Below, one piece after another: positions 1 to 64,000 of a stretch of DNA of 64,000 bases (positions are counted from its first letter, which is position 1; the number at the start of each line of letters is the position of its first letter). Origin of the DNA: Actinomycetes bacterium (GTDB lineage Bacteria; Actinomycetota; Actinomycetes; S36-B12). Position numbers and translations under genes: made by a program. The notes under the pieces were generated by a model. The model did no database searches and was not told where the DNA came from. It saw nothing but the letters and a program-made list of their open reading frames with translations. Location: NCBI GenBank assembly GCA_024639145.1, contig JAHEIZ010000008.1, forward strand, positions 11,754 through 75,753, in the 5' to 3' direction.

Positions 1-1
1 T

Positions 2-91
2 TTCACGCCGCTCAATCGCGTGTTCAGCCAGGATCCGCCGGCCGGCACCGAGATTCCCAAGGGCAGTGTCGTCACCATCAGGATCGTCTAA
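2..91 (+). CDS. 3-prime end of a PASTA-domain Ser/Thr protein kinase (PknL/PknB-like), partial at window edge
   Basis: Frame open from the window edge to TAA at 89-91. The tail ...PPAGTEIPKGSVVTIRIV looks like the last strand of a PASTA repeat. A position next to aroG matches pknL-type kinases in other actinobacteria. Only 29 codons are visible. Confidence 0.4.
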   Translation, partial: FTPLNRVFSQDPPAGTEIPKGSVVTIRIV

Positions 92-541
92 CTAGTCGAG
101 CTCGAAGCCCTCGTGCTCGAGTAGCGCGAGCTTGAGTTCAAGGCCGTAGGCATAGCCGCCGATACCGTTGCTCGCCACGATGCGGTGACACGGCACGAAC
201 AGCATCACCGTGTTGAGCGCACACGCCGTGCCCGCAGCACGAGCGGCACCTGGATTGCCCGCACGCGAGGCGAGATCACCGTAGGTGAGCACTTCGCCAG
301 CGGGGATGGTGCGCATGGCATTCCACGCACGCATCCGGAAGTCAGGGCCGTGCTGCAGGATAGGTGCGTCGTCGAGCGCAGAGATATCGCCATCGTTGTA
401 ACGCTGCATGATCTGCGCGAGCCACGGGATGCGACTTCCGCCCAGACGCTCATCGCTCATACGAGCAGAGATGATCGAGTCGTTCTCGACGACGACTTCC
501 ATGACACCGTGCGGAATGCGATACCGCGCGGTGTGCGCCAT
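92..541 (-). CDS. ogt: Methylated-DNA--protein-cysteine methyltransferase
   Basis: 149-aa ORF with the alkyl-acceptor motif PCHRIV and an upstream YGDLA segment typical of O6-alkylguanine-DNA alkyltransferases. Confidence 0.85.
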   Translation of the reverse strand: MAHTARYRIPHGVMEVVVENDSIISARMSDERLGGSRIPWLAQIMQRYNDGDISALDDAPILQHGPDFRMRAWNAMRTIPAGEVLTYGDLASRAGNPGAARAAGTACALNTVMLFVPCHRIVASNGIGGYAYGLELKLALLEHEGFELD

Positions 542-543
542 GA

Positions 544-1884
544 CTACTTCGCGAGCAGCATGTCAGCGACGAGGAAGGAGAGCTCGAGGCTCTGCTCCCG
601 GTTCAGTCGCGGATCGCACGCTGTTTCGTAGCGATCGCCGAGATCGCTCTCGAGAACTCCGCCTGTGCCACCGACGCATTCGGTGACATCGTCACCGGTG
701 AGCTCGATGTGAATGCCACCGGGAACAGTGCCGAGTGAGTGGTGCACCTCGAAGAAGCCCTTGACCTCATCGACGACATCGTCGAATACGCGAGTCTTGT
801 GGCCTGTGGTGGCCTCACGGGTGTTGCCGTGCATCGGGTCGCACACCCATACGACAGGAATGCCTGAGTCTCGCACAGCAGCGACGATCGGCGGCAGCGC
901 TTCGCGGACCTTGCCTGCACCCATGCGAGTGATGAGCGTGAGACGACCGGGCACGCGCTCGGGGTTGAGCAGCTCGCACATCTGCACGATGTCGGCGGGG
1001 TCGGCGGTCGGGCCGACCTTCACGCCGATCGGATTATGAATGACTGAGGCGAAGTGCACATGAGCGCCGTCGACCTGTCGAGTGCGTTCGCCGATCCACA
1101 GGAAGTGACCCGACACGTCGTAGGCGTTGCCGGTGCGCGAGTCGATACGGGTGAGGGCACGCTCGTAGTCGATGGAGAGTGCCTCATGTGCGGCGTAGAA
1201 GTCGACGCGCTGGAACTCCTCCGGATCAGCACCGCAGGCCGTCATGAACGACAGGGCGCGATCGATGTCTCCGGCCATGGCCTCGTACCGCTCGCCTGCC
1301 GGTGAGTCGCGCACGAAATCCTGGTTCCAGGAATGCACCTGGCGCAGGTCGGCGTAGCCACCCTGGGTGAAGGCGCGCACGAGATTCAGTGCGGCACTCG
1401 AGGCGTTGTAGGCACGCACGAGTCGCTGGGCATCGGGGCGGCGCGAGGCCGGCTCGAAATCGATCGCGTTGACGGCGTCGCCGAAGTAGGAGTTGAGCTC
1501 GACACCCTCGCGAGTCTCGTGCGACTTGCTGCGGGGCTTGAAGTACTGACCGGCCAGGCGGCCGACCTTGATGACGGGCAACGAGGCTGCGTACTGCAGC
1601 ACCACCGACATCTGGAGGACTGTCTTCAGGCGGGCGCGGATGCTCTCGGCGTTGTTGGCCTCGAAGGTCTCGGCGCAGTCGCCACCCATGAGCACGAACG
1701 CCTCGCCGCGTGAGGCGGCAGCGAGCTGGTGCAGGAGCTTGTCGCACTCGCCCGCAAAGACCAGGGGCGGCAGCACGCTGAGTTCGTCGACGGCGGCCTG
1801 CAGCTCGGCAGCATCAGGCCACGGCGGCTGCTGCGCAGCGACCAGATCAGGCCACACGAGGCCATTGCGGGAAGTCGTCGACAT
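544..1884 (-). CDS. aroG: Class II 3-deoxy-7-phosphoheptulonate (DAHP) synthase
   Basis: 446 aa. Length and sequence along the whole protein (N-terminal W-P-D...PPLVFAGE, C-terminal GGIHIELTG) match class II actinobacterial/plant-type DAHP synthases. Confidence 0.9.
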   Translation of the reverse strand: MSTTSRNGLVWPDLVAAQQPPWPDAAELQAAVDELSVLPPLVFAGECDKLLHQLAAASRGEAFVLMGGDCAETFEANNAESIRARLKTVLQMSVVLQYAASLPVIKVGRLAGQYFKPRSKSHETREGVELNSYFGDAVNAIDFEPASRRPDAQRLVRAYNASSAALNLVRAFTQGGYADLRQVHSWNQDFVRDSPAGERYEAMAGDIDRALSFMTACGADPEEFQRVDFYAAHEALSIDYERALTRIDSRTGNAYDVSGHFLWIGERTRQVDGAHVHFASVIHNPIGVKVGPTADPADIVQMCELLNPERVPGRLTLITRMGAGKVREALPPIVAAVRDSGIPVVWVCDPMHGNTREATTGHKTRVFDDVVDEVKGFFEVHHSLGTVPGGIHIELTGDDVTECVGGTGGVLESDLGDRYETACDPRLNREQSLELSFLVADMLLAK

Positions 1885-1894
1885 GTCATAAATC

Positions 1895-1932
1895 CTAGAG
1901 GGGCCGTCCGAATGCTCGGACGACCCCTCTAG
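1895..1932 (-). terminator. Hairpin between pfkA stop and aroG start (putative intrinsic terminator of pfkA)
   Basis: ctagagggg (1895-1903) pairs with cccctctag (1924-1932), with an inner 6-bp stem cgtccg/cggacg. On the minus strand it is followed by GGATTTAT. Confidence 0.55.
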
Positions 1933-1947
1933 ATGACTCGAGGTGAC

Positions 1948-2973
1948 TTAGCCGAAGAACGACTTCGCCTCGTTGTAGCGCTCGATCGGCACGGTCTTGA
2001 GCTTCTCGGTCGCGGCCTGGAGCGGCACGCGCACGATGTCGGTGCCCTGCAGGGCGACCATGGTGCCCCAGGCCTCGTCCTTGACCGCCGTGATGGCGTT
2101 CAGGCCGAAGCGGGTCGCGAGCACGCGATCGAAGGAGGTGGGGGTGCCACCGCGCTGGATGTGGCCGAGCACCGTGGTGCGGGCCTCGTAGCCCGTGCGC
2201 TCCTCGACCTGCTGTGCGAGCCACTCGCCGATGCCCGAGAGCTTGACGTGTCCGAAGGAGTCGAGGGTGGCGTCCTTGGTGACCAGAGTGCCGCCCTTGG
2301 GCAGTGCGCCCTCGGCGACGACGATGATCGGTGCATAGGAAGCCTTGAAGCGTGACTCGACCCAACCGACGACCTCGTCGAGATCGAACTCGACCTCCGG
2401 GATGAGAATCGCGTTGGCGCCGCCTGCCATACCCGAGTGCAGAGCGATCCAGCCGGCGTGACGGCCCATGACCTCGCAGATCAGGATGCGGTGGTGTGAC
2501 TCGGCCGTGGTGTGCAGTCGGTCGATGGCCTCGGTAGCGATCTGCACCGCGGTGTCGAAGCCGAAGGTGTAGTCAGTCGCGCTGAGATCGTTGTCGATGG
2601 TCTTCGGGACGCCGATCACGTGGAAGCCATGCTCGGTGAGCGTGGTGGCAACGCCGAGGGTGTCCTCGCCGCCGATGGCGACGAGTGCGTCGATGCCCAT
2701 CTTGCGGAGGTTCTCTTCGGTGCGCTCGATACCGCCATCGATCTTGACGAGGTTCGTGCGCGAGGAGCCGAGGATGGTTCCACCTCGGGGAAGAATGCCG
2801 CGTACCTGCTCGATGCCGAGTTCCATGGTCAGGCCTTCGAGCGGGCCCTTCCAGCCATCACGGAAGCCGACGAACTCGTAGCCGTACTCCTGGACCCCAC
2901 GGCGGACGACGCCACGGATCACTGCATTCAGGCCGGGGCAGTCGCCGCCACCGGTCAGGACTCCAACGCGCAT
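1948..2973 (-). CDS. pfkA: 6-phosphofructokinase (ATP versus PPi specificity not resolvable by eye)
   Basis: 341 aa. N-terminal MRVGVLTGGGDCPGLNAVIRG plus the IGGEDTLG and PKTIDND motifs of the PFK-A family. Confidence 0.9.
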   Translation of the reverse strand: MRVGVLTGGGDCPGLNAVIRGVVRRGVQEYGYEFVGFRDGWKGPLEGLTMELGIEQVRGILPRGGTILGSSRTNLVKIDGGIERTEENLRKMGIDALVAIGGEDTLGVATTLTEHGFHVIGVPKTIDNDLSATDYTFGFDTAVQIATEAIDRLHTTAESHHRILICEVMGRHAGWIALHSGMAGGANAILIPEVEFDLDEVVGWVESRFKASYAPIIVVAEGALPKGGTLVTKDATLDSFGHVKLSGIGEWLAQQVEERTGYEARTTVLGHIQRGGTPTSFDRVLATRFGLNAITAVKDEAWGTMVALQGTDIVRVPLQAATEKLKTVPIERYNEAKSFFG

Positions 2974-3080
2974 GTTTCGCTCTCCTCGATTGATCGCCTC
3001 GTGGGCATGTAATCGCTGTCATGGAGAAATCTAGCGGATCCCCAGGCCGGCCGTGCCGGTTACCTGCCTAGAGTCGCCCC

Positions 3081-4556
<1,476 letters not shown>

Positions 4557-4586
4557 CCACCTGCTACGACCGGTGCAGATGACGAA

Positions 4587-5312
4587 CTAGCCGCGCCCCA
4601 TGTCGACAGAGGCCTGGGAATCGGCCATGCCGCCCTCGGCGATCAGTTCCTTGGCACGAGTGGCGTACATGTCGACGTACTCCTGGCCCGACAGGCTCAT
4701 CAGCTCGTACATCACTTCATCGGTGACCGAGCGCAGCACGAAGCGATCGTCTTCCATGCCCTCGTACCGCGAGAAATCGAGAGGCGTGCCGAAGCGGATG
4801 CCCACGCGATGAAGACGCGGACGAATCGTGCCAGGCGGCTGAATCTCGAAAGTGTTGATCATTGCGACAGGAATGACGTTGACCTCTGCCTCGAGTGCCA
4901 TGCGAGCAATGCCTGTCTTGCCTCGGTAGAGATTGCCGTTCGGCGAGCGCGTGCCCTCGGGGTAGATGCCCAGCAGATGACCCTCGCCCAGCACGCGCAG
5001 ACCGGTACGAAGCGCCGCCTCCGACGCGCGGCCGCCGGAGCGATCGACAGGAACCTGGCCCACGCCGTTGAAGAACCACTTGGTCAGCCGACCCTTGAGG
5101 CCACGACCGGTGAAGTAGTCGCTCTTGGCCAGGAAGGTGATGTGCCGAGGCACTACGAGGGGACAGAAGAAGGAGTCCGAGAACGACAGGTGATTGCTCG
5201 CGATGATGGCGGCACCCTCCGTCGGGAAGTTCTCCAGGCCCTCGACCCATGGTCGCCAGAGGATCTTCAGCCAGGGGCCGATGAGCACGTGCTTGAGGAA
5301 GAGGTACAGCAT
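4587..5312 (-). CDS. 1-acyl-sn-glycerol-3-phosphate acyltransferase-like (PlsC family)
   Basis: The acyltransferase motifs NHLSFSDS (HX4D type) and YPEGTRS lie in the C-terminal 241 aa. The track ORF (to 5786) has an Arg/Ser/Pro-rich N-terminus overlapping the divergent gene, so the start is set at ATG 5312 (alternative GTG 5324). Confidence 0.8.
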   Translation of the reverse strand: MLYLFLKHVLIGPWLKILWRPWVEGLENFPTEGAAIIASNHLSFSDSFFCPLVVPRHITFLAKSDYFTGRGLKGRLTKWFFNGVGQVPVDRSGGRASEAALRTGLRVLGEGHLLGIYPEGTRSPNGNLYRGKTGIARMALEAEVNVIPVAMINTFEIQPPGTIRPRLHRVGIRFGTPLDFSRYEGMEDDRFVLRSVTDEVMYELMSLSGQEYVDMYATRAKELIAEGGMADSQASVDMGRG

Positions 5313-5430
5313 CAGGCGGCCCACCCGTGTCTCGCACGAGGAGACCCAGGCCTCGACTCGCACCACTGCTGCCCGATCACGGTGGCAGACTATCGGGTAA
5401 GGCCGCACCGGCGGCCACTTCGGAGGAGCC

Positions 5431-6183
5431 ATGAACCTGCTGCCTGATGCGGAGCCGTTCAGCCACGACTCCCCCGAGGCGAAGGTCGGGATTCTCGTCC
5501 TGCACGGGTTCACCGGCTCGCCCAAGTCGATGAAGCCGTGGGGTCGCGAGCTTGCTGCCCAGGGCTGGAGTGTGCGCGTGCCGCGCCTGCCCGGCCATGG
5601 CACCCGCTGGCAGGACATGAACCTGACCACCTGGCAGGACTGGTACGCCGAGGCCGATCGCGCCCTTGCCGAGCTCACCGCGAGCTGCGACCGGGTGTTC
5701 GTGATGGGGCTCTCAATGGGCGGCTCACTCACCCTCCGCCTGGCCGAGCAGCACGGCGATCGCATCAGCGGCATCGTGCTGGTCAATGCCGCAGTACATT
5801 CCGAGCGCCCAGACCGCTACTTGCTGCCGTTCCTCCAGCGATTCATCCCCGCGTTCCCCGGCATCTCCAACGACATTCGCAAGCCAGGTGTCGACGAGGG
5901 CGCGTACGCGAAGATCCCGCTGAAGGCCGCGCATTCACTTACCCAGCTCTGGTCAGCGATCAAGTCCGATATCGGTCGCGTGACCCAGCCGGTGCTTCTC
6001 TTCCGCAGTTCGGTCGATCACGTGGTCGAGGCGAGCAATGCGCAGTGGATTCTCGACAACGTCAGCTCGGGTGATGTCACGTCGATCGAGCTCATCAACT
6101 CGTATCACGTGGCCACCCTCGACTACGACGCCGAATTCATCCATGAGCGCAGCATCGACTTCGTCCGTCGGCTGAGCAGCTGA
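5431..6183 (+). CDS. Alpha/beta hydrolase (carboxylesterase / monoacylglycerol-lipase-like)
   Basis: 250 aa. HGFTGSP oxyanion region and GLSMGG nucleophile elbow. Confidence 0.75.
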   Translation: MNLLPDAEPFSHDSPEAKVGILVLHGFTGSPKSMKPWGRELAAQGWSVRVPRLPGHGTRWQDMNLTTWQDWYAEADRALAELTASCDRVFVMGLSMGGSLTLRLAEQHGDRISGIVLVNAAVHSERPDRYLLPFLQRFIPAFPGISNDIRKPGVDEGAYAKIPLKAAHSLTQLWSAIKSDIGRVTQPVLLFRSSVDHVVEASNAQWILDNVSSGDVTSIELINSYHVATLDYDAEFIHERSIDFVRRLSS

Positions 6184-6184
6184 C

Positions 6185-6583
6185 ATGGCATCGGAGCCGG
6201 GGCCGCCGGAGAGCGAGAAGCCTGATCTCACCGCACAGCAGGAGAAGCGCGCATGGGATGCAATCGTCGCTGACCTCTCGGGCACGCTCGACATCGCAGA
6301 CGTGCTTCCCACCCCTGATCCGGTCATCGATGAACTTCTCGAGGATGAACGCGACTACGAGCCTCCCCATCCCCCGCCGCTCAAGGTGCCGCACGACGTC
6401 GTCGCGCGCTTCGCCTGGGCCGGCGCACTCGGCGGCCCGGTCTTCGTATTCATTGCTTATGCCATCGACCTGCCCCGTTGGCTCGGCGCTGTCGGGGTCA
6501 TGGCAAGCATCGCCGGCTTCGGAACGCTCGTCGCACGACTACCGCACGAGCGCGACGATGATGATGATGGAGCAGTGGTCTAG
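6185..6583 (+). CDS. Hypothetical membrane protein with acidic N-terminal half
   Basis: 132 aa. The start is 1 nt after the upstream stop (TGAcATG). Two predicted TM helices near the C-terminus and an acidic tail DDDDDGAVV. Codon bias is consistent with coding. Confidence 0.5.
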   Translation: MASEPGPPESEKPDLTAQQEKRAWDAIVADLSGTLDIADVLPTPDPVIDELLEDERDYEPPHPPPLKVPHDVVARFAWAGALGGPVFVFIAYAIDLPRWLGAVGVMASIAGFGTLVARLPHERDDDDDGAVV

Positions 6584-7542
6584 ACCGCAGCCAGTCGAGC
6601 GATGTCGGCAGCGCCGATCAGGCCGGCATCGGTGCCGAGCGAGGCAACACGAATCTCGGGGATGGGGCGCAGGTCGCCACCCGGCATCTGCTCCGCCAGC
6701 CGCGCGCGGGCCGGGGCGAGCAGGAGTTCACCGGCCTCGGAGACACCACCGCTGATGACGAACGCGGCCGGGTCGAGCACTGCCGTGAGATCGGCCAGAC
6801 CCGTGCCGATCCACTCGCCGCAGATACGGAAGGCCTCGATGGCCACCGGGTCTCCGGAGAGCGCAGCCTGGGTCACGTGCACACCCTGGATCCCCTCGGG
6901 CGTGCCATTGCCCAAGGAGAGCAGGAGCGATGCCTCCGCACGCCGCTCGGACGCGAGCTCGCGAGCTTGGCGCACCAGCGCCGTTCCGCTACCGTACTGC
7001 TCCCAGCAACCGAGTCGACCGCACCCGCACGGACGACCGCCGGGCACAACCGTGATGTGACCGATCTCCGCCGCACCACCGGTCGCACCGCGCAGCATGG
7101 TGCCGCCGACGATCACGCCGCCGCCGATCCCGGTGCCGACAGTCACCACGGTCAGGTCATCGACATCGGCACCCGCCCCGTAGACGAACTCACCCCAGGC
7201 GGCCGCATTCGCATCGTTCTCGGCAATGACGGTGACGCCCAGATCGGACTCGAGGATGGCGCGTACTTCGACGCGCGACCACCGGAGATTGGGAGCCCAC
7301 AGCACTGTCGAGCGGGTGTTCTCGACCTGACCGGCGATGCCGAGGCCGACGCCGACCACGGGCTCGGCTGACTGCGCCATCAGCTCACGGACAACCTCGG
7401 AGACCACGGCCAGCACCGCCGCAGGATCCTGGGCAGGTGTCGGCCGTCGGGCAGTGGTGAGCACGTGTCCGGAATCATCGACGAGGCCGGCCAGGATCTT
7501 CGTCCCGCCGACATCGACACCGATGGAGTTGCTCACCGGCAC
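6580..7542 (-). CDS. glk: ROK-family glucokinase
   Basis: 320 aa. IGVDVGGTKI ATP-binding start, and the ROK Zn motif GHITVVPGGRPCGCGRLGCWE. Confidence 0.85.
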   Translation of the reverse strand: MPVSNSIGVDVGGTKILAGLVDDSGHVLTTARRPTPAQDPAAVLAVVSEVVRELMAQSAEPVVGVGLGIAGQVENTRSTVLWAPNLRWSRVEVRAILESDLGVTVIAENDANAAAWGEFVYGAGADVDDLTVVTVGTGIGGGVIVGGTMLRGATGGAAEIGHITVVPGGRPCGCGRLGCWEQYGSGTALVRQARELASERRAEASLLLSLGNGTPEGIQGVHVTQAALSGDPVAIEAFRICGEWIGTGLADLTAVLDPAAFVISGGVSEAGELLLAPARARLAEQMPGGDLRPIPEIRVASLGTDAGLIGAADIARLAAV

Positions 7543-7545
7543 AGC

Positions 7546-7866
7546 CTAGAACCCCTGACGCTCCACGGGAATCCAGGAGATCCCGCGCTCGGCACGAGGG
7601 GCCGACGGCTCACTTCTCACACCCTGCACGAGGGCGGTGCCCTTGCACACCAGGCAGTCGGGGTGTTCGCGCGGATCCGCATGATCGGCATGCGGAGCCA
7701 GCACGAGTTCGGAGGCCCAGTCGAAGAGCTGCTGGGCACCTGCGATCAAGGAGCCAATGCTCATGCCGGACTCAGCGGAGCCGGAGGATCTCGACGAGTC
7801 ATCAGGCGCCGAGTCCCCTGCCGAGGAATCACCGGAGAACCACCACGGAGTCGAGCGGTCAGCCAT
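7546..7866 (-). CDS. Small conserved Cys/His-containing protein, translationally coupled to the ArsA-like gene
   Basis: ATG at 7866 overlaps the upstream stop (ATGGCTGA). The product starts MADRSTPWWF... and contains HADHADPREHPDCLVCKG. The 42 upstream codons of the track ORF are treated as an artefact. Confidence 0.5.
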   Translation of the reverse strand: MADRSTPWWFSGDSSAGDSAPDDSSRSSGSAESGMSIGSLIAGAQQLFDWASELVLAPHADHADPREHPDCLVCKGTALVQGVRSEPSAPRAERGISWIPVERQGF

Positions 7867-8905
7867 TGCTCCTCCAGACGCTGGGGTCGGGGGCCAATTC
7901 GATGCGCAGGCCAGTGGGCGACGCCACTGCGCGCGTGATTTCGCATCGTCGGAGTACCGATGGCAGGCTGCGCACTCGCGTGACGGCATCAATCGCGATG
8001 ATCACGCGATCATCCGTGCGACCGAGCCGCAGCGCGGCCGACGCGGGGATTCGCGCGGCTAGTGTCCAGGCGAAGCCGCTCCCGAGTGAGTCGATACTTT
8101 CGATCGAGCGCGTCGCATGCGCGGCCCAGGCCTGACTGCCCTTCTCGACCACGCGAATGCGCTCCACCACCGGTGCGCCGTCACCGTCACGCAGTGGCAG
8201 CACGCGCACCGGCAGGTCACTGAAGTGCTCAACAATGCGCTGAGACATGCGCCTGCGCGTGGCCGACCAGCGCTTGGGCCAGGAGTCCTTGCCGCGAGGT
8301 ACTTGATTGACATAGACGAGATCGACGTGCGCCTCGTACAGGGATGTCACGAGAAGTGCGCGTTCAAGTGATGCGATGCCTCGCTCATCCGGAAGGCACA
8401 CCAGTCGAACAGCCGTGTCCGCACTGCTCAGGCATTCGCGAATCCGCTGCAGCTCGGTTCGCAGCTCGCTGAGCGGCGTATCGAGATCCGCGCGCGCGAT
8501 CGCCATCGCCGGCGTCATCAGCGATGAGGCGAGTAAGTCAAGCGTGTCGGCGGTCATCAGGAGCCGTGCGAGCGCATCGATCGGTCCGACGTCGACAATC
8601 ACGAAGTCAATGTCGTCGAGTGTCGCCGACTCGGCAATCGCGGCCAGGGCCAGGAACTCATCGACGCCCGGCAGCATGGCGAGCTCCTCGGGCAGCACCT
8701 GCTCGGCAGCGCGCAGCACCAGGACATCGGAGGCGAGAGCGCCCAGCCACTGCGATGCCGCTGAGCGAGCGGCAGAAGTCTCCTGCGCATCTGCGAGATC
8801 GATCAACTGCACACGTGCGCCATCGGCGACCGCCTGCATCGCCGTCGCGCGAGCGATCGTGCTGGTGCCAGCACCCCCGGTGCCGCTAAGAAGCAGAAGT
8901 CGCAC
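7859..8905 (-). CDS. ArsA/Get3-like P-loop protein with degenerate Walker A
   Basis: 348 aa. The N-terminus LLLSGTGGAGTSTIA aligns to the ArsA-type GKGGVGKTT loop, but both lysines are Thr. Synteny with SRPBCC and glk matches the Rv2184c neighbourhood. Confidence 0.7.
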   Translation of the reverse strand: MRLLLLSGTGGAGTSTIARATAMQAVADGARVQLIDLADAQETSAARSAASQWLGALASDVLVLRAAEQVLPEELAMLPGVDEFLALAAIAESATLDDIDFVIVDVGPIDALARLLMTADTLDLLASSLMTPAMAIARADLDTPLSELRTELQRIRECLSSADTAVRLVCLPDERGIASLERALLVTSLYEAHVDLVYVNQVPRGKDSWPKRWSATRRRMSQRIVEHFSDLPVRVLPLRDGDGAPVVERIRVVEKGSQAWAAHATRSIESIDSLGSGFAWTLAARIPASAALRLGRTDDRVIIAIDAVTRVRSLPSVLRRCEITRAVASPTGLRIELAPDPSVWRSNG

Positions 8906-9341
8906 CGGACTCCACGCGCTTCTTCAGGCCCTTGAGGGCGGTTTCGACGATGACCTTCTCGGCCTTGCGCTTGAGCATGCCGATCATCGGGATCTTCACG
9001 TCGACCGCAAGGCGGTACTCCACGGTGGTCGTGCCGTTGCCGTTATCCGTCAGCACGTACGCGCCGTCCATCGCGGTGAGGACATCGGCCTTGGTGAGCT
9101 TCCAGGTGACCTTGTGGTCGCCTTCCCAGTCGTACTCGAGCTCATAGGTGTCCTTGATCGGACCGGACGCCAGCTGGAATCGCGCGTCGGCGGGTCGACG
9201 GTCCTCCTCGTAGATGCTGAGGATCTTCACCGAGGTGATGCCGTCGCTCCAGTCGGGGTAAGCCGTCAGGTCGGCAATCACCGCCATGACCTGTGCGGGA
9301 GATGCATCGATCACGATGCTGGACTGCGTCTGCTCGGCCAT
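8886..9341 (-). CDS. SRPBCC (polyketide cyclase/START-like) family protein
   Basis: 151 aa. The start MAEQTQSSIVIDASPAQVMAVIADLTAYPDWSDG is typical of the TB16.3-like SRPBCC family. It overlaps the next gene by 20 nt. Confidence 0.75.
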   Translation of the reverse strand: MAEQTQSSIVIDASPAQVMAVIADLTAYPDWSDGITSVKILSIYEEDRRPADARFQLASGPIKDTYELEYDWEGDHKVTWKLTKADVLTAMDGAYVLTDNGNGTTTVEYRLAVDVKIPMIGMLKRKAEKVIVETALKGLKKRVESGATSAS

Positions 9342-9375
9342 AGGGGAAGGCTACCTCCTCACGAGTGCTCGCGAA

Positions 9376-10155
9376 TCAGAGCTCAAGCACGAAGGGGGTG
9401 CCCGTTCCGTGGAAATGACCCACGTTGAGGCACTCGGTGCGGCCGATGCGAAAACGCGGCTGCAGGGGCTGATGCACGTGGCCGAAGAGGGCGTAGTCCG
9501 GCTGAACGCGCTCGATGTACTCGCGCACCGCGGCACTGCCGATCTCGAATCGTCGGGCGACGACGTCATAGTTGAGTTCGGGCACCTTCGGCGGAATGTG
9601 CGTGAAGAGAATGTCGACTTCACCGAGCCCCGCCAGCTTGCCTGCGTATTCCTCCGGATCGAGCTCGTACGGGGTGCGCATCGGGCTGACGAGCCCGCCA
9701 CCCACGAAACCCAGATGATGCCCCTCCACCACGATGCTCTCGCCATCAAGAACGCGGTGGCCATCGCGCAGGTGCTGCGGCCACAGGGCCGGCACATCGA
9801 CATTGCCGTAGGTCATCAGGGCAGGGGCAGGCATGGCGGCGAAGAGCTCGGTGTACTGCGCCGCGACCATTCCCTCGAGCACAGCCCAGCGATCGCGGGG
9901 ATCGACGATCCCCCGGCCGGCCCATGCTGCGGCACTGAGCTCACGGGCATCCTCGAAGCGGCCTGCGGTGCGAGCGGCGATGTAGGCCCGGGTGTGGTCA
10001 GCTCCGAAGAGATCGGAATGAATTCCCCGCTCCGGGTTGTCGTAATCCAAGAAGAGGATGAGATCGCCAAGGCAGACGAACAGGTCGGCCCCGTCGGCCG
10101 CACGGGCCAGATCATCGGCGGCGCCGTGCACATCGCTGACGACATGGATCCGCAT
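9376..10155 (-). CDS. Metallophosphoesterase
   Basis: 259 aa. Calcineurin-like motifs are present: SDVHG, GD(L), GNVD and GHVH. Confidence 0.8.
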   Translation of the reverse strand: MRIHVVSDVHGAADDLARAADGADLFVCLGDLILFLDYDNPERGIHSDLFGADHTRAYIAARTAGRFEDARELSAAAWAGRGIVDPRDRWAVLEGMVAAQYTELFAAMPAPALMTYGNVDVPALWPQHLRDGHRVLDGESIVVEGHHLGFVGGGLVSPMRTPYELDPEEYAGKLAGLGEVDILFTHIPPKVPELNYDVVARRFEIGSAAVREYIERVQPDYALFGHVHQPLQPRFRIGRTECLNVGHFHGTGTPFVLEL

Positions 10156-10262
10156 GTGCCCACAATGTCATGACTCGCAGGGCGACTTGCCCGAACCTCC
10201 CTGAGGAGGGCGGGGAATCGCGTAACGTGATCGGCAAGAACGCCCAATCGGAGGAGATTGCA

Positions 10263-12065
10263 GTGCTGCGCGAATTCACGGTTCCGGCCCGGGTGCACCC
10301 GCCCGTGAACGGCTGCGTCGTCGACTACATCCTCGACAATGCCCGGCTGCACCCGCAGATGGCCACCATGAGCGTCGAGCGCGATGGCGCCTGGCACGAC
10401 GTCACCTCCGCGCAGTTCCTCGACGAGGTGCGGGCCCTGGCCAAGGGGCTCATCGCCAGCGGCCTCGAGGCCGGTCAGCGCATCGGCATCATGTCGCGCA
10501 CCCGCTACGAGTGGACCCTCCTCGACTATGCCGTCTGGTACGCCGGAGCTATCAGCGTGCCCGTGTACGAAACCTCGTCGGCCGAGCAGCTCGAATGGAT
10601 CCTCACCGATTCGGGCGCAACCGCACTGGTCGTCGAGAGCCTGAAGAACAAGCGACTGTTCGACGAGGTCGCCTCGCGCACTCCCGAGGTGCGCAACTGC
10701 TGGGTCATCGAGAGCGACGATCTCTCTCGCCTGAACGAGTCCGGCATGGCCATCAGCGACGAAACCCTGGAAGACCGCCGCGCCACGCTGAACCCCGACT
10801 CGGTCGCGACCTTGATCTACACGTCGGGCACCACCGGCCGCCCGAAGGGATGCGTGCTCACGCACAAGAACTTCATGTTCGAGGTGCAGAACGTCGTACA
10901 TGGCCTGCCCGACGTGTTCTTGCAGAAGGACTCCTCGACCCTGCTGTTCCTGCCGATCGCCCACGTGTTCGGTCGAGCGATCCAGCATGGCTGCGTCCTT
11001 GCTCGCGTGCGCATGGGCCACTCCCCTGACATCACGAACTTGCTTCCCGCCCTGGCCGCCTTCAAGCCGACCTTCCTTCTCGCCGTGCCGCGTGTCTTCG
11101 AGAAGGTCTACAACTCCTCGCAGCAGAAGGCCGTGGCCGCAGGCAAGGGCCACATCTTCGACACGGCCGCGCAGGTGGCCATTGACTACAGCACCGCCCA
11201 GGAGAACGGGCGCCCCGGCATTCTCTTGTCGTTCAAGCACAAGGTGTTCGACAAGCTCGTCTACTCGAAGCTGCGCACCGCACTCGGCGGAAAGGTCGAG
11301 TGGGCGATCTCCGGCGGCGCTCCCCTGGGTGCACGACTGGGCCACTTCTACCGCGGAATCGGCATCACGATCCTCGAGGGCTACGGCCTCACCGAGACCA
11401 CCGCCGCCGTCACAGTCAACCGCCCCGACGCCCTGCGCATCGGCAGCGTCGGTCAGCCGATCCCGGGCACCATCGCCCGCGTCGGTGATGACGGCGAACT
11501 CCTGTGGAAGGGCGCACAGGTGTTCGTCGGCTATTGGAACAACCCGGGCGCCACGATGGAGGTCATCGACTCCGATGGCTGGTTCCACTCCGGCGACCTC
11601 GGCGAGATCGATGACGACGGCTTCGTGCGCATCACCGGCCGCAAGAAGGAGATCCTGGTAACCGCCGGCGGCAAGAACGTGGCCCCTGCGGTGCTCGAGG
11701 ATCGCATTCGCGCGAACTGGATCGTCTCGCAGTGCATGGTCGTCGGCGATGCCCAGCCGTTCATCGCCGCGCTCGTCACTATTGACCGCGACATGCTTCC
11801 CGCATGGCTGAGCATGCACAACAAGCCCGCCGACACGACCCTCGAGTCCCTCGTGAACGATGACGAGCTCCGCGCCAGCGTGCAGGAGGCCATCGACGAC
11901 GCGAATAAGGCCGTGTCTCAGGCCGAGGCCATCAAGAAGTTCGCGATCCTTCCCGTCGACTGGACAGAGTCCGGCGGTCAACTCACCGCGAAGCTCAGCC
12001 TCAAGCGCGGTGTCGTGATGAAGGAATGCGCCGACGAGGTGGCTGCGCTCTACTCGAAGGACTGA
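10263..12065 (+). CDS. fadD: Long-chain fatty-acid--CoA ligase (FadD15-like AMP-binding enzyme)
   Basis: AMP-binding signature IYTSGTTGRPKG and TGDLG-like SGDLGEID. GTG 10263 is preferred because GGAGGAG lies 7 nt upstream; the track ORF starts at 10170. Confidence 0.85.
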   Translation: MLREFTVPARVHPPVNGCVVDYILDNARLHPQMATMSVERDGAWHDVTSAQFLDEVRALAKGLIASGLEAGQRIGIMSRTRYEWTLLDYAVWYAGAISVPVYETSSAEQLEWILTDSGATALVVESLKNKRLFDEVASRTPEVRNCWVIESDDLSRLNESGMAISDETLEDRRATLNPDSVATLIYTSGTTGRPKGCVLTHKNFMFEVQNVVHGLPDVFLQKDSSTLLFLPIAHVFGRAIQHGCVLARVRMGHSPDITNLLPALAAFKPTFLLAVPRVFEKVYNSSQQKAVAAGKGHIFDTAAQVAIDYSTAQENGRPGILLSFKHKVFDKLVYSKLRTALGGKVEWAISGGAPLGARLGHFYRGIGITILEGYGLTETTAAVTVNRPDALRIGSVGQPIPGTIARVGDDGELLWKGAQVFVGYWNNPGATMEVIDSDGWFHSGDLGEIDDDGFVRITGRKKEILVTAGGKNVAPAVLEDRIRANWIVSQCMVVGDAQPFIAALVTIDRDMLPAWLSMHNKPADTTLESLVNDDELRASVQEAIDDANKAVSQAEAIKKFAILPVDWTESGGQLTAKLSLKRGVVMKECADEVAALYSKD

Positions 12066-12090
12066 GCACGCGCCTCGATAGTCTGACTCC

Positions 12091-13263
12091 ATGATCAATC
12101 GATGGCGGCCCAATGCGCCCGCCGTCCTGATCGGGTGGTGTGCCACACGCCTTCTGATCCTTCTTCAGGTACTCATCTGGGCCGATAACTTCCTGCCCGA
12201 CGTACGCCTGTACTCGACCTGGACGATTCTTCTCTCCAATCGCCAGTTCCCCGTCGGCGACGCCTACTGGCAGTACCCGCCTGGTGCCGGGGTTCTGTTC
12301 TGGCTCTCGAGATTCACCGGCCCCGATCCCGTCTTCGGCTTCGTCGTGCTGGCCTTCCTCGCCGACTTCGCTTTGGTCCTGCTGCTGATGAATGCCGGCC
12401 GCAGGGAATCCGGAGTGGGCCGTTTTAACGGCGCCTGGGCGTGGGTGATCGGCGGACTGGCTGTCGGCCCGGTCCTCGTGGCCCGCTTCGACATCTTCCC
12501 GACCGTATTCGCCGTGGCCGCTGTCCTGCTCGCCACCAAGCCAGTGCGCTCAGGCGTGATGGCTGCGGTCGGCGCACTGCTGAAGGTGTGGCCGATCCTC
12601 ATGCTCGCCGTGATCTCGCGGCGCCAGCTACCCAAGGCCGTGATCGCGGCGCTCGCCACCGGCGTCGTCGGCGTGCTCGCCATTAATGCCTGGGCAAGCG
12701 GCGGTATCAGCTTCCTGGGCGAGCAGAGCTCGCGCGGCCTGCAGATCGAGTCAGTCGGCTCCCTGCCCTACATGATCGCCGGGGCCTTGGGCTTCGAGCA
12801 GAACGTAGTGCTGCGCTATGGCGCCTATGAGTTCGTCATGCCTGGCGTCGGACTCATCGGCCTAGCCATCACAGTGATCGGCCTCGCCCTCTTCGCCACG
12901 ATTGCCGTACTGCGCCTGGCCGGGCGCCTCGAGCAGACTCCCCCGGGCGATATCGCACTCGCACTGATCCTCATTGCCGTAGCAACCAGCCGGGTGTTCT
13001 CCCCGCAGTACGACATCTGGATCGTCGGCCTCGGTGCGGCCTGCATTGCTGATCCCCGCACGCGACTGCGCAAGGTCGTCATTGCCGTGATCGTGATGTC
13101 AGCGGTGACTTCGATCATCTTCCCGTGGGCCTACGGCTCGCTCATGGAGACAGCGCCGTACGCCGTAGCACTGCAAGTGATTCGTATCGTGCTCCTGGTC
13201 GGATGCACCGTGGTCGCAGTGAAGTCCGTCGTGTTCACGCGCCACAAGGTCAACGCGGCTTAG
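12091..13263 (+). CDS. Polytopic membrane glycosyltransferase (GT87 / DUF2029, PimE/Rv2181-like mannosyltransferase family)
   Basis: 390 aa and very hydrophobic, with at least 9 TM segments and a conserved Asp in the first loop (FLPDVRLY). Synteny next to the fadD15-like gene. Confidence 0.6.
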   Translation: MINRWRPNAPAVLIGWCATRLLILLQVLIWADNFLPDVRLYSTWTILLSNRQFPVGDAYWQYPPGAGVLFWLSRFTGPDPVFGFVVLAFLADFALVLLLMNAGRRESGVGRFNGAWAWVIGGLAVGPVLVARFDIFPTVFAVAAVLLATKPVRSGVMAAVGALLKVWPILMLAVISRRQLPKAVIAALATGVVGVLAINAWASGGISFLGEQSSRGLQIESVGSLPYMIAGALGFEQNVVLRYGAYEFVMPGVGLIGLAITVIGLALFATIAVLRLAGRLEQTPPGDIALALILIAVATSRVFSPQYDIWIVGLGAACIADPRTRLRKVVIAVIVMSAVTSIIFPWAYGSLMETAPYAVALQVIRIVLLVGCTVVAVKSVVFTRHKVNAA

Positions 13264-14372
13264 AGAACGCGGCCGGCGCCGGTGAAGTAGCGGCGGTACC
13301 AGGCATCGTTGATCGACGTGATGATCACGCCTGCACGCGGGTTGGCCGCATGCACCATCCGGCCCCCACCGATATACATCGACACGTGGTGCACGCTGCC
13401 GCCGAAGAAGAAGAGCAGATCACCGGGCTGCAGCTGGCTCATTGGGATGTGCTTCGTGCGCGAGTACTGCGAGTAGCTCAGGTGAGGCAGCGACACACCG
13501 GCCTGGCGCCAGGCAGCGAGGGTCAGCCCCGAGCAGTCAAATGAGCTCGGGCCTGCCTGGGCAGCGACGTAGCGGTCGCCGACCTGCTGGAGGGCGTAGC
13601 GCACGGCAAGTGCAGCGCGCGTGCCGCCACTGAAGCCGCCGCCGGCACTGTGTGGACGCTTGATCTGACTGAGGGTTTTCTTCGCCTGCGATTGGGCAGC
13701 CTTGCGCTCGGCGGCCTGGATTGCCTCGAGGCGGCGGCGCTGCGCGGATTCAAGCCCGTTCAGCACCTTCTCGGCTGCAGCGAGTGCGGCATCGGCATCG
13801 CGCTTGTCGCCGGCCATCTGATTGCGCACCTTCTGCGCCGCTGCCTGCTTCTGAGCCACGGCCGCCTCGGTCTGTGCCAGGCGCAACCGAGCGGTCTGAG
13901 TTCGGCGCAAGGAGGCGCCCTGTGACTGAGCCACCTGATCGAGTGCGGAGGCCTGCGCGAGGAACTGGGTCGGGTTGTCTGCAAGCAGAACCTGCAGCGA
14001 GGTATCGACACCGCCGCTGGCGTAGGTGGCGCGGGCAAGTGCGTTGACCTGGCCTACGACTGCGGCCAGCGCCTTCTTCTGGCGATCACGACGGTCGTTG
14101 AGAACGCGCAGATTATTGGTGAGGTCGTTGAGGGTGCCCTGGGCCTCGTTGTAGCGCTCGGTCGCTGTCTCGGCCTTGGCCTGGAGATCTTGGACCTGGG
14201 TGCGCACCTGGTCGAGGCTCGGCGCCGCCTGGGCGGTGCCCGGAAGCAGGGTCACCATGAGAGCGGACGCGGCCAGGGCCACGACACCTGCACGCAGTGC
14301 ACGCAGTTTCGAGGAGGCAGGGCTCACGCCTGTCGTCCCTTTCGTCGCCGGATGGGGCTTGTTCGGTTCCAC
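13260..14372 (-). CDS. NlpC/P60 (C40) peptidoglycan endopeptidase with N-terminal coiled coil (RipC-like)
   Basis: 370 aa, GTG start. It has a signal peptide and a long Ala/Gln-rich coiled coil. The C-terminal catalytic module is FDCSGL...GDLLFF...HHVSMYIG. Confidence 0.85.
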   Translation of the reverse strand: MEPNKPHPATKGTTGVSPASSKLRALRAGVVALAASALMVTLLPGTAQAAPSLDQVRTQVQDLQAKAETATERYNEAQGTLNDLTNNLRVLNDRRDRQKKALAAVVGQVNALARATYASGGVDTSLQVLLADNPTQFLAQASALDQVAQSQGASLRRTQTARLRLAQTEAAVAQKQAAAQKVRNQMAGDKRDADAALAAAEKVLNGLESAQRRRLEAIQAAERKAAQSQAKKTLSQIKRPHSAGGGFSGGTRAALAVRYALQQVGDRYVAAQAGPSSFDCSGLTLAAWRQAGVSLPHLSYSQYSRTKHIPMSQLQPGDLLFFFGGSVHHVSMYIGGGRMVHAANPRAGVIITSINDAWYRRYFTGAGRVL

Positions 14373-14435
14373 GGTAACACGGGATTTCGGGGGCCACCCG
14401 CGGGTCTCCCCAGGGGGAAAATCACATATTTCCCT

Positions 14436-14657
14436 CTAAGCGGGGCGCCGCCGTCGAGGGGCTCGTGAGGGCACCTCAGGGGCAGGCGGCACCAGGCGCA
14501 GGGGTGGAATCAGGCCGGAATCGGCCAACACGCCCAGGGCGCCGGCGTGCTCATCGGGGACGAAGGCCGCCGGGCTGACGGGGCCGAGGAGGACGGACAC
14601 CACGCAGTCAGAGCACGCGGGGGCCGGAGCCTGGCAGGTACCGCAGTCAATGTTCAT
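14436..14657 (-). CDS. Small cysteine-rich protein (CxxC-x6-CxxC)
   Basis: 73 aa. MNIDCGTCQAPAPACSDCVVSVLLG... resembles a small protein family conserved in actinobacteria. GC-rich third codon positions. Confidence 0.55.
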   Translation of the reverse strand: MNIDCGTCQAPAPACSDCVVSVLLGPVSPAAFVPDEHAGALGVLADSGLIPPLRLVPPAPEVPSRAPRRRRPA

Positions 14658-14681
14658 GCCGTCAGGCTAGGAACAGGGTCT

Positions 14682-14775
14682 GACAACGGTCAGGGACCGC
14701 CGTCTCCCGCAGCCTCGGGTTGTGCTCCGACGACGGTCAGGGACCGCCGTCTCCCGCGGATTCCTGGGTCGGCCC
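14682..14775. repeat. Decayed about-47-bp tandem duplication copying the 3-prime end (with stop) of the zinc-ribbon gene
   Basis: gacAacggtcagggaccgccgtctcccgc (14682-14710) versus gacGacggtcagggaccgccgtctcccgc (14729-14757), 28/29 identical. The following 18 nt show only weak similarity. Confidence 0.85.
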
Positions 14776-15009
14776 GCCGAACTCCGGACGGGCCACGATC
14801 TCGATGCGATCAGCCGAGCCGCACCAGCGGCAGGTGACCGACTCGATGGTCTCGCTGAGGATCTCGGTCTCGTCGACCGAGGGCTCACCTGCCATGTCGA
14901 GGTGCCAGAACTCGCGTACGCGCGATGACCGCACGATGTCGAATCGAGTGAGGTTGCCGCAATGCGCGCAGCGCAGGCGACTCTTGGCATCAGGCAGGGT
15001 CACGGACAC
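14737..15009 (-). CDS. Small zinc-ribbon protein
   Basis: 90 aa with CAHCG ... CRWCG (two CxxC pairs). Coding-like codon bias. Confidence 0.6.
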   Translation of the reverse strand: MSVTLPDAKSRLRCAHCGNLTRFDIVRSSRVREFWHLDMAGEPSVDETEILSETIESVTCRWCGSADRIEIVARPEFGGPTQESAGDGGP

Positions 15010-15061
15010 CCCGCAAGCCTATCGGTCGTGCCGTGGGCCGATGTCCGCCCCGTGACGTAGC

Positions 15062-16888
15062 GTGCACCGCGTGATCGACGACACGCCCCTGCAGCTCAGC
15101 ATTGCTGATGCGGGCACCTCACTGGCCGAGGCCGTGTTCGTCGTCGTTGACCTCGAGACCACCGGCGGATCCCCTGCCGAGGCGGGCATTACCGAGATCG
15201 GCGCTGTGAAGGTGCAGGGCGGCGAGGTCATCGGCGAGTTCACGACCCTGGTGAATCCCGGCGTGCCGATTCCCCCGTTCATTGCCTCGCTGACCGGCAT
15301 CACCAACGCAACAGTTGCATCCGCGCCCCGCCTGGGAACGGCACTGCCCGCATTCCTGGAGTTCGCCGGTGATGCGATCCTCGTCGCCCACAACGCGCCC
15401 TATGACATCGGTTTCCTCAAGGGCGCCTGCACAATCCACGAGCAGCCATGGCGCGGCAATCGAGTACTCGATACCGCCCGCCTTGCCCGCGTGATCCTGC
15501 ACCGCGATGAAGTGCGCAACTGCAAGCTCTCCACCTTGGCCGCGTACTTCCGCACCACCGTCTCGCCCACGCACCGCGCCTTCGACGATGCACGAGCCAC
15601 GGCCGATGTCCTGCATCGGCTCATCGAGCGCGTCGGCAACCTCGGCGTGTACTCGGTGGAGGATCTCCAGGCGCTTTCCGGCCGCGTCAGCACCGCGCAG
15701 CGCACCAAGCGTCATCTCGCCGATGGCCTGCCCGCCAAGCCCGGTGTCTATGTCTTCAATGATCCCGAAGGCAAGGCGCTCTACGTCGGCACCTCGCGCA
15801 ATATCCGCACGCGCGTGCGCAGTTACTTCACTGCCTCCGAGCAACGCCGGCGCATGAGCGAGATGATCGGCATCGCAGTGTCGGTCACTCCCATCGTCTG
15901 CGCCACGCCGCTTGAGGCACGCATTCGAGAACTTCGCTTGATCAATGAGCAGCAGCCGCGCTACAACCGCGCATCTCGTCGGGCTGATGCGAAGCCGTGG
16001 GTGAAGCTCACCGCCGAGGCGGCACCACGCCTGTCGATCGTCAGCACTCTCACCGACGACATGAGCGACGGAGCGATGTATCTCGGCCCATTCAGCTCAC
16101 GCTCTAGCGCGCAGTCGGCGATTGAGGCGATCATGTGCGCCTTTCCGATCCGCACATGCACCCCGAAGCTGGCACGCGCACCACGAGCACTTCATGCCGG
16201 GTGTATTCGTCACGAACTCGGCAGCTGCGCGGCCCCGTGCATGAAGGACGGCGATCACGGCGATTACGCACGCACAATCGAGCAGGTGCGCAAGGTGTTC
16301 AACGGTGATGCGCGCGTGGTGGTGAGCGCTGTCGAGAATCGCATGCGTGAACTCTCAGCCGAGACTCGCTTCGAGGATGCCGCGACCTGGCGCGATTACC
16401 TCGCGACTTTCAGCCGCATCAGCATGCGCACTCATGCACTTCGCATGCTGTCCACCAACGCCGAGATCATTGCCGCTCGTCCGACTGACGAGCGTGGCTG
16501 GGAAATCCACTGCATTCGCTACGGCTCGCTCGCCGGCGCGATCACGGTTGAGCCTGGTGTGGATCCGCGACCTTCGGTGGAAATCCTTTCTGATGCATCA
16601 TCTGTCTTCGAGCGTCCCGCAACACCCGTGCCTGTCGGTCTGGTCGAGGAGGCGACGGAATTGCTGAGCTGGCTCGAGTCCGAGGGCACTCGTCTGGTGC
16701 GCGTCAGTGACGCACTATCGATCCCGATGAACTGCGGCGGCGACGCTGCGGCGCATCTACTGAACTTGCAAAAGCGCATGCAGCGCAGTTCATTACATGA
16801 CGCCGACTTCGCCTGGATGTCGCGTTACTCGAGGCCCTCGGGCCCGGTTCCGACTTCATCAGTGAGTCGGATCAGCGCTGTCGGCTAA
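15062..16888 (+). CDS. DEDDh 3-prime-5-prime exonuclease (DnaQ-like) fused to a GIY-YIG (UvrC N-terminal-like) nuclease domain
   Basis: 608 aa. Exo motifs are VVVDLETTG, VAHNAPYDIGFL and HRAFDDARATADV, followed by the GIY-YIG region PGVYVFND...ALYVGTSRNIRTRVRSYF. Architecture and position match Rv2191. Confidence 0.8.
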   Translation: MHRVIDDTPLQLSIADAGTSLAEAVFVVVDLETTGGSPAEAGITEIGAVKVQGGEVIGEFTTLVNPGVPIPPFIASLTGITNATVASAPRLGTALPAFLEFAGDAILVAHNAPYDIGFLKGACTIHEQPWRGNRVLDTARLARVILHRDEVRNCKLSTLAAYFRTTVSPTHRAFDDARATADVLHRLIERVGNLGVYSVEDLQALSGRVSTAQRTKRHLADGLPAKPGVYVFNDPEGKALYVGTSRNIRTRVRSYFTASEQRRRMSEMIGIAVSVTPIVCATPLEARIRELRLINEQQPRYNRASRRADAKPWVKLTAEAAPRLSIVSTLTDDMSDGAMYLGPFSSRSSAQSAIEAIMCAFPIRTCTPKLARAPRALHAGCIRHELGSCAAPCMKDGDHGDYARTIEQVRKVFNGDARVVVSAVENRMRELSAETRFEDAATWRDYLATFSRISMRTHALRMLSTNAEIIAARPTDERGWEIHCIRYGSLAGAITVEPGVDPRPSVEILSDASSVFERPATPVPVGLVEEATELLSWLESEGTRLVRVSDALSIPMNCGGDAAAHLLNLQKRMQRSSLHDADFAWMSRYSRPSGPVPTSSVSRISAVG

Positions 16889-17985
16889 GCCGCTGTGAGC
16901 TGCTGGGTCAGAGCAATCCAGCGCTCGAGCACGCCGAGTGCGGCACCCGACTCCAGTGCCTCGCGCGCAATCGGAATGCGTGCGGCGATTGCCGCGACGA
17001 GATCATCGACAGGCTTTCCCATTGCAGCGTCGTACGCGGTCAGTGCTGCCGCGGCATTCAAAGTCACCGAGTCCCGAATCGCACTCACGCGATCGGCGTC
17101 AGGATCATTCGGCTCGACTCCACGGAAGGTCTTGAGCAGCAGTTCTGCGTTGCGCTCAGGCATACCGCCGGAGAGCAACTGCTGATCGACGCGAGCTATC
17201 CCCCAGTCAGCCGGATCGATGCTCAGGATCTTCACCTCTGAGGTGCGCGCATCCCACACCGTGGTGGTGGTCGCCGTCGAGATTTCGTCGAGTCCGTCAT
17301 CACCGCGCACGACCACACCGCGCACCCCGCGCAGGGCGAGGGTCTTTGCGAGTGCGGGTGCGAGGGTCGGATCGGCGCAGCCGATGAGCGCGGCCTGTGC
17401 ACCGGCCGGATTCGCGAGCGGGCCGAGGATGTTGAAGAAGGTCGGGAAGGCGACCTCCTTGCGCACCGGTGCCGCGTGACGCAGGGCCGGATGGTGACGT
17501 GGGGCGAAGCAGAATCCGATACCTACGCCGTTGACGCAGGCCGCGACCTGCTCGGGGCTGAGGTCGATCACGACGCCAAGCTCGGCGAGCACATCAGCTG
17601 TGCCGGTGGATGACGAAGCCGCGCGGTTTCCGTGCTTGGCGATGGGTGCGCCTACCGAGGCTGCGACCAGGGCGGCCATCGTCGAGATATTGACCGAGTG
17701 CGAGAGATCGCCACCGGTGCCGACGACATCAAGTCGGATGAGTTCGGCGGGGAGTGGAACCCAGTCGCAGTGCTCGAGCATGACGCCCACGAGGGCGCTG
17801 ATCTCGTCAGGTGTCTCACCCTTGGCGCGCAGCCCCATCGCGAAAGCACCGATCTGCGCGGGGGTAGCCACGCCGTCGAGGATCTGCTCCATTGCCCAGG
17901 TGACACTCGCCTGGTCGAGATCGGTGCGCGAACTGAGCGTGCGCAGCACCGAAGCCCAAGTAGGTGACGTGGGTGCGGGGGTCAC
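16885..17985 (-). CDS. trpD: Anthranilate phosphoribosyltransferase
   Basis: 366 aa. Contains the GTGGD, KHGNRA(A)SS and GPLANP motifs. Confidence 0.9.
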   Translation of the reverse strand: MTPAPTSPTWASVLRTLSSRTDLDQASVTWAMEQILDGVATPAQIGAFAMGLRAKGETPDEISALVGVMLEHCDWVPLPAELIRLDVVGTGGDLSHSVNISTMAALVAASVGAPIAKHGNRAASSSTGTADVLAELGVVIDLSPEQVAACVNGVGIGFCFAPRHHPALRHAAPVRKEVAFPTFFNILGPLANPAGAQAALIGCADPTLAPALAKTLALRGVRGVVVRGDDGLDEISTATTTTVWDARTSEVKILSIDPADWGIARVDQQLLSGGMPERNAELLLKTFRGVEPNDPDADRVSAIRDSVTLNAAAALTAYDAAMGKPVDDLVAAIAARIPIAREALESGAALGVLERWIALTQQLTAA

Positions 17986-18003
17986 GGTGATCAGGACCGT
18001 GAG

Positions 18004-18498
18004 CTAGACGGTGGCGACAGCCTGGCGCGCGGCCAGGAGTCGAACGACCTCGCCCGCGAGGGCAATGCCATTGATGGGGTGGGCCACGGCCGCATCAGCA
18101 CGCGACCAGGTGGCCAGCCAGGCATCCTGAGGGCGCCCGACCAGCACGAGGATCGGCGGGCACTTGTAGATCTCGTCCTTGAGCTGGCGCGCAATGCCGA
18201 GCCCACCGGCAGGGGCTGCCTCGCCATCGAGAATGAGCAGGTCGAATCCGCCCTTGTCGACGGCTGAGATCACGGCCGGCTCGGTGGCGCACTCGGTGTA
18301 CTCGATGACCGGCAGGTCAGCGCTCGGGCGCGGGCCCAACGCCAGGTAGACCTGCTGGCGCACGGTGCGGTCATCGCTGTAGACGAGCACCTTGAGCGGA
18401 CGGGCGGGGGCGGAATTCTGGCTCACGGGCCGAACTCTATCCGTGAGGAGCCACCTCGTGACGACGACCCCGAGGACCTGAGGTGACAAAGGCGACAT
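18004..18498 (-). CDS. Stand-alone receiver-like (CheY-fold) protein
   Basis: VLVYSDD ... FDLLILDG pattern of a response-regulator receiver, with no output domain. The start is uncertain (alternative GTG 18426). Confidence 0.5.
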   Translation of the reverse strand: MSPLSPQVLGVVVTRWLLTDRVRPVSQNSAPARPLKVLVYSDDRTVRQQVYLALGPRPSADLPVIEYTECATEPAVISAVDKGGFDLLILDGEAAPAGGLGIARQLKDEIYKCPPILVLVGRPQDAWLATWSRADAAVAHPINGIALAGEVVRLLAARQAVATV

Positions 18499-18563
18499 TT
18501 TCTCCTGGCCATTTCACGGGGGGTCAGGAGGCAACCTGAGCGGCGATCTGCCAGACTCCCCCC

Positions 18564-19169
18564 GTGGCGACAGCAACCTCAGCACCAGCGGCGTACGCGC
18601 ACGCACCTGCAAACCGACCCAACATGGTCTCGATCGGCACCATCGTGTGGCTGTCGAGTGAGCTCATGTTCTTCGCCGCGCTCTTCGCGATGTACTTCAC
18701 CCTGCGGGCGGTGAACCCCGAGCTCTGGGCAGAAGAGACCAAGCTGCTGAACATCCCGTTCGCGAGCATCAACACCACTGTGCTGGTTCTCTCCTCCGTC
18801 ACCTGCCAGCTGGGCGTGTTCGCGGCCGAGCGTGGCGACGTCAAGATGCTTCGCCGCTGGTTCGTCATCACCTTCCTCATGGGTTCCTTCTTCATCGGCG
18901 GCCAGGTCACCGAGTACACGGCACTCGTGCGCGAAGGCCTCACTCTCTCGTCGAACGCCTACGGCTCGGCCTTCTATCTGACCACCGGCTTCCACGGCCT
19001 GCACGTGACCGGCGGCCTCATCGCCTTCCTCTTCGTCCTCGCCACCACCTACGTGTCGAAGCGCTTCACCCATGACGAGGCCACCCGTGCGATCGTCGTG
19101 TCCTACTACTGGCACTTCGTCGACGTGGTCTGGATCGCCCTGTTCTTCATGATCTACATCCTCAAGTAA
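18564..19169 (+). CDS. ctaE: Cytochrome c oxidase (aa3) subunit III
   Basis: 201 aa, GTG start. Nearly collinear with actinobacterial CtaE ([28 protein letters not shown] ... [14 protein letters not shown]). Confidence 0.9.
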
Positions 19170-19203
19170 CTCCTGCAGCACCCTCGGCGCATCGCGAAAA
19201 GCG

Positions 19204-20034
19204 TTGCCATTGCTCGACAAAACGGAAGGTACGACCACGGTGAAGTTCCTGGCCGCAAGACGGCGCAGCCCCCTGGCTGCCGTTGCCATGCTGCTGATCG
19301 CGCTCATCGGCATCGGTGCCGGCTACGCGGTCATCGCGAATGCCCGCCCTGCAGAGGCCGCGGCAGTCGCGAGCAGCGAAACCCAGGTCGAGCAGGGCAA
19401 GCGTCTCTACCTCGAGGGCTGCTCCTCTTGCCACGGCATGCAGTCGCAGGGCACGTCGCAGGGCCCGACCCTCGTTGGCGTCGGCGCCGCATCGGTGGAC
19501 TTCCAGGTGAGCAGTGGTCGCATGCCGATGGCGATGCCCGGCGCCCAGGCCGTGGCACGCGACCCCGCGCAATACACCGATGAGCAGATCGCCGCGATGG
19601 CCGCCTACGTCGCCTCGCTCGCACCTGGTCCGGCAATCCCGACCGAGGAAGACGTCAACTTCGAGAATGCCGATGCGGCACAGGGCGGCGTGCTCTTCCG
19701 CACCAACTGCTCGCAGTGCCATCAGGCAGCCGGCCAGGGCGGCGCCCTGACCCAGGGCAAGTACGCCCCCAGCCTGATGCAGGTCGAGCCCAAGGAAATT
19801 TACGAGGCCATGATCACCGGGCCGCAGAGCATGCCGGTGTTCAGCAACGCCACGATCCCCACCAAGGACAAGCAGGCGATCATCAAGTACATCGATACGC
19901 TGCAGACCCTCCCCGACCCGGGCGGACTCGCCCTCGGTCGCCTGGGCCCGGTGCCTGAGACCGTCTTCCTCTGGACCGCCGTCTTCGCCGCTCTCATCGG
20001 AGTGGCCATCTGGATCGGAATCAAGGCACGATGA
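19204..20034 (+). CDS. qcrC: Cytochrome bc1 complex diheme cytochrome c subunit
   Basis: Two heme-c sites, CSSCHG and CSQCHQ, plus a C-terminal TM helix. GTG 19240 (preceded by GGAAGG) is an alternative start. Confidence 0.9.
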   Translation: MPLLDKTEGTTTVKFLAARRRSPLAAVAMLLIALIGIGAGYAVIANARPAEAAAVASSETQVEQGKRLYLEGCSSCHGMQSQGTSQGPTLVGVGAASVDFQVSSGRMPMAMPGAQAVARDPAQYTDEQIAAMAAYVASLAPGPAIPTEEDVNFENADAAQGGVLFRTNCSQCHQAAGQGGALTQGKYAPSLMQVEPKEIYEAMITGPQSMPVFSNATIPTKDKQAIIKYIDTLQTLPDPGGLALGRLGPVPETVFLWTAVFAALIGVAIWIGIKAR

Positions 20035-21077
20035 GCGACCACAGCAGCCCCGAGTCCCATGAGAATGTTCCGGCGAAGCTCGGCTACTCCCCCGTGGCCG
20101 ATATCGAGCACAAGCCCCGCTTGACCGATACCGATCCCAAGGCAGCGCGTCGTGCCGAGCGCCAGGTCGCGACCATGTTCGTCCTGTCGATCCTGCTGGT
20201 CATCGCTTTCGTGGTGGCCTACATCGGCATCGATAAGTCGACCATCGTCTACATCCCGCTCTTCGGCGAGGTCGGCGCTCTGAACTTCGCCCTCGGCCTA
20301 TGCATGGGCCTGGGCGTCTTCCTGATCGGCGCCGGCGCGATCCAGTGGGCCAAGAAGCTCATGCCCGATACCGAGGTTGTCGCCCAGCGTCACGAAATGG
20401 CATCTCCCGAAGCCGCCACCGAAGAGGCGGAGGCGAACTACCAGCGTGGCAAGACCGAGTCGGGCTTCGCCCAGTACAAGATCATCCGTCGCACGCTGAT
20501 CGGCGCGCTGGCGCTCTTCCCGATCCCGCTCGTGATCATGCTGCGCGATCTGTGGTCGACGCCGGCCGGTAGCCCGAGCCCGGATGCGATCCTCTCGAAG
20601 ACGCTGTGGAAGAAGGGCGAGCGCATTGTCGTCGACGGCACCTACGTGCCCGTCAAGGCCGAGGATCTCCCCGTCGGTGGCCTCATCTCCGCCGTTCCTG
20701 CCGATCTGCTCGAGGTCGAGGAGGCCGAGGGCAACCTCAACGCCCGCGGCAAGGCAGCGATCATCGTGATCCGCATGGATCCCAGCGACATTCGCTCGCA
20801 GCAGGGCGATGGCTGGGATTACCAGGGCATCCTGGCGTTCTCCAAGATCTGCACCCACGTGGGCTGCCCGATTGCTCTGTACGAGCAGCGCACGCATCAT
20901 CTGCTGTGCCCGTGCCATCAGTCGACCTTTGACCTTGCCGACTCCGGCAATGTCGTGTTCGGCCCGGCCGCACGTCGCATGCCGCAGTTGCCGATTGGCG
21001 TGGATGCGGAAGGCTATCTCGTAGCAATGTCTGACTTCGCCGAGCCCATCGGCCCGAGTTTCTGGGAGCGTGGATGA
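20031..21077 (+). CDS. qcrA: Cytochrome bc1 complex Rieske iron-sulfur subunit
   Basis: Rieske motifs CTHVGCP and CPCHQS. ATGA overlap with qcrC. Confidence 0.9.
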   Translation: MSDHSSPESHENVPAKLGYSPVADIEHKPRLTDTDPKAARRAERQVATMFVLSILLVIAFVVAYIGIDKSTIVYIPLFGEVGALNFALGLCMGLGVFLIGAGAIQWAKKLMPDTEVVAQRHEMASPEAATEEAEANYQRGKTESGFAQYKIIRRTLIGALALFPIPLVIMLRDLWSTPAGSPSPDAILSKTLWKKGERIVVDGTYVPVKAEDLPVGGLISAVPADLLEVEEAEGNLNARGKAAIIVIRMDPSDIRSQQGDGWDYQGILAFSKICTHVGCPIALYEQRTHHLLCPCHQSTFDLADSGNVVFGPAARRMPQLPIGVDAEGYLVAMSDFAEPIGPSFWERG

Positions 21078-22819
21078 CCGCGACAAGTCCGGTTGAGCAG
21101 GTAGGCGGCGGCGTCGCCACATATGTCGACCAGCGCGTGGGCAGCAACAAGTTCCTCGCTCGCAACCTCGGCAAAGTCTTCCCCGACCACTGGTCCTTCA
21201 TGCTGGGCGAGATCGCCCTGTACAGCTTCATCGTCGTGCTGCTCACCGGCACGTTCCTGACGCTGTTCTTCAAGCCCTCCATGGTCGAGGTTCTCTATGA
21301 CGGCTCCTACGTGCCGCTCAAGGGAATCAAGATGTCGCAGGCCTACGCCTCGACCCTCGATATCTCCTTCGACGTGCGCGGCGGCCTCCTCCTTCGCCAG
21401 ATGCACCACTGGGCAGCACTGATCTTCATCGCCGCGATGAGCGTCCACATGTTCCGCGTGTTCTTCACGGGAGCCTTCCGCAAGCCGCGCGAGTTCAACT
21501 GGATCATCGGCGTCGTACTGGTGACCTTGGGCCTCGGCGCCGGATTCTCGGGTTACTCCCTTCCTGACGATCTGCTGTCAGGCACCGGCCTGCAGATCGC
21601 CCGCGGAATCATGCAGTCGATCCCGGTCATCGGCACCTGGATGGCCTTCCTTCTCTTCGACGGAGAATTCCCCGGCACCGAGTTCATCTCGCGCCTGTAC
21701 GCCGTACACATCCTGCTCATCCCGGGCCTGATCCTGGCGATGGTCACGATCCACCTCATGCTGGTCTGGACTCAGAAGCACACGCAGTTCCCCGGCCCGG
21801 GCCGCACCAACGACAACGTCGTCGGCTACCCGCTGCTCCCGGTCTACATGGCGAAGGCCGGCGGCTTCTTCTTCGTGGTGTTCGGCGTGATCGCCCTGAT
21901 CGGCGGCCTCGTGACGATCAACCCCATCTGGATCTTCGGGCCTTTCATGCCGGATCAAGTCAGCGCAGGTTCTCAGCCTGACTGGTATATCGGCTGGCTC
22001 GATGGCGCCCTGCGCACGATGCCGAACTGGGAGTCCACGCTCTTCGGATTCACGATCTCCTGGAACATCTTCGTTCCGGCAGTGATCATCCCCGGCATCA
22101 TCTTCACGGCGCTCGCCCTGTACCCATTCCTCGAGGCCTGGGTCACCGGCGACAAGAAGGAGCACCACCTCCTCGATCGTCCGCGCAATGCCCCGACTCG
22201 TACGGGCATCGGCGTCATGGCCCTGTCGTTCTACCTGCTCCTTTGGATCGGCGGCGGCAACGACATCATCGCGCTGACGTTCGGCATGTCGATCAACTCG
22301 ATCACCTGGTTCCTTCGCATCGCATTGTTCGTGGTGCCGCCGATCATGTTCGTGGTCACCCGACGCATCTGCCTCGGCCTGCAGCGTCGTGACCGCGACA
22401 AGCTGCTCCACGGCTACGAGTCAGGTCGCATTCTGCGCCTGCCGCATGGCGAGTTCATCGAGGTCCACCAGCCGATCAATGCCAAGGAATTGGCAGTGAT
22501 CACCGGCAAGACCGACATCGCTCCCCTGGCGCTTCCGCCGGCCACCGATGCCGATGGAGTGCGCAACAAGCACTTCCACGTCAAGAAGCTCCGTGCCAAG
22601 CTCAGCGGTTTCTTCTACTCGGAGAACGTCGCCCTGCCGACCGCCGCCGAGATCGAGGAAGGCCAGCATCACGCGGCTCACGACGCAGCGATCGAGGCTC
22701 CTCTTCACGCCTACGAAGACGCCGACCAGATCAACCGCGCCCATGGCGGCGTCCTGCATCACCCGGGCATGCCCGAGACGAACGCAGAGCAGCTCGCCAA
22801 CGACGGCGGTCACCTGTAA
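21074..22819 (+). CDS. qcrB: Cytochrome bc1 complex cytochrome b subunit
   Basis: 581 aa polytopic protein with conserved heme-ligand His pairs. ATGA overlap with qcrA. Confidence 0.9.
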   Translation: MTATSPVEQVGGGVATYVDQRVGSNKFLARNLGKVFPDHWSFMLGEIALYSFIVVLLTGTFLTLFFKPSMVEVLYDGSYVPLKGIKMSQAYASTLDISFDVRGGLLLRQMHHWAALIFIAAMSVHMFRVFFTGAFRKPREFNWIIGVVLVTLGLGAGFSGYSLPDDLLSGTGLQIARGIMQSIPVIGTWMAFLLFDGEFPGTEFISRLYAVHILLIPGLILAMVTIHLMLVWTQKHTQFPGPGRTNDNVVGYPLLPVYMAKAGGFFFVVFGVIALIGGLVTINPIWIFGPFMPDQVSAGSQPDWYIGWLDGALRTMPNWESTLFGFTISWNIFVPAVIIPGIIFTALALYPFLEAWVTGDKKEHHLLDRPRNAPTRTGIGVMALSFYLLLWIGGGNDIIALTFGMSINSITWFLRIALFVVPPIMFVVTRRICLGLQRRDRDKLLHGYESGRILRLPHGEFIEVHQPINAKELAVITGKTDIAPLALPPATDADGVRNKHFHVKKLRAKLSGFFYSENVALPTAAEIEEGQHHAAHDAAIEAPLHAYEDADQINRAHGGVLHHPGMPETNAEQLANDGGHL

Positions 22820-22831
22820 CGCTCGACCATT

Positions 22832-22862
22832 GCGAAAGGCCCGGCAATGCCGGGCCTTTCGC
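22832..22862. terminator. Bidirectional hairpin terminator between convergent qcrB and the P450 gene
   Basis: gcgaaaggcccggc / gccgggcctttcgc forms a perfect 14-bp stem with a 3-nt loop. Confidence 0.7.
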
Positions 22863-22873
22863 ATGTCCGGGGC

Positions 22874-24055
22874 CTACCAGCGCACATGCAGTGAGGCAGG
22901 AGCCCGGAACTCCCAGCCCCTGAACTCGACCTCGTAGTCGTCATCGAGCCGAAGTTCGGGCATTGCCTCGACCAACAGGCGCAGGGCAATGGCCTCCTGG
23001 CCTCTCGCGAAGGCATGGCCCGCGCAGAAGTGCGGGCCATAACCGAAGGCAGCATTGGGTACCCGGGGGCGACGCACGTCGAACTCCTCGGCATTCTCAA
23101 AGACACTCTCATCGCGGCACGCACTCGAGACCAAGGCGCCGACCATGGCACCTGCCGGGATCAGCGCTCCCCCGATCTCGATGTCGTGCACGGCCTGACG
23201 AGTCTGCGTGCCGATCGGAGCGACCCAGCGCAGGCCCTCATGCACCGCGTCATCCCAGCGACGTGGATCCGCCCGCACCCAGGCCAGCTGGTCCGGGTGA
23301 CACAGGAGTCCGTACAGCGTGCTGCCGGCACTATGGCCGGGCTCCTGCATGCCTCCGAGCAGGATCACCTTGAGCGACGGCATCACGTGGTCGATCGTGC
23401 GCGGCTGACCGACCGGGCAGCCGCTGGTGAGCATCGACGCGATCGTCGAGTCATCGGGCTCGCGCTGCAGCTCGGTCATATAGGGACGGAGCTCCGCGTC
23501 GATCAGCGCGGCGGTCTCGTCGTTGATCCGCTGCTTCTCGGGATCACGCTCGAAGTTGATCGCGCCCATGGCCAGGCCATGGAACCACTCCTGGAGGGTG
23601 TCGGCGCTGAGGTGCCCGACTCCGAGGACGGCACCGAGGCTCAGCACGGAGATCGGCTCGAAGTAGTCGTGCATGAGATCGGCTCGGCGATCCTCACGTC
23701 CCAGAAGCGCTGCGAGGGCAACCTCGGCGATGGGGGTCACGAGATCATCGATGTAACCCGCGACCACGCGCGGCCTGTATTTCGCGTCGAGACTGCGGCG
23801 CAGGTCGAGGTGGGGCTCACCATCGAGGGTCATCAGGGTCGGCCCGCCGAACGAGCGATCGATAGGGCCGTCCTCGACCGTCGCCGTGAAATGCTCAGGA
23901 TGGGTGGTCACGTACTCGACATCAGCCGCTCGGGTGACCATCCACATGTTCACCGCGGGCACGTAGGCCACCGGCCGCTCGCGACGCAGGTAGGCGTAGA
24001 ACGGGTAAGGGTCAGCGTCGAGCTGCTCGACGGTGATCGTGGCTTCGAGGGACAT
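22874..24055 (-). CDS. Cytochrome P450 monooxygenase
   Basis: 393 aa. Heme-thiolate loop FGYGPHFCAGHAFA, and EXXR as HEGLRW. The I-helix reads GGMQEPG. Confidence 0.85.
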   Translation of the reverse strand: MSLEATITVEQLDADPYPFYAYLRRERPVAYVPAVNMWMVTRAADVEYVTTHPEHFTATVEDGPIDRSFGGPTLMTLDGEPHLDLRRSLDAKYRPRVVAGYIDDLVTPIAEVALAALLGREDRRADLMHDYFEPISVLSLGAVLGVGHLSADTLQEWFHGLAMGAINFERDPEKQRINDETAALIDAELRPYMTELQREPDDSTIASMLTSGCPVGQPRTIDHVMPSLKVILLGGMQEPGHSAGSTLYGLLCHPDQLAWVRADPRRWDDAVHEGLRWVAPIGTQTRQAVHDIEIGGALIPAGAMVGALVSSACRDESVFENAEEFDVRRPRVPNAAFGYGPHFCAGHAFARGQEAIALRLLVEAMPELRLDDDYEVEFRGWEFRAPASLHVRW

Positions 24056-24134
24056 TCGTTTACCTCCGAAACGATCCTAGGGATCGGGAGCCGACACGTC
24101 CCGGACTTGACAGGTCTGGCAGAGTGGAGGCCCC

Positions 24135-26291
24135 ATGAGCGACGCCCTTGAATCCGAGCAGCGGAATGTCACCGCGTTCTACGAGCTGCTCGATTCCTAT
24201 ACCGAGCACGTGATCGAGCGCATCGACAAGACCGCCTCGGCACCGTCCACGGGTACTGGCCAGGACACCGTCGAACGCCAGGCCGAGATCGACCACTGGA
24301 GCACCCAACTGCGCTCCGCACGTGCCGCAGCCGATCGCCTCGCCTTCGGTCGCGTTGATCTCGACGTCAACGGTCACACCGAGATCCGCCACATCGGCCG
24401 GATGGGGCTTCGCGACTCCGAGGGAAATCCGGTGCTTCTCGACTGGCGCGCGCCGACCGCGGCAGGTTTCTACCAGGCCACCGCACTTCAGCCGATGGGC
24501 GTTTCGCTCCGCCGTCGCATCATCACGCGCGGCCGCACCGTGACCCACATCGACGACGAGGACCTCCTCGATCCGGTGCACGATGTCACTGATGCGGCAG
24601 CCGCCTCTGTCGAGGCACCGCGCGAAGGTCGCATGGGCGACATCGTGGCAACCATCGCCGCCGATCAGGACTCCATCGTGCGCAGCCCCTTGTCGCAGAT
24701 CACCATCGTCGAGGGCGGGCCCGGCACCGGCAAGACGGTCGTCGCCCTTCACCGGGCGGCCTGGCTGCTGTATACCTATCGCGATCAGCTCGCCCGTGAT
24801 GGCGTGCTCATCGTCGGCCCCTCGGGGGCCTTTCTCCACTACATCGACCAAGTACTGCCCAGCCTGGGCGAGACCGATGTCGTGCTCTTGACCCCGGGCC
24901 AGCTTTACCCGGCCGTCAACGCCACCCAATACGACGATGCAGCTGCCTCAGCCATCAAGGGCAGCACTCGGATGATCCAGGTGATCGCCGCAGCCCTCGA
25001 CTCGATGATCCGCATCCCGTCGACCGATGTCACGATCGACCTCGAGGACGGCAGCAGCGTGCGCATCACGGCTAAGCAGCTGGCCGAGGCCCGCAGGCAG
25101 GTTCCGAAGGATGCCTCCTTCCACGAGGGCCGTGAGCCCTTCCTGGAGAAGGCTCTGCAGCACCTCTGCCGCTTCAGGGCACGCCAGCGCGGCTGGGACG
25201 AGCGTGATGCGGATATCCGTGCCGATGTGCTCGCCGATCTCACCGGCGATCGCCACGTGCGCCGAGTACTGAACCTGATGTGGATGCCCAGTGGCCCCGA
25301 GCGACTGATCTCGCGCCTGCTCGAGGATCCTGCCTTTCTCGCCGTCGCCGCGAAGGGGATTCTCAGCCGCGATGAGCAGCGCACCCTCCTGGCCGCTCGT
25401 CTCGAGCGGCCGAACTGGACTGTCGACGATGCTGCACTTCTCGATGAGGCGGCCGAACAGTTGGGTCCGTGGGATCCGGAAGCTCGCATGGTGGAGGCGC
25501 AGGCGAAGCGCGAGCGTGCCGCTGAGGTGGAGCACGCCTCGCAGTCCCTGAGCTCCCTGGGCATGGGTGCATGGATCTCAGCCGATCGACTGGCCGACCG
25601 CAGCCTGAGCTCGACCACGCGTCTCAGCGTTGCCGAGCGGGCCCTGAACGACCGCACGTGGACCTACGGGCACGTCATCGTCGATGAGGCTCAGGAACTC
25701 TCGCCAATGGCCTGGCATTGCCTCTCGCGCCGCACGAACCGCATCTCGATGACAGTCGTCGGTGATCTCCAGCAGACCACTCATGCTGCCGGAGTCACCT
25801 CGTGGGATGACGTGTTCACCTGGGCCACTGGCCGTACCGACCTGCACACCCTGACCATCACCTACCGCATCACCCGTCAGACGGCGGCCAAGGCAGCTGA
25901 GTTGCTCGCGCGATTCGGCGGAACTCCCCCGGTACTGCACGCCGTGCGCGATGGCGAGGAGCCGATCAAGGCCGACTGCGGGGCCTCGGAACTCACGTCG
26001 TACGTGCTCACATCGATCGGCGACGCGGAGGGCCGCTACGCAGTGATCGTCCCCGACGCCGAGCGAGATGCGTATGCGGCTCTGCTCGACGGCCCGGAGT
26101 TCAGCGCGGGCGAGGATGCCCTCGACGCGACGGTTGCGGTGCTCACCGCCCGCGAGACCAAGGGCCTCGAGTTCGACATCGTGTTCGTTATTGATCCCGA
26201 TGCCATCGGCCGCCAGACGGTGCGCGGTTCAGATCTCTACGTGGCAGCGACGCGGGCGACACATCGCCTGCACCTGGTCACGATCTCCTAG
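24135..26291 (+). CDS. helD: HelD-like (UvrD/Rep superfamily 1) helicase-like ATPase, RNA-polymerase-associated type
   Basis: 718 aa. The N-terminal region FGRVD...IGRMGL...LLDWRAP...FYQAT is typical of actinobacterial HelD. Walker A is GGPGTGKT, and the C-terminus has ETKGLEFD and VAATRATHRL. Confidence 0.7.
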   Translation: MSDALESEQRNVTAFYELLDSYTEHVIERIDKTASAPSTGTGQDTVERQAEIDHWSTQLRSARAAADRLAFGRVDLDVNGHTEIRHIGRMGLRDSEGNPVLLDWRAPTAAGFYQATALQPMGVSLRRRIITRGRTVTHIDDEDLLDPVHDVTDAAAASVEAPREGRMGDIVATIAADQDSIVRSPLSQITIVEGGPGTGKTVVALHRAAWLLYTYRDQLARDGVLIVGPSGAFLHYIDQVLPSLGETDVVLLTPGQLYPAVNATQYDDAAASAIKGSTRMIQVIAAALDSMIRIPSTDVTIDLEDGSSVRITAKQLAEARRQVPKDASFHEGREPFLEKALQHLCRFRARQRGWDERDADIRADVLADLTGDRHVRRVLNLMWMPSGPERLISRLLEDPAFLAVAAKGILSRDEQRTLLAARLERPNWTVDDAALLDEAAEQLGPWDPEARMVEAQAKRERAAEVEHASQSLSSLGMGAWISADRLADRSLSSTTRLSVAERALNDRTWTYGHVIVDEAQELSPMAWHCLSRRTNRISMTVVGDLQQTTHAAGVTSWDDVFTWATGRTDLHTLTITYRITRQTAAKAAELLARFGGTPPVLHAVRDGEEPIKADCGASELTSYVLTSIGDAEGRYAVIVPDAERDAYAALLDGPEFSAGEDALDATVAVLTARETKGLEFDIVFVIDPDAIGRQTVRGSDLYVAATRATHRLHLVTIS

Positions 26292-27586
26292 GCTGCGGAA
26301 GCCGACGCGCTCGCACTGGGCGACGCGCTCGGCTCAGCACTAGCCGAGGCACTGTCGCTCGGCTCAGGGGTCGTCGACGAACCTGCGAGGGATGAATCAG
26401 CGGTTGTCCAGACCGGGCCCGTGGCCGAGTGCGCGAGCCACTGACTCCAGCTCTCAGTCCAGACGGTGATGCCATTGCCGAGATTCTGCGGTACGCCGGT
26501 ACCAGTGATCTCCACGACATCGCCCAGGCTCGAAAGGTCAAAGAGCCACTGTGCGTTGGCCGTGCTCATGCCCACGCACCCATGGCTGACGTTCGCGCGA
26601 CCCTGGGATCCGACGGACCATGGAGCCGCGTGCAAGAACTCGCCTGATGACGTAATGCGCATCGCGTGGCGCACCTCGAGCCTGTAGTACTCGGGGTCAT
26701 TCGTATCGGTGCCACCCGTGGCCGCATCCATGATGCGCGTGGGTTCCTTGGTGGTGATGACCAGGATCCCCGAGCGAGTCTCGAAGCCCGGCTTGCCCGT
26801 CGTGATCGGAATCGTGCGTATTCGTTGTCCGTCACGGAAGACCGTTGCGGTGTGCTTCATGGCATCGACCTTGGTGACCATTGATACACCGGTGGTGAAT
26901 GACGTGGAAAGGTTGCTCTCGCCGAATACTCCGCGCTTCGCGCGCACGCCCATCAGGTTGAGGTCTACCTGCACGGGCGTATTGCTCGGCCAGTACTTCG
27001 CCGGACGAAAGACCACCGTGGTCGACGACTTCCAGGACCATGCACCTTCAAGAGAGATGGGAGTGCGCACAACCAGGGCGTTCTCGACGGCGGCGCGGTC
27101 CTTGATCGACTGATCGAAGGTCACGGTGATGGGCGTGCCTACGCCGACAACCGCGCCGTTCTCCGGAGTGACGTGACCGGTGAAGAGTGCATGCGGATCA
27201 ATTGTCCGAAAGCTGCTCGTGGTCTCGACCGGCACACCTCGGGTGTCGACGGCACGAGCGTGCACCTGATACTCGGTCGCATACTTCAGCCCGGTGGTCT
27301 GTGCTACCCAGGTGCGGCCATCTGCGGAGAGTTCGCCGGCCACCTCGCCCTTGGGCCCGGTGATGCTGACCTCGGCCAATCGGCCGCCGTCAGCGGTGAT
27401 CTGAAGTGGCTGCCCCAGCTGGACCGGCTGGGTGATCTCGGCGTTGATCGTTGCCGACGACGTGGTCGGCTTGGTCGCCGTGGTCAGGTCGAGTGTCGGG
27501 GCGAGTCCCTGCACTGCACTGCAGCCGCTCACGAGCGCCACCACGGCACCGGCAATCAGTGCAGTACGAAAGGCGGGGGCAGGCAT
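26288..27586 (-). CDS. L,D-transpeptidase lipoprotein (YkuD domain with N-terminal Ig-like domains)
   Basis: 432 aa. Lipobox LVSGC, catalytic motif SHGCVGMS, and a Ser/Ala/Pro-rich C-terminal tail. Confidence 0.85.
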   Translation of the reverse strand: MPAPAFRTALIAGAVVALVSGCSAVQGLAPTLDLTTATKPTTSSATINAEITQPVQLGQPLQITADGGRLAEVSITGPKGEVAGELSADGRTWVAQTTGLKYATEYQVHARAVDTRGVPVETTSSFRTIDPHALFTGHVTPENGAVVGVGTPITVTFDQSIKDRAAVENALVVRTPISLEGAWSWKSSTTVVFRPAKYWPSNTPVQVDLNLMGVRAKRGVFGESNLSTSFTTGVSMVTKVDAMKHTATVFRDGQRIRTIPITTGKPGFETRSGILVITTKEPTRIMDAATGGTDTNDPEYYRLEVRHAMRITSSGEFLHAAPWSVGSQGRANVSHGCVGMSTANAQWLFDLSSLGDVVEITGTGVPQNLGNGITVWTESWSQWLAHSATGPVWTTADSSLAGSSTTPEPSDSASASAEPSASPSASASASAA

Positions 27587-27649
27587 GAGTTCTCCACGGA
27601 AGCGTCGATCAGGTCGTCTTAAGGGTACGACGCGTGTGACGCATGGGAC

Positions 27650-27670
27650 GTTCCCCCGCGCGGGGGGAAC
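27650..27670 (-). terminator. Hairpin just downstream of ctaF (possible terminator of ctaCDF)
   Basis: gttccccc / gggggaac forms an 8-bp stem with a 5-nt loop, 7 nt after the ctaF stop. There is no clear U-tract. Confidence 0.35.
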
Positions 27671-27676
27671 TCGGTA

Positions 27677-28072
27677 CTAGTGGGCGAATTCACCGCGGTA
27701 GTACTCGAACATCCATCCCACGAGGGCAATCACGAGCAGGAAGACGCCGAAGACGATGATCCAGACGGCAAAAACCAGGCCGGCACCGATCACGGTGGCA
27801 CCGATGCCCACCATCAGGGGCCACCACGAGTGCGGGCTGAAGAAGCCGTACTCCGGGTCAGCCTCGTCGACCTCGGCATTCATGCGGTCTTCGGGGCGGG
27901 GGTACACGCGCTTGGACGTGTACAGCGTGTAGAAGGCCACCAGGAAGGCGAGCGCACCTGTCAGGGCAAGAGCAGTGGTACCGATCTGGTCACGACTGAA
28001 GTACCAGTAGATACCGGCTATGGCCAGGTAGAACGCCGAGCCGAGGGCGAAGAGGAGTCCTTCGATCTTCAC
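27677..28072 (-). CDS. ctaF: Cytochrome c oxidase subunit IV (actinobacterial CtaF)
   Basis: 131 aa starting [15 protein letters not shown]... from a GTG that overlaps the ctaD stop (GTGA). Four TM helices. The upstream 55 codons of the track ORF overlap ctaD and are rejected. Confidence 0.8.
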
Positions 28073-29763
28073 TGGGTGCCTCCCGTGGTGACGGCAGCGT
28101 GCGCACCGGGTGCCGCTAGCTCCGGATGATGCAGGTCGAATGCCGGGCGCTCTGAGCGAATGCGCGGCAGGGAGATGAAGTTGTGGCGCGGCGGCGGGCA
28201 GCTCGTGGCCCACTCGAGGGAGGCGCCCCAGCCCCACGGGTCATCGCAGTTGACCATGGGCGCGGAGCGGGTGGTCTTGATGACATTCCAGATGAAGAAG
28301 ATCGTGGAAACGGCCAGGATGCCGGCACCCACGGTCGAGACGATGTTGTAGGCCTGGAAACCATCCTCCGGCAGGTAATCGCCGTAACGACGCGCCATGC
28401 CCTGAACGCCCAGCCAGTGCTGGATCAAGAAGGTCACCTGGAAGCCGACGAAGAGCAGCCAGAAGTGGATCTTGCCCAGGCGCTCATCAAGCATCTTGCC
28501 CGTCATCTTCGGCCACCAGAAGTACAGGCCCGCGAAGAACATGAACACCACAGTGCCGAACACCGTGTAGTGGAAGTGAGCCACGACGAAGTAGCTGTCG
28601 GAGACATGGAAGTCCAGCGGCGGTGCCGACAAGATGATGCCGGTCAGGCCACCGAAGAGGAATGTGACGAGGAAGCCCATAGTCCAGAGCATCGGGGTGT
28701 CGAAGGAGACAGAGCCCTTCCACATGGTGCCGATCCAGTTGAAGAACTTCACGCCGGTGGGCACCGCGATGAGCATCGTCATCAGGGCGAAGAACGGCAG
28801 GTACACCGAGCCGGTGACATACATGTGGTGAGCCCACACGGCAACCGAGAGTGCCGCGATAGCCATGGTCGCGAAGATCAGGCCCTTGTAGCCGAAGATG
28901 GGCTTACGCGAGAACACCGGGATGATCTCGCTCGCAATGCCGAAGAACGGCAGGGCGAGGATGTACACCTCGGGATGCCCGAAGAACCAGAAAAGGTGCT
29001 GCCAGAGGATGGCGCCGCCATTGGCCGGATCGAAGACGACGGCTCCGTAGTGACGGTCGATGAAGGCCACCACCAGGGCCGCGGCAAGAACCGGGAAGGC
29101 GATCAGCACGAGGATGCTGGTGACGAATGCCGTCCAGGTAAAGATCGGCATGCGGAACATGGTCATGCCGGGTGCACGCATGCAGAACACAGTGGTGATG
29201 AAGTTGACCGAGCCGAGAATGGTGCCGAGGCCGCCCATGGCCAGGCCCAGGAACCACAGGTCAGCACCTACCTGCGGGGAGTTGATGGCGTTGCTGAGTG
29301 GCTCGTAGGCGAACCAGCCGAATGAGGCTGCGCCACCGGGGGTGAAGAAGCCTGCGGCCACAACGATGCCGCCGAAGAGGAAGAGCCAGTAGCCGAGCAT
29401 GTTCAGACGCGGGAAGGCCACGTCAGGCGCGCCGATCTGCAGGGGCATGATCACGTTGGTGAAGCCGACGAACAGCGGGGTCGCGAAGAGGAACAGCATG
29501 ATCGTGCCGTGCATGGTGAACATCTGGTTGTACTGCTCAAGCGAGAGGAACTGCATGCCCGGGGCAGCGAGCTCCGCGCGAATCGCCAGTGCCATCGCAC
29601 CGGCGATGAAGAACCAGACGGTCGAGGTGACCAGGTACATGTAGCCGATGGTCTTGTGATCGGTCGAGGTGATCCAGGAGACCACTGCGGCACCGGGGGT
29701 GCGCTTCTTGACCGGCGCCTGCGTGGGCGCCGAGGTGGTGACAGGGTCGTTTAGAAGTGTCAC
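28069..29763 (-). CDS. ctaD: Cytochrome c oxidase subunit I
   Basis: 564 aa. Canonical heme-copper oxidase subunit I sequence ([15 protein letters not shown]...). GTGA overlap with ctaC. Confidence 0.95.
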
Positions 29764-30611
29764 AGTGTCCGCTCCCCTGGGATGGCGCCGTCATTGTTGG
29801 TGCGATCGGTATCGAGTAGTCCGGTGTTGCCGCGAGCCTTGAGCGACGCGACATAAGCGTCGAACTCAGGCTTCTCGACGACCTTGACATTGAAGAGCAT
29901 TCCCGAGTGATACGTGCCGCAGAGCTCTGCGCACTTGCCGGCGAATGTGCCGAGCTTGTTGGGAGTGAGCTCGAAGACGTTGGTCTTGCCCGGGATGACG
30001 TCCATCTTGAAGAGGAAAGCCGGCACCCAGAAGGAGTGGATGACGTCAGGCGAGGTGAGCTCGAAGCGCACCTTCTCGTTCACCGGGAGAACGAGAGTCG
30101 GGATGTAGTCAGGAGAGCCCGACTCGAAGACGTCCTGGTCGATGTAGTTAAAGCCCCAACTCCACTTGAAGCCCACGACGTTGACGGTCAGTTGCTGATC
30201 GTTCTTAACGGTCAGCACCTCCGCCTGATCCTTGGCGGTGAACCAGAACAAGCCGAGGATCATGATGAGCGGCACGATCGTGTAGAGAACCTCGATCGGA
30301 ACGTTGTACTTGGTCTGCTCGGGAACTTCACTGTTCTTGCGACGGCGGTAGGCGAAGCAGGCCCACAGGATCAGGATCAAGGTGACGGCACCGACGGCCC
30401 ATGCGGCGATCCAGGAGCCCCGCCACAGGTTGGCCATGATCGGACCTTCGACCGTGGCAGGTTCAGGCTGATCGAAGAAGAAGGCTTCATTTGCGGTGCA
30501 GCCGGAGGCCACGAGGGCGATGGTGGTTGCCCCGAGCGCCAGGGCACCTGCGCGCACAGCGCGGCGCTTGCCGGACACGTCACCTCGGTGACGGGAATTA
30601 CTGAGGGCCAC
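29760..30611 (-). CDS. ctaC: Cytochrome c oxidase subunit II
   Basis: 283 aa. CuA site HSFWVP ... [12 protein letters not shown], with lipoprotein-like signal VASGC. Confidence 0.9.
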
Positions 30612-30692
30612 GGATCGCCTTTCCCTTCTACGGACGTTCGGGAGACTAGCGCACCTCCCCTAAGGATGCGCTCCCGGGCCACGGGGAATTCG

Positions 30693-30710
30693 GGGCATGT
30701 CGGGCATGTC
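30693..30710. repeat. Perfect tandem 9-mer (gggcatgtc x2) in the ctaC / desulfurase-like divergent region
   Basis: gggcatgtc occurs at 30693-30701 and again at 30702-30710, ending 11 nt before the GTG start at 30722. Confidence 0.8.
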
Positions 30711-30721
30711 ACAGTTAGCGT

Positions 30722-31855
30722 GTGACCGTGAGCCCGACCGCCCTGCCCCATCCCCCGGAGGGGTACCTCGATGCCCTCGGCGGCTCACCATTGCTCCCCT
30801 CGGCCGCCCGTGCCCTGGCCGCAGCGGCGGAGACCGCTTGGGCTGACCCCGCCCGACTGCACCATCTCGGTCGGACGGCCGGGCTGGTGCTCGATGCCTC
30901 ACGCGAATCAATCGCCAGCTGGCTGGGAGTGCGCCCGGCCCAGGTGCACCTGGCCTCGAGCGTTCAGGCCGCCTTGCACTTCGGCCTGGACGGATTGCTG
31001 GCCTCACGTCCGCAGGGCGCTATCGCCCTCTCCGCGGTCGAATCCTTGAGCCTGCTCGAGGCGGCAGATGCCAGCGGCCGGGATGTGGAGATTCTGCCGG
31101 TCGACCCACAGGGCCGCCTTCTCCTTGACGCCGTGCCGGCTGAGCCCGACTGGGCGGTGGCCTGCCTGCAGGCGGCCAATGCGGAGGTGGGCACCGTGCA
31201 GCCGGTGGCGGAGCTCGCTGCACTTCTCTCGGGCTCGGGTACCCCGATTCTCATGGACGCCACCGGGTGCCTGGGTCGCATGTCGTTGCAGCCGGGCGCG
31301 AGTGCACTCGCCGGATCTGCCCGGGACTGGGGTGGGCCGGCAGGACTCGGCATCCTCGTGATCGGCGAGGCAGTGGCCTGGACTCCCCCTCGCGGCAGCC
31401 AGCGAGGCTGGCTCGGCGGATTCCCCAACATCCCGGCCGCCGCCGCGGCAGGGATCGCAGCCGAGACACTCGCCGCGGAGTGGCGAGCGGAAGCCGTGCG
31501 CGCTCACGCGGCCATCGCCCGCATCCGCGATTCGATCGCCGCCGGCATCCCCGAGGTCGAGATCGTCGGTGACCCCGTGGATCGACTGCCGCATGTGCTC
31601 ACCTTCTCGGCGCTCTACTGCTCCGGCGAGGCGCTCGTGTCCGAACTCGATCGCCGAGGGATCTCGGTGGCGAGCGGCTCCGCCTGCTCGAGCGACACCG
31701 AGCGCCCCAGCCATGTGCTCGCCGCGATGGGCGCACTGACTGGAGGAAACGTTCGCATCTCGCTGCCCTTCGGATTCACCGATGACACCGTCGACCGATT
31801 CCTGCGTGAAATTCCCGAGGTCGTGGCGAGCGTGCGTGCCGATGTCGGACTCTGA
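30722..31855 (+). CDS. Class V aminotransferase / cysteine desulfurase-like protein lacking the PLP-binding lysine
   Basis: 377 aa, collinear with IscS/NifS. It retains LMDAT (PLP Asp) and the persulfide loop ASGSACSS. It reads GSARDWGGPAGLG where IscS has SGHKIYGPKGIG. Confidence 0.75.
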   Translation: MTVSPTALPHPPEGYLDALGGSPLLPSAARALAAAAETAWADPARLHHLGRTAGLVLDASRESIASWLGVRPAQVHLASSVQAALHFGLDGLLASRPQGAIALSAVESLSLLEAADASGRDVEILPVDPQGRLLLDAVPAEPDWAVACLQAANAEVGTVQPVAELAALLSGSGTPILMDATGCLGRMSLQPGASALAGSARDWGGPAGLGILVIGEAVAWTPPRGSQRGWLGGFPNIPAAAAAGIAAETLAAEWRAEAVRAHAAIARIRDSIAAGIPEVEIVGDPVDRLPHVLTFSALYCSGEALVSELDRRGISVASGSACSSDTERPSHVLAAMGALTGGNVRISLPFGFTDDTVDRFLREIPEVVASVRADVGL

Positions 31856-32132
31856 GGTGAATTCTCCCGCCGCACGGGCGGACTCGGGCACGTCGTGGCC
31901 CCCCGCGGAGCTCTGGATCGATGAGCGTGGTCACCGATGCCCGGCGCCGGTGATCGCCCTCGGACGTGCTGCGCGAGCGGCTTCGGAGGAGACGCTCATC
32001 GTGGTTCTGGCCGATGACCCTGCAGCGGAGTTCGACATTCCCGCGTGGTGCCGGATGACCGGCAATGCGCTAGTCGACAGCCAGGCGAATCAACCGGGCA
32101 CCGCCTACCTGGTGCGCATCAACGCGCGCTGA
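31842..32132 (+). CDS. TusA/SirA-like sulfur-carrier protein
   Basis: Contains RGHRCPAPVIAL, matching the TusA CPxP motif. The start is ATG 31842 (14-nt overlap with the upstream gene) or GTG 31857. Confidence 0.65.
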   Translation: MSDSEVNSPAARADSGTSWPPAELWIDERGHRCPAPVIALGRAARAASEETLIVVLADDPAAEFDIPAWCRMTGNALVDSQANQPGTAYLVRINAR

Positions 32133-32787
32133 GCACGGGCGGCCTTTCCAGCGCACTCGCGAGCAAGTCGAGGTACGTATCTCGGCGTATCTCGATAGCG
32201 CCCATCGATACGAGGTGATCGGTAGCCCATTGCACGTCCAGCAATCGGGTGCCGCCGACTCCGAGCGCATCGACGAGGCCGACGAGGGCGGCCTTTGACG
32301 CATCACGCTCGAGGTGGAACATCGACTCACCGGCGAAGAGGCCCCCGATCTCGATGCCGTACAGCCCGCCGACGAGTCGACCATCGTGATCCCAGGCCTC
32401 GACCGAATGAGTCCAGCCCATCTCATGTAGTGCGCAGTAAGAGTCGATGAACTCCTCGGTGATCCAGCCGTGGTCACGCGGAGTCTCGGCGCAGGCGCGC
32501 ATGACGCCCGCGAAGTCACGATCGATCGTGATCTCGAATCGACGCATGGACGAACGCAGCGACTTCGACACGCGCAATGACCCGAGCGGAAGAATCCCGC
32601 GCGGATCCGGGCTCCACCAGCCGAGCAGCCCTTCGTCCAGGTGCATCGGGAAGAGCCCACGTCGATAGGCCTGCAGCAGAGTCGACGGTGACAGGTCTGC
32701 ACCGACGCACACGACGTCCTCGAAGGGCTCAGCCTCGCGCGGATCAGGCAAGTCCCAGACCGAGGGCCCGGGCTCGCGAGGCGACAT
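32119..32787 (-). CDS. aat: Leucyl/phenylalanyl-tRNA--protein transferase
   Basis: 222 aa. LLQAYRRGLFPM, GGLYG and GESMF motifs of L/F-transferase. Confidence 0.85.
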   Translation of the reverse strand: MSPREPGPSVWDLPDPREAEPFEDVVCVGADLSPSTLLQAYRRGLFPMHLDEGLLGWWSPDPRGILPLGSLRVSKSLRSSMRRFEITIDRDFAGVMRACAETPRDHGWITEEFIDSYCALHEMGWTHSVEAWDHDGRLVGGLYGIEIGGLFAGESMFHLERDASKAALVGLVDALGVGGTRLLDVQWATDHLVSMGAIEIRRDTYLDLLASALERPPVLSAR

Positions 32788-32790
32788 GAG

Positions 32791-33777
32791 CTACGGGCGC
32801 GGGCAGCTGATGTGTGCCGAGACCTCGGCCGCCGCGGCATCGCCGTAGGTCTTGGCCATGCGCTCGAGGAAGTGACGCTGAGCGAGCTCGTACTCCTGAG
32901 TACCGACGGTCTCGATCACGTACGTGGCCAGCAGCGCACCGGTCTGCGCGGCACGTTCGTCAGACAGACCCCACGACTTCGCTGACAAGAAGCCCGCACG
33001 GAAGGCGTCGCCGACGCCCGTGGGATCTGCCTTGCGCTCCTCTTCGGGAACCGACACGACGACAGGTGCCTCACCGCGGCGCTCGATGCGCGCACCCTCA
33101 GCGCCCAGAGTGGTAACGCGAGTCTCGACGATCGACGCGATGTCAGCGGCCGACCATCCGGTCTTCTGATGAATGAGGGCAGCCTCGTACTCATTGGTGA
33201 ACAGGTAGGTGGCGCCTTCGATGAGGGGCTTGATGTCGTCGCCCTCCATGTAGGCGAGCTGCTGCGACGGATCCGCCGCGAACGGGTAGCCGCGGAATCG
33301 GCATTCATCCGTGTGACGGGACATTGCACCCGGGTCGTTCGCGCCGATGAGCACCAGGTCGGCAGGCCCGACAACATCGACGATCGGCTTGAGCTCGATA
33401 TTTCGAGCCTCGCTCATCGCACCGGGATAGAACGACGCGATCTGGTTCTGCTCCTGATCGGTCGTGCAGATGAAGCGCGCCGTATGACGTGATTGCGACA
33501 CATGCACTCCGCGGGTGTCAACGCCATGACGGTTCAACCACGACTCGTAATCGGCGAAGTCAGGACCGACTGCTCCGACGAGAACGGGCTTGAGCCCGAG
33601 GCATCCCATGCCGAAGGCAATATTCGGCGCCACACCACCGCGACGCACGTCGAGCTCCTCGACAAGGAACGAGAGAGAGATTTTGTCGAGCTTGTCCGCG
33701 ACAATCGAGTCCGCGAACTTGCCCGGAAAGGTCATGAGGTGATCGGTCGCAACGGACCCAGTGATGAGGACGGCCAT
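32791..33777 (-). CDS. adoK: Adenosine kinase (PfkB family)
   Basis: Starts MAVLITGSVATDHLMTFPGKF... and is collinear with M. tuberculosis AdoK, including DPTGVGDAFRAGF. The 48 upstream codons of the track ORF are rejected. Confidence 0.85.
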   Translation of the reverse strand: MAVLITGSVATDHLMTFPGKFADSIVADKLDKISLSFLVEELDVRRGGVAPNIAFGMGCLGLKPVLVGAVGPDFADYESWLNRHGVDTRGVHVSQSRHTARFICTTDQEQNQIASFYPGAMSEARNIELKPIVDVVGPADLVLIGANDPGAMSRHTDECRFRGYPFAADPSQQLAYMEGDDIKPLIEGATYLFTNEYEAALIHQKTGWSAADIASIVETRVTTLGAEGARIERRGEAPVVVSVPEEERKADPTGVGDAFRAGFLSAKSWGLSDERAAQTGALLATYVIETVGTQEYELAQRHFLERMAKTYGDAAAAEVSAHISCPRP

Positions 33778-33817
33778 GGGCCAAGACCTTAGCGGTCGGT
33801 AAGCCATACTCACCCTC

Positions 33818-34222
33818 ATGAAGACACGACGCATCATCGCTGCAGCCGTTCTGTGCGCCGCGCCGCTCACGATCGCCGCATGCGGCAGCAGCGACTCAGC
33901 CGTGCCGAATCTCAAGGGCACCTGGAGCGGAACCTACGAGTACCCCACCCCCGGTAAGACGATCGAGAAGTCACCGCTCCGGATCGAGATCACCAAGCAG
34001 GAGGGCTCACTTCTCTGGGGAACCGAGAGCTGGACAAACAACGGTCAGTCGCAGACGGCAGATGTCCTCGGGTCACTCTCGAGTGACAACAGCTCGGTGA
34101 TCCTCTCCTCCGTAGGCGGATTCTTCTCCGGCAATGTCGGCGATAACTCGATGCGCCTTCGCTTCGTGCGCACCGAGGATCCGCCCACGGCCTTCGTCGT
34201 CACGGTCACCCGAGGCAACTAA
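33818..34222 (+). CDS. Hypothetical lipoprotein
   Basis: 134 aa. Signal peptide with lipobox LTIAAC. No recognisable catalytic motif. Confidence 0.55.
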   Translation: MKTRRIIAAAVLCAAPLTIAACGSSDSAVPNLKGTWSGTYEYPTPGKTIEKSPLRIEITKQEGSLLWGTESWTNNGQSQTADVLGSLSSDNSSVILSSVGGFFSGNVGDNSMRLRFVRTEDPPTAFVVTVTRGN

Positions 34223-34233
34223 ATCCCCCGAGC

Positions 34234-34272
34234 ATGCGAACGGCCCGCCGGAGTCCGGCGGGCCGTTCGCAT
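34234..34272. terminator. Bidirectional hairpin terminator between convergent lipoprotein and erpA genes
   Basis: atgcgaacggcccgccgg / ccggcgggccgttcgcat forms a perfect 18-bp stem with a 3-nt loop. Confidence 0.75.
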
Positions 34273-34282
34273 CAGTCGTGGA

Positions 34283-34648
34283 CTAGCTGAACGAATCACC
34301 GCATGCGCACGAGCCGCCTGCGTTGGGGTTGTCGATCGTGAAGCCCTGCTTCTCGATCGTGTCAACGAAGTCGACAGTTGCGCCATTGAGGTACGGGGCG
34401 CTCATGCGATCGGTGACGACGGAGACCCCGCCGAAGTCCTTCGACACATCACCATCGAGGCTGCGGTCGTCGAAGAAGAGCTGGTAGCGAAGACCTGAGC
34501 AGCCACCCGGCTGCACGGCAACGCGCAGGGCCAGGTCATCGCGACCCTCGGCCTCGAGCAGTGCCTTGACCTTGGAGGCCGCGGTCTCGGTGAGGACGAT
34601 GCCGTCAGCGGTGACGATCTCGACGGGCACAGCGGTTTCAGTCGACAT
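34283..34648 (-). CDS. erpA: Iron-sulfur cluster insertion protein (HesB/IscA/ErpA family)
   Basis: 121 aa. C-terminal GGSCACGDSFS with the conserved Cys triad. Confidence 0.9.
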   Translation of the reverse strand: MSTETAVPVEIVTADGIVLTETAASKVKALLEAEGRDDLALRVAVQPGGCSGLRYQLFFDDRSLDGDVSKDFGGVSVVTDRMSAPYLNGATVDFVDTIEKQGFTIDNPNAGGSCACGDSFS

Positions 34649-34780
34649 GTAGTGGCCTTTCAGGTGAGGTAAGCCTTAGTCGGAGTGTATGCCAGGTCCA
34701 ACGCCTGCGCCCAGCGGCGTATTCCCCGAGTCGGCACGCGGGTCGGAGCGCGGTTTCGCGCGATAGGCAAGAATGAGCCA

Positions 34781-35950
34781 GTGACCTCACAGGTGGACCC
34801 GCAGCCGACCCCCCTGGCACTGCTGCTGCTCGGACGCGGAGCCGATGCGTCCAGCGAGCTCGGCGTCGAGTGCCCCGGAGCCCTGCCACCCGCCTCCGAC
34901 CCCGATCTCGTCGAGCGAGCCGAACGAGCCAAGGCCGCCCTCGGAGATCGTGTCTACATTCTCGGTCACCACTACCAGCGCGACGAAGTCATCGCCTTCG
35001 CCGACGTGACCGGCGACTCCTTCAAGCTGGCCCAGCAGGCCGCCGCGCATCCCGAAGCCGAGTACATCGTCTTCTGCGGTGTGCACTTCATGGCCGAGAG
35101 CGCCGACATCCTCACCGGCGACGCGCAGGCCGTCATCCTTCCCGACCTCGCTGCCGGGTGCTCAATGGCCGACATGGCGGCCATTGAGCAGGTCGAGCAG
35201 TGCTGGCGTGATCTCGAGGCAGCCGGGGTCGCCGATGTCACGATCCCGATCACGTACATGAACTCCACCGCGGCCATCAAGGCCTTCACCGGTCGACATG
35301 GTGGCTCGATCTGCACCTCGAGCAACGCGAAGGTATCGCTGGAGTGGGCATTCGCACGTGGCGAGAAAGTGCTCTTCATGCCCGATCAGCACCTCGGGCG
35401 CAATACCGCGGTGCGCGATCTCGGCATGTCACTCGATGACTGCGTCGTCTATAACCCTCGTCGCCCGAACGGCGGCCTCACCGTCGAGCAACTTCGCGAT
35501 GCGCGCATGATCCTGTGGCTCGGCCATTGCTCCGTGCACGGTCGCTTCACCGCCGAGTGCGTCGACGAAGTGCGCGAGCGCGTGCCCGGGGTCAGCGTCA
35601 TCGTGCATCCCGAGTGCTCGTACGAGGTCGTCGAGAAGGCTGACTTCGTCGGCTCTACTGAGCGCATCATCGCGATGATCGATGCGGCCCCGGCGGGCAG
35701 CAAGTGGGCCGTCGGCACTGAACTCAATCTCGTCAAGCGCCTGGCCGTGCGTCACCCCGACAAGGAGATCGTCTACCTCGATCGCACGGTCTGCTTCTGC
35801 TCGACCATGAATCGCATCGATCTCCCGCACCTCGTCTGGACTCTCGAGAACCTCGTAGCAGGCACTGTCATCAACCGCATCGAGGTTGATGCCGACACCC
35901 AGGAGTGGGCCCGCATCGCCCTCGATCGCATGCTCTCCCTCACCGCCTAG
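34781..35950 (+). CDS. nadA: Quinolinate synthase
   Basis: ILGHHYQRDEV, FCGVHFMAESADIL and HPEC motifs. The start is set at GTG 34781 because the upstream 32 codons of the track ORF are Arg-rich and implausible. Confidence 0.85.
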   Translation: MTSQVDPQPTPLALLLLGRGADASSELGVECPGALPPASDPDLVERAERAKAALGDRVYILGHHYQRDEVIAFADVTGDSFKLAQQAAAHPEAEYIVFCGVHFMAESADILTGDAQAVILPDLAAGCSMADMAAIEQVEQCWRDLEAAGVADVTIPITYMNSTAAIKAFTGRHGGSICTSSNAKVSLEWAFARGEKVLFMPDQHLGRNTAVRDLGMSLDDCVVYNPRRPNGGLTVEQLRDARMILWLGHCSVHGRFTAECVDEVRERVPGVSVIVHPECSYEVVEKADFVGSTERIIAMIDAAPAGSKWAVGTELNLVKRLAVRHPDKEIVYLDRTVCFCSTMNRIDLPHLVWTLENLVAGTVINRIEVDADTQEWARIALDRMLSLTA

Positions 35951-35979
35951 TCTCCCCGACCGCCGACTAGGCTTCCCTC

Positions 35980-36585
35980 ATGTTCGGACGAGGCAAGAGC
36001 GATGAGTCGCCGGCACCTATCCCTGCGACCGAGGAAACTCACGCAGGCAGCAAGGGCCGACCCACCCCTTCGCGCAAGGACGCCCAGCGTGCGCGTAAGC
36101 AGTTCCTCAAGACCCCCAATGACCCCAAGGCCGCGAAGGCTGCCCAGCGCGAAGCCGATCGCACCGCGAAGCTACGCGCGCGCGAGGGCATGGCCGCCGG
36201 CGATGAGAAGTACCTGCCCGCGCGTGACCGCGGCCCGGCCAAGGCCTTCACCCGTGACTTCGTCGACGCACGCTTCACTCTCGCCGAGTACTTCATCTTC
36301 ATTGCGGTGGCCGTGCTGCTGCTCGGCTTCGTCAAGAACCAGGCACTGTCGACCTTCATCTCGACCGGCTTCTTCGCCATCACGGCGCTCATCGCCCTCG
36401 ACTCGATCATCTTGGTGATCCAGCTCAATAAGCGCGCGAAGGAAGCCTTCCCGAACGAAGCCGATCGCAAGGGCATCACGCTCTACGCGCTCCTGCGCAC
36501 GCTGCAGCTTCGCCGCCTTCGCCTGCCTCCGCCCCGCGTGCGTCGCGGCGGCAAGCCAGTACTGCCCAAGGGCTCGAAGAAGTAG
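35980..36585 (+). CDS. DUF3043-family membrane protein
   Basis: 201 aa. Lys/Arg-rich N-terminus (GRPTPSRKDAQRARK) followed by two TM helices. Positioned as Rv2206 is, upstream of cobT. Confidence 0.7.
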   Translation: MFGRGKSDESPAPIPATEETHAGSKGRPTPSRKDAQRARKQFLKTPNDPKAAKAAQREADRTAKLRAREGMAAGDEKYLPARDRGPAKAFTRDFVDARFTLAEYFIFIAVAVLLLGFVKNQALSTFISTGFFAITALIALDSIILVIQLNKRAKEAFPNEADRKGITLYALLRTLQLRRLRLPPPRVRRGGKPVLPKGSKK

Positions 36586-36792
36586 TTACTGAGGGGACAA
36601 GCCCATCGGGCCGTAAACGACCCGATCCCCCTCGAGAAGGCTCACCGAGTCAGCACCTGAGGTAATCAGGCTCGACCAGCTTTCGCCCATCCATGCCTCG
36701 GCGTCTGCCTGGGTCGGGAATTCGGTATGAGCCTCGGCAATATTCAGGTCGGTGCCATCGAGTGCGTGGCAGATCCAGGTGAAACCCATCAC
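36586..36792 (-). CDS. Small hypothetical protein
   Basis: 68 aa with coding-like third-position GC. Its stop abuts the DUF3043 stop. No motif recognised. Confidence 0.45.
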   Translation of the reverse strand: MMGFTWICHALDGTDLNIAEAHTEFPTQADAEAWMGESWSSLITSGADSVSLLEGDRVVYGPMGLSPQ

Positions 36793-36834
36793 TTCCTTCC
36801 GTCCTGTCCCCTGACAGGCCCCGGCCCACTGTAG

Positions 36835-37002
36835 GGTTCAGGAACAACTGAATCGACGTATTCGAGATCCAGGGGAAGTCCGGTGTGAATCCGGCGCTGT
36901 CCCGCAACCGTGATCCCTCACTGAGGGCGAGTCGGAGCACCTGGCGAGTACGAGCGGCTCTATCCGTCGAGGTAACGGGACGAGTCAGGTCATTCCTGAA
37001 TT
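36835..37002 (+). promoter_or_regulatory. Cobalamin (adenosylcobalamin-type) riboswitch aptamer
   Basis: Core AGGGGAAGUCCGGUGUGAAUCCGGCGCUGUCCCGCAACCGUGA (36871-36913) and B12 box GAGUCGGAGCACCUGGC (36929-36945). The P1 candidate pairs ttcaggaa (36837-36844) with ttcctgaa (36993-37000). Confidence 0.9.
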
Positions 37003-37003
37003 G

Positions 37004-37040
37004 TCCCTCCGTGCATTCGTGCCGGGGGGATTCTGCTTTT
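37004..37040 (+). terminator. Putative riboswitch expression-platform terminator
   Basis: tccctccg (37004-37011) pairs with ccgggggga (37022-37030), including one G-U pair and an inner gca/tgc stem. It is followed by ttctgctttt. Confidence 0.5.
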
Positions 37041-37088
37041 CAGGATTCCTGCATGTTCACGACCGCTCCATGAGAAACGCAGGAACAC

Positions 37089-38159
37089 ATGTCACGCACC
37101 ACTCGCACCATCGCCGCCAGTGCGGCACTCGCGATCGCCGCATTCGGCCTCGCCTCGCCTGCTCACGCGAACCACGCACCGGGCACCACCGGCCTCTACG
37201 GCACCGCCGATCCCGGCTACGACGGCGTCTACCGTCAGTCGCTCGCGATCATTGGGCTCACGTCCAACGGCGTGAAGCCGTCTCCGGCCGCGATCGGGTG
37301 GCTCATCAGCCAGCAGTGCAAGGACGGCAGCTTCCAGGAGTTCCGCGCCGACACCACGAAGCCATGCGACACGGTCGATGCAGTCAACGGCAAGGGTCCG
37401 GACTCCAATGCCACGTCGCTTGCCGTGCTCGCACTGATGTCCATCGACAACACCAATCTCGCCTCGAATACCGTGATGAATGCCGTCGTGAAGGCAGCGA
37501 GCTCGGCGGGCCTGTGGCTCCGAAAGAACCAGCACTCCGACGGCGGCTGGGCGTACTACGCCGGATCGCCCTCCGATTCAAGTTCGACCGGGCTGGCCCT
37601 GGCAGCGCTCAGCACCCAGGCACCCAATCGCCAGCAGCCGAATATCGTCAAGGGCAGCAAGTTCCTCGCCTCGCTCATCATCGCGTGCGGCTCCACCGAC
37701 GGCGGCGCACTCGTGTACCAGAAGGGCAGCAAGGCAGACGGGCTCTCAAGCGCACAGGGGTTGTACGGGCTCGTCGGCAGTGTTCCGGTCAGAGCCGCAG
37801 GCAAGCTGGGCCCGACACCGAAGTGCGCGGGCAATCCGGCCAACAAGATTGCCAGCCACCTGTCTTCGAAGTTGCTGAGCAACGGCACCCTTGCTTCGGC
37901 ATTCGGCGATGGCCCTGACTACACCGCAACCGCAACGGCTGTCGTGGATCTCTCTGCCGCAGGCGTTGCCAAGGCCGCGGTCGCGAAGGCACTTGCCGCA
38001 CTGAAGTCGAATGCCGCGAGCTACGCGACTCCGGCCGCAGGCGCCAATCCCGCTGCGCTCGGACTCCTACTGAGCGCCGCGAAGGCCACCGGCTCGAATC
38101 CGAAGGCCTTCGGCGGAGTCGATCTGGTCTCGGCACTCGTCAACAGCGAGCACAAGTAA
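37089..38159 (+). CDS. Secreted alpha/alpha-toroid protein (prenyltransferase / squalene-oxidase repeat family)
   Basis: 356 aa with a Sec signal ending SPAHA. Repeated motifs of the type WLxxQQxxDGSF / WLRKNQHSDGGW, with interleaved TSLAVLAL / TGLALAAL helices. Confidence 0.7.
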   Translation: MSRTTRTIAASAALAIAAFGLASPAHANHAPGTTGLYGTADPGYDGVYRQSLAIIGLTSNGVKPSPAAIGWLISQQCKDGSFQEFRADTTKPCDTVDAVNGKGPDSNATSLAVLALMSIDNTNLASNTVMNAVVKAASSAGLWLRKNQHSDGGWAYYAGSPSDSSSTGLALAALSTQAPNRQQPNIVKGSKFLASLIIACGSTDGGALVYQKGSKADGLSSAQGLYGLVGSVPVRAAGKLGPTPKCAGNPANKIASHLSSKLLSNGTLASAFGDGPDYTATATAVVDLSAAGVAKAAVAKALAALKSNAASYATPAAGANPAALGLLLSAAKATGSNPKAFGGVDLVSALVNSEHK

Positions 38160-38821
38160 TGCGCACGGCTCGCGCGGCAGCAGCGCTCATCGGCATCGCG
38201 ATTCTCGCGCTGACGGCGATCGCGCCTGCCGCGCGAGCCGAGTCCGCCTATCGCTATTGGACCTACTGGCAGGGCAATGCCGCGTCGTGGCAATTCGGAA
38301 CCCAAGGTCCCGCCACGAGTAACCCAGCCGACGGCGCCGTCGAAGGCTGGCGCTTCGCCGTCTCCGGGGCAGCCGGCAGCACGCAAAGCCAGCCATCGAT
38401 GAGCCCCGCCACAGCCTTCGCAGACCTCTGCGGCTCGACTCCTCCACTCTCGGGCAAGAAGCGAATCGCACTCGTGGTCGATCCGGGCTACGCATCGGAG
38501 GCACCGGACGGCGAGGACCCCATCGGGGCGGTGAGCACCTGCGTCGTCGCCGATGAGGATGCGAGCGGTTACGACATCCTGCGATCCCAGCTCACCGTGC
38601 GAGTCGAAGGCGGCCTGGTGTGTGGCATCGGCGGCTTCCCGGCACACGAGTGCGCGCCCGTGATCGAGGTCAGCGAGGAGTCTGCGAAGCCAGCCAGCCA
38701 GGCCGTGAACCAGAGACCCAGCAAGGATTCCCTCACTTCCTTCGGCTCCATCTCGCTGACCGTTCTTGTCGTGCTCTTCGGCATCGGACTCTCCATTGCC
38801 CTGTGGTGGAGGCGCAAGTGA
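38159..38821 (+). CDS. Secreted, C-terminally membrane-anchored protein (Trp-rich YWTYW motif; resembles the actinobacterial family often annotated SCO2322-like)
   Basis: 220 aa. Signal peptide ending PAARA, N-terminal YRYWTYWQGNAASWQFG...DGAVEGWRF, and a C-terminal TM helix followed by WWRRK. TAATG junction with the upstream gene. Confidence 0.6.
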   Translation: MRTARAAAALIGIAILALTAIAPAARAESAYRYWTYWQGNAASWQFGTQGPATSNPADGAVEGWRFAVSGAAGSTQSQPSMSPATAFADLCGSTPPLSGKKRIALVVDPGYASEAPDGEDPIGAVSTCVVADEDASGYDILRSQLTVRVEGGLVCGIGGFPAHECAPVIEVSEESAKPASQAVNQRPSKDSLTSFGSISLTVLVVLFGIGLSIALWWRRK

Positions 38822-39957
38822 CCGATCAGCGATTCGCCCTGGGTGCCGCCGCGATTCCGCGGTGGCTTCACCCGGGTGCGTGGTGGGCATGGGCGCTGGG
38901 CCTGGCCGCTGCGGCAAGTCGCACCACGAATCCCCTGCTCCTGATTCTCATCGTGTGCTGTGCGGCCATCGTCGTGTCAGCACGCAAGCCCGATGCGCCG
39001 TGGGCGCGCTCATTCGGCTTCTTCCTGCGCCTCGGCGTCGTGATCATCATCGTGCGCGTGCTCGCGCAGATTATTTTCGGCGCCTCGCTCGGCACGACCG
39101 TCATCGTCAATGCACCCGGTATCGCACTTCCCGACTGGTTCGCAGGCGTCCGCCTCGGCGGTGAGATCACCCTGGAGAGCCTGCTCTTCGCGCTCTTCGA
39201 CGGCCTGCGGCTTGCGGCGATCATCGCCTGCGTGGGCGCGGCGAATTCCCTCGCGTCGCCAAGTCGACTTCTCAAGTCGGTTCCGGCAGCGTTGTACGAA
39301 GTGGGAGTCAGCGTCGTTGTCGCACTCACATTCGCTCCGCAACTCGTGAGTGACGTCTCGCGAGTCAGCACCGCACGTCGACTTCGCGGCCGGACCACTC
39401 ATGGCATCCGCGCGATCGCCGGGTCGACCGTTCCCGTCTTCGAGGGCGCACTCGAGCGCTCCGTGCTGCTGGCGGCCGCCATGGACTCCCGCGGCTACGG
39501 TCGCACGGCCGGCATCAGCTCTTCGGTGCGTCGAGTCGCTTCGGGCTTTCTTCTGCTCGGCCTCGTTGCCGCGTGCATCGGCACGTACGCGATGGTGTCC
39601 GCGGGTTCCCCTGCGCTTCTCGGCCTGCCCTTGCTGGCCGTCGGCATCGCGGTGAGCATCCTCGGCATCACGATGGCCGCACGTCGATCGGTCCGCACCC
39701 GTTACCGCCCTGATCCCTGGTGGCTGGCCGAGTGGCTGGTGGCCGCGGCCGGCCTGTGCACCGCCGCCGTATTTACGTGGGCTACCTGGTCCCATCTGGC
39801 GGGCATCGACACCCCCACCGACCCGGCCCGATGGCCGCTGCTTCCGCTGATCCCGGTTCTTGCACTCGTGCTCGCAGCCTCGCCGGCCATCATCGCGCCG
39901 CGACTTCCGCAGGCACTTCGACCCGTGCACGTGCGCGAGGAAGCGGCGGTCGCATGA
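38818..39957 (+). CDS. ECF transporter transmembrane (T) component, CbiQ/EcfT family
   Basis: The GTG start overlaps the upstream stop (GTGA). Polytopic, with a coupling-helix ARxxRG motif (TARRLRGR). The 66 upstream codons of the track ORF are rejected. Confidence 0.8.
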   Translation: MTDQRFALGAAAIPRWLHPGAWWAWALGLAAAASRTTNPLLLILIVCCAAIVVSARKPDAPWARSFGFFLRLGVVIIIVRVLAQIIFGASLGTTVIVNAPGIALPDWFAGVRLGGEITLESLLFALFDGLRLAAIIACVGAANSLASPSRLLKSVPAALYEVGVSVVVALTFAPQLVSDVSRVSTARRLRGRTTHGIRAIAGSTVPVFEGALERSVLLAAAMDSRGYGRTAGISSSVRRVASGFLLLGLVAACIGTYAMVSAGSPALLGLPLLAVGIAVSILGITMAARRSVRTRYRPDPWWLAEWLVAAAGLCTAAVFTWATWSHLAGIDTPTDPARWPLLPLIPVLALVLAASPAIIAPRLPQALRPVHVREEAAVA

Positions 39958-41576
39958 TCGAGTTCGAGAACGTCTCCATCACCTACGCGGGCGCCGACTC
40001 ACCGGTGCTCGTGAATGCCTCGGTGTCCATTCCCGAGGGCGAACTCGTTCTCGTAGTCGGACGCACGGGCAGCGGCAAAACGACATTCCTTCGGGCGATC
40101 AACGGACTCGTGCCTCACTTCACCGGGGGAACGCTCTCAGGTCGGGTCACCATTGACGGTCGCGATACGGCCACGCACCCGCCGCGCGAGCTTGCCGATC
40201 TGGTCGGCATCGTGCCGCAGGATCCGATGAGCGGTTTCGTCACCGACACCGTCGAGGATGAACTCGCGTACGGAATGGAATGCCTGGGGATCGCACCCGA
40301 GGTCATGCGACGCCGCGTGGAGGAGACCCTTGACCTTCTCGGCCTCGCCGAGCTTCGCCATCGCGCACTTCTCTCACTGTCGGGCGGCCAGCGACAGCGG
40401 GTTGCCATCGGTGCGGTACTCACCTCGCATCCGAAGGTTCTCGTTCTCGACGAACCCACCTCCGCACTAGACCCGGGTGCCGCCGAGGAGGTTCTCGCAG
40501 CACTGCAACGACTCGTGCACGATCTCGGCATCACGGTCGTGCTTGCCGAGCATCGGCTCGAACGAGTGGTGCAGTACGCCGATCGCATGATCGTGATCCC
40601 GGGCGCCGGCGAGCCACTCGTGTACGGCACTCCGGCCGATGTCATGCGACTTGCTCCCATTGCGCCGCCCGTCGTGGAACTCGGACGACTGGCCGGCTGG
40701 AGCCCGCTCCCGCTGTCGGTGAGGGATGCACGACGCGCCGCGGGACCGCTGCGCGATCTGCTGATCGGGCGCACGCCTCCCCTGCGCGTGGTTGATGGCG
40801 GCCAGTCGCGCGAGGAACTCGCAGTCACCGAGAACCTCGTCGTGCGCTACGGCACCTTCACTGCACTGCGCGGCGTCACTACGTCGATTCGCCGCGGCGA
40901 GATCGTGGCACTCATGGGCCGAAATGGTGCAGGCAAGTCGACCCTGCTCTCCTCCCTCGTAGGCCTGCGCAGCACCACGACAGGGGCGGTGTCGACCAGC
41001 GGCCACGACCCGCGCACCCTGAAGCCACGCGAACTCGTGCACTCGGTGGGCCTGGTGCCGCAGGATCCAGGCGATCTCCTCGAGGCCACGAGCGTGGCCG
41101 ATGAATGCCGCGCCGCCGACCACGACGCCGAGGCGGAGCCCGGCACTACCCGAGCGCTACTCGCCCTGCTCGCACCCGACGTGCATGACGGCACTCACCC
41201 GCGCGATCTCTCCGAGGGGCAGCGGCTGCTTCTGGCACTCGCGGTGGTGCTCGCTGCGCGACCACCGCTGCTTCTTCTTGATGAGCCGACGCGCGGGCTC
41301 GACTACCCGACGAAGTCACGGCTCGTCACGGTTCTCAGCGATCTTGCCGACGCCGGCCACGGTGTCGTGCTCGCCACGCATGATGTCGAGTTGGCCGCAG
41401 AGGTTGCCACCCGGGTAATGGTCATCGCTGACGGGGAGATCGTCGCCGACGGACCCACGTCTGCAGTGCTCGTCTCGTCACCGATGTTCGCGCCGCAGGT
41501 GGCCAAGGTGCTCGCCCCGGAGCCGTGGCTCACCGTCACCGACGTGGCGTCTGCCCTCGACGGCGAGGCCGTCTGA
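39954..41576 (+). CDS. Fused duplicated ECF/ABC ATPase (EcfA-EcfA')
   Basis: 540 aa from ATG 39954 (ATGA overlap). Two Walker A sites (GRTGSGKTT, GRNGAGKST), two signature motifs (LSGGQRQR, LSEGQRLL) and two Walker B sites (LVLDEPT, LLLDEPT). Confidence 0.9.
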   Translation: MIEFENVSITYAGADSPVLVNASVSIPEGELVLVVGRTGSGKTTFLRAINGLVPHFTGGTLSGRVTIDGRDTATHPPRELADLVGIVPQDPMSGFVTDTVEDELAYGMECLGIAPEVMRRRVEETLDLLGLAELRHRALLSLSGGQRQRVAIGAVLTSHPKVLVLDEPTSALDPGAAEEVLAALQRLVHDLGITVVLAEHRLERVVQYADRMIVIPGAGEPLVYGTPADVMRLAPIAPPVVELGRLAGWSPLPLSVRDARRAAGPLRDLLIGRTPPLRVVDGGQSREELAVTENLVVRYGTFTALRGVTTSIRRGEIVALMGRNGAGKSTLLSSLVGLRSTTTGAVSTSGHDPRTLKPRELVHSVGLVPQDPGDLLEATSVADECRAADHDAEAEPGTTRALLALLAPDVHDGTHPRDLSEGQRLLLALAVVLAARPPLLLLDEPTRGLDYPTKSRLVTVLSDLADAGHGVVLATHDVELAAEVATRVMVIADGEIVADGPTSAVLVSSPMFAPQVAKVLAPEPWLTVTDVASALDGEAV

Positions 41577-41577
41577 C

Positions 41578-42396
41578 ATGAGCGGGCCACAGGTGCACGC
41601 GATGAGACTCGGCACGAGATCACGCATCGCCATCGCGTTGACCTCGCTCATCGGGATCATCGCCTTCGCGTGGCCTTTGCTCGCCTCCCCGGAGTCCGCA
41701 GTGGTCGCGCATTCGAATGACGCGCCGTGGCTCTTCGCGATCATCGTGCCGCTGCTCATGCTCGTGCTGCTCGCCGAGCTCTCCGACGGCGGCATGGACG
41801 CGAAGTCGATCGCACTTCTCGGCGTGATGGCTGCCGTGATCGCGGCCCTGCGCCCGCTGGGCGGCGGGATCGCCGGACTAGAACCGATCTGGATGGTGTT
41901 GATCCTCGGCGGTCGCGCCCTCGGTCCGGGATTCGGCTTCTCCCTCGGCGCGATCTCCCTGTTCGCGTCCGCACTTCTGACCGGCGGAGTCGGGCCATGG
42001 CTGCCCTTCCAGATGCTCGGTGCGGCATGGGTCGGGCTGGGTGCCGGTCTCCTTCCGCGCGCCACGGGCAAGCGCGAGCTCGCACTTCTCGCCGGTTACG
42101 GGGCTGTCGTCAGCCTCCTGTACGGGATGCTGCTCAACCTCTGGTTCTGGCCCTTCGTCTCCGGCCTGCCCGATCAGATTGCGTTCGCTGCCGGCGCTCC
42201 GCTGGGCGAGAACTTCCTGCACTGGTTCAGGTTCACGATTGTCACCAGCCTCGGTTACGACATCCCGCGAGCGATTCTCACAGTTGTGCTGATCCTCATC
42301 GCGGGAAAGCCCGTGCTCCTCGCCTTGCGCAGGGTCTCGCGCAAGGCGGCCTTCGAACCCGCGATCACCTTCGTCCCCGGGACTACGAGCGCATGA
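41578..42396 (+). CDS. ECF transporter substrate-specific (S) component, unusually long
   Basis: 272 aa, hydrophobic and Gly/Ala-rich, with about 6-7 TM segments. It sits directly after the A-A' gene (TGAcATG). The assignment rests on context and topology only. Confidence 0.6.
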   Translation: MSGPQVHAMRLGTRSRIAIALTSLIGIIAFAWPLLASPESAVVAHSNDAPWLFAIIVPLLMLVLLAELSDGGMDAKSIALLGVMAAVIAALRPLGGGIAGLEPIWMVLILGGRALGPGFGFSLGAISLFASALLTGGVGPWLPFQMLGAAWVGLGAGLLPRATGKRELALLAGYGAVVSLLYGMLLNLWFWPFVSGLPDQIAFAAGAPLGENFLHWFRFTIVTSLGYDIPRAILTVVLILIAGKPVLLALRRVSRKAAFEPAITFVPGTTSA

Positions 42397-43775
42397 GAGT
42401 CCGCCTGCTCGGTACCGGCTCGGCCGATGGCTGGCCGAATCCTTTCTGCGAGTGCCGTTCATGCGAGGAAGAGCGCACAGTCGGCCGGCTACGGATGCCG
42501 ACAGCTGCGCTCGTCGACGACATCCTGCTCATCGACAGCGGACCGACCGCGCCGTACAGCGCATCGCTCGGCGGTATCTCCCTTCGCCGAGTCGAGCATC
42601 TCGTTCTCACTCACGGGCACCCCGATCACCTGGCCCCGTCCATCCTGCTGTGGCGCGAATGGGTCTCCGGCCTCACAGTGCTCCACGTGTGGGGCCCGTC
42701 GATGGCGATCGATCTCTGCCGTGACTGGGTTGGCCCCGATTCTCCGGTCGAATTCCATGTGATTGCAGCCGGCGATTGCGTCACTCTCGCGACTGCCCAC
42801 GACAGTTACGAGCTTCGAGCTCTCGAAGCCAATCATGATCCACGCCGGATTGACTCGATCGCGGGCGAAGCACTGCTCTACGACCTTCAGTCACCCAGGG
42901 GCGAGCGACTTCTCTACGCCACCGACACCGGGCCGTTCACCCCGGCAATGCTCGAATCGATGAGAGGGCGTCAATACGACGTCGTGTTGATTGACGAGAG
43001 CTTCGGCGACAAGACGGACCATGGCACCGGTCACTTCGATCTCGATAGCCTGCCTGTGACACTGCACGCTGCACGCGAGTGCGCTGCTACCTCTGATCAC
43101 ACACGTGTGATCGCCGTGCACTTGAGCCATCACAATCCGCCGACCGACGAGCTGCGCGCGCGACTGCACGGAATGGGAGCCGAGCTCATGGACGATCTCG
43201 CAGTGATCGACACCGCTGCATCGCGCAGCCGTCACCTCATCACCGGCGGAGCGCGCTCGGGCAAGTCCTCGCACGCCGAGCGACTGGCCGACCGGCACCC
43301 GAAGGTCGTCTATGTCGCCACCGGCGGAGAGCGCCCTAACGATCTCGAATGGGCACAGCGCATCGCCGCTCACCGCGAGCGCCGGCCGTCCCACTGGACG
43401 ACCATCGAGACAGCCGACCTCGAGACGACCCTGGCCACCGCACCCGCCGATGCCGTGGTCCTCGTCGACTGCATCGGGCTCTGGCTCACGGCACAGCTCG
43501 ACTCGGCCGACGCCTGGGGTCGCGAGACTGATTCCGACATGCGTGCGCAGGTCGAGTCCGCGATCACTGCCTTGATCGAGGCCGTGCGTGATTGCCCCGC
43601 CTCGGTCATCCTCGTCACGAATGAGGTCGGCATGGATCTCGTGCCCCCGCACGCGGGCGGCCGGCTCTTCCGCGACCTGCTCGGCATCACCAACTCACGA
43701 CTGGCCGACGCCTGCGACCGTGTCACCCTCGTCGTCGCGGGCCGCGCCCTCGACCTGCCCAGGAGCTCACCATGA
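42393..43775 (+). CDS. cobU: Fusion protein: N-terminal PhnP-like metallo-beta-lactamase-fold phosphodiesterase domain + C-terminal adenosylcobinamide kinase / adenosylcobinamide-phosphate guanylyltransferase (CobU/CobP)
   Basis: 460 aa from ATG 42393 (ATGA overlap). The N-domain (to about 43227) has LGTGSADGWPNPFCECRSC and THGHPDH. The C-domain has ITGGARSGKS, IAAHRERRPSHW (guanylyl-His region) and VTNEVGMDLVP. Confidence 0.85.
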   Translation: MRVRLLGTGSADGWPNPFCECRSCEEERTVGRLRMPTAALVDDILLIDSGPTAPYSASLGGISLRRVEHLVLTHGHPDHLAPSILLWREWVSGLTVLHVWGPSMAIDLCRDWVGPDSPVEFHVIAAGDCVTLATAHDSYELRALEANHDPRRIDSIAGEALLYDLQSPRGERLLYATDTGPFTPAMLESMRGRQYDVVLIDESFGDKTDHGTGHFDLDSLPVTLHAARECAATSDHTRVIAVHLSHHNPPTDELRARLHGMGAELMDDLAVIDTAASRSRHLITGGARSGKSSHAERLADRHPKVVYVATGGERPNDLEWAQRIAAHRERRPSHWTTIETADLETTLATAPADAVVLVDCIGLWLTAQLDSADAWGRETDSDMRAQVESAITALIEAVRDCPASVILVTNEVGMDLVPPHAGGRLFRDLLGITNSRLADACDRVTLVVAGRALDLPRSSP

Positions 43776-44848
43776 CCGATCTCGCCTCTCTCATCGACCT
43801 GATCGGTGCCCCGAGCGCCGTTGCCGCCGACGAGGCGCGCGCACGACAGGGAATCCTCACCAAGCCGACCGGCGCACTCGGCCGGCTCGAGGAGCTATCG
43901 ATTTGGGTGTGCTCTGTGCAAGGTGCCTGCCCGCCGCGGGTCTTCGCGCGACCGCGCGTGGTGATCTTCGCCGGAGATCACGGTGTCGCTCGAACGGCGC
44001 AGACCTCCGCTTATCCCCCCGAGGTCACGGCGCAGATGGTCCTGAACTTCGTGCATGGCGGAGCCGCCGTCAACGTGCTGGCACGACAGGCCGGTGCGAG
44101 CGTGCGCGTTGTCGACGTGAGCGTCGATGCCGATCCCGACTACGCGCTCTCCATCGCGCCCGAGGTCGTCGCCGATCGCATCCGTCGCGGCTCGGGCTCG
44201 ATCGATCGGGAGGACGCGATGACACGTGCCGAGACCGAGGCGGCCTTCGCACTCGGTCGTCGCATTGCCGACGAGGAGATCGACTCGGGTGCCGACCTGC
44301 TCATTCCTGGGGACATGGGCATCGGCAACACCACCCCCGCCGCTGCCCTCATCGGTTTGCTCGCGAATGCCGATGCGGCAACGGTCACCGGCAAGGGCAC
44401 CGGCATCGATGACACGACCTGGATGCGCAAGTGCGCAGCCGTGCGCGATGCGATGCGCCGCGGCTCCGAGCACAAGGGCGATCCGCTCGCGCTTCTCACT
44501 GCCATCGGCTCCCCCGACTTCGCTGCGGCCACCGGCTTCCTGCTGCAGTCCGCAGCACGCGGCGTACCCGTGATCCTCGACGGCACGATCAGCTCTGCAT
44601 GCGCACTCGTCGCCGATCGCATCAGCTACCGCGCGAAGGCCTGGTGGCTGGCCGGGCATCGCTCCACCGAGCCCGCGCAGTCCATTGCGCTCGATCGCCT
44701 CGATCTCGTGCCCGTCGTCGACTACGGCATGCGGCTGGGCGAGGGCACGGGCGCGCTGCTCGCCCTGCAGATCGTGCAGTCGGCCACCGCGACACTGCGC
44801 GAGATGGCGACCTTCGGCGAGGCCGGCGTGAGCGATCGCGATGCCTGA
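43772..44848 (+). CDS. cobT: Nicotinate-nucleotide--dimethylbenzimidazole phosphoribosyltransferase
   Basis: 358 aa. Contains LTKPTGALGRLEEL, GDHGV and GDMGIGNTT motifs. Confidence 0.9.
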   Translation: MTDLASLIDLIGAPSAVAADEARARQGILTKPTGALGRLEELSIWVCSVQGACPPRVFARPRVVIFAGDHGVARTAQTSAYPPEVTAQMVLNFVHGGAAVNVLARQAGASVRVVDVSVDADPDYALSIAPEVVADRIRRGSGSIDREDAMTRAETEAAFALGRRIADEEIDSGADLLIPGDMGIGNTTPAAALIGLLANADAATVTGKGTGIDDTTWMRKCAAVRDAMRRGSEHKGDPLALLTAIGSPDFAAATGFLLQSAARGVPVILDGTISSACALVADRISYRAKAWWLAGHRSTEPAQSIALDRLDLVPVVDYGMRLGEGTGALLALQIVQSATATLREMATFGEAGVSDRDA

Positions 44849-45587
44849 TGCCCTGCGCCTGGCGATCGGCACGCTGACCCGACTACCGGTTCCCGCGCCG
44901 CGGCAGGTCGATCGCCGCACCGCGGGCATCGCGATGAGCCAGTCGCCCTTGGTCGCGCTCGTGCTCGCTGTCGTCTGCGGACTCCCGCTGCTCATCACGC
45001 CCGATCGACCGCTGCTCGCACTGGTGCTCAGCATCTGCGCCTTCGCCCTGCTCGCCTGGGCCACGCGCGCACTCCACCTCGACGGGCTCGCCGACACCGC
45101 GGACGCACTCGGCAGCGGCAGGCCGGCGGCGACGGCGCTCGAGATCGCGCGCAAGTCGGATATCGGCCCCTTCGGCGTCATCGTGCTGATGCTCGCCCTC
45201 CTGATCGACATCGCCGCGGTGGCCTCACTACCCGAGGGCCGCGATGCCTATCTCGCCTTCGTGCTCGCGATCGTCATCAGCAGAGTCGCGCTCACCCTCG
45301 CCTGCACGCGAATCTGGCCCGCTGCCCGCACTGATGGCCTCGGCGCCGTGGTGGCCGGGTCGGTACCTGTCGCCATCGCCGCTGCGTGGACGATCCTCGG
45401 TCTCGCGCTCGCCTGGTGGCTCCTCGGCGCAGCAGCCGTTCTCGCGGCAGCGCTCGGGCTCCTGGCAGGAATCCTCGTGCTCGTGATCGCGCGTCGCCGA
45501 CTGGGCGGAGTCACCGGTGACGTCCTGGGCGCAACGATCGAGATCAGCCTGACCGCCGCCTTGCTGGCACTCGCGCTCCTTGCCTAA
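44841..45587 (+). CDS. cobS: Adenosylcobinamide-GDP ribazoletransferase (cobalamin synthase)
   Basis: 248 aa polytopic protein. Contains LHLDGLADTADAL and GGVTGDVLGA motifs. 8-nt overlap with cobT. Confidence 0.9.
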   Translation: MPDALRLAIGTLTRLPVPAPRQVDRRTAGIAMSQSPLVALVLAVVCGLPLLITPDRPLLALVLSICAFALLAWATRALHLDGLADTADALGSGRPAATALEIARKSDIGPFGVIVLMLALLIDIAAVASLPEGRDAYLAFVLAIVISRVALTLACTRIWPAARTDGLGAVVAGSVPVAIAAAWTILGLALAWWLLGAAAVLAAALGLLAGILVLVIARRRLGGVTGDVLGATIEISLTAALLALALLA

Positions 45588-45625
45588 TCGCTGCGTACGA
45601 TGCGAGACCTACGAAGGGACAAACG

Positions 45626-46771
45626 ATGAGTAGGCCACTCGAGTCCGTCGCGCATGCGCACCGACTCGCGAAGCGCCGCCTGCCCGGCTCCGTCTACTCC
45701 TTCATCGAGGGCGGCAATGAGGCACGCATCACCGTGCGCGCGAATGTCGAGGCCTTCGAGGAGATCGGGTTCCGCCCGCGCGTCTCGAGCACTCAGTCGG
45801 CGCCGGATCCGCGCACCACGGTGCTCGGACGCGAGATCGCCATGCCGCTCATCACGACTCCTGCAGGCTTCATCCGCATCGCGAATCCGGCCGGTGAGCT
45901 CGCGGTCGCGCGGGCAGCAGCACGCGCCGGCATCCCGACCGGCGTGAGCATCCTTGCGAGCACCGCCATCGAGGAGATCACCGCGGTCAATCCCGATACC
46001 TGGTTCCAGCTCTACATGATCGGCGGTCGCGAGGGCACCGCTGCCGCGATCGAGCGAGCGCGCCAGGCAGGCGTCCGCGTGCTGATCGTCACCGTCGACC
46101 TGGCTGCCGGAACCGGCGGCAGCGACACCCGCAAGGCAGCGATGCCTCCCGGTCGCGTCAATCTCGCCAGCGCCGTGCGCCACTCGCCCGAGATGGTGAC
46201 TCATCCGCGCTGGGCGCTGAGCTTCTTGCGCGGCGGTCTCGAGCTGACCGCTCCGAACGTGCCCGGGGTCGACGGCCGCTCCATGACAATTGCCGAGGGC
46301 AGCGCCGCACTGCGCGAGCATCCGCCGACGTGGGACGACATCGCCTTCATCCGCGGGCTCTGGGATGGCCCGCTCGTCGTGAAGGGCATCGTCACCGGTG
46401 ATGACGCTCGTCGTGCGGCTGACCTCGGCGTCGACGCGGTGTCGGTCTCGAATCACGGAGGCAATGGCCTCGACGGCGCACCGGCCACGATCCGCGCCCT
46501 GCCCGAGGTCGTCGCGGCAGTCGGCGATCGCATCGAGGTGCTGATGGACGGCGGCGTACGCCGTGGCGGCGATGTCGTGAAAGCGGTGTCACTCGGAGCG
46601 CGCGCCGTGCTGATCGGTCGCCCGTACATCTGGGCACTCGCGGCCGGCGGCGAGCAGGGTGTCGACGAGATGCTCGCGCTCTTCCGCAAGGGCATCTCGG
46701 GAACGATGGCCCTGCTCGATCGACGCAGTGTCAGCGAGCTCGATGCGAGTGCGCTGATCCTGCGGAGGTAG
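45626..46771 (+). CDS. FMN-dependent alpha-hydroxy-acid dehydrogenase/oxidase family protein
   Basis: 381 aa. TIM-barrel FMN family signatures (SNHGG, GGVRRGGDV, IGRPY). Confidence 0.8.
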   Translation: MSRPLESVAHAHRLAKRRLPGSVYSFIEGGNEARITVRANVEAFEEIGFRPRVSSTQSAPDPRTTVLGREIAMPLITTPAGFIRIANPAGELAVARAAARAGIPTGVSILASTAIEEITAVNPDTWFQLYMIGGREGTAAAIERARQAGVRVLIVTVDLAAGTGGSDTRKAAMPPGRVNLASAVRHSPEMVTHPRWALSFLRGGLELTAPNVPGVDGRSMTIAEGSAALREHPPTWDDIAFIRGLWDGPLVVKGIVTGDDARRAADLGVDAVSVSNHGGNGLDGAPATIRALPEVVAAVGDRIEVLMDGGVRRGGDVVKAVSLGARAVLIGRPYIWALAAGGEQGVDEMLALFRKGISGTMALLDRRSVSELDASALILRR

Positions 46772-46774
46772 GGG

Positions 46775-47878
46775 TCAGCGAGTCGACGGCTGCACGAACG
46801 GCGGCTTGGCCACCGTGAATGACGAGGCGCGACCGCGCACGTCGACGATGACCGTGGCGCCGATCTGCACCGACGAGTCGATCAGCGCCAGGCCGATGCC
46901 CTGCTTGAGGGTCGGCGAGAACGTGCCGCTGACGACCTCGCCGATCACGGCGCCGTCGAGTGACTCGGCGTGCACGCTCATGTGAGCGCGCGGAATGCCG
47001 CGATCGTTGGCGAGGATGCCGCGCAGCCGACGAGCCGGGCCTGCCGCCTTCTCCGCGATCAGCGCATCGCGGCCCGCAAAGGCCGGCTTGTCCCAGCCGA
47101 TTGCCCAGCCGAGGCCGGCAGTGACCGGTGAGATGGACGGACTGATGTCCTGGCCGTGCAGCGGGTATCCCATCTCGGTGCGCAGGGTGTCGCGCGCACC
47201 CAGGCCCGCCGGAAGACCGCCCACGTTCTCGGCCGCGGCAACAGCGGCATCCCAGAGACTGACCAGGACGTCATTCGGCGCGACGAGCTCGAAGCCGTGC
47301 TCGCCCGTGTACCCGGTGCGGCAGACCACGACCGGCGCATCATTCCAGCGTGCCATCTCCATCGACATGTAGTCGTGCCCATGGGGAAAGCCGAGGGCAT
47401 GCATGACTCCATCGCTCTTGGGCCCCTGCACAGCGATGATGCCGTGTGTGAGGTGCTGGTCATCGATGGAGATTCCGTCCGGTGCCGCGGCGCGAAGTGC
47501 GGCGATGACGGTTGCCGCATTCGAGGCGTTGGGAATGATGAAGACGCCGTCATCCGACCAGCGGTAGACGATGAGATCGTCGATGACACCTCCTGACTCG
47601 TTGCAGAGCATCGAGTACTGCGCCTTGCCGGCAGGAATTCGATTCAGATCGTTGGCGAGAACCGTGTTGAGGAAATCGACAGCGCCTTCACCGTGCACGG
47701 CCACCTTGCCCATGTGCGAAACATCGAAGACACCAACGGCGGTGCGCACCGCGGTGTGCTCGGCGACTACGCCGGAGTACTCGATGGGCATGTCCCAGCC
47801 GCCGAAGTCGGCGGTCTTGGCCCCGAGGGCCACGTGGCGGTCGAACAGGGGCGTCTTCTTCAGCGCATTCTCGGTCAC
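46775..47878 (-). CDS. gcvT: Glycine cleavage system aminomethyltransferase (T protein)
   Basis: 367 aa. Contains TPLFDRH..GAK...FGGWDMPIEY and VFDVSHMG motifs. Confidence 0.9.
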   Translation of the reverse strand: MTENALKKTPLFDRHVALGAKTADFGGWDMPIEYSGVVAEHTAVRTAVGVFDVSHMGKVAVHGEGAVDFLNTVLANDLNRIPAGKAQYSMLCNESGGVIDDLIVYRWSDDGVFIIPNASNAATVIAALRAAAPDGISIDDQHLTHGIIAVQGPKSDGVMHALGFPHGHDYMSMEMARWNDAPVVVCRTGYTGEHGFELVAPNDVLVSLWDAAVAAAENVGGLPAGLGARDTLRTEMGYPLHGQDISPSISPVTAGLGWAIGWDKPAFAGRDALIAEKAAGPARRLRGILANDRGIPRAHMSVHAESLDGAVIGEVVSGTFSPTLKQGIGLALIDSSVQIGATVIVDVRGRASSFTVAKPPFVQPSTR

Positions 47879-47906
47879 GTGCGAACGCTAGCAATAGGCT
47901 GAATCC

Positions 47907-49388
47907 ATGACCTTGACACTTGCCGCCACCTCACCTGCCGCCACCGTCTGCGATGCCCTTCTCGTCGGGATCGCCCCAGCCAAGGGCAAGACCGTCGATG
48001 TCTACGCGCACGGCCTGACCGCTGCGCAGTCGCGCAAGCTCGCCGAGGCGCTCGCCTCGGCCGGGGCCACCGGCAAGGCCGGCGAGGTCACCCGCATCCC
48101 CGCGCAGACCGGGATCAAGGCCAAGACGATCGTCGGCGTCGGACTCGGCGAGTTCCGCACGATGAAGGGGTTCGAGTCCTTCCGTCGCAGCATCGGCAAT
48201 GCCGTGCGCTCGGTGGCCGGCATGAAGAAAATTGCGATCATCGCGACTCCGGACATTCCCCACTTACGCCCGCTTGCACTTGGTGCACAGCTCGCGGCGT
48301 ATTCCTTCACGGCTCACAAGGGCAAGTCGAAGGGCGCTACGCCGGTGCCGAGCATCGTGCTTCTCGTCCCGGGAGCAGCCACTCCTGAGCAGAAGGAGCT
48401 CATTTCCGAGCTCAACGTCATCACGTCCAGCGTGTTCCTCGCCCGCGATCTCGTGAACACTCCTCCGAATGCCCTGCCTCCGGTCGAGCTCGCCAAGGCG
48501 GCCAAGGACGCCGTGGCCGGACTTCCGGTCAAGGTCACCACCTGGGACGTCGCAGCTCTCAAGCGCGATGGCTGCGGCGGCATCCTCGGTGTCGGCCAGG
48601 GGTCGACCAATCCCCCGCGCCTGGTGAAGCTCGAGTACGCACCCGCAGGCGCGACCAAGCACCTCTCCCTCGTCGGTAAGGGCATCACCTTTGATACCGG
48701 CGGCATCTCGATCAAGCCCGCAGCCCAGATGGATGAGATGAAGGGTGACATGGGCGGCGCAGCCGCGGTCATCGCCGCTGTGAAGGCCATCGCCGAGTTG
48801 GGCCTGAAGGTCAAGGTCACTGGCTGGGTGCCCACCGCAGAGAACATGCCCAGCGGCGAGGCCATGCGTCCCGGCGATGTCATCACCATGTTCGACGGCA
48901 CCACCGTCGAAGTCCTGAACACCGACGCCGAGGGTCGCCTCATCCTGGCTGACGCCCTGGGCATGGCCGTTCTCGAGAAGCCGACCCTCCTGATCGACGC
49001 AGCGACCTTGACCGGCGCACAGGGCGTGGCCCTCGGATCACGCATTTCCGGGGTCATGTCCAACGACGACGAGGCCCGGGCCCAGGTCTGCGCCGCAGCT
49101 GACGCCGCAGGCGAGGAGGTCTGGCCGATGCCCCTCTCGGAGGACTTCCGCCCTGCCTTCGACTCGGCCACGGCCGATCTCGCCAATATCGGCGACCGCT
49201 TCGGCGGGATGATGGGTGCCGGCGTCTTCCTGCAAGAGTTCATCCCCAAGGGCCAGCCGTGGGTGCACATCGACATCGCCCGGCCCTCGTTCAATGACAA
49301 GGCCGCCTACGGGTACACCCCCAAGGGAGGCACCGGAGCCGCCGTGCGCACCTTCGTTCAGGTCGCCCAGGAGCTTGCGACAGAATAG
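47907..49388 (+). CDS. pepA: Leucyl aminopeptidase (M17)
   Basis: 493 aa. Contains VGKGITFDTGGISIKP and NTDAEGRLILAD motifs. Confidence 0.9.
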   Translation: MTLTLAATSPAATVCDALLVGIAPAKGKTVDVYAHGLTAAQSRKLAEALASAGATGKAGEVTRIPAQTGIKAKTIVGVGLGEFRTMKGFESFRRSIGNAVRSVAGMKKIAIIATPDIPHLRPLALGAQLAAYSFTAHKGKSKGATPVPSIVLLVPGAATPEQKELISELNVITSSVFLARDLVNTPPNALPPVELAKAAKDAVAGLPVKVTTWDVAALKRDGCGGILGVGQGSTNPPRLVKLEYAPAGATKHLSLVGKGITFDTGGISIKPAAQMDEMKGDMGGAAAVIAAVKAIAELGLKVKVTGWVPTAENMPSGEAMRPGDVITMFDGTTVEVLNTDAEGRLILADALGMAVLEKPTLLIDAATLTGAQGVALGSRISGVMSNDDEARAQVCAAADAAGEEVWPMPLSEDFRPAFDSATADLANIGDRFGGMMGAGVFLQEFIPKGQPWVHIDIARPSFNDKAAYGYTPKGGTGAAVRTFVQVAQELATE

Positions 49389-49436
49389 GGCTACCGGATC
49401 ACGTCGATTCGGGCGTTCGCGCACCTCGTATAGACA

Positions 49437-50819
49437 GTGGGAGCCTCCGTGGCACATGCAGACCTGGTCATCCTCGGCGGCGGCAGCGGCGGTTACGCCT
49501 GTGCCCTACGAGCATCGGAGCTCGGCCTCTCGGTCATCCTGATCGACAAGGACAAGCTCGGTGGCACCTGCCTGCATCGCGGCTGCATTCCCACCAAGGC
49601 CCTGCTGCACGCCGCCGAGGTTGCCGACTCTGCACGTGAGAGCGAGCAGTTCGGCGTCAACGCATCGCTGCATGGCATCGACATGATCAAGGTCAACGAG
49701 TACCGCGATGGCGTGGTCGGTCGTCTCTACAAGGGCCTTCAGGGTCTGGTGAAGAGCCGCAACGTGACCTTCGTCGAAGGTGCCGGTCGTCTTGTCGGCC
49801 CGAACACCGTCGAGGTCAATGGCGAGCAGTACACGGGCACCCATGTCGTGCTCGCCACCGGCTCATACGCCCGCACGCTGCCGGGTCTCGAAATCGGCGG
49901 TCGCATCATGACCTCCGACCAGGCACTGAACCTCGACTACGTTCCCGCGCGCACCATCGTGCTCGGCGGCGGCGTCATCGGTGTTGAGTTCGCGAGCGTC
50001 TGGAAGTCCTTCGGAGCCGAGGTCACCATCATCGAGGGCCTGCCCCGCCTGGTTCCCAACGAGGACGAGGCATGCAGCAAGGCACTCGAGCGCGCATTCC
50101 GTAAGCGCGGCATCAACTTCTCGACCGGCGTGCGTTTCGCGTCTGCGACTCAAGACGACAACGGCGTGCATGTCACCCTCGAAGATGGCAAGACCTTCGA
50201 TGCGGACGTCCTTCTCGTTGCCGTGGGCCGTGGCCCGAACGCGACCGGTATGGGCTTCGAGGAGCAAGGTGTCGCCATGGAGCGCGGCTGGGTCCTCGTC
50301 GACGAGCGCCTGCGCACGAACATCCCGAGCATCTTTGCCGTCGGTGACATCACCCCCGGCCTGCAGCTCGCGCACCGCGGCTTCCAGCACGGCATCTTCG
50401 TTTCCGAGGAGATCGCGGGCCTGCGCCCGATGGTCATCGCTGACATCAACATCCCGCGCGTGACCTACTGCGAGCCGGAGATCGGCTCGGTCGGCATGAC
50501 CGAGGTCGAGGCCAAGGCGGCGCATGGCGATGCGGCGATCACGACCTACGAGTACAACCTCGGCGGCAATGGCAAGAGCCAGATCCTCGGCACCGCGGGC
50601 TTCATCAAGCTCGTGCAGCTCAAGGACGGCCCCGTGATCGGCATTCACATGGTCGGCTCGCGCATCGGCGAGCAGATCGGCGAGGCCCAGCTCATCGTGA
50701 ACTGGGAGGCCCATCCAGAGGATGTCGCCAACCTCATTCACGCTCATCCGACCCAGAACGAGGCCATGGGCGAGGCGCATCTTGCACTCGCAGGCAAGCC
50801 GCTCCATGCTCACGCATAG
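49437..50819 (+). CDS. lpd: Dihydrolipoyl dehydrogenase (E3)
   Basis: GGGSGGY FAD site, redox disulfide [13 protein letters not shown], and C-terminal HAHPTQNE. The start is GTG 49437 or GTG 49449. Confidence 0.9.
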
Positions 50820-50941
50820 TTGAACTAGTACGACCAGCACCACCACCGCTTCACCGCGTAGGGCCGAACCGGCACCGCGCACTTGATCAGCAGTACCTCG
50901 GACAAAGGGCCACAAGCCCGAATACGAAGGAGCAGCAGAAG

Positions 50942-52612
50942 ATGTCGGTTTCGGTCACCATGCCCCAGCTGGGCGAGAGCGTCACTGAAGGCACGATCAC
51001 GCGCTGGCTAAAGAACGTCGGCGACACCGTCGTGGCCGATGAGCCCTTGCTCGAGATCTCCACCGACAAGGTCGACACCGAGATCCCCGCACCGGCATCC
51101 GGCGTTCTCCTGTCGATCAGCGCCCAGGAAGACGAGACCGTGCTGGTCGGCGCAGAGCTTGCCGTCATCGGTGCTGCCGACTCCGCACCTGCTGCTGCAC
51201 CTGCTCCCGCCGCGCCCTCCCCTGTCGCCGAGGCACCGGCTGCACCCGCCCCCGTTGTCGCGGCACCCGCCGCACCTGCTGCTCCGGCGGCAGGTGGCGC
51301 CACCACCGCAGTCGTACTCCCCGCCCTCGGCGAGAGCGTGACCGAGGGCACCGTCGTGCGCTGGCTCAAGGCAGTCGGCGATTCAGTTGCCGCTGACGAG
51401 CCGCTGCTCGAGATCTCGACCGACAAGGTCGACACCGAGATCCCCGCCCCCGTGGCCGGCACCTTGGTCGAGATCATCGCCGGTGATGACGCCACTGTCG
51501 AGGTAGGCGGCCAGCTCGGCCTCATCGCCACCGGTGCTGCGGCACCCGCAGCGCCCGCACCTGCCGCTCCTGCGCCGGCTGCCCCCGCTCCCGCAGCTCC
51601 CGTGGCCGCGGCACCCGCTCCCGCCGCACCCGTAGCGGCACCCGCCGTCGCAGCCGCTACTCCCGCAGCCGATATCGATAATTCCGACTCCTACGTCACT
51701 CCGCTCGTGCGCCGCCTCGCTGCGCAAAATGGCGTTGACCTCTCGACGATCACCGGCTCCGGGGTTGGCGGCCGCATCCGCAAGCAGGATGTGCTTGCCG
51801 CCGCCGCGCCCAAGGCTGCCGCACCCGCAGTGCCTGCCGCGGCTGCGACCGCAGCGCCGTCGGCACCTGCCTCCCTGCCGGTATCGCCGCTGCGCGGTCG
51901 CACCGAGAAGATGCCGCGCCTGCGCAAGGTCATCGCCGAGCGCATGGTCGAGTCCTTGCAGGTCTCCGCGCAGCTGACCACGGTGATCGAGGTCGACGTC
52001 ACGCGCATCAATACCCTGCGCGGCAAGGTCAAGCGCGACTTCGAGGCACGCGAGGGCGTCAAGCTCTCGTTCCTCCCGTTCTTCTGCAAGGCCGCCGTCG
52101 AAGCCCTCAAGCAGTTCCCGCAGGTGAACGCCTCCGTCGACATGGCGGAGGGCACGATCACCTACCACGATTCCGAGAACCTCGGCATCGCCGTCGACAC
52201 CGACCGCGGCCTGCTCGTCCCGGTCATTCGCAACGCGGGCGATCTCAACATCGCCGGTATCGCGCGCCACATCGCCGACGTCGCCGAGCGCACCCGCACC
52301 AACAAGGTCTCCCCTGATGAGCTGAGCGGTGGCACCTTCACGGTGACAAACACCGGAAGCCGCGGCGCCCTGTTCGACACTCCGATCATCAACCAGCCGC
52401 AGGTGGCAATTCTCGGCACCGGTGCAGTGGTCAAGAAGCCCGTGGTCGTCACCGACGACACCGGGGCTGACGTGATCGCCATTCGCTCAATGGTCTACCT
52501 GGCGCTGTCCTACGACCATCGAATCGTCGATGGCGCTGACGCGGCTCGATTCCTCGGCGCCATGAAGGTGCGCCTGGAAGAGGCAGCCTTCGAGGCCGAG
52601 CTCGGTCTGTAG
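50942..52612 (+). CDS. sucB: 2-oxoacid dehydrogenase E2 (dihydrolipoamide succinyl/acetyl-transferase) with two lipoyl domains
   Basis: 556 aa. Two lipoyl domains ([14 protein letters not shown] twice), Ala/Pro linkers, a subunit-binding domain ([15 protein letters not shown]) and a catalytic core with DHRIVDGA. Confidence 0.9.
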
Positions 52613-52646
52613 TGCGTCAACGGCCGACCTGCGAGAGGCTGAGGCC

Positions 52647-53543
52647 ATGAGAATCGCTGTCACCGGATCATCAGGCCTCATCGGCTCCGCCCTCGTGCCG
52701 CATCTTCGCGCCGCGGGCCATGAAGTCCAGCGCGTCGTGCGCCGCAGTGCTGCTGCTCCTGACGAGATCACCTGGGATCCCGCGAAGGGCACGATCGATC
52801 TCGCTGCCCTCAACGGCGTCGACGGTGTCGTGCACCTCGCAGGAGCAGGCGTGGGCGATCACCGCTGGAGCGATGACTACAAGCGCGAGATCCTCGACAG
52901 TCGCATCGACAGCACGAACACCATCGTGCGAGCGATGCAGCAGGTCGAGCATCGTCCCCGCGTTCTGGTGTCCGCCTCCGCCATCGGCTGGTACGGCGAT
53001 ACCGGCGATCGCATCGTCGATGAGACCGCTCCGGCAGGCACTGGCTTCCTCGCCGACGTGGTGCGCGCCTGGGAGGGCGCATCTCAGGTAGCAGTCGAGT
53101 CGGGGATCCGCGTCGTGAATCCGCGCACCGGCCTGGTTGTGGCGAAGTCTGGCGGCGCCTGGGCGCGCATGTTCCCGCTCTTCAAGCTCGGCCTCGGCGG
53201 CAAGCTCGGCAACGGCAGGCAGTACTGGTCGTGGATCTCATTACGCGACGAGGTCTGCGCACTTCAGTTCCTACTTGAGCAAGAGCACCTCAGCGGTGCT
53301 GTGAACCTGACCGCACCGAACCCGGTCACCAATAGCGAGGTCACGAAGGTCATGGGCCAGGTACTCGGTCGTCCGACACTTCTGCCCGCACCTGCATTCG
53401 CACTGAAGGCAGCCCTCGGCGAGTTCTCGACTGAGGTACTCGGCAGCGCACGTGTGGTGCCTGCTGTGCTCGAGCACGCTCAGTTCCGGTTCCAGGACTC
53501 CACGATCGAGAGCGCGATTCGCACGGCCCTCGATAGCGAGTAA
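52647..53543 (+). CDS. SDR-type epimerase-family protein (TIGR01777 / DUF1731, Rv2216-like)
   Basis: 298 aa with a VTGSSGLIGSAL Rossmann start. Length and position match the family. Confidence 0.7.
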   Translation: MRIAVTGSSGLIGSALVPHLRAAGHEVQRVVRRSAAAPDEITWDPAKGTIDLAALNGVDGVVHLAGAGVGDHRWSDDYKREILDSRIDSTNTIVRAMQQVEHRPRVLVSASAIGWYGDTGDRIVDETAPAGTGFLADVVRAWEGASQVAVESGIRVVNPRTGLVVAKSGGAWARMFPLFKLGLGGKLGNGRQYWSWISLRDEVCALQFLLEQEHLSGAVNLTAPNPVTNSEVTKVMGQVLGRPTLLPAPAFALKAALGEFSTEVLGSARVVPAVLEHAQFRFQDSTIESAIRTALDSE

Positions 53544-53545
53544 TC

Positions 53546-54808
53546 ATGGCCGAATCGCACGACGTCGTCATCATCGGAGCCGGTCTGGCCGGCCTCGCTG
53601 CTGCACGTCAGCTGTCGATTCACGGTATCGATGTCATCGTCCTCGACTCGGCGGATGCCGTCGGCGGTCGGGTGCGAAGTGACGTCGTCGACGATTTCAT
53701 CCTCGATCGCGGTTTCCAGCTGTACAACCCGTCCTACCCGGAGGCCTCAAGGGTTCTCGATCATCAGGCCCTGCATCTCCAGGCCCTGGTTCCCGGCGTC
53801 GTCGTCTGCAAGGGCAATCATCGGATCCACCTCGGCGATCCGCGTCGCAAGCCCGGCTGGGCTCTGCAGGGAGCATCACGGCGCACGGGCTCTGCACTCT
53901 CGAAGATGCGCTTCGCTTCATATGCATGGAAGCAGTCGCGGCGACCGGTTGCCGAGATCGAGCGAGCGGCAGATCGCGATTCCTACAGCGCCCTTCGCGC
54001 TGCGGGTATCGATTCCACCTTCATCGAGAGTGTGCTGCGGCCGTTCCTGACCGGGGTCTTCCTCGAGGCCGACCTGCGCACTTCGCAGCGCTTCCTCGAT
54101 CTCGTTCTGCGGTCCTTCATCCGCGGCGTGCCGAGCGTTCCTGCCGCGGGCATGCAGGCCATTCCCGTCCAGCTCGCGAGTTCGCTGCCTGCGGGCAGTG
54201 TGCGTCTGGGAGTTCGTGCGACCGAGGTCACCGGATCACGGGTGCGCACCGACACGGATGATCTCGACGCACGCGCGATCATCGTCGCCACTGACCCGGT
54301 TTCCGCGGCGACCTTGCTGCCCGGTCTCACGATTCCCGCCGGCAACGCCGTCACCACCTGGTACCACGCCACGCGCACGAAGCTCACCGGTGGCGACGGC
54401 GTCCTCGTCGTTGATGGCGAGCACCGCGGCCCTGTCATCAATTCCGTCGCCATCTCCAATGCGGCACCCGACTACGCACCGGCGGGCCGCACCCTCGTCT
54501 CGTCCTCGACCCTGGGTACCGATTCCTCTACAGAGGCCGAGCGAGCTGTGCGTGAGCACCTCGCCGTGCTGCACGGCACGAGCACGCGAGACTGGGAGCT
54601 CATCGGCGTCTATGCGATCCCCTACGCCCTGCCGTCCATGCTTCCGCCATTGCAGGTCCGGCATCCCGTCGATCTCGGCGATGGACTCTTCGTCGCCGGA
54701 GACCACCGGGATACCGCCTCGATACAAGGAGCGATGGTCAGCGGTCGTCGCTGCGCCGATGCAGTGCTCTCGCGACTCGGTGTCACCTCGATCACGGGCG
54801 CGGCATGA
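53546..54808 (+). CDS. NAD(P)/FAD-dependent oxidoreductase (amine-oxidase/phytoene-desaturase-like)
   Basis: 420 aa with a [14 protein letters not shown] dinucleotide-binding start. Confidence 0.7.
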
Positions 54809-55455
54809 GCACGACAACTTCACTGGAGATTCGCGAGATCGGATTCGGCGACGCGGCGGTCGACTACCAGTCCGGCTGGGATCTCCAGCGGCAGGTTCAT
54901 GAGCAGGTCGTCGCCGGCACGATTCCCGACACCGTGCTGCTACTCGAGCATCAGTCGGTGTACACCGCAGGCCGGCGTACCGAGGACTTCGAGCGGCCAT
55001 TCGACGGTACCCCGGTCGTCGATGTCGATCGCGGCGGAAAAATCACCTGGCATGGTCCCGGCCAGTTGGTGGGATACCCGATCGTTCGTCTCCCGGATCC
55101 CATCGATGTCATCGCCCACGTCCGCCGCATCGAGACCATGCTCATCCAGGTGTGCGCCGAGTTCGGCGTGACCACGTCGCAGGTCAAGGGCCGTAGCGGT
55201 GTCTGGGTAACGGCCGATGATCGAGGCCCCGATCGCAAGATCGCCGCGATCGGCATCCGGGTCACACAAGGCGTTACCATGCACGGATTCGCCCTTAACT
55301 GCGACAACGACCTTGCCTGGTTCGACCGCATCGTGCCCTGCGGAATCCGCGATGCCGAGGTGACCACCTTGTCTCAGGAAACCGGCCGTCGAATCAGCGT
55401 GGCTGACGTGCTGCCGGTAGTCAGCGCCCGACTCCCCCTCGTCCTGACCGCGTAG
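54805..55455 (+). CDS. lipB: Lipoyl(octanoyl) transferase
   Basis: 216 aa. Contains [18 protein letters not shown] and KIAAIGIR motifs. Confidence 0.9.
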
Positions 55456-55464
55456 GCTGACCAC

Positions 55465-56448
55465 GTGACCACTACCGATCCGGCCTACGGAGGCACCACT
55501 ACCGACGGTCGCAAGTTGCTGCGCATCGAGGCCCGCAATGCCGAGGTCCCGATCGAGCGCAAGCCTGAGTGGATCCGCACCAAGTTGCGCACCGGCCCCG
55601 AGTACTCGCAGATTCGCGAGCTCGTGAATCGAGAAGGTCTGCACACCGTCTGCCAGGAAGCCGGCTGCCCGAATATCTACGAATGCTGGGAGGACCGCGA
55701 GGCCACCTTCCTGATCGGCGGCGAGCAGTGCACGCGTCGTTGTGATTTCTGCCAGATCGATACCGGCAAGCCAGCACCACTCGATACCGATGAGCCGCGT
55801 CGCGTCGCCGAGTCCGTGCGCACGATGCAATTGCGCTTCGCGACCATCACCGGCGTTGCTCGTGATGATCTTCCTGACGAAGGCGCTTGGCTGTATGCCG
55901 AGACCATTCGACTCATCAATGAGTTGAATCCCGGCACCAATGTCGAGGTACTGATCCCCGACTTCTCGGCCAACCCAGAACTGCTTCAGCAAGTCTTCGA
56001 TGCCAGGCCCGCCGTGCTCGCGCACAACCTCGAGACTGTGCCACGCATCTTCAAGCGGATTCGTCCGGCTTTCACCTACGAGCGCAGTCTCGATGTCATC
56101 ACCCAGGCGAAGAACAAAGGCCAGATCACCAAGAGCAATCTGATTCTCGGCATGGGTGAGGAGATCCCCGAGGTCGTGCAGGCACTTCGTGACCTTCATG
56201 AGGCAGGCTGCGACCTGATTACCATCACCCAGTACCTGCGCCCGAGCTCCCGCCATCATCCGGTCGAACGCTGGGTGCGCCCCGAGGAGTTCGTCGAACT
56301 CGCCGACGTCGCCACCGAGATCGGCTTCGCCGGCGTCATGAGTGGTCCGCTCGTGCGGAGCAGCTATCGCGCCGGTCGGCTCTACTCGCAGGCGCTCGAG
56401 GCGCGCGAGCGTGGCGAGCAGGCCTCGATCACCGTCACCGGCGCCTGA
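55465..56448 (+). CDS. lipA: Lipoyl synthase (radical SAM)
   Basis: 327 aa. Two Cys clusters: [12 protein letters not shown] and CTRRCDFC. Confidence 0.95.
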
Positions 56449-56449
56449 G

Positions 56450-56980
56450 ATGAGCGCCGTCGTTCTCGCCACGCATATCTGGCCGAGTACGTCAGAGCAT
56501 CCGATCCCTGTCGAGTTCCTTGATCTGGATTTCGAGGGCGCCATTGGCGATCGCCACTACGGCGCGACCATGGCGGCAGGGGTCCGGCAGAAGAAACTCT
56601 TCACCCGCGGAACCGAGATCACGAACCTGCGACAGCTCTCCCTCGTCGATCGCGGCGAACTCGATCGCGTGGCCGCGACGCTCGGCATCGATGCCATTGA
56701 CCCCGGCGTCATTGCCGACAACATCTACACCGAGGGCATCGACGATCTCACCGCCCTGCCGCCCATGACCCGACTCGAGTTCAGCAGCGGCGCCATGGTG
56801 CTACTCGGCGGAGAGAACTTCCCGTGCACCATCGCGGGGGCCATGGTCAACCGGGTCCACGGCGCTCGAACAGCCGCCTTCCCCAAGGCCGCCATGGGGC
56901 TGCGGGGCGTCACCGGTTGGGTGGAGCGCCCGGCACCGATTCGCCCTGGCGACCGCATCACCGTGCACCGCTGGGCCTAG
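56450..56980 (+). CDS. MOSC-domain-like protein
   Basis: 176 aa from ATG 56450 (TGAgATG junction with lipA). GDRH and a conserved Cys in GENFPCTIAG. The upstream 36 codons of the track ORF overlap lipA and are rejected. Confidence 0.55.
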   Translation: MSAVVLATHIWPSTSEHPIPVEFLDLDFEGAIGDRHYGATMAAGVRQKKLFTRGTEITNLRQLSLVDRGELDRVAATLGIDAIDPGVIADNIYTEGIDDLTALPPMTRLEFSSGAMVLLGGENFPCTIAGAMVNRVHGARTAAFPKAAMGLRGVTGWVERPAPIRPGDRITVHRWA

Positions 56981-56990
56981 GCTTACTCCC

Positions 56991-57662
56991 ATGTTCCGAC
57001 GCATTGGCTCGACTCTGTCCTCCCTGGCCAAGAACTGGGGAATGACCCAGAAGGCCTTCCCGGCCCTGCCCTTCGAGGTTGCGGGGTTCTTCATCCTCGG
57101 CGCCGTCGTCATCGGCCTGCCCTTGTACCTGCTGCTCGGCCCGGTCACCGGCATCATCGCCGCGATCCCCGCCGGCCTGCTCGCGGGCACGTTCTGGTTC
57201 AGCCGTCGCGCCATGAAGGCTGCCTACAAGCAGATTGAGGGCCAACCGGGTGCGGCCGGAGCAGTCGTCGGGTCGCTCCGCGGTGGCTGGATCGTCACCC
57301 CCGGCGTAGCGGTGACCAAGCAGCAGGACCTCATCACCCGTGTCGTCGGCAAGCCCGGTGTCATCTTGATCGGCGAGGGCTCCCCTTCACGCGTCGAGAG
57401 CCTGCTGGCGACTGAGCGCAAGAAGACCGCGCGCTGGCTGCCCGAGACGCCCATCTATGACATGCAGGTGGGCACCGAGGCCGGTCAGATTCCGCTCATG
57501 AAGCTGCAGCGCGAGCTCAACAAGCTGCCGCGCAACCTTCGCGGTGGCGAGATCACCGAGATTCGTCGACGCCTTGATGCTCTGGGCGGTGCTGCTGGCG
57601 CGCTGCCTATTCCCAAGGGGCCAATGCCGACGAGCGCAAGGTCGGTACGCCGACCGCGCTAG
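56991..57662 (+). CDS. DUF4191-family membrane protein (Rv2219-like)
   Basis: 223 aa. Two TM helices followed by QIEGQPGAAGAVVGSLRGGW and LPIPKG motifs. Confidence 0.7.
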   Translation: MFRRIGSTLSSLAKNWGMTQKAFPALPFEVAGFFILGAVVIGLPLYLLLGPVTGIIAAIPAGLLAGTFWFSRRAMKAAYKQIEGQPGAAGAVVGSLRGGWIVTPGVAVTKQQDLITRVVGKPGVILIGEGSPSRVESLLATERKKTARWLPETPIYDMQVGTEAGQIPLMKLQRELNKLPRNLRGGEITEIRRRLDALGGAAGALPIPKGPMPTSARSVRRPR

Positions 57663-57723
57663 CTCGTAAAGCTCGCCGTCGAGCGCACGGTCGGTACGCC
57701 GACCGCGCTAGCGGGTTCGGAAG
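57626..57723. repeat. About-49-bp tandem duplication copying the last 11 codons and stop of the DUF4191 gene
   Basis: 57626-57663 versus 57675-57712 is 36/38 identical. Each copy contains the hairpin ggtcgg-tacg-ccgacc and the sequence gcgctagc. Confidence 0.85.
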
Positions 57724-58115
57724 ACTCGCGAGCCCACGATCCGATCGTGCAGGCCGCGTCCGTCGTTGTCGTAGACCACGGCCGGGATCACCAGGCATAT
57801 CAGCAGGGTGCGCAAGGCCACTCGCCAGAGCGAGAGCCGCCCGCCAGTGACGGTCAGCACGCAGATACCCAGGATCCGCTGGCCGAAGGATGCCGTGGTC
57901 AGCCAGGTCAAGACGATCACCTCGAGGGCGAAGATCGACAAGATCCCGAAGCCCGATTCGGCCGAGCCGTAGGTCACTCCACGAAAAACCAGCAGGGAGA
58001 GCAGGGTGCTGGCCAGCCAGTCGAGGGCTATTGCCCCGGCACGGCGCCCGAGACCGGCCGGCGGGCCTGGGACTCCTGAGGCGGCTGGGGCTGTCGAATT
58101 CGCCTGTGACATCAC
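57708..58115 (-). CDS. RDD-family membrane protein
   Basis: 135 aa. RRAGAIALDWL start, three TM helices and the C-terminal GRGLHDRIVGSRV typical of RDD domains. Confidence 0.7.
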   Translation of the reverse strand: MMSQANSTAPAASGVPGPPAGLGRRAGAIALDWLASTLLSLLVFRGVTYGSAESGFGILSIFALEVIVLTWLTTASFGQRILGICVLTVTGGRLSLWRVALRTLLICLVIPAVVYDNDGRGLHDRIVGSRVFRTR

Positions 58116-58138
58116 TCCCGAACGCTAGCGCGGGGGCG

Positions 58139-58176
58139 TTAACACGGCTGAAACATTCGAGATACCGCGGCGATAT
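58139..58176. promoter_or_regulatory. Candidate GlnR operator (two a-b site pairs at exact 11-bp phasing) upstream of glnA
   Basis: TTAAC-n6-GAAAC-n6-GATAC-n6-GATAT compared with the actinomycete GlnR consensus gTnAc-n6-GaAAc-n6-GtnAC-n6-GAAAc. It lies 108-145 nt upstream of the glnA ATG. Confidence 0.4.
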
Positions 58177-58283
58177 TCGATCCCCGTACCCTGACGGATG
58201 TTCCGGTGGCAACCGCCACCACGCGAGGCGAAGTACCCCGATCGGGTACACGAGGCGGCACCCCACAAGGTGCAGGAGGAAAT

Positions 58284-59708
58284 ATGTTCAAGAACGCACA
58301 TGAGGTCTTCGAGTTCATCAAGAAGGAGAACATCGAGTTCGTCGATGTTCGCTTCATCGACCTGCCCGGTGTTATGCAGCACTTCAACATGCCGGCATAC
58401 GCATTCGACGAGTCGGTCTTCAGCGACGGCCTGATGTTCGACGGCTCGTCGATCCGCGGCTTCCAGGCCATCAACGAGTCCGATATGAAGCTGATCCCGG
58501 ACCCCGCATCCGCATTCGTTGACCCCTTCCGCACGGCGAAGACCCTGGTCATCAACTTCTCGATCGTCGATCCCTACACCGGCGAGCCCTACAGCCGCGA
58601 TCCCCGCTCGGTCGCAGCCAAGGCCGAGGCCTACCTCGCCTCGACCGGCATCGCCGACACCGTCTACTTCGGCCCCGAGGCCGAGTTCTACGTCTTCGAC
58701 GACGTGCGCTTCGACTCCAACCAGCACGAGAGCTACTACCACATCGATTCGATCGAGGGTAAGTGGAATTCGGGCCGCAAGGAGGAGGGTGGAAACCTCG
58801 GCTACAAGACCCCCTACAAGGGCGGCTACTTCCCGGTTCCCCCGGTCGATCACTTCGCCGACATCCGCGACGAGATGGTCAACGCACTCAGCGGCGTGGG
58901 CCTGCACGTCGAGCGCTCTCACCATGAGGTGGGCACCGCCGGCCAGGGTGAGATCAACTACCGCTTCAACACGCTGACCCGTGCAGCCGACGAAGTAATG
59001 CTGTTCAAGTACATCATCAAGAACGTCGCGTGGCAGAACAACAAGTCGGCCACCTTCATGCCGAAGCCGCTCTTCGGCGACAACGGCTCGGGCATGCACT
59101 GCCACCAGTCGCTGTGGAAGAACGGCGAGCCGCTGTTCTACGACGAGCTCGGCTACGGCGGTCTCTCCGATCTCGCACGCTGGTACATCGGCGGTCTGCT
59201 GCACCATGCACCGTCACTGCTGGCCTTCACCAACCCGACCGTGAACTCGTACCATCGCCTGGTTCCGGGCTACGAGGCACCGGTCAACCTGGTGTACTCG
59301 GCACGCAACCGCTCGGCCTGCATCCGCATCCCGGTCACCGGCACCTCGCCGAAGGCCAAGCGCATCGAGTTCCGCGTGCCCGACCCGTCCTGCAACCCGT
59401 ACCTCGCCATGGCGGCAATGCTGATGGCCGGTATCGATGGCATCAAGAACAAGATCGAGCCGCTCGCACCGGTCGACAAGGATCTCTACGAGCTGCCGCC
59501 GGACGAGATGGCGAACATCCCGCAGGTTCCCGGCTCGCTCTCCGAGGTGCTCGACGCACTTGAGGCAGACAACGAGTACCTGCAGGCAGGTGGCGTGTTC
59601 CCGGCCGATCTCATCGAGACCTGGATCGAGTACAAGCGCACCAACGAGGTCGATGCGATTCGCCTGCGTCCGCATCCCCACGAGTTCGAGCTGTACTACG
59701 ACATCTAA
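58284..59708 (+). CDS. glnA: Glutamine synthetase type I
   Basis: 474 aa from ATG 58284, preceded by GGAGGA. It has [27 protein letters not shown] and the adenylylation-site region NLYELPP. The upstream 26 codons of the track ORF are rejected. Confidence 0.95.
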
Positions 59709-59754
59709 AACAAGCTCCCTCCGCGTCGATTCGCCTCGCGCGCACGGGAATATG

Positions 59755-59784
59755 CAGGGCGGGCCACGAAAGTGGCCCGCCCTG
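59755..59784 (+). terminator. Intrinsic terminator of glnA
   Basis: cagggcgggccac-GAAA-gtggcccgccctg forms a 13-bp perfect stem with a GAAA tetraloop, followed by ttcattt. Confidence 0.75.
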
Positions 59785-59830
59785 TTCATTTATGACCCGC
59801 ATCCGAGGGACACCATGCGATAGTTCACAA

Positions 59831-61156
59831 ATGGGCGCTGATCTCGAGAGCACTGCGCCTATTCCCGTGGTCGCGGAGTCCACTCCGCCGATATCACCCC
59901 GTGTCCATGGCCCCACTCGCTCCATCGCGCTCGCCGTTATTGCTGCACTTCTGTGGTCAGCGGCTTTGTGGACAGGCTGGACCTTCCAGCGCACCTGGTC
60001 AGCATCCACTGGCGAGCCCGCCAGCGTCATCGTCGCGACCTGGATGCGCGATAACCACATGGGCCCGGTCGTCGCTCAGCTCGAGAATCTCTACTACCGC
60101 TATGTCGACAAGCCCAAGGTCGGCGGCGATCCGACCATCTCCGCGGATCTCTCTCAGGAAGATCCGGCTGAGACTGACACAGCAGACCTCGGGCCAAGCC
60201 CCGTTGCATCCGCAAGCGGTGGCGTGGCAAGCGCTGCGCCCAGCGCACCGGCTGAGCGGGATCATCTTCAGCCGCCTCCGCCGCTTATCTCTCCCGTCGC
60301 GAACCCTGAGCCCCTCGAAGGCCAGTGGCAGCCGGTCGCATCGAGGGTCGATGGCATTCCGGCCGTCTACGTCACACGGGTGCGGGCCGACGCTGAGCAC
60401 ACGTCGTACTACGCCTCGGTAATGTGGATCGATACGGTGCTGACGAAGGCATTGTTCGTTCCGGGCTACGAGGAGCCGGCCGGCGGGCCGAATCCCTACG
60501 ACGGCGCACTTCCCAAGACGCTCTGGCCATACGTGCTCGCGAACTTCAATGGGGCATTCCGACTCGAGGACACCCTGGGCGGCTACGCATACGACGGAGA
60601 AATCGTCGCCCCGTTGGTCAAGGGCAAGGGCACGACAGTCTTCTACCGCGATGGCAGAGTCAAGGTTGGCAAGTGGGGCCGCGACTTCCCTGAGATCACC
60701 GATGACATGATCGCGGTGCGACAGAACCTCAATTTGATCGTCGATAAGGGCGAGTCGAAGGTCAACAGCGCCAGCGACAACGTGGTGTGGGGCGCGACCA
60801 CCGACAAGGAAAGCCTCGCCTGGCGCGCGGCCATCGGTCAGCGCGAGGACGGCAGCATCGTCTACATCGGCTCGCCTTACCTGTCAGCGGCCGGACTTGC
60901 CGACACCCTCGTGAGCGCGGGCGTGCGCGAGGCGATGGTGCTCGACATGAACTCCTGGTGGACGGCCGGCTTCTACTTCCGACACGCGAAGGACGGCTCG
61001 CCGAAGTGCCGAAAGCTGGAACCCACGATTCCCGAGGGCTGCGATCGCTTCCTTCGCCCGTACAAGCGCGACAGCTTTCAATTCCTGGGTAATCCTGAAT
61101 CGGGCCTACTCGATACGACCTGGCCAGTTCCTCAGGCCTCGTCGACGACGCCGTAG
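59831..61156 (+). CDS. Membrane-anchored phosphodiester glycosidase-family (DUF2233-like) protein
   Basis: N-terminal TM helix, and a C-terminal region with NGAFRLED...GYAYDG, WRAAIGQREDGSIVY and AMVLDMNSWW. The start is ATG 59831 (the track ORF starts at 59792). Confidence 0.55.
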   Translation: MGADLESTAPIPVVAESTPPISPRVHGPTRSIALAVIAALLWSAALWTGWTFQRTWSASTGEPASVIVATWMRDNHMGPVVAQLENLYYRYVDKPKVGGDPTISADLSQEDPAETDTADLGPSPVASASGGVASAAPSAPAERDHLQPPPPLISPVANPEPLEGQWQPVASRVDGIPAVYVTRVRADAEHTSYYASVMWIDTVLTKALFVPGYEEPAGGPNPYDGALPKTLWPYVLANFNGAFRLEDTLGGYAYDGEIVAPLVKGKGTTVFYRDGRVKVGKWGRDFPEITDDMIAVRQNLNLIVDKGESKVNSASDNVVWGATTDKESLAWRAAIGQREDGSIVYIGSPYLSAAGLADTLVSAGVREAMVLDMNSWWTAGFYFRHAKDGSPKCRKLEPTIPEGCDRFLRPYKRDSFQFLGNPESGLLDTTWPVPQASSTTP

Positions 61157-64000
61157 AACACCCGATCAACCACACCGCGCGCGCGCCTGGTGATGCGTCG
61201 GTAATCCTCCAGGATCCGCCCCGAGTCACCGGGCGGGTACCCGATCACGTACCCGATACCGGCAAGCTCCTTCACGTCGGTGCTGAGCATGTCCGAGGGC
61301 ATGCCACGCACGAGCATCACCGCATTGCGCACTGCGGTGGCGAACAGCCAGGCGCTTCGCAGCTCAGCGGCATCATGCCTGGCCACCAACCCGAGTTCCT
61401 CGAGTTCATCGAGGGCTCGAAGCGTATGAGTAGTGCGCAGGCTCGGATACTCATGTCCATGCTGCATCTGCAGGAGCTGTACGACCCACTCCACATCGCT
61501 CAGCCCGCCGCGCCCGAGCTTGGTGTGCAAGGTGGAATCCGCGCCGCGAGGAAGTCGCTCCGACTCCATTCGCGCCTTCAGGCGACGCATCTCGCGCACA
61601 TCAGCATCCGGGAGACCGCCGTCGGGGTAGCGCAGCGGATCGATGAGCTCGATGAATCGCTCACCGAGATCGAGGTCACCGGCGGCAACGAATGCGCGCA
61701 GGAGAGCCTGGGCCTCCCAGGCAGATGACCAACGGTCGTAATACGCCGCATACGACGCCAGCGAGCGCACAAGCGGTCCGTTCTTGCCCTCCGGCCGAAG
61801 TCCGGCATCGATATCGAGGGGCGGATCACTGCTCGGCGCCATCAAGCGAGTGCGCAGCTCATTGGCCACCTGGAACGCCGCTTGATTTGCCTCGCTCTCA
61901 TCAGCACCTTCGAGGGGCTCATAGACGAACATGACGTCGGCATCGCTGCCGAAGCCGAGCTCGAGGCCGCCGAAGCGACCCATGCTGATGACCGTGAAGC
62001 GCATGGGAAGTGCGCGCCCCCACTCCCCCTCCAGATGCCGGATGACGGCACGAAGCGCACCTTCGACAGTCGCCGAGGCGATATCTGTCAGGGCAGGGCC
62101 GGATATGTCGACCACCATAGGATCCGAGCCGCCGAGAAGATCAGCGGCGGCAACACGGAAGAGTTCACGTCGACGCAGTGATCGAACGGCGGCAACGGCG
62201 TTCTCGATGTCGTCATGGCGTTCGGCGGCGGCAAGTGCTTCCGCATCAAGTGCCGCCTTCGCGCGCGGCATCAGATCGGTGTCGTCGGCGAGAAGCGAGA
62301 CCGACTCAGGCGCGCGTAGCAGCAGATCAGTCGCGTACCTACTGCTAGCCAGCACCCTGGCCATGCGTTCGGCCGCAGCCGACTCGTCACGCAGCAACCT
62401 CAAGTACCAGTGCGTCGAACCCAGTGCGTCGCTCACTCGACGGAAGCCGAGAAGCCCCGAGTCGGGATCCGGCGCATCCGCGAACCAGCCGAGCATGACG
62501 GGAAGGAGCGTGCGCTGGATCGCTGCGCGGCGACTCACACCCGAGGTCAGGGCCTCGAGATGACGAAGTGCACCCACCGGATCGAGGTAACCGAGAGCCT
62601 GCAGCCGCTGCTCCGCGGCCTGCGGAGTCAGGCGCGCCTCGCCTGCATCGAGTCGTGCGACCGCAGCGAGCAGCGGACGGTAGAAGAGCTTCTCGTGAAT
62701 GCGGCGCACTTCACGGGCGTGACGTCGCCAGGTGGCGACGAGCTCGGTCACGGGCTCACTGCGAAATCCCATCGAACGGCCGAGACGACGAAGATCCTGC
62801 TCGTCATCGGGCATGGTGTGCGTGCGACGGAGCCTGTGGAGCTGAATGCGGTGCTCGAGAGTACGCAGGAATTCGTATGCGTCGGAGAGCGCCCCTGCAT
62901 CATCGCGACCGACGTAGCCCCAAGTGGCGAGGGCCTCGAGCGCGACAAGGGTTGTCGAGCTTCGCAGCATGACATCGCTGCGGCCATGTACCAACTGGAG
63001 CAGCTGCACCGAGAACTCGACATCGCGCAAGCCGCCGGGGCCGAGCTTGAGCTCTCGCTCGGCGAGACGGGCGGGAATGTGCTGCTCGACTCGTCGGCGC
63101 ATGGCCTGGACATCCTCAACGAAACCGGGATGGTCGGCGGCGCTCCAGACGAAGGGGGCGATGGCGTCGACATATCTGTCGCCGAGCTCACGATCGCCGG
63201 CGCAGTACCGGGCCTTGAGCAGGGCCTGAAACTCCCATGTCTTGGCCCACCGCTCGTAGTAGCCGACGTGGGAACGCAGGGTGCGCACCAGTGCCCCCTG
63301 CTTGCCCTCCGGCCGAAGATTCGGGTCGACCTCCCAGATCGTGCCTTCGGTCGTCGCCTGATTGCAGGCGCGCATGAGCCCGGTAGCGAGTTGGGTCGCT
63401 GTGCGCAGCGCTCCCTCCTCATCGGACTCCGTCCACGGCTCCGCGACGAAGATGACGTCGACGTCGCTGACGTAATTGAGTTCACGCCCGCCGCACTTGC
63501 CCATTCCGATCACTGCGATGCGACATGGCACGGCGGTCGCCGGGAGTCCGGCGCGGGCAATGGCGAGCCCCGCCTCGAGAACTGCGTCTGCAAGATCGGA
63601 GAGCCAACTTGCCACCACGCCCATCGGGGCAAGTCCGGAGAGATCGCGCGCCGCGATGGCCAGCAACTGCTCGCGGTAGGCGATGCGCAGGGCATCGAGC
63701 ACCGAGACGTCATCTGACGATGCAACGGGGTCAGGCTGGAGCGGATCCGCGTCCACGGCACGCAGGAGGTGCTCACGCACGGCTTTCGCACCGGGGGCCT
63801 GGGCGATGCGCTCGCCGTCGGCCAGTACCTGCCACTGTTCGGGGTGACGGACCAGGAACTCGCCGAGCGCCTCCGACATCCCGAGCACGTCGATGAGTCG
63901 GCGGCAGACATCGGGCTCCGCAGTGATCGTCGCGACGACGCGCGCATGGAGTTGAGGTGGACAAGCCTCGAGGAAGCGAGACAGGAGCAGAAGTGCCTGA
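61132..64000 (-). CDS. glnE: Bifunctional glutamine synthetase adenylyltransferase/adenylyl-removing enzyme, 5-prime partial (continues past window end)
   Basis: Two nucleotidyltransferase modules (GMGKCGGRELNYVSDVDVIFV and SMGRFGGLELGFGSDADVMFV). The frame stays open upstream of the track ATG (63888) to position 64000, reading ...QALLLLSRFLEACPPQLH.... Confidence 0.9.
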   Translation of the reverse strand, partial: QALLLLSRFLEACPPQLHARVVATITAEPDVCRRLIDVLGMSEALGEFLVRHPEQWQVLADGERIAQAPGAKAVREHLLRAVDADPLQPDPVASSDDVSVLDALRIAYREQLLAIAARDLSGLAPMGVVASWLSDLADAVLEAGLAIARAGLPATAVPCRIAVIGMGKCGGRELNYVSDVDVIFVAEPWTESDEEGALRTATQLATGLMRACNQATTEGTIWEVDPNLRPEGKQGALVRTLRSHVGYYERWAKTWEFQALLKARYCAGDRELGDRYVDAIAPFVWSAADHPGFVEDVQAMRRRVEQHIPARLAERELKLGPGGLRDVEFSVQLLQLVHGRSDVMLRSSTTLVALEALATWGYVGRDDAGALSDAYEFLRTLEHRIQLHRLRRTHTMPDDEQDLRRLGRSMGFRSEPVTELVATWRRHAREVRRIHEKLFYRPLLAAVARLDAGEARLTPQAAEQRLQALGYLDPVGALRHLEALTSGVSRRAAIQRTLLPVMLGWFADAPDPDSGLLGFRRVSDALGSTHWYLRLLRDESAAAERMARVLASSRYATDLLLRAPESVSLLADDTDLMPRAKAALDAEALAAAERHDDIENAVAAVRSLRRRELFRVAAADLLGGSDPMVVDISGPALTDIASATVEGALRAVIRHLEGEWGRALPMRFTVISMGRFGGLELGFGSDADVMFVYEPLEGADESEANQAAFQVANELRTRLMAPSSDPPLDIDAGLRPEGKNGPLVRSLASYAAYYDRWSSAWEAQALLRAFVAAGDLDLGERFIELIDPLRYPDGGLPDADVREMRRLKARMESERLPRGADSTLHTKLGRGGLSDVEWVVQLLQMQHGHEYPSLRTTHTLRALDELEELGLVARHDAAELRSAWLFATAVRNAVMLVRGMPSDMLSTDVKELAGIGYVIGYPPGDSGRILEDYRRITRRARGVVDRVFYGVVDEA

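Follow-up and report, generated by a model that had tools for sequence, protein, structure and literature searches.

An eight-gene operon on the + strand of the window, by which we mean the whole 64-kb stretch of actinobacterial DNA that was analysed, lies behind a single cobalamin riboswitch and is best explained as a cobalamin-repressed corrinoid scavenging unit. As far as sequence can tell, its gene content is consistent with corrinoid capture, import and nucleotide-loop assembly, as a first-pass annotation had proposed. Import of a corrinoid followed by assembly of its nucleotide loop is, in our judgement, the best reading and a probable one, with a ligand that we infer from the genes and their setting. 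Far from being special to this lineage, the arrangement is shared by many actinobacteria. The features of the operon, all on the + strand, are as follows.

36847-36989, +, AdoCbl (cobalamin) riboswitch aptamer (Rfam RF01482, 62.0 bits, E 5.4e-09)
37003-37040, +, terminator-like hairpin GUCCCUCCG...CGGGGGGA with tail UUCUGCUUUU (leader fold, -17.5 kcal/mol)
37046-37085, +, second leader hairpin (MFE and centroid structures of 36985-37095)
37089-38159, +, g1, secreted alpha/alpha-toroid protein, 356 aa, SCO2321-family relative (NCBIfam, Pfam, AF2, Foldseek)
38159-38821, +, g2, SCO2322-family protein, 220 aa (NCBIfam NF040672, PF28005)
38818-39957, +, g3, EcfT, 379 aa (Pfam CbiQ, 34.4 bits)
39954-41576, +, g4, fused EcfA-EcfA' ATPase, 540 aa (two ABC_tran domains)
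41578-42396, +, g5, ECF S component, 272 aa (Pfam PF12822, 32.7 bits)
42393-43775, +, g6, PhnP-like MBL phosphodiesterase domain (residues 1-276) and CobU (279-456) (Pfam Lactamase_B_2 and CobU)
43772-44848, +, g7, CobT, NaMN:DMB phosphoribosyltransferase (Pfam DBI_PRT, 414.6 bits)
44841-45587, +, g8, CobS, adenosylcobinamide-GDP ribazoletransferase (Pfam CobS, 145.6 bits)

Leader RNA and operon layout

A cmscan search, a check that the first-pass annotation had proposed for its canonical cobalamin riboswitch, found the AdoCbl element RF01482, which spans the full model (positions 1-149), exceeds the gathering score of 50 bits and is the sole family to do so across the whole window. With the aptamer ending at 36989 and the ATG of g1 at 37089, the gap between them is 99 nt, where the first-pass annotation had given about 90 nt. 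Using a custom covariance model trained on 26 orthologous leaders, the aptamer scored 152.7 bits, and the same model placed a cobalamin riboswitch immediately 5' of the cassette at 74 of the 80 related loci sampled, each from a distinct genome, which bears out the proposed link between riboswitch and cassette. Of the six loci without a match, three lie on contigs that are cut off at g2. An independent Rfam check of a Kribbella leader returned RF00174 (29.3 bits, E 1.2e-05).

The hairpin at 37003-37040 is probably a transcription-attenuation platform. A hairpin with a T-rich tail lies at the equivalent place in 13 related loci, where the stem sequences differ and compensatory double changes are seen in four of the nine predicted pairs; the leader as a whole folds with z = -2.09. 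In the second hairpin, UUCCUGC (37046-52) pairs with GCAGGAA and thereby sequesters AGGAA, the ribosome-binding site of g1, so extra translational control is possible. When AdoCbl is plentiful, its binding to the aptamer would let the hairpin and U-tract at 37003-37040 stop transcription, and the second hairpin may additionally mask the ribosome-binding site of g1. Under B12 scarcity, all eight genes would be carried on one message, with translation coupled via their overlapping stops and starts.

The tight layout on one strand supports the eight genes as one riboswitch-fronted, tightly coupled unit. Every junction is an overlap or a 1-nt spacing: TAATG at g1/g2 (38157-61), GTGA at g2/g3 (38818-21), ATGA at g3/g4 (39954-57), TGACATG at g4/g5 (41574-80), ATGA at g5/g6 (42393-96), ATGA at g6/g7 (43772-75) and the 8-nt overlap ATGCCTGA at g7/g8 (44841-48). 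All seven had been read correctly to the letter in the first-pass annotation, and public gene calls contain all eight proteins with identical start codons. A simple scan of both strands found seven weak terminator-like sites against 3.0 +/- 2.0 expected. The four on the + strand all fall within coding sequence (-4.7 to -10.5 kcal/mol, compared with -17.5 for the leader hairpin), and T-runs at the junctions never exceed three, so that the claimed lack of an internal hairpin terminator essentially holds. No terminator was found 3' of cobS, and a ninth same-strand gene (45626-46771), for an FMN-dependent dehydrogenase, begins 38 nt past it.

Annotating the remaining called genes of the window with Pfam turned up no corrin-ring synthesis genes, as had been noted before, and no B12-dependent enzymes. 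Neither the operon nor the window holds an adenosyltransferase, an AdoCbl-5'-phosphate phosphatase or a DMB synthase, and the module was therefore described too strongly as self-contained. The lack of the adenosyltransferase and the final phosphatase in the operon also speaks against the corrinoid reading.

The importer and its extracytoplasmic partners

The gene content first assigned was confirmed for all eight genes by Pfam, NCBIfam and structure models. The products of g3 to g5 would form a dedicated (group I) ECF importer, composed of EcfT, a fused EcfA-A' and an S component, and would import cobalamin, cobinamide or another cobamide. The CbiQ match of g3 (cutoff 25 bits) is limited to residues 21-229; the C-terminal extension, some 150 aa long, adds about four TM helices in a hydropathy scan, and the sequence contains two Ala-Arg-Gly coupling motifs, ARRLRG and AMDSRG. 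The best NCBIfam models for g4 are the ECF ATPases TIGR04521 and TIGR04520 (about 292 bits), and both IMG and NCBI name it an ECF ATP-binding protein. g5, annotated as 'ECF transporter S component' in the same two databases, is of the vitamin type: PF12822 matches residues 77-241 (cutoff 30.7 bits), and Pfam gave no match to CbiM. A TM scan makes it an unusual, seven-helix S component, with two additional helices at the N-terminus, and it is predicted to be the corrinoid-binding subunit. No similarity was detected between g5 and any solved S component, or between g5 and CbrT, the sole proven B12 S component (none at E <= 10), and the latter observation tells against a corrinoid ligand.

The g1 protein scores 220 bits with NCBIfam NF053823, below the cutoff of 300, and gives weak Pfam matches to SQHop_cyclase, Prenyltrans and TED. 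Its AF2 model has a pLDDT of 91, with residues 1-26 disordered in keeping with a signal peptide, and the best Foldseek matches are class II terpene cyclases, squalene-hopene cyclase and the C3d TED (TM about 0.5). Many g1 homologues carry LPXTG anchors; the one here has no C-terminal anchor. g2 (NF040672, 143 bits, above the cutoff of 85) begins with a signal peptide, followed by an ectodomain of roughly 135 aa (AF2 pLDDT 88-98), a linker of low complexity and, towards the C-terminus, a TM helix at residues 197-215. Its family, which comprises 1,351 clusters at 50% identity, has an invariant YRYWTYW motif and four Cys, and Foldseek found no solved structural relative of g2 (best E-value 0.69). 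Signal peptides and conserved Cys are common to both proteins, and in one natural fusion (P0522, 730 aa) residues 47-373 resemble g1 (E 1e-43) and residues 454-653 the g2 profile (E 2.9e-50). The two were also considered as a split transcobalamin, an idea that was tested and rejected. None of 89 sequences matched PF01122 or DUF4430, and no transcobalamin appeared among the top 50 Foldseek matches. A literature search found no experimental work on g1, g2 or the fusion enzyme g6, in agreement with the earlier remark that they have no experimentally defined role.

Most likely, we infer, g1 and g2 bind a scarce ligand extracellularly and hand it over: the secreted toroid and the membrane-tethered g2, which accompany the ECF genes, would pass external ligand to the S component. 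The two proteins could instead belong to the module without capturing a ligand, as factors that assemble or stabilise the EcfT and S subunits, both unusually large, as envelope-passage factors or as extracellular processing enzymes, an option that is unlikely and yet carries some weight. No known corrinoid-binding protein resembles g1 or g2, and g1 is missing from 33 Kribbella-type loci, two points that also count against the corrinoid reading at large; the g1 fold is found both in enzymes (terpene cyclases, glycosidases) and in binding modules, and the extra TM helices of EcfT and the S component could be docking sites for partners. However, g1 lacks the DxDD-type cyclase motif, both proteins are extracytoplasmic with conserved Cys that we read as disulfide-rich, and the invariant aromatic-rich face of g2 (YRYWTYW, W44, W64) is typical of ligand or protein contacts. 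The LPXTG-anchored homologues of g1 further suggest, by analogy, a wall-to-membrane relay like that of the heme Isd systems.

Loop assembly and the imported substrate

CobU is an adenosylcobinamide kinase and AdoCbi-P guanylyltransferase. In the cytoplasm it would activate the corrinoid to AdoCbi-GDP, CobT would turn the preferred base into alpha-ribazole phosphate, and CobS would join the two products. g7 is well matched by NF000996 (443.6, cutoff 306) and TIGR03160 (397.8, cutoff 319.3), and g8 is barely over the cutoff of TIGR00317 (112, cutoff 110). g6 passes NF004469 (181 bits, cutoff 161), its closest solved relatives being PhnP (3G1P, E 1.4e-13) and CobU (1C9K, E 3.4e-45), and nearly all of the best 120 of its 1,676 relatives are fusions. 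The HxHxDH motif, a later His and Asp, the CxCxxC cluster, the P-loop and HRxRRP are invariant across 25 fusions; with all metal-binding residues of the MBL domain thus conserved, the phosphodiesterase site appears intact. The named solved relatives of this domain are mostly phosphodiesterases (PhnP, RNase Z, Apyc1), with an arylsulfatase also among them. Across the 80 loci, operons with the MBL domain also contain CobT, and operons with a plain CobU have neither.

Most plausibly the MBL domain remodels cobamides in the manner of CbiR, which is a new proposal. It would act on imported cobamides other than the preferred one, cutting their nucleotide loop to give AdoCbi-phosphate, the exact substrate for the guanylyltransferase half-reaction of CobU. 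Import and salvage might be read correctly while the domain is in fact the last-step AdoCbl-5'-phosphate phosphatase (a CobC analogue) or an unrelated housekeeping enzyme; this we hold to be doubtful, though worth keeping in mind. The operon and window have no CobC-type phosphatase, fusing a last-step enzyme to CobU would make sense, and the MBL superfamily is chemically versatile, as the arylsulfatase indicates. The nearest characterised relatives are nevertheless diesterases, and the Kribbella-type operons use a plain CobU, yet every cobamide user needs a last-step phosphatase. By analogy with CbiR, moreover, the product of a diesterase would feed the fused guanylyltransferase directly.

The SCO2322-family protein is encoded at no fewer than 566 actinobacterial loci, including Streptomyces SCO2321-25 and Kribbella. 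The cassette shares an operon with CobU and CobS in 47 of the 80 sampled loci, and two separate architectures tie it to loop-assembly genes: the eight-gene layout with MBL-CobU, CobT and CobS (10 complete and four truncated loci), and a CobU-CobS form with the importer and no CobT (33 mostly Kribbella loci). The cassette stands at 14 Streptomyces-type loci with no loop or other cob genes nearby. The g1-g5 cassette being widespread in Actinomycetota at this scale, and the eight-gene form being present in at least 10 other genomes, the first-pass view that this lineage built the module is not supported.

It is very improbable, in our estimate, that cobalt or another metal is what the ECF system takes up, with g1 and g2 acting like CbiN or NikK/NikL and B12 sufficiency repressing metal uptake. 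To our knowledge, the Nik/Cbi metal importers are the only ECF systems with extracytoplasmic or extra membrane partners, and the topology of g2 (N-terminal hydrophobic segment, ectodomain, C-terminal TM) resembles that of NikL/CbiN. Metal ECF systems reportedly carry the extra components CbiN and NikK/NikL, which were overlooked in the first-pass statement that ECF importers normally need no extracytoplasmic partner. Cobalamin riboswitches often control ECF-type cobalt importers, as in C. difficile (PMC11477304), and this, together with the Streptomyces-type cassettes that lack adjacent salvage genes, also weighs on the corrinoid reading. A metal substrate is, however, hard to fit with an S component that is not CbiM, with the lack of CbiN and of ring-synthesis genes in the window, and with an operon linkage to CobU and CobS, both of which act on corrinoids and not on cobalt; acI relatives without a B12 pathway also retain the riboswitch-ECF module (PMC5301498).

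There is likewise little chance that the S component imports a lower-ligand precursor (dimethylbenzimidazole or alpha-ribazole) for CobT and CobS, as proposed for CblT, with corrinoids entering by another route. CblT-type S components reportedly fall within the broad ECF S-component class, the importer shares its operon directly with cobT and cobS, and the window has no DMB synthase; against this, CobU of the same operon requires an incoming corrinoid, the Kribbella-type operons combine the importer with CobU and CobS and no CobT, the Streptomyces-type ones have no loop genes, two large extracytoplasmic proteins would seem excessive for a small membrane-permeant base, and the window holds no other candidate corrinoid importer.

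Comparison with known systems

A riboswitch-preceded ECF module has already been proposed as a B12 importer in acI Actinobacteria, which have no B12 synthesis and carry the module behind cobalamin and AdoCbl riboswitches (Kang 2017, PMC5301498). They share a broad lineage with the source of the window, whose proteins have their nearest relatives among sequences annotated as Candidatus Nanopelagicales, and the likeness rests on the published description and the riboswitch-ECF arrangement. That paper gives the module one sentence and mentions neither the extracytoplasmic pair nor the atypical S component, MBL-CobU or the cobT/cobS link (PMC5301498). The functional model for g3 to g5 is the ECF-type ABC importer ECF-CbrT of Lactobacillus delbrueckii, for which uptake of cobalamin and cobinamide was shown experimentally (PMC5997447). 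CbrT belongs to group II and uses a shared general ECF module, whereas the window system is a dedicated group I importer with a fused A-A', two extra helices in g5 and a 150-aa extension of EcfT, and adds two extracytoplasmic accessory proteins and riboswitch control. CbiMNQO and NikKLMQO are, like the window system, group I ECF importers, often under B12-riboswitch control and with extra small membrane or extracytoplasmic components; here, in contrast, the S component is not CbiM/NikM, CbiN is absent, the partners are unrelated and the operon enzymes act on corrinoids.

BtuG and BtuH are B12-binding surface proteins that capture cobamides. They are accessory extracellular proteins of Bacteroidetes encoded with B12 transporters (PMC8941943). 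They differ from g1 and g2 in their folds, in their Gram-negative outer-membrane setting and in their partner, which is the TonB-dependent BtuB and not an ECF importer. CbiR of Akkermansia, a metal-dependent phosphodiesterase, shows that phyla other than this one have such a loop-cleaving enzyme next to cobU, cobT and cobS; its products are AdoCbi-P and alpha-ribazole, and remodelling therefore skips the rebuilding of the linker (PMC7733943). This activity would, by analogy, be the job of the g6 MBL domain. CbiR is an AP-endonuclease-2 TIM barrel and CbiZ, likewise a remodelling enzyme, an amidohydrolase, whereas the g6 domain is an MBL-fold relative of PhnP fused to CobU. E. coli PhnP, the nearest solved relative of g6 residues 3-246, has the HxHxDH motif and the CxCxxC structural-metal cluster in common with it; g6 reaches only 43.5 bits with the PhnP equivalog model (cutoff 272), has no phn (C-P lyase) context and differs in its fusion.

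The window operon is flanked by a DUF3043 gene upstream and by gcvT, pepA, lipoamide genes and glnA/E downstream. This flanking synteny is conserved in M. tuberculosis, where the same slot holds cobT and cobS only, as the first-pass annotation had pointed out, in a DUF3043-cobT-cobS series that we take to be Rv2206-Rv2208. The contrast is consistent with a 2025 review, according to which no mycobacterium is known to encode any component of an ECF-type cobamide transporter, and mycobacteria use Rv1819c/BacA instead (PMC12713380).

Riboswitch, leader and operon layout

A search of the whole window with cmscan against Rfam placed a full-length AdoCbl riboswitch (RF01482) at 36847-36989 on the forward strand, with 62.0 bits against a gathering score of 50 and an E-value of 5.4e-09, and this was the single Rfam family above its gathering score in the window. 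Membership of the cobalamin riboswitches (Rfam clan CL00101; RF01482 and RF00174) was judged by the curated gathering threshold. The first-pass annotation had put a cobalamin riboswitch ahead of the operon, and the search bears this out: the first of the eight genes (g1 to g8 in order) starts at 37089, 99 nt downstream of the element.

Directly after the aptamer comes a GC-rich hairpin (37003-37030, -17.5 kcal/mol) followed by UUCUGCUUUU, and in a second leader hairpin UUCCUGC pairs with the GCAGGAA ribosome-binding site. In 13 related loci, too, the equivalent leader position holds a hairpin whose tail is T-rich. Since this position is kept while the stem sequences differ, and since four of the nine predicted pairs carry compensatory double changes among the 13 loci, transcription attenuation is likely the platform in the window's clade. 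The terminator-like hairpin is absent from the Streptomyces and Kribbella leaders.

The related loci were collected with a g2 profile scan, one genome per species, by which at least 566 loci were confirmed and the best 80 kept. A regex screen had left the Kribbella loci and most of the Streptomyces loci without a riboswitch. The gathering threshold of Rfam was passed by two of the seven loci checked (L068 and L077), and L030, a Kribbella locus, fell just under it with 29.3 against 31.5 bits and an E-value of 1.2e-05. A custom covariance model built from 26 leaders (R1) and a local Rfam search identify these as failures of sensitivity. R1 matches directly upstream of the cassette, that is, the genes g1 to g5 for the two extracytoplasmic proteins and the ECF importer, in the window and in 74 of the best 80 of at least 566 loci. 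Three of the six loci with no R1 match are contigs starting at g2; the Kribbella loci L034, L046 and L055 are without a riboswitch match. With R1 upstream so consistently and with Rfam independently in support, the riboswitch is linked to the cassette almost universally, far beyond chance. Contrary to the earlier suggestion, the cassette was not built by this lineage.

The eight genes are tightly packed. Their junctions read TAATG, GTGA, ATGA, TGAcATG, ATGA, ATGA and an 8-nt overlap, ATGCCTGA, all seven exactly as in the first-pass annotation, and public gene calls of a 107.6-kb NCBI contig contain all eight proteins verbatim, starting at these codons. Internal terminators that would break the operon, whose absence had also been claimed, were looked for; the terminator-like motifs within it are confined to weak hairpins inside genes (-4.7 to -10.5 kcal/mol), and none of the operon junctions has a run of more than three Ts.

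The strongest of these hairpins lies at 42420-42438 on the forward strand (7 bp, -10.5 kcal/mol, tail AUCCUUUCUG), 27 nt into g6 and just past the point where the importer genes give way to the enzyme genes. The invariant residues GSADGWPNPF are encoded by codons that it overlaps, and so it may exist only through coding constraint; it could conceivably also act as a weak attenuator splitting import from salvage genes.

Downstream of the operon, a further gene on the same strand deserves mention:

45626-46771, + strand: gene for an FMN-dependent alpha-hydroxy-acid dehydrogenase (PF01070), starting 38 nt after the cobS stop

With this short gap, the shared strand and no terminator found after cobS, the dehydrogenase gene may share the transcript of the operon as its ninth gene. 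As a ninth member of the module it was rejected, and it is best taken as a local passenger, since it is not kept after cobS in any relative examined; in the relatives a convergent gcvT follows cobS directly.

By Pfam, the upstream flank of the window holds genes for DAHP synthase, pfk, glpK, trpD, ctaE, qcrCAB, ctaCD, nadA and DUF3043, and the downstream flank gcvT, pepA, lpdA, an E2 lipoamide acyltransferase, lipB, lipA, glnA and glnE; these flanks are a conserved actinobacterial housekeeping block. In line with what had been noted for the corrin-ring genes, Pfam annotation of the remaining called genes of the window found neither these nor B12-dependent enzymes. Amid the annotated housekeeping genes are two GC3-supported ORFs, at 59792-61156 on the forward strand (454 aa) and 18004-18498 on the reverse strand (164 aa), with no Pfam match at E <= 1e-5. 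A 47-aa ORF (MGFTWICHALDGTDLNIAEAHTEFPTQADAEAWMGESWSSLITSG...) lies on the reverse strand at 36650-36792, between the DUF3043 gene and the riboswitch, preceded by a strong GGAAGGAAG. Pfam gives it no match, and it is kept in many related loci at 37-91% identity, its orientation flipping between lineages.

The ECF importer and its extracytoplasmic partners

The cassette genes discussed here are the following.

37089-38159: g1, a relative of the SCO2321 family and of squalene-cyclase, prenyltransferase and TED toroids
38159-38821: g2, SCO2322 family (NF040672, 143.2 bits against 85; PF28005)
38818-39957, + strand: g3, EcfT (CbiQ PF02361, 34.4 bits against 25)
41578-42396, + strand: g5, S component (PF12822, 32.7 against 30.7 bits, a marginal pass)

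The features looked for in a group I (dedicated) ECF transporter are all present, with an EcfT, two ATPase domains and an S component in one operon. The g3 sequence shows the coupling motifs ARRLRG and AMDSRG, and it runs on past the CbiQ domain (residues 21-229) for about 150 aa at the C-terminus, a stretch holding roughly four additional TM helices. The g4 protein (EcfA-A') has two ABC_tran domains and is matched best in NCBIfam by ECF ATPase models, whose scores of about 292 bits fall under the single-domain equivalog cutoffs of 315-330. The g5 gene adjoins that of EcfA-A' with a 1-nt spacer; its product is named an S component by NCBI and IMG, and has two extra N-terminal helices ahead of the PF12822 core. 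Such additional helices in g3 and g5 are unusual in ECF subunits and could serve to dock g2 or g1. No link between g5 and known S components was found: neither phmmer nor a 25-sequence profile run against all PDB chains gave a significant match to the L. delbrueckii CbrT (PDB 6FNP) or any other S component, the best PDB matches being unrelated proteins with E-values of 0.43 and 0.84.

One may ask whether the importer carries something other than a corrinoid. A CblT-type importer of lower ligands is very unlikely, given the presence of CobU and the many operons without CobT. Just as improbable is a cobalt importer, since the S component is not CbiM (Pfam gave none of the eight proteins a CbiM or CbiN hit at E <= 0.01) and the cassette is joined to corrinoid-acting enzymes. 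That the ligand is a corrinoid is instead suggested by the riboswitch, by these operon partners and the non-CbiM S component, and by the riboswitch-preceded ECF module proposed as a cobalamin transporter in acI Actinobacteria (Kang et al. 2017, PMC5301498).

The two extracytoplasmic proteins are of quite different make. Against NF053823, the SCO2321 equivalog model, g1 scores 220 bits against 300, over model positions 5-352 of 405, and it has no C-terminal membrane anchor; it is thus a relative, not an equivalog, of SCO2321. Its AlphaFold model has a pLDDT of 91 with a disordered stretch of 26 residues at the N-terminus, consistent with a signal peptide, and Foldseek matches the model to alpha/alpha toroids, namely drimenyl-diphosphate synthase, squalene-hopene cyclase and complement C3d, at TM ~0.5. 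The family of g2 is a large one (1,351 clusters at 50% identity), and PF28005 is precomputed on all g2 homologues. The predicted g2 ectodomain, at pLDDT 88-98, sits between an N-terminal helix and a C-terminal TM helix; Foldseek found no solved structural relative (best E 0.69).

A capture role for g1 and g2 is suggested by features of their sequences: both have signal peptides and conserved disulfide cysteines, g2 carries the invariant aromatic-rich motif YRYWTYW, and many g1 homologues are LPXTG-anchored. Another pointer is P0522, a protein of 730 aa in which a g1-like toroid (residues 47-373, 38% identity, E 1e-43) is followed by a g2 domain (454-653). This is either a natural g1-g2 fusion or, as it is a single representative, a frameshift or gene-call artefact. 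A role of the pair other than capture is unlikely.

The idea of a split transcobalamin, with g1 as the alpha6/alpha6 domain and g2 as the beta domain, was rejected on searches of Pfam, PDB and Foldseek. There was no hit to PF01122 or PF14478 (DUF4430) among 48 g1-family and 41 g2-family members at E <= 1, transcobalamin was absent from the top 50 Foldseek hits of g1, and the PDB profile search returned no eukaryote-type cobalamin carrier.

The architectures of the 80 loci, read by local tblastn, are as follows.

33 loci (mostly Kribbella): riboswitch-g2-EcfT-EcfAA'-S-CobU-CobS, with no g1, MBL domain or CobT
14 loci (Streptomyces and others): g1-g2-EcfT-EcfAA'-S only, the SCO2321-25 arrangement
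10 complete and 4 truncated loci: the window's eight-gene layout, including the MBL-CobU fusion
Remaining loci: truncated contigs or variants

The association of the cassette with cobU and cobS is conserved. As the Kribbella variant has no toroid, g1 is dispensable and g2 the constant partner of the ECF genes. This short variant lies at about 9700-15700 in L030-L059 and further Kribbella loci, and the gene upstream of its riboswitch is an unrelated aldo/keto reductase. In L004, L020 and L028, where the genes for MBL-CobU, CobT and CobS are absent, a short CobT-like ORF just after the S-component gene matches the C-terminal half of DBI_PRT over about 140-170 residues (38-42% identity) and may be a truncated or divergent phosphoribosyltransferase. 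Two loci, L021 and L065, have g1-g2 with no adjacent ECF genes, and no alternative transporter type was found in them; L021 continues with asd and then cobU-T-S, and the neighbours in L065 have no Pfam hits.

The MBL-CobU fusion

The last three genes carry the enzymes of nucleotide-loop assembly. CobT (g7; NF000996, 443.6 against 306) and CobS (g8; TIGR00317, 112 against 110) are assigned by curated model scores, and g6 joins an MBL domain (residues 1-276) to a CobU (279-456; NF004469, 181.2 bits against 161; Salmonella CobU 1C9K, E 3.4e-45). Elements conserved without exception in 25 diverse fusions are HxHxDH, the His and Asp ligands downstream of it, a CxCxxC cluster of the PhnP type and, in the CobU part, the P-loop GGARSGKS and the histidine motif HRxRRP. 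Among solved structures the MBL domain is nearest to PhnP (E 1.4e-13), a phosphodiesterase; RNase Z and Apyc1 come next. Judged from these comparisons, g6 and PhnP have superfamily and active site in common and nothing further: the PhnP equivalog model (TIGR03307) gives 43.5 bits against 272, and no phn genes were found in the window. A search with the MBL domain returned 1,676 relatives, the best 120 of which are nearly all MBL-CobU fusions of about 460 aa that are called merely CobU, where named. Among the loci sampled, the MBL domain is found in operons that also hold CobT; the operons with a plain CobU are without both.

We hold tentatively, at somewhat less than an even chance, that the MBL domain is a cobamide-remodelling phosphodiesterase, the main alternative being a CobC-like phosphatase role. 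Such a phosphodiesterase acting on the loop would give AdoCbi-P, the substrate of the fused guanylyltransferase. There is a precedent in CbiR, a phosphodiesterase encoded beside cobU, cobT and cobS, which converts cobamides to AdoCbi-P and alpha-ribazole (PMC7733943). CbiR, however, is an AP endonuclease 2 TIM barrel, while the N-terminal domain of g6 has the MBL fold (PF12706, PF00753), so that any equivalence of the two would be functional convergence.

Proposed function and comparison with known systems

Most bacteria that require B12 are unable to make it, and its acquisition by Gram-positive bacteria is poorly understood, with ECF-CbrT and the mycobacterial BacA as the best-characterised importers. 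ECF-CbrT has been proven experimentally to import cobalamin and cobinamide (PMC5997447), and according to a 2025 review components of ECF-type cobamide transporters are not known from any mycobacterium (PMC12713380). Our literature searches on SCO2321/SCO2322, the MBL-CobU fusion and accessory proteins of B12 ECF systems found no functional study, in agreement with the earlier remark that the two capture proteins and the fusion enzyme have no experimentally defined role.

We consider it likely that the operon imports a corrinoid through its ECF system under AdoCbl repression, coupled with nucleotide-loop assembly. Binding of AdoCbl to the aptamer would favour the leader terminator and turn the operon off; when B12 is scarce, the dedicated importer would take up corrinoid with the assistance of the two extracytoplasmic proteins, and CobU, CobT and CobS would build or rebuild the nucleotide loop. 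This function, the core of the first-pass annotation, remains the most likely one; the accompanying view of a lineage-made, self-contained module does not stand.

Hundreds of actinobacterial genomes carry the cassette, among them those of Streptomyces, Kribbella and relatives of abundant freshwater plankton, and because the cassette is almost always under B12-riboswitch control it is probably a major actinobacterial route of B12 acquisition. The system is widespread and partly anticipated in the literature, and it yields specific, tractable hypotheses. More doubtful is the joint proposal that MBL-CobU is a third, independently evolved remodelling enzyme and that g1 and g2 are the first ECF extracytoplasmic proteins for corrinoid capture and relay. 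If true, the MBL domain would cleave the loop of the imported cobamide and hand the AdoCbi-phosphate straight to the guanylyltransferase fused to it, B12-auxotrophic actinobacteria of fresh water and soil could turn any scavenged cobamide into the preferred one with four enzymes only, and g2 would be a previously unseen corrinoid-binding fold. The proposal for MBL-CobU, if true, would also change the prediction of cobamide remodelling capacity from genomes, the MBL domain being currently hidden beneath a plain CobU annotation.

Compared with known ECF-type B12 importers, the system is new in its non-CbrT S component, its enlarged membrane subunits, its two extracytoplasmic partners and its putative phosphodiesterase-CobU fusion. 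Should g1 and g2 be capture proteins, the pair would correspond in Gram-positive bacteria to BtuG/BtuH or to the Isd heme relay.

Follow-up and report, generated by a model that had tools for sequence, protein, structure and literature searches.

A secreted toroid protein and a membrane-anchored Trp-rich partner head a cobalamin-riboswitch operon with an ECF importer in Actinomycetota

Two adjacent genes of an Actinomycetes bacterium, here called P1 and P2, probably encode non-enzymatic extracytoplasmic accessory proteins that form a surface corrinoid-capture relay feeding the S component of a dedicated corrinoid ECF importer. Both lie in the window, the stretch of 64,000 nucleotides that was analysed. 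Because the two secreted proteins head a B12-riboswitch operon in which genes for an ECF importer and for B12-finishing enzymes follow, capture of B12-type cofactors at the cell surface is the most likely role. The original prediction placed the pair at 37089-38821, exactly the extent of the two ORFs, and tied it to B12, which agrees with the riboswitch directly upstream and the ECF importer and cobU/cobT/cobS genes downstream. The features of the operon are as follows.

36847..36989, + strand: AdoCbl (cobalamin) riboswitch aptamer (Rfam RF01482, 62 bits against a gathering score of 50, E=5e-9)
37003..37041, + strand: terminator-like hairpin and U-rich tract, the likely expression platform of the AdoCbl riboswitch
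37089..38159, + strand: P1, 356 aa; Sec-secreted, unanchored, non-catalytic alpha6/alpha6 toroid, SCO2321-like
38159..38821, + strand: P2, 220 aa; SCO2322-family Trp-rich ectodomain, linker and C-terminal TM anchor
38818..39957, + strand: ECF T (transmembrane) component (Pfam CbiQ, 34 bits against 25, residues 21-229 of 379)
39954..41576, + strand: fused ECF A-A' ATPase (two ABC_tran domains; NCBIfam ECF_ATPase_1/2, ~292 bits)
41578..42396, + strand: ECF S (substrate-capture) component of an unclassified family (Pfam ECF_trnsprt, 32.7 bits, cutoff 30.7)
42393..43775, + strand: MBL-fold domain fused to CobU, cobinamide kinase/guanylyltransferase (Pfam Lactamase_B_2 and CobU; NCBIfam PRK05800, 181 bits, cutoff 161)
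43772..44848, + strand: CobT, NaMN:DMB phosphoribosyltransferase (Pfam DBI_PRT, 415 bits; NCBIfam, 444 bits)
44841..45587, + strand: CobS, adenosylcobinamide-GDP ribazoletransferase (Pfam CobS, 146 bits; TIGR00317, 112 bits, cutoff 110)

The pair belongs to a cobalamin riboswitch regulon. The aptamer, which exceeds the Rfam gathering score, lies upstream of P1 on the same strand and is the only cobalamin riboswitch ahead of the pair in the window, where a covariance model built here (R1) scores 141 bits over 36853-36975. The hairpin that is likely the expression platform reads CCCUCCG..CGGGGGG and is followed by AUUCUGCUUUUC; the region 36996-37045 folds at -22.4 kcal/mol (z=-3.4 against shuffles), and the hairpin was absent from the output of a simple terminator scan. 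Downstream of the riboswitch the genes run in the order P1, P2, ECF T, fused ECF AA', ECF S, MBL-CobU, CobT and CobS, and from P1 through CobS the window ORFs mostly overlap at their start and stop codons. P1 and P2 share a 1-nt stop/start overlap, and their borders are the same in independent gene calls on public contigs. The ECF importer that had been expected after the pair is present, with a T component that matches CbiQ and carries ~150 aa of additional hydrophobic C-terminal sequence, a fused double ABC protein, and an S component that matches ECF_trnsprt. T, A/A' and S are encoded together in an order kept across loci, as in group I ECF transporters. The S component gave no significant match to solved S components, including CbrT, by phmmer or with an 18-sequence profile, and no Pfam match to CbiM/CbiN or NikM. 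Since it does not resemble CbrT in sequence, its substrate can be read only from its context.

This arrangement is conserved across Actinomycetota. Among the best-matching 80 loci from a scan with matches in 357 species genomes, nearly all keep the order P1-P2-T-AA'-S. The original prediction had named co-occurrence with cobalamin riboswitches as a check, and pairs elsewhere that are not linked to them as counter-evidence; with a model built here, exactly one cobalamin riboswitch was found directly before the pair at every locus having upstream sequence (65/65), so no such unlinked pairs came to light in this sample. The other 15 of the 80 loci all begin inside or just before the pair, and an Rfam cobalamin-clan model was passed by 8 of 10 sampled relatives. 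In five loci P1-P2 are the only genes under riboswitch control, adjacent to cobU/cobT and without ECF genes, which indicates that it is the pair itself that is linked to B12. A point against the capture reading is that P1 is missing from three loci (Nocardioidaceae, Kribbella), so that some lineages dispense with the toroid. The SCO2322 family numbers ~1,460 clusters at 50% identity, and carriers of the gene pair include both B12-auxotrophic freshwater Nanopelagicales and Streptomyces-type producers. Two apparent variants were set aside: a P1-P2 fusion (P0380) is a read-through artefact, in which the linker looks out-of-frame and the P2 signal peptide is kept, and large ORFs 3' of P2 at one locus (L041) are probably spurious, being Arg/Pro-rich and without a Pfam match.

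P1 is a secreted protein with the fold of an alpha/alpha toroid. Its N-terminus, MSRTTRTIAASAALAIAAFGLASPAHA followed by NH, is a Sec signal as judged by eye, and the helices NATSLAVLAL and STGLALAAL are found in its sequence, as had been noticed earlier. The WLxxQxxDG(S/G)(F/W) repeats described at that time are present as QW-like repeats (WLISQQCKDGSF and WLRKNQHSDGGW), in a register off by one from the pattern then written. The toroid signature is backed by several lines of evidence: Pfam SQHop_cyclase_N scores 27 bits (cutoff 26.2); the family profile matches squalene-hopene cyclase (SHC) in the PDB at E=2e-26; the AF2 model (pLDDT 92.7, 12 helices) is a single 12-helix toroid of ~320 residues; and the top Foldseek matches of this model are alpha/alpha toroids, with class II terpene cyclases at E=3e-7 and a TM of about 0.53. 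By sequence P1 is a clear homolog, not an equivalog, of NCBIfam SCO2321_fam (NF053823, an equivalog model): its score of 220 bits, over model positions 5-352 of 405, falls short of the cutoff of 300. No C-terminal anchor is present in the P1 of the window, while 26 of the 103 family members carry an LPxTG anchor.

The catalytic motif of the related cyclases has been lost, in keeping with the earlier observation that P1 shows no obvious catalytic Asp-rich motif. The PDSNAT segment of P1 (105-110) aligns with PDVDDT of SHC, so that the DxDD general acid motif of class II terpene cyclases is replaced by D-S-N-A, and the position of the SHC acid D376 is a nearly invariant Asn (N107) in the P1 family. 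SHC-type enzymes have two toroid domains and act at the cytoplasmic face of the membrane; P1 has one toroid and a Sec signal. Nor does P1 resemble a protein prenyltransferase beta subunit, with its Zn site of Asp/Cys/His and its alpha partner: Pfam Prenyltrans scores 18.7 bits, below its cutoff of 26.5, no His is invariant across the 103 family sequences, and no prenyltransferase alpha-subunit gene was found near P1 among the window ORFs using Pfam. The family does have an invariant Cys set and three invariant Asp residues (D45, D163 and D277), the latter located in repeated D-x-x-(S/T)-T starts of inner helices, one per hairpin.

P2 is an anchored protein of the SCO2322 family. The signal peptide (ending APAARA before ES), the sequence strings quoted earlier and the C-terminal TM anchor (a TM segment followed by WWRRK) were all recovered. 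The NCBIfam SCO2322_fam model (NF040672) scores 143 bits over residues 27-168 (cutoff 85), and precomputed annotation records Pfam PF28005:SCO2322 for this exact protein. The C-terminal TM anchor is present in 98 of 100 family members, some of which have long Pro/Thr/Ser stalks. Four Cys and the residues W34, W37, W44 and W64 are invariant in the family. The AF2 model has a pLDDT of 83.9, with the core above 90; P2 has no neighbor in the PDB, either by family-profile sequence search or by Foldseek (nothing at E<1). Mean-field DCA on 268 P2 sequences yielded antiparallel beta1/beta3 and beta4/beta5 pairs and helix packing, with no coherent ladder linking one half of the protein to the other.

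The original prediction suggested that P1 and P2 could be a split analogue of a transcobalamin-type (TC) binder, with P2 likened to its beta domain and to DUF4430. At most the toroid half of this idea stands, at the level of fold class: the evidence supports P1 sharing a non-catalytic alpha6/alpha6 toroid with the transcobalamin alpha domain. In specific similarity, to go by the profile comparisons, P1 is much nearer to squalene-hopene-cyclase-type repeats than to transcobalamin; Pfam Cobalamin_bind (PF01122) does not match it, TC chains are absent from the PDB matches of its family profile at E<=1, and the hhalign comparison with the TC alpha domain yields a probability of 0.1%. For P2, Pfam, profile, hhalign, Foldseek and permutation comparisons were all negative. 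Its identity as a DUF4430 domain in native order was rejected at the sensitivity available (Pfam, PDB profile, Foldseek, hhalign): P2 lacks the match expected of a C-terminal SLBB beta-grasp domain (DUF4430, PF14478), no member of the family (0/100) matches DUF4430 at E<=10, its family profile finds no TC, intrinsic factor or haptocorrin chain in the PDB, and hhalign of the family against a TC-beta alignment gives a probability of 0.3%. A TC-beta profile search for bacterial DUF4430 proteins returned mammalian transcobalamins only.

The P2 motifs noticed earlier run in reverse order relative to DUF4430. By eye, YWTYWQ..SWQFG..PADGAVEGWRF of P2 resembles FWQLLRD..PLLQG..PKDGETIELRL of TC, and KRIALVVD..STCVVA..SGYDILRS..GLVCGIGG resembles ISVTLQV..SISVLAG-STVEDVLKKA..GPYLTSVMG, with the order swapped. 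In a circular-permutation test, permuted P2 sequences were built and run against the PDB, Pfam and, with hhalign, TC-beta. They found no match in the PDB or Pfam, and hhalign gave a probability of 0.5%, the aligned part being an 18-column QG..P.DG stretch alone. The proposal that P2 might be a circularly permuted TC-beta/SLBB domain is thus unsupported by these sequence comparisons.

The concept of a toroid with a partner has already been published for Firmicutes, in which transcobalamin-like SLBB proteins fused or adjacent to toroids, in CbiO/CbiQ operons, were predicted to be B12 scavengers (Burroughs et al., 2007, PMC1796856). In L. sakei, Lsa1839/Lsa1840 form a split alpha-like and beta-like pair in an ECF operon (bioRxiv 10.1101/864751). 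In these systems, as in P1-P2, a toroid is accompanied by another small extracellular protein, the proteins are secreted or anchored, their genes open an ECF operon, and the predicted role is to scavenge B12 or its precursors. The partner, however, is SLBB/DUF4430 in Firmicutes and an SCO2322 domain here, without a DUF4430/SLBB signal or a solved structural neighbor, and P1-P2 differ further in their Actinomycetota lineage and in an operon joined to cobU/cobT/cobS. A literature search found no published binding data for P1-P2 or the Firmicutes toroid systems, no functional work on SCO2321 to SCO2324, and nothing relevant linking prenyltransferase, riboswitch and ECF. The string SCO2321 occurs in a paper that, by its title, concerns transdermal peptide delivery.

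Among better characterized proteins, vertebrate transcobalamin, intrinsic factor and haptocorrin resemble P1 in being extracellular, disulfide-containing alpha6/alpha6 barrels (~310 residues), but are single chains whose C-terminal domain is a beta-grasp, and no relationship of P2 to that domain could be detected. In both sequence and structure, P1 matches class II terpene cyclases best (squalene-hopene cyclase, drimenyl diphosphate synthase), and these also have QW-like repeats; unlike them, P1 is a single Sec-secreted toroid with its DxDD replaced, encoded in a B12 operon. ECF-CbrT of Lactobacillus delbrueckii is likewise an ECF-type ABC importer, to which cobalamin or cobinamide is assigned as substrate (PMC5997447), whereas the system described here has an S component without sequence similarity to it, a dedicated, operon-encoded energising module, and two additional surface proteins. 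A functional analogy is offered by the Bacteroides lipoproteins BtuG/BtuH (PMC8941943) and by the Isd heme relay of staphylococci, in which surface capture of a tetrapyrrole-type cofactor is followed by its delivery to a membrane transporter; they have no sequence or fold similarity to P1-P2 and differ in envelope architecture and transporter class.

Other roles for the module must be weighed. It is unlikely that the system takes up 5,6-dimethylbenzimidazole or alpha-ribazole, the lower-ligand base and its riboside, in place of the corrin, with P1 and P2 binding that small aromatic. CblT is a B12-regulated ECF S component predicted for DMB, the S component here is unclassified, cobT (DMB activation) and cobS lie within the same operon, and aromatic ligands would suit Trp-rich surfaces. 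However, the operon also contains cobU, for cobinamide activation, and a base that permeates membranes would hardly seem to call for two large surface proteins. The sole precedent for a toroid with a partner is predicted to bind B12 (PMC1796856). Moreover, corrin synthesis is reported to be absent from relatives of this lineage, which therefore have to take up the macrocycle (PMC5301498). In line with corrinoid import, acI actinobacteria have no B12 synthesis and possess a riboswitch-preceded ECF module (PMC5301498).

A non-binding role for P1 and/or P2, as an extracellular enzyme or as a scaffold for corrinoid release from carriers, local wall remodelling or ECF stabilisation, appears quite unlikely. 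The Foldseek neighbors of P1 include the toroid hydrolases MmpH and a glycosidase, and its invariant Asp residues might be taken as catalytic; these, however, belong to the structural repeat at the inner-helix starts, and the single motif of known catalytic function has been lost. At one locus (L058) P2 is followed by a beta-lactamase-like secreted ORF, and a fusion of such a domain with SCO2322 occurs in one protein, but P2 itself has no enzyme-like match by Foldseek against the PDB or in Pfam. The C-terminal membrane extension of the T component was also counted for such a role. Uptake of cobalt, nickel or another tetrapyrrole such as heme is very improbable. Cobalt importers are often under B12 riboswitches, and the T component matches the Pfam 'CbiQ cobalt transport' family, but CbiQ is the generic ECF T family, the S component has no Pfam match to CbiM/CbiN or NikM, every sampled locus with upstream sequence has the riboswitch, and the operon is joined to nucleotide-loop assembly genes rather than to cobaltochelatase or heme genes. 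The L. sakei authors do assign heme to their toroid and beta-like ECF operon (bioRxiv 10.1101/864751).

Surface corrinoid capture thus remains the preferred reading, and its context suggests the following sequence of events. At low intracellular AdoCbl the riboswitch would permit transcription through the whole operon. The P1 toroid would be secreted, remaining unattached in this clade but fixed to the wall by sortase in other clades, and the Trp-rich domain of P2 would be tethered by a flexible linker to its C-terminal membrane anchor. Together, presumably as a complex, the two may take hold of extracellular cobalamin, cobinamide or another cobamide and hand it over to the S component; import would be powered by the T and AA' module, after which CobU, CobT and CobS would attach or exchange the lower ligand. 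More tentatively, as a possibility that we would not call probable, the SCO2322 domain may be an unrecognised corrinoid-binding fold, either a novel one or a circularly permuted beta-grasp that has diverged beyond detection, and the P1 of the large anchor-less clade, to which this window belongs, a released 'corrinophore' that captures B12-type cofactors in water and docks on membrane-tethered P2. This would amount to a hemophore-like B12 relay in abundant freshwater and soil actinobacteria. Similarity of P2 to known B12-binding folds was not detected by PDB profile, Foldseek, Pfam or hhalign, or with the permutants.

The characterised B12 systems are BtuB/BtuF, BtuG/H, ECF-CbrT, BtuM and BacA, and extracellular B12 capture in Gram-positive bacteria is largely unknown. 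The P1-P2 pair is widespread in Actinomycetota, and both of its families are listed in databases with no assigned function. Should the pair bind corrinoids, these two 'unknown' families would gain a function, a B12-binding domain without a solved relative would be added to those known, and there would be a concrete handle on how vitamins move through lakes and soils. The toroid half would then also lend weight to the idea that the B12 carriers of animals evolved from bacterial proteins that scavenge at the cell surface.

The two proteins of the original prediction coincide exactly with two open reading frames, P1 (encoding an SCO2321-like secreted toroid) and P2 (encoding a membrane-anchored member of the SCO2322 family), and the sequence strings quoted for them are all found in the products. 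The last base of the P1 stop codon is the first base of the P2 ATG, and the same genes are called for identical proteins on independent public contigs. On the shared strand, 100 nt ahead of P1, there is an AdoCbl riboswitch aptamer, and P2 is followed by the transmembrane (T), fused ATPase (AA') and substrate-capture (S) components of an ECF importer and by cobalamin genes:

36847-36989, +, AdoCbl riboswitch aptamer (Rfam RF01482, 62 bits; gathering score 50)
about 37003-37041, +, stable hairpin and U-rich tract between aptamer and P1 (fold -22.4 kcal/mol, z=-3.4)
37089-38159, +, P1, open reading frame of 356 aa
38159-38821, +, P2, open reading frame of 220 aa
38818-39957, +, ECF T
39954-41576, +, fused ECF A-A' ATPase
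41578-42396, +, ECF S component
42393-43775, +, fusion of a metallo-beta-lactamase-type (MBL) fold domain and CobU
43772-44848, +, CobT
44841-45587, +, CobS

Nearly all of the downstream gene junctions overlap by 1-4 nt, and the stretch from P1 to CobS is a single riboswitch-controlled operon joining the importer with the whole B12-salvage branch that assembles the nucleotide loop. The hairpin and U-rich tract suggest transcription attenuation; this hairpin is absent from the list of a simple terminator scan. A DUF3043 membrane-protein gene (35980-36585) just 5' of the riboswitch is kept in most related loci; it is not part of the riboswitch-controlled unit, and its conservation may be mere synteny. 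The neighbours further upstream (34283-35950) are housekeeping-like in appearance: a 121-aa open reading frame on the minus strand (34283-34648) has a C-terminal Cys-x-Cys-G motif, as iron-sulfur cluster insertion proteins typically do, and one of 421 aa (34685-35950) is quinolinate synthase-like by eye.

Comparison of the window's proteins by tblastn with the 80 best related loci showed the order P1-P2-T-AA'-S in nearly all of them, usually with MBL-CobU and CobT next. A cobalamin-clan riboswitch was recognized by Rfam upstream of P1-P2 in 8 of 10 sampled loci, and a covariance model derived from these matches hit the window and 65 loci exactly once each, always directly upstream and on the coding strand; in the other 15 of the 80 the sequence starts inside or just before P1-P2, so that the upstream region is missing. 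The expected co-occurrence of the pair with cobalamin riboswitches was thus seen wherever upstream sequence was present. Two kinds of variant are informative. Five 14-kb loci (L041, L046, L053, L058 and L067) have the riboswitch and P1-P2 (at about 5900-7950) beside cobU/cobT with ECF genes not adjacent, and their P2 proteins carry a roughly 100-aa Pro/Thr/Ser-rich stalk ahead of the transmembrane anchor. Three loci (Nocardioidaceae, Kribbella; L078, L079 from Kribbella pittospori, and L080) have the riboswitch immediately 5' of P2, followed by the ECF genes, with no P1 gene in the locus. B12 regulation therefore belongs to the P1-P2 pair itself, and the transporter's constant partner is P2. 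In L058 a secreted beta-lactamase-like open reading frame (5920-6771) directly follows P2, and another family protein, P0410, has a Beta-lactamase2 domain fused at the N-terminal side of its SCO2322 domain; this beta-lactamase-like protein is perhaps a third component at the surface, specific to certain lineages.

P1 is modelled by AF2 as one alpha6/alpha6 toroid of 12 helices (pLDDT 92.7, pTM 0.90). In Pfam, SQHop_cyclase_N was marginally over cutoff, with Prenyltrans, SQHop_cyclase_C and TED weaker, and the P1 family profile (103 sequences) matched a squalene-hopene cyclase in the PDB (E=2e-26). P1 scored 220 bits against the NCBIfam SCO2321 family, short of the 300 bits required of an equivalog, since it lacks the C-terminal anchor region of the model. 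The top Foldseek matches, at TM about 0.5, were drimenyl-diphosphate synthase, squalene-hopene cyclase and single-domain cyclase-like proteins, along with complement TED/C3d and toroid hydrolases. These results agree with the toroid originally proposed, as does its suggested lack of a catalytic Asp-rich motif: in the HMM alignment PDSNAT of P1 stands opposite the catalytic PDVDDT of squalene-hopene cyclase, whose general acid D376 becomes N107, nearly invariant in the P1 family. The family alignment has invariant cysteines but no invariant His, and therefore no prenyltransferase Zn site. The N-terminus bears a Sec-type signal (by eye); P1 of the window's clade has neither membrane nor wall anchor, and 26 of the 103 relatives have an LPxTG anchor while 77 have none. 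P1 is thus predicted to be a secreted, non-catalytic toroid. Its fold class is that of the transcobalamin alpha domain, yet no specific relationship could be detected: transcobalamin was not in the best 50 Foldseek matches, Cobalamin_bind gave no Pfam match, and hhalign against the human alpha domain, its sequence checked against the PDB, gave a probability of 0.1%.

P2 exceeded the NCBIfam SCO2322 cutoff (143 bits vs 85), and Pfam PF28005 'SCO2322' is listed for it in precomputed annotation. The family comprises 1,463 clusters at 50% identity (E<=1e-3) and was found in 357 species genomes in a GTDB scan; invariant residues include R32, W34, Y36, W37, W44, W64, F87, K101 and four cysteines. 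A transmembrane helix and basic tail form the C-terminus of 98 of 100 members, and some have a Pro/Thr/Ser stalk of 100 residues, which fits a domain displayed on the outer side of the membrane. The AF2 model has a good core (pLDDT >90 for about residues 31-160) in the order beta-beta-beta-alpha-beta-beta-alpha-beta-beta; DCA on the family resolved strand pairing locally, though not the overall topology. The proposed relationship to DUF4430 and the transcobalamin beta domain was a likeness by eye only. DUF4430 was matched by none of 100 members at E<=10, the family profile found no transcobalamin, intrinsic factor or haptocorrin chain in the PDB, the best Foldseek match among 350,542 PDB chains had E=1.1, and hhalign against a transcobalamin beta alignment (seed 100% identical to PDB 5NO0 and 2BB5) gave 0.3%. 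The motifs occur in reversed order relative to DUF4430, suggestive of circular permutation, but permuted sequences (residues 97-170 then 28-74) matched neither the PDB nor DUF4430 and reached 0.5% with hhalign, limited to 18 columns at QG..P.DG, leaving a permuted domain unsupported. On the evidence so far, no solved structure is related to P2, and the split transcobalamin was half borne out, in the fold class of P1 but not in P2. An apparent P1-P2 fusion of 730 aa (P0380) was rejected as a natural fusion; its Arg-rich linker looks out-of-frame, the P2 signal peptide is still present, and the gene call most probably stems from a frameshift or from read-through.

Further features were seen in the operon. 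The MBL domain N-terminal to CobU, kept in most related loci, has a weak PhnP likeness (43 bits, far under cutoff); since the operon has CobU, CobT and CobS and no CobC-type phosphatase, this domain might supply that step. ECF T has 379 aa, the CbiQ model spanning residues 21-229 only, and the about 150 additional C-terminal residues, with several hydrophobic segments, are possibly a docking site for the P2 anchor.

The best-supported reading, which we consider probable, is that P1 and P2 are a surface corrinoid-capture relay for the importer. The analysis established riboswitch control, the coupling of the genes in one operon, their conservation, the signals for export and anchoring, and the toroid fold of P1 with its lost catalytic residues. 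We infer a complex in which P1, free or wall-anchored, and membrane-tethered P2 would bind their ligand on the outer side of the membrane, be it cobalamin, cobinamide or a different cobamide, and hand it to the S component; import would be driven by the T/AA' module, and CobU, CobT and CobS would complete or remodel the cofactor. The S component has no likeness to CbrT by sequence, and the substrate assignment therefore rests on context. Uptake of DMB or alpha-ribazole by the system is unlikely, an enzymatic or scaffolding role for P1 and P2 slightly more so, and uptake of cobalt or heme quite improbable; in L. sakei, a split pair of alpha-like and beta-like proteins in an ECF operon was assigned to heme (bioRxiv 10.1101/864751).

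The arrangement of a toroid, a small surface partner and an ECF importer is known in kind from the L. sakei pair and from work on Firmicutes, where secreted or anchored transcobalamin-like SLBB proteins are fused to or adjoin alpha/alpha toroids in CbiO/CbiQ operons and are predicted B12 scavengers (Burroughs et al., PMC1796856). In B12-auxotrophic acI actinobacteria a riboswitch-preceded ECF module has been described, its leading genes going unmentioned in the portions of that account consulted (Kang et al., PMC5301498), and our literature search found no functional study of SCO2321 or SCO2322. The P1-P2-ECF module is not conceptually new; the new part is P2, which in the actinobacterial version takes the place of the SLBB partner with an unrelated or undetectably related domain that is structurally unprecedented. 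This reading has good contextual support and ecological relevance, and is directly testable.

Follow-up and report, generated by a model that had tools for sequence, protein, structure and literature searches.

The DNA window analysed here, 64 kb over its whole length, contains an operon of eight translationally coupled genes behind an adenosylcobalamin (AdoCbl) riboswitch. The sixth gene encodes a metallo-beta-lactamase (MBL) domain and a CobU domain in one chain (Table 1). The SCO2321-family protein encoded at the head of the operon was matched weakly by Pfam SQHop_cyclase_N and Prenyltrans, and its sequence matches in the PDB were squalene-cyclase-like proteins. A corrinoid is the presumed substrate of the ECF S component because of the riboswitch and the cob genes. 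The CobT downstream of the fusion carries both the GIGNTT and the GEGTG motif. Since an AdoCbl riboswitch and an ECF importer lie upstream, we regarded the operon as a salvage operon: its gene content predicts AdoCbl-repressed corrinoid import by the ECF transporter and two accessory surface proteins (the SCO2321- and SCO2322-family products), followed by rebuilding of the nucleotide loop by CobU, CobT and CobS. This salvage context was absent from the initial annotation, and it strengthens the option that the MBL domain cleaves the loop. Cobalamin-clan riboswitches were detected at the same place in four other loci (L005, L009, L013 and L046), and riboswitch-controlled versions of the operon recur in other genomes.

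Table 1. Features of the riboswitch-controlled operon, with their positions in the window.
Feature	Position	Strand	Evidence
AdoCbl (B12) riboswitch aptamer, head of operon	36847..36989	+	Rfam RF01482, 62 bits (gathering score 50), E 5.4e-9
SCO2321-family membrane protein, alpha/alpha-toroid (terpene-cyclase-like) repeats, transporter accessory	37089..38159	+	NCBIfam NF053823, E 4.8e-65, under cut-off
SCO2322-family protein, secreted or membrane-anchored	38159..38821	+	NCBIfam NF040672, 143 bits (cut-off 85); Pfam PF28005
ECF transporter T component, CbiQ family	38818..39957	+	Gene call; Pfam CbiQ, E 2.2e-8
ECF transporter ATPase, two ABC domains in a single chain, 540 aa	39954..41576	+	ECF_ATPase_1 and ECF_ATPase_2, two stretches each, E 1e-86
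ECF transporter substrate-specific (S) component, presumed corrinoid-binding	41578..42396	+	Pfam ECF_trnsprt, E 9.5e-8, 32.7 bits (cut-off 30.7)
Fusion N-domain (aa 1-278), predicted PhnP-family MBL-fold binuclear metallo-hydrolase with Cys3-His structural zinc site	42393..43226	+	Pfam Lactamase_B_2; Foldseek; invariant ligands
Fusion C-domain (aa 279-460), CobU adenosylcobinamide kinase / adenosylcobinamide-phosphate guanylyltransferase	43227..43775	+	Pfam; NCBIfam; PDB match
CobT, nicotinate-nucleotide:dimethylbenzimidazole phosphoribosyltransferase	43772..44848	+	NF000996, 443.6 bits (cut-off 306)
CobS, adenosylcobinamide-GDP ribazoletransferase (cobamide synthase)	44841..45587	+	TIGR00317, 112 bits (cut-off 110); Pfam CobS

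The MBL-CobU fusion is a genuine two-domain protein. The initial annotation had described one open reading frame of 460 aa, and the translation of 42393..43775 (+ strand) ran without a stop inside and contained all of the motifs that had been quoted. The start codon overlaps the stop codon of the upstream gene (ATGA at 42393-42396). Residues 5-24 of the protein read LGTGSADGWPNPFCECRSC. The MBL half further contains HGHPDH (74-79), ANHD with H148, ATDTG with D178, HFDLD with H214 and D216, and HLSHH with H243 and H246, and the CobU half contains GGARSGKS (285-292) and AAHRERRP with H327. A Pfam search of the fusion protein assigned residues 46-243 to Lactamase_B_2 (E 9.9e-15) and residues 282-455 to CobU (E 5.1e-55). 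In the AlphaFold model (mean pLDDT 92.4, pTM only 0.71), the last MBL strand spans residues 271-273 and the first CobU strand residues 280-285. These positions agree with the domain border proposed near residue 278/279, and the linker is about 6 residues long. At 90% identity, proteins with the same fusion form more than 100 clusters, and cultured genomes also encode it, so a frameshift or an assembly artefact is ruled out. HxHxDH was present in all of the best 120 homologues, CxCxxC in 117 and the P-loop in 116.

The N-domain belongs to the MBL proteins with an alpha-beta/beta-alpha fold and is nearest to PhnP. PF12706 matched it with 55.1 bits (cut-off 27), and the Foldseek comparison with PhnP 3g1p gave an E-value of 2e-16 and a TM-score on target of 0.76-0.78. 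The earlier assignment to a PhnP-like MBL was borne out by the top structural matches, namely PhnP 3g1p, PqqB and 6b9v, a 'PhnP-family diphosphatase'. The nearest solved structures comprised PhnP, 6b9v, RNase Z, YhfI, Apyc1, yeast PDE1 and a Brucella homologue crystallised with GMP or AMP (3md7, 3qh8); PqqB (rank 3) and the arylsulfatase 8gyg (rank 28) were other close matches. From PDB titles and general knowledge, we take the nearest structures except PqqB, presumably a hydroxylase, and 8gyg to be enzymes that cleave phosphodiesters or diphosphates.

The metal site was checked for disruption and proved intact, with all ligands present. All seven ligands of the binuclear site (H74, H76, D78, H79, H148, D178 and H243) and the structural zinc site (C19/C21/C24/H246) were invariant in 112 fusions, and H214 was likewise invariant. 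The MBL residues align to C21/C23/C26/H225, H76/H78/D80/H81, D164, H200 and H222 of PhnP, and the equivalent of PhnP His200 is present and invariant across the MBL-CobU family. The catalytic metal ligands and the general-acid His equivalent were also invariant in stand-alone Blastococcus proteins. Invariant ligands together with this His equivalent are the signature of a working active site, and the sequence predicts that the N-domain is a catalytically intact hydrolase. Ten further invariant residues (W14, R28, R34, D48, W90, W112, D154, Y175, F204 and H210) are specific to the subfamily. A true PhnP function was rejected, because the fusion scored only 43.5 bits against TIGR03307, the NCBIfam PhnP equivalog (cut-off 272.25), and the genes annotated in the window include no phn (C-P lyase) gene.

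The C-domain had been described as an intact CobU. This description was upheld by the full-length match to PF02283 (186 bits, cut-off 27; positions 2-168 of the 168 in the profile) and by the presence of the P-loop and H327. The CobU equivalog NF004469 matched with 181.2 bits (cut-off 161), and the E-value against PDB 1c9k was 1.2e-32. G285, G286, R288, G290, K291, S292 and H327 were invariant in the CobU half of the 112 fusions, and AAHRERRP aligns to the Salmonella QHHKDGRP segment. CobU phosphorylates adenosylcobinamide and then guanylylates adenosylcobinamide-phosphate. We infer both the kinase and the guanylyltransferase activity of this domain from homology and from cobT and cobS downstream.

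All MBL-CobU fusions were found in Actinomycetota (Nanopelagicales, Nocardioides, Frankia, Prescottella equi and Mycolicibacter), where the fusion is kept across several orders. The two halves are equally conserved, for example 54% and 54% in L005, and the operon is present in Nanopelagicales metagenome-assembled genomes (L005 and L006). Mycolicibacter, Prescottella and Frankia carry a solitary fusion gene, with neither riboswitch nor transporter, and in the first two it has no cob neighbours. No riboswitch was found beside solitary fusion genes or stand-alone MBL genes. In Blastococcus, the MBL domain forms a protein of its own, which is well conserved and lies in the chromosomal slot of the fusion (erpA, DUF3043, aldo-keto reductase ... 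gcvT, pepA, lpdA, sucB), and no cobU, cobT or cobS lies near it. This result weakened the idea of an obligatory coupling to CobU. Blastococcus is not free of B12 genes, as it has BluB/CobT2 (PMC10038948).

Fusion partners unrelated to B12 were also looked for. Among the 463 clusters of the MBL subfamily, the sole partner other than CobU was a CobT-like domain, which is B12-related too. This second fusion was found in two clusters. Its MBL ligands are intact, the aligned CobT-like part lacks the catalytic GIGNTT and GEG[ST]G, and there is no cobU or cobS at the locus. It is probably a decayed derivative of an MBL-CobU/CobT arrangement, as its sequence suggests, and was therefore downgraded as an independent link to the pathway. 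Together with the Blastococcus protein, it indicates that the MBL domain is maintained without a physically linked CobU. Second-tier stand-alone MBL relatives (150-190 bits) were set aside as paralogues, because their gene contexts were unrelated to B12.

No CobC, CbiZ or CbiR was found in the operon or in the whole 64 kb window, so the earlier claim of an operon with CobU, CobT and CobS but without these three enzymes holds for the window as well. Histidine phosphatases, identified by the RHG motif or Pfam His_Phos_1, numbered 0 in the window and 0 in about 35 MBL-CobU loci, versus 4 among the roughly 42 short-CobU loci (within 10 kb); the difference of 0 versus 4 loci is not significant, and the hits are too few to judge a complementary distribution. 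The MBL-CobU protein itself contains no His_Phos_1 domain and no RHG motif. It also has no Pfam match to PF01261, the CbiR superfamily, and its fold is that of MBL proteins. The lack of PF01261 or a TIM barrel lowers the possibility that the domain is a CbiR, but not that it works like one. Some homologous ECF-cobU-cobT-cobS operons have no MBL domain (e.g. L055, L057 and L039). No CobC-type gene stands in its place in these three; the gaps hold a SCO2322-like protein or a small unrelated ORF.

Our results suggest that the MBL domain is a hydrolase acting in cobamide nucleotide-loop metabolism (probability about 0.7), and that MBL-CobU probably performs an undescribed step in the recycling of B12-like cofactors. 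As to the exact reaction, we tentatively favour, at clearly less than even odds and by analogy with CbiR, a loop-cleaving phosphodiesterase that would feed CobU. The MBL domain would hydrolyse the nucleotide-loop phosphodiester of imported cobamides with an unsuitable lower ligand, e.g. pseudocobalamin, with the alpha-riboside and cobinamide-phosphate (or cobinamide) as products. The fused CobU would activate the released product to adenosylcobinamide-GDP, and CobT and CobS would then install the preferred base. The domain would thus be an MBL-fold functional analogue of CbiR, unrelated to it by descent.

Loop cleavage is favoured because of the chemistry of the family and the logic of fusing consecutive steps. 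In the textbook nucleotide-loop pathway, the complete cobamide is the sole simple phosphodiester, and adenosylcobinamide-GDP is a diphosphate diester. Cleavage of the CbiR type yields cobinamide-phosphate, which is a direct substrate of CobU (PMC7733943), so the fusion would join consecutive steps. The discovery of CbiR itself rested on the same kind of gene-neighbourhood argument (PMC7733943), and some cultured Nanopelagicales strains are reported to produce cobalamin only via salvage from cobinamide (PMC12817590). On the other side, if a loop-cleaving enzyme is permanently joined to a biosynthetic one, de novo B12 makers could run a futile cycle unless it discriminates between lower ligands. 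The solitary fusion genes of Mycolicibacter, Prescottella and Frankia and the ECF-cob operons without MBL also count against loop cleavage, as do the stand-alone Blastococcus protein and the two CobT-like fusion clusters. That the domain represents a third, structurally unrelated class of cobamide-remodelling enzymes after CbiZ and CbiR, passing cobinamide(-phosphate) directly to CobU, is possible and is proposed here still more tentatively.

The MBL domain could instead replace CobC and dephosphorylate adenosylcobalamin-5'-phosphate or alpha-ribazole-5'-phosphate in place of the histidine phosphatase, which we consider unlikely. The CobC reaction is the sole nucleotide-loop step without a gene in an otherwise complete uptake-to-CobS operon, the histidine-phosphatase counts lean in this direction, and the CobT-like domain of the second fusion recalls CobT, which makes alpha-ribazole-phosphate. 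The whole operon is also kept in Nanopelagicales metagenome-assembled genomes; this order has genomes below 1.5 Mb (PMC12817590), and retention in such small genomes suggests a needed step. However, the CobC step comes after CobS and not after CobU, which means that the two fused domains would not act one after the other. Most close structural relatives are named as enzymes that cut phosphodiesters or diphosphates and not phosphomonoesters, which makes a CobC replacement less likely on chemical grounds, and we know of no dedicated phosphomonoesterase with the MBL fold. The histidine-phosphatase difference, from a scan of the loci, does not reach significance, and the catalytic motifs are missing from the CobT-like domain of the rare second fusion. 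Moreover, M. tuberculosis has a predicted alpha-ribazole phosphatase, Rv2228c (PMC12713380). Even more doubtful is another loop-associated diphosphatase or phosphodiesterase that cleaves a pyrophosphate-linked molecule of the pathway. Candidate substrates are alpha-DMB adenine dinucleotide (alpha-DAD, giving alpha-ribazole-phosphate and AMP), the pyrophosphate released by CobU, and adenosylcobinamide-GDP. One of the top structural matches is the 'diphosphatase' 6b9v (TM-score on target 0.81), GMP and AMP are bound at the metal site of the Brucella homologue (3md7, 3qh8; PMC3169410), the alpha-DAD bypass needs a cleaving enzyme that is as yet unassigned (PMC12713380), and linkage to both CobU and a CobT-like domain fits a nucleotide-handling helper. 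But an enzyme for alpha-DAD would be expected on CobT, yet almost all fusions are with CobU. Inorganic pyrophosphatase is already present in cells, and hydrolysis of adenosylcobinamide-GDP would reverse the CobU reaction.

About as improbable as the replacement of CobC is a housekeeping phosphodiesterase with no part in B12 metabolism, whose substrates would be, for instance, cyclic nucleotides, 2',3'-cyclic phosphates or RNA ends. Its fusion to CobU would have arisen by chance in an early actinomycete and then persisted. The MBL gene has a conserved place in the core genome and stands alone there in Blastococcus without cob genes, its ligands are intact beside a decayed CobT-like domain, the Mycolicibacter and Prescottella fusion genes are solitary, and the gene neighbourhoods of the next-closest stand-alone paralogues are unrelated. 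If the linkage had no function, however, its survival in several orders, with a linker that is short and fixed and with both halves equally conserved, would be unexpected. Furthermore, the sole alternative partner among the 463 clusters is again a cobamide-pathway domain, a B12 riboswitch controls the gene in many genomes, and Blastococcus does carry BluB/CobT2. It is very improbable that the domain is non-catalytic and serves CobU as a scaffold, oligomerisation or ligand-binding module: the pTM and the shortness of the linker would suit a packed accessory domain, but the metal ligands and the general-acid His equivalent are invariant in the 112 sequences and in the stand-alone Blastococcus proteins.

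Literature searches on the fusion, the PhnP family, remodelling, Nanopelagicales and Blastococcus found no publication that describes an MBL-CobU fusion or a cobamide enzyme of the MBL type, and MBL-CobU proteins are annotated everywhere merely as 'CobU'. To our knowledge, CbiZ and CbiR are the only two dedicated loop-opening enzymes, and many genomes lack an identified gene for the last pathway step, that of CobC. Of the bacterial species in one survey, only 9.1% have an annotated CbiZ (PMC6461909). Which B12 analogue a given microbe can use is determined by cobamide remodelling, a process that also shapes the exchange of vitamins in lakes, soils and the gut. Any activity found for the MBL domain would close a gap in what is known of this pathway in a major phylum, and B12 production and dependence could be predicted better from genomes. 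If it forms a third remodelling class, widespread Actinomycetota, including the dominant freshwater Nanopelagicales, would have a module for the import, cleavage and rebuilding of cobamides under riboswitch control, in which the nucleotide loop of foreign cobamides such as cyanobacterial pseudocobalamin would be opened. Cultured organisms, among them Prescottella equi, Nocardioides, Mycolicibacter and Frankia, carry the fusion.

Among known systems, PhnP, the E. coli phosphoribosyl 1,2-cyclic phosphate phosphodiesterase (3g1p/3p2u; TIGR03307), is the best PDB match of the N-domain in both sequence and structure. The two share the MBL fold, the CxCxxC + His zinc site, the HxHxDH, His, Asp and His ligands and the His200 equivalent, and PhnP acts on an alpha-configured ribose phosphate ester. 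In contrast, the identity is only 24%, and PhnP has no CobU fusion and none of the ten subfamily-specific residues. The structures 6b9v, 3md7 and 3qh8 have the same PhnP-like subfold with nucleotide or phosphate at the binuclear site (TM-score on target 0.73-0.82), but they show about 20% identity, stand alone and have no physiological substrate known to be related to B12. The C-domain is a full-length CobU/CobP with 39-43% identity to the solved structures (Salmonella, 1c9k/1cbu). Canonical CobU is a single domain of about 180 aa, whereas the fusion adds an N-terminal extension of 278 aa that is predicted to be catalytic.

CobC, the adenosylcobalamin-5'-phosphate / alpha-ribazole-phosphate phosphatase of Salmonella and E. 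coli, performs the step that has no gene in this operon. It is a phosphomonoesterase of the histidine phosphatase superfamily with an RHG motif, whereas the N-domain is a binuclear-metal MBL. CbiZ, the adenosylcobinamide amidohydrolase, is the other known loop-opening enzyme for remodelling and occurs in both B12 producers and salvagers (PMC6461909). Unlike the MBL domain, it belongs to an unrelated family and cuts an amide bond and not a phosphoester, and it is absent from the window. CbiR differs from the MBL domain in belonging to the AP endonuclease 2 superfamily, which has a TIM-barrel and not an MBL fold, and is a separate protein with demonstrated activity, whereas an activity is only predicted for the CobU-fused domain. 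As with MBL-CobU, the gene for CbiR of Akkermansia muciniphila belongs to a salvage locus that also has cobU, cobT and cobS; CbiR is a metal-dependent hydrolase, as the MBL domain is predicted to be, and its product, cobinamide-phosphate, is the one that we propose for the MBL domain (PMC7733943).

The MBL-CobU reading frame gives an uninterrupted translation of 460 residues, in which all motifs quoted in the initial annotation were found. The stop codon of the preceding gene and the ATG of MBL-CobU share the ATGA at 42393-42396, and this ATG was therefore taken as the natural start. A longer reading from a GTG at 41727, which traverses the upstream gene in a different frame, was rejected. The initial annotation had described a metallo-beta-lactamase (MBL) domain followed by CobU, and this organization was confirmed by Pfam, NCBIfam and PDB sequence matches. 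Pfam assigned residues 46-243 to Lactamase_B_2 (E 9.9e-15) and residues 282-455 to CobU (E 5.1e-55). The NCBIfam CobU equivalog passed its cut-off (181 versus 161 bits), and the PhnP model stayed below its own (43.5 versus 272 bits). Among PDB sequences, the C-terminal half was matched to Salmonella CobU (1c9k, E 1e-32) and the N-terminal half was matched to PhnP (3g1p, E 3e-6).

An AlphaFold2 model was built on an alignment of 112 sequences (mean pLDDT 92.4, pTM 0.71). In this model the final MBL strand occupies residues 271-273 and the initial CobU strand residues 280-285, so the linker has only about 6 residues. Foldseek searches of the PDB matched the N-terminal half to PhnP (E 2e-16, TM-score on target 0.76-0.78) and to 6b9v, titled 'diphosphatase from the PhnP family' (TM-score 0.81). 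PqqB, RNase Z, YhfI, Apyc1, yeast PDE1 and a Brucella MBL whose crystals contain GMP or AMP were also matched. The C-terminal half matched CobU structures, and no solved structure in the PDB spanned both domains. CobU forms trimers and PhnP forms dimers.

The N-domain alone retrieved 1705 proteins at E <= 1e-5. Both domains were present in 115 of the best 120 of these matches, most of the 115 being 440-486 aa long; the other five were short or partial proteins without a CobU domain. In the same 120, HxHxDH was found in all, CxCxxC in 117 and the P-loop in 116. Across 112 aligned full-length fusions, no variation was seen at the structural site (C19, C21, C24, H246), at the binuclear site (H74, H76, D78, H79, H148, D178, H243), at H214 and D216, or in the CobU P-loop and H327. 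By alignment, the MBL residues pair with C21/C23/C26/H225, H76/H78/D80/H81, D164, H200 and H222 of E. coli PhnP. These results show that MBL-CobU combines an intact PhnP-type binuclear hydrolase site with an intact CobU.

When one genome per species was scanned, all fusion carriers belonged to Actinomycetota: Mycolicibacter spp., Prescottella equi, Nocardioides iriomotensis, Frankia, Parafrankia, Cumulibacter, Angustibacter and Nanopelagicales MAGs. The MBL and CobU halves were equally conserved by tblastn (e.g. 54%/54% in locus L005 and 49%/46% in locus L017). When 1.84 billion representative proteins were searched with a profile, 463 clusters were returned at E <= 1e-30; their top tier consisted of fusions of 430-530 aa. 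The weaker tier contained stand-alone proteins of about 275 aa in unrelated gene contexts, which are paralogues.

MBL-CobU is the sixth gene of an eight-gene run in which neighbouring genes overlap or adjoin. An AdoCbl riboswitch (62 bits, Rfam), not mentioned in the initial annotation, lies 100 nt upstream, and no convincing terminator was found within the run. The riboswitch and the uninterrupted run therefore define a B12-repressed operon that serves to import corrinoids and to assemble the nucleotide loop. Eleven loci from other genomes have the same gene order, and at four of them a cobalamin-clan riboswitch heads the operon. These results show that the covalent and regulatory tie of the MBL domain to the nucleotide-loop genes is conserved. 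For some cultured Nanopelagicales (Planktophila), salvage from cobinamide is reportedly the only route to cobalamin (PMC12817590). The absence of CobC, CbiZ and CbiR from the operon, noted initially, extends to the whole 64-kb window, where neither a histidine phosphatase nor CbiZ nor a CbiR-type (AP-endonuclease-2) protein is encoded.

Features of the MBL-CobU region and of compared loci (L numbers, loci from other genomes; P numbers, protein clusters or entries)
Feature	Position or entries	Strand
Core block around the operon insertion	34685-36585 and flanks	+
AdoCbl riboswitch	36847-36989	+
SCO2321-family membrane protein, alpha/alpha-toroid repeats (terpene-cyclase-like)	37089-38159	+
SCO2322-family protein, secreted or membrane-anchored	38159-38821	+
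ECF T component, CbiQ-type	38818-39957	+
ECF ATPase, two-domain	39954-41576	+
ECF S component	41578-42396	+
MBL-CobU	42393-43775	+
CobT	43772-44848	+
CobS	44841-45587	+
FMN-dependent alpha-hydroxyacid dehydrogenase	45626-46771	+
Same gene order	L003, L005, L006, L009, L013, L017, L022, L024, L029, L030, L046	
Cobalamin-clan riboswitch heading the operon	L005:3857-3977; L009:4286-4376; L013:3651-3810; L046:4403-4500	
Truncated CobT-like paralogue	L003:7731-8498; L009:13293-14075; L046:~13250-14016; also L002, L021, L033	
Rare MBL/CobT-like fusions	P0268 = L085:8001-9758; P0281 = L086:130-1968	
Mislabelled Blastococcus MBL entries	P0134, P0138, P0181, P0205, P0208, P0212, P0220, P0223 and several JGI entries	

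The SCO2321-family and SCO2322-family genes always accompany this ECF importer, and their products might form a surface corrinoid-capture module; their pairing of an alpha/alpha barrel with a small domain may resemble that in transcobalamin. The alpha-hydroxyacid dehydrogenase (MftD/LldD-like, under equivalog cut-offs) begins only 38 nt past cobS in the same orientation. No terminator was detected in between, and the dehydrogenase may share the operon transcript. None of the other loci examined has it at the corresponding position. In several MBL-CobU operons cobS is directly followed by a truncated paralogue (255-260 aa) that is CobT-like; it is devoid of the CobT N-terminal third, GIGNTT and the canonical GEG[ST]G, which is replaced by DE[ET]G.

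A core region conserved in actinobacteria surrounds the inserted operon, with qcr/cta genes, asnB, erpA, nadA and DUF3043 on one side and gcvT, pepA, lpdA, sucB, lipB and lipA on the other. Different lineages carry different subsets of MBL, CobU, CobT and CobS in this slot; in M. tuberculosis it is presumably occupied by cobT-cobS (Rv2207-Rv2208). Throughout Blastococcus, only the MBL domain occupies the slot, as a protein of 260-286 aa with intact ligands and 65-81% identity within the genus; an aldo-keto reductase comes next, and cobU, cobT and cobS are absent there. This arrangement shows that the MBL domain does not require a covalently linked CobU. A BluB/CobT2 homologue has been reported in Blastococcus (PMC10038948), so the stand-alone protein is compatible with a cobamide role. 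Some of these proteins appear in public records as 'cobalamin biosynthesis protein CobU' or 'adenosylcobinamide kinase/...' with no CobU domain present, which looks like annotation carry-over from the fusions.

Other arrangements were also observed. The fusion gene is solitary in Mycolicibacter, Prescottella and Frankia, and no riboswitch was found there. The ECF-cobU-cobT-cobS operons of loci L055, L057 and L039 encode a short CobU without MBL, and no phosphatase-like replacement for MBL was found in them. In clusters P0268 and P0281 (49% mutual identity) the fused partner of the MBL domain is CobT-like and, by alignment, no longer has GIGNTT or the catalytic GEG[ST]G. Their MBL ligands are retained, and D12 and H210, invariant elsewhere, are replaced. 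No cobU or cobS was found at L085, the sole such locus with sufficient flanks. Both clusters are probably decayed derivatives rather than an independent functional fusion. In Gordonia sinesedis, CobU and CobT (PF02283 and PF02277) are fused in one 611-aa protein (P0412), which shows that nucleotide-loop enzymes fuse in further combinations in Actinomycetota.

What reaction could the MBL domain catalyze? By PDB titles and general knowledge, most close structural relatives in the Foldseek list cleave phosphodiesters or diphosphates, PqqB and an arylsulfatase being exceptions. Among textbook nucleotide-loop intermediates, we know of no simple phosphodiester other than the finished cobamide or its 5'-phosphate. 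The unrelated CbiR cleaves the ribose-3'-O-P bond to release cobinamide-phosphate (PMC7733943). A cut at this bond by the MBL domain would directly supply the CobU guanylyltransferase with its substrate, and a cut on the opposite side would yield cobinamide, the CobU kinase substrate; with either cut, the fusion would link successive steps. The operon order would then run from import through loop opening and re-activation to attachment of a new base, and the riboswitch would limit loop opening and rebuilding to AdoCbl shortage. On the basis of the family chemistry, the CbiR precedent and this fit of steps, a nucleotide-loop phosphodiesterase ranks first among the readings, tentatively, at a probability of roughly 0.35.

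Replacement of CobC, the other initial proposal, would supply the single pathway step without a gene, but it needs phosphomonoesterase chemistry, which is uncommon for the MBL fold, and the CobC step is not adjacent to the CobU steps; we consider it unlikely. Similarly doubtful is an unrelated housekeeping phosphodiesterase whose fusion is a historical accident: the stand-alone Blastococcus MBL and the solitary fusion genes speak for it, and how broad and tight the fusion is counts against it. Some other diphosphatase of the pathway, with alpha-DAD, PPi or AdoCbi-GDP as substrate, appears less probable still, and a non-catalytic domain, contradicted by the invariant ligands, is very improbable.

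Membership of the MBL domain in CbiR, CbiZ or CobC was ruled out by sequence and fold. Databases label the fusion protein only 'bifunctional adenosylcobinamide kinase/guanylyltransferase', and no description of a CobU-fused MBL domain was found in the literature searched. MBL-CobU would be classed as a CobU with an extra uncharacterised catalytic domain, and its role is a well-posed question of ecological relevance. The active site of this domain resembles that of PhnP; however, the domain is not PhnP, since it scores under the PhnP cut-off and is accompanied by no phn operon.
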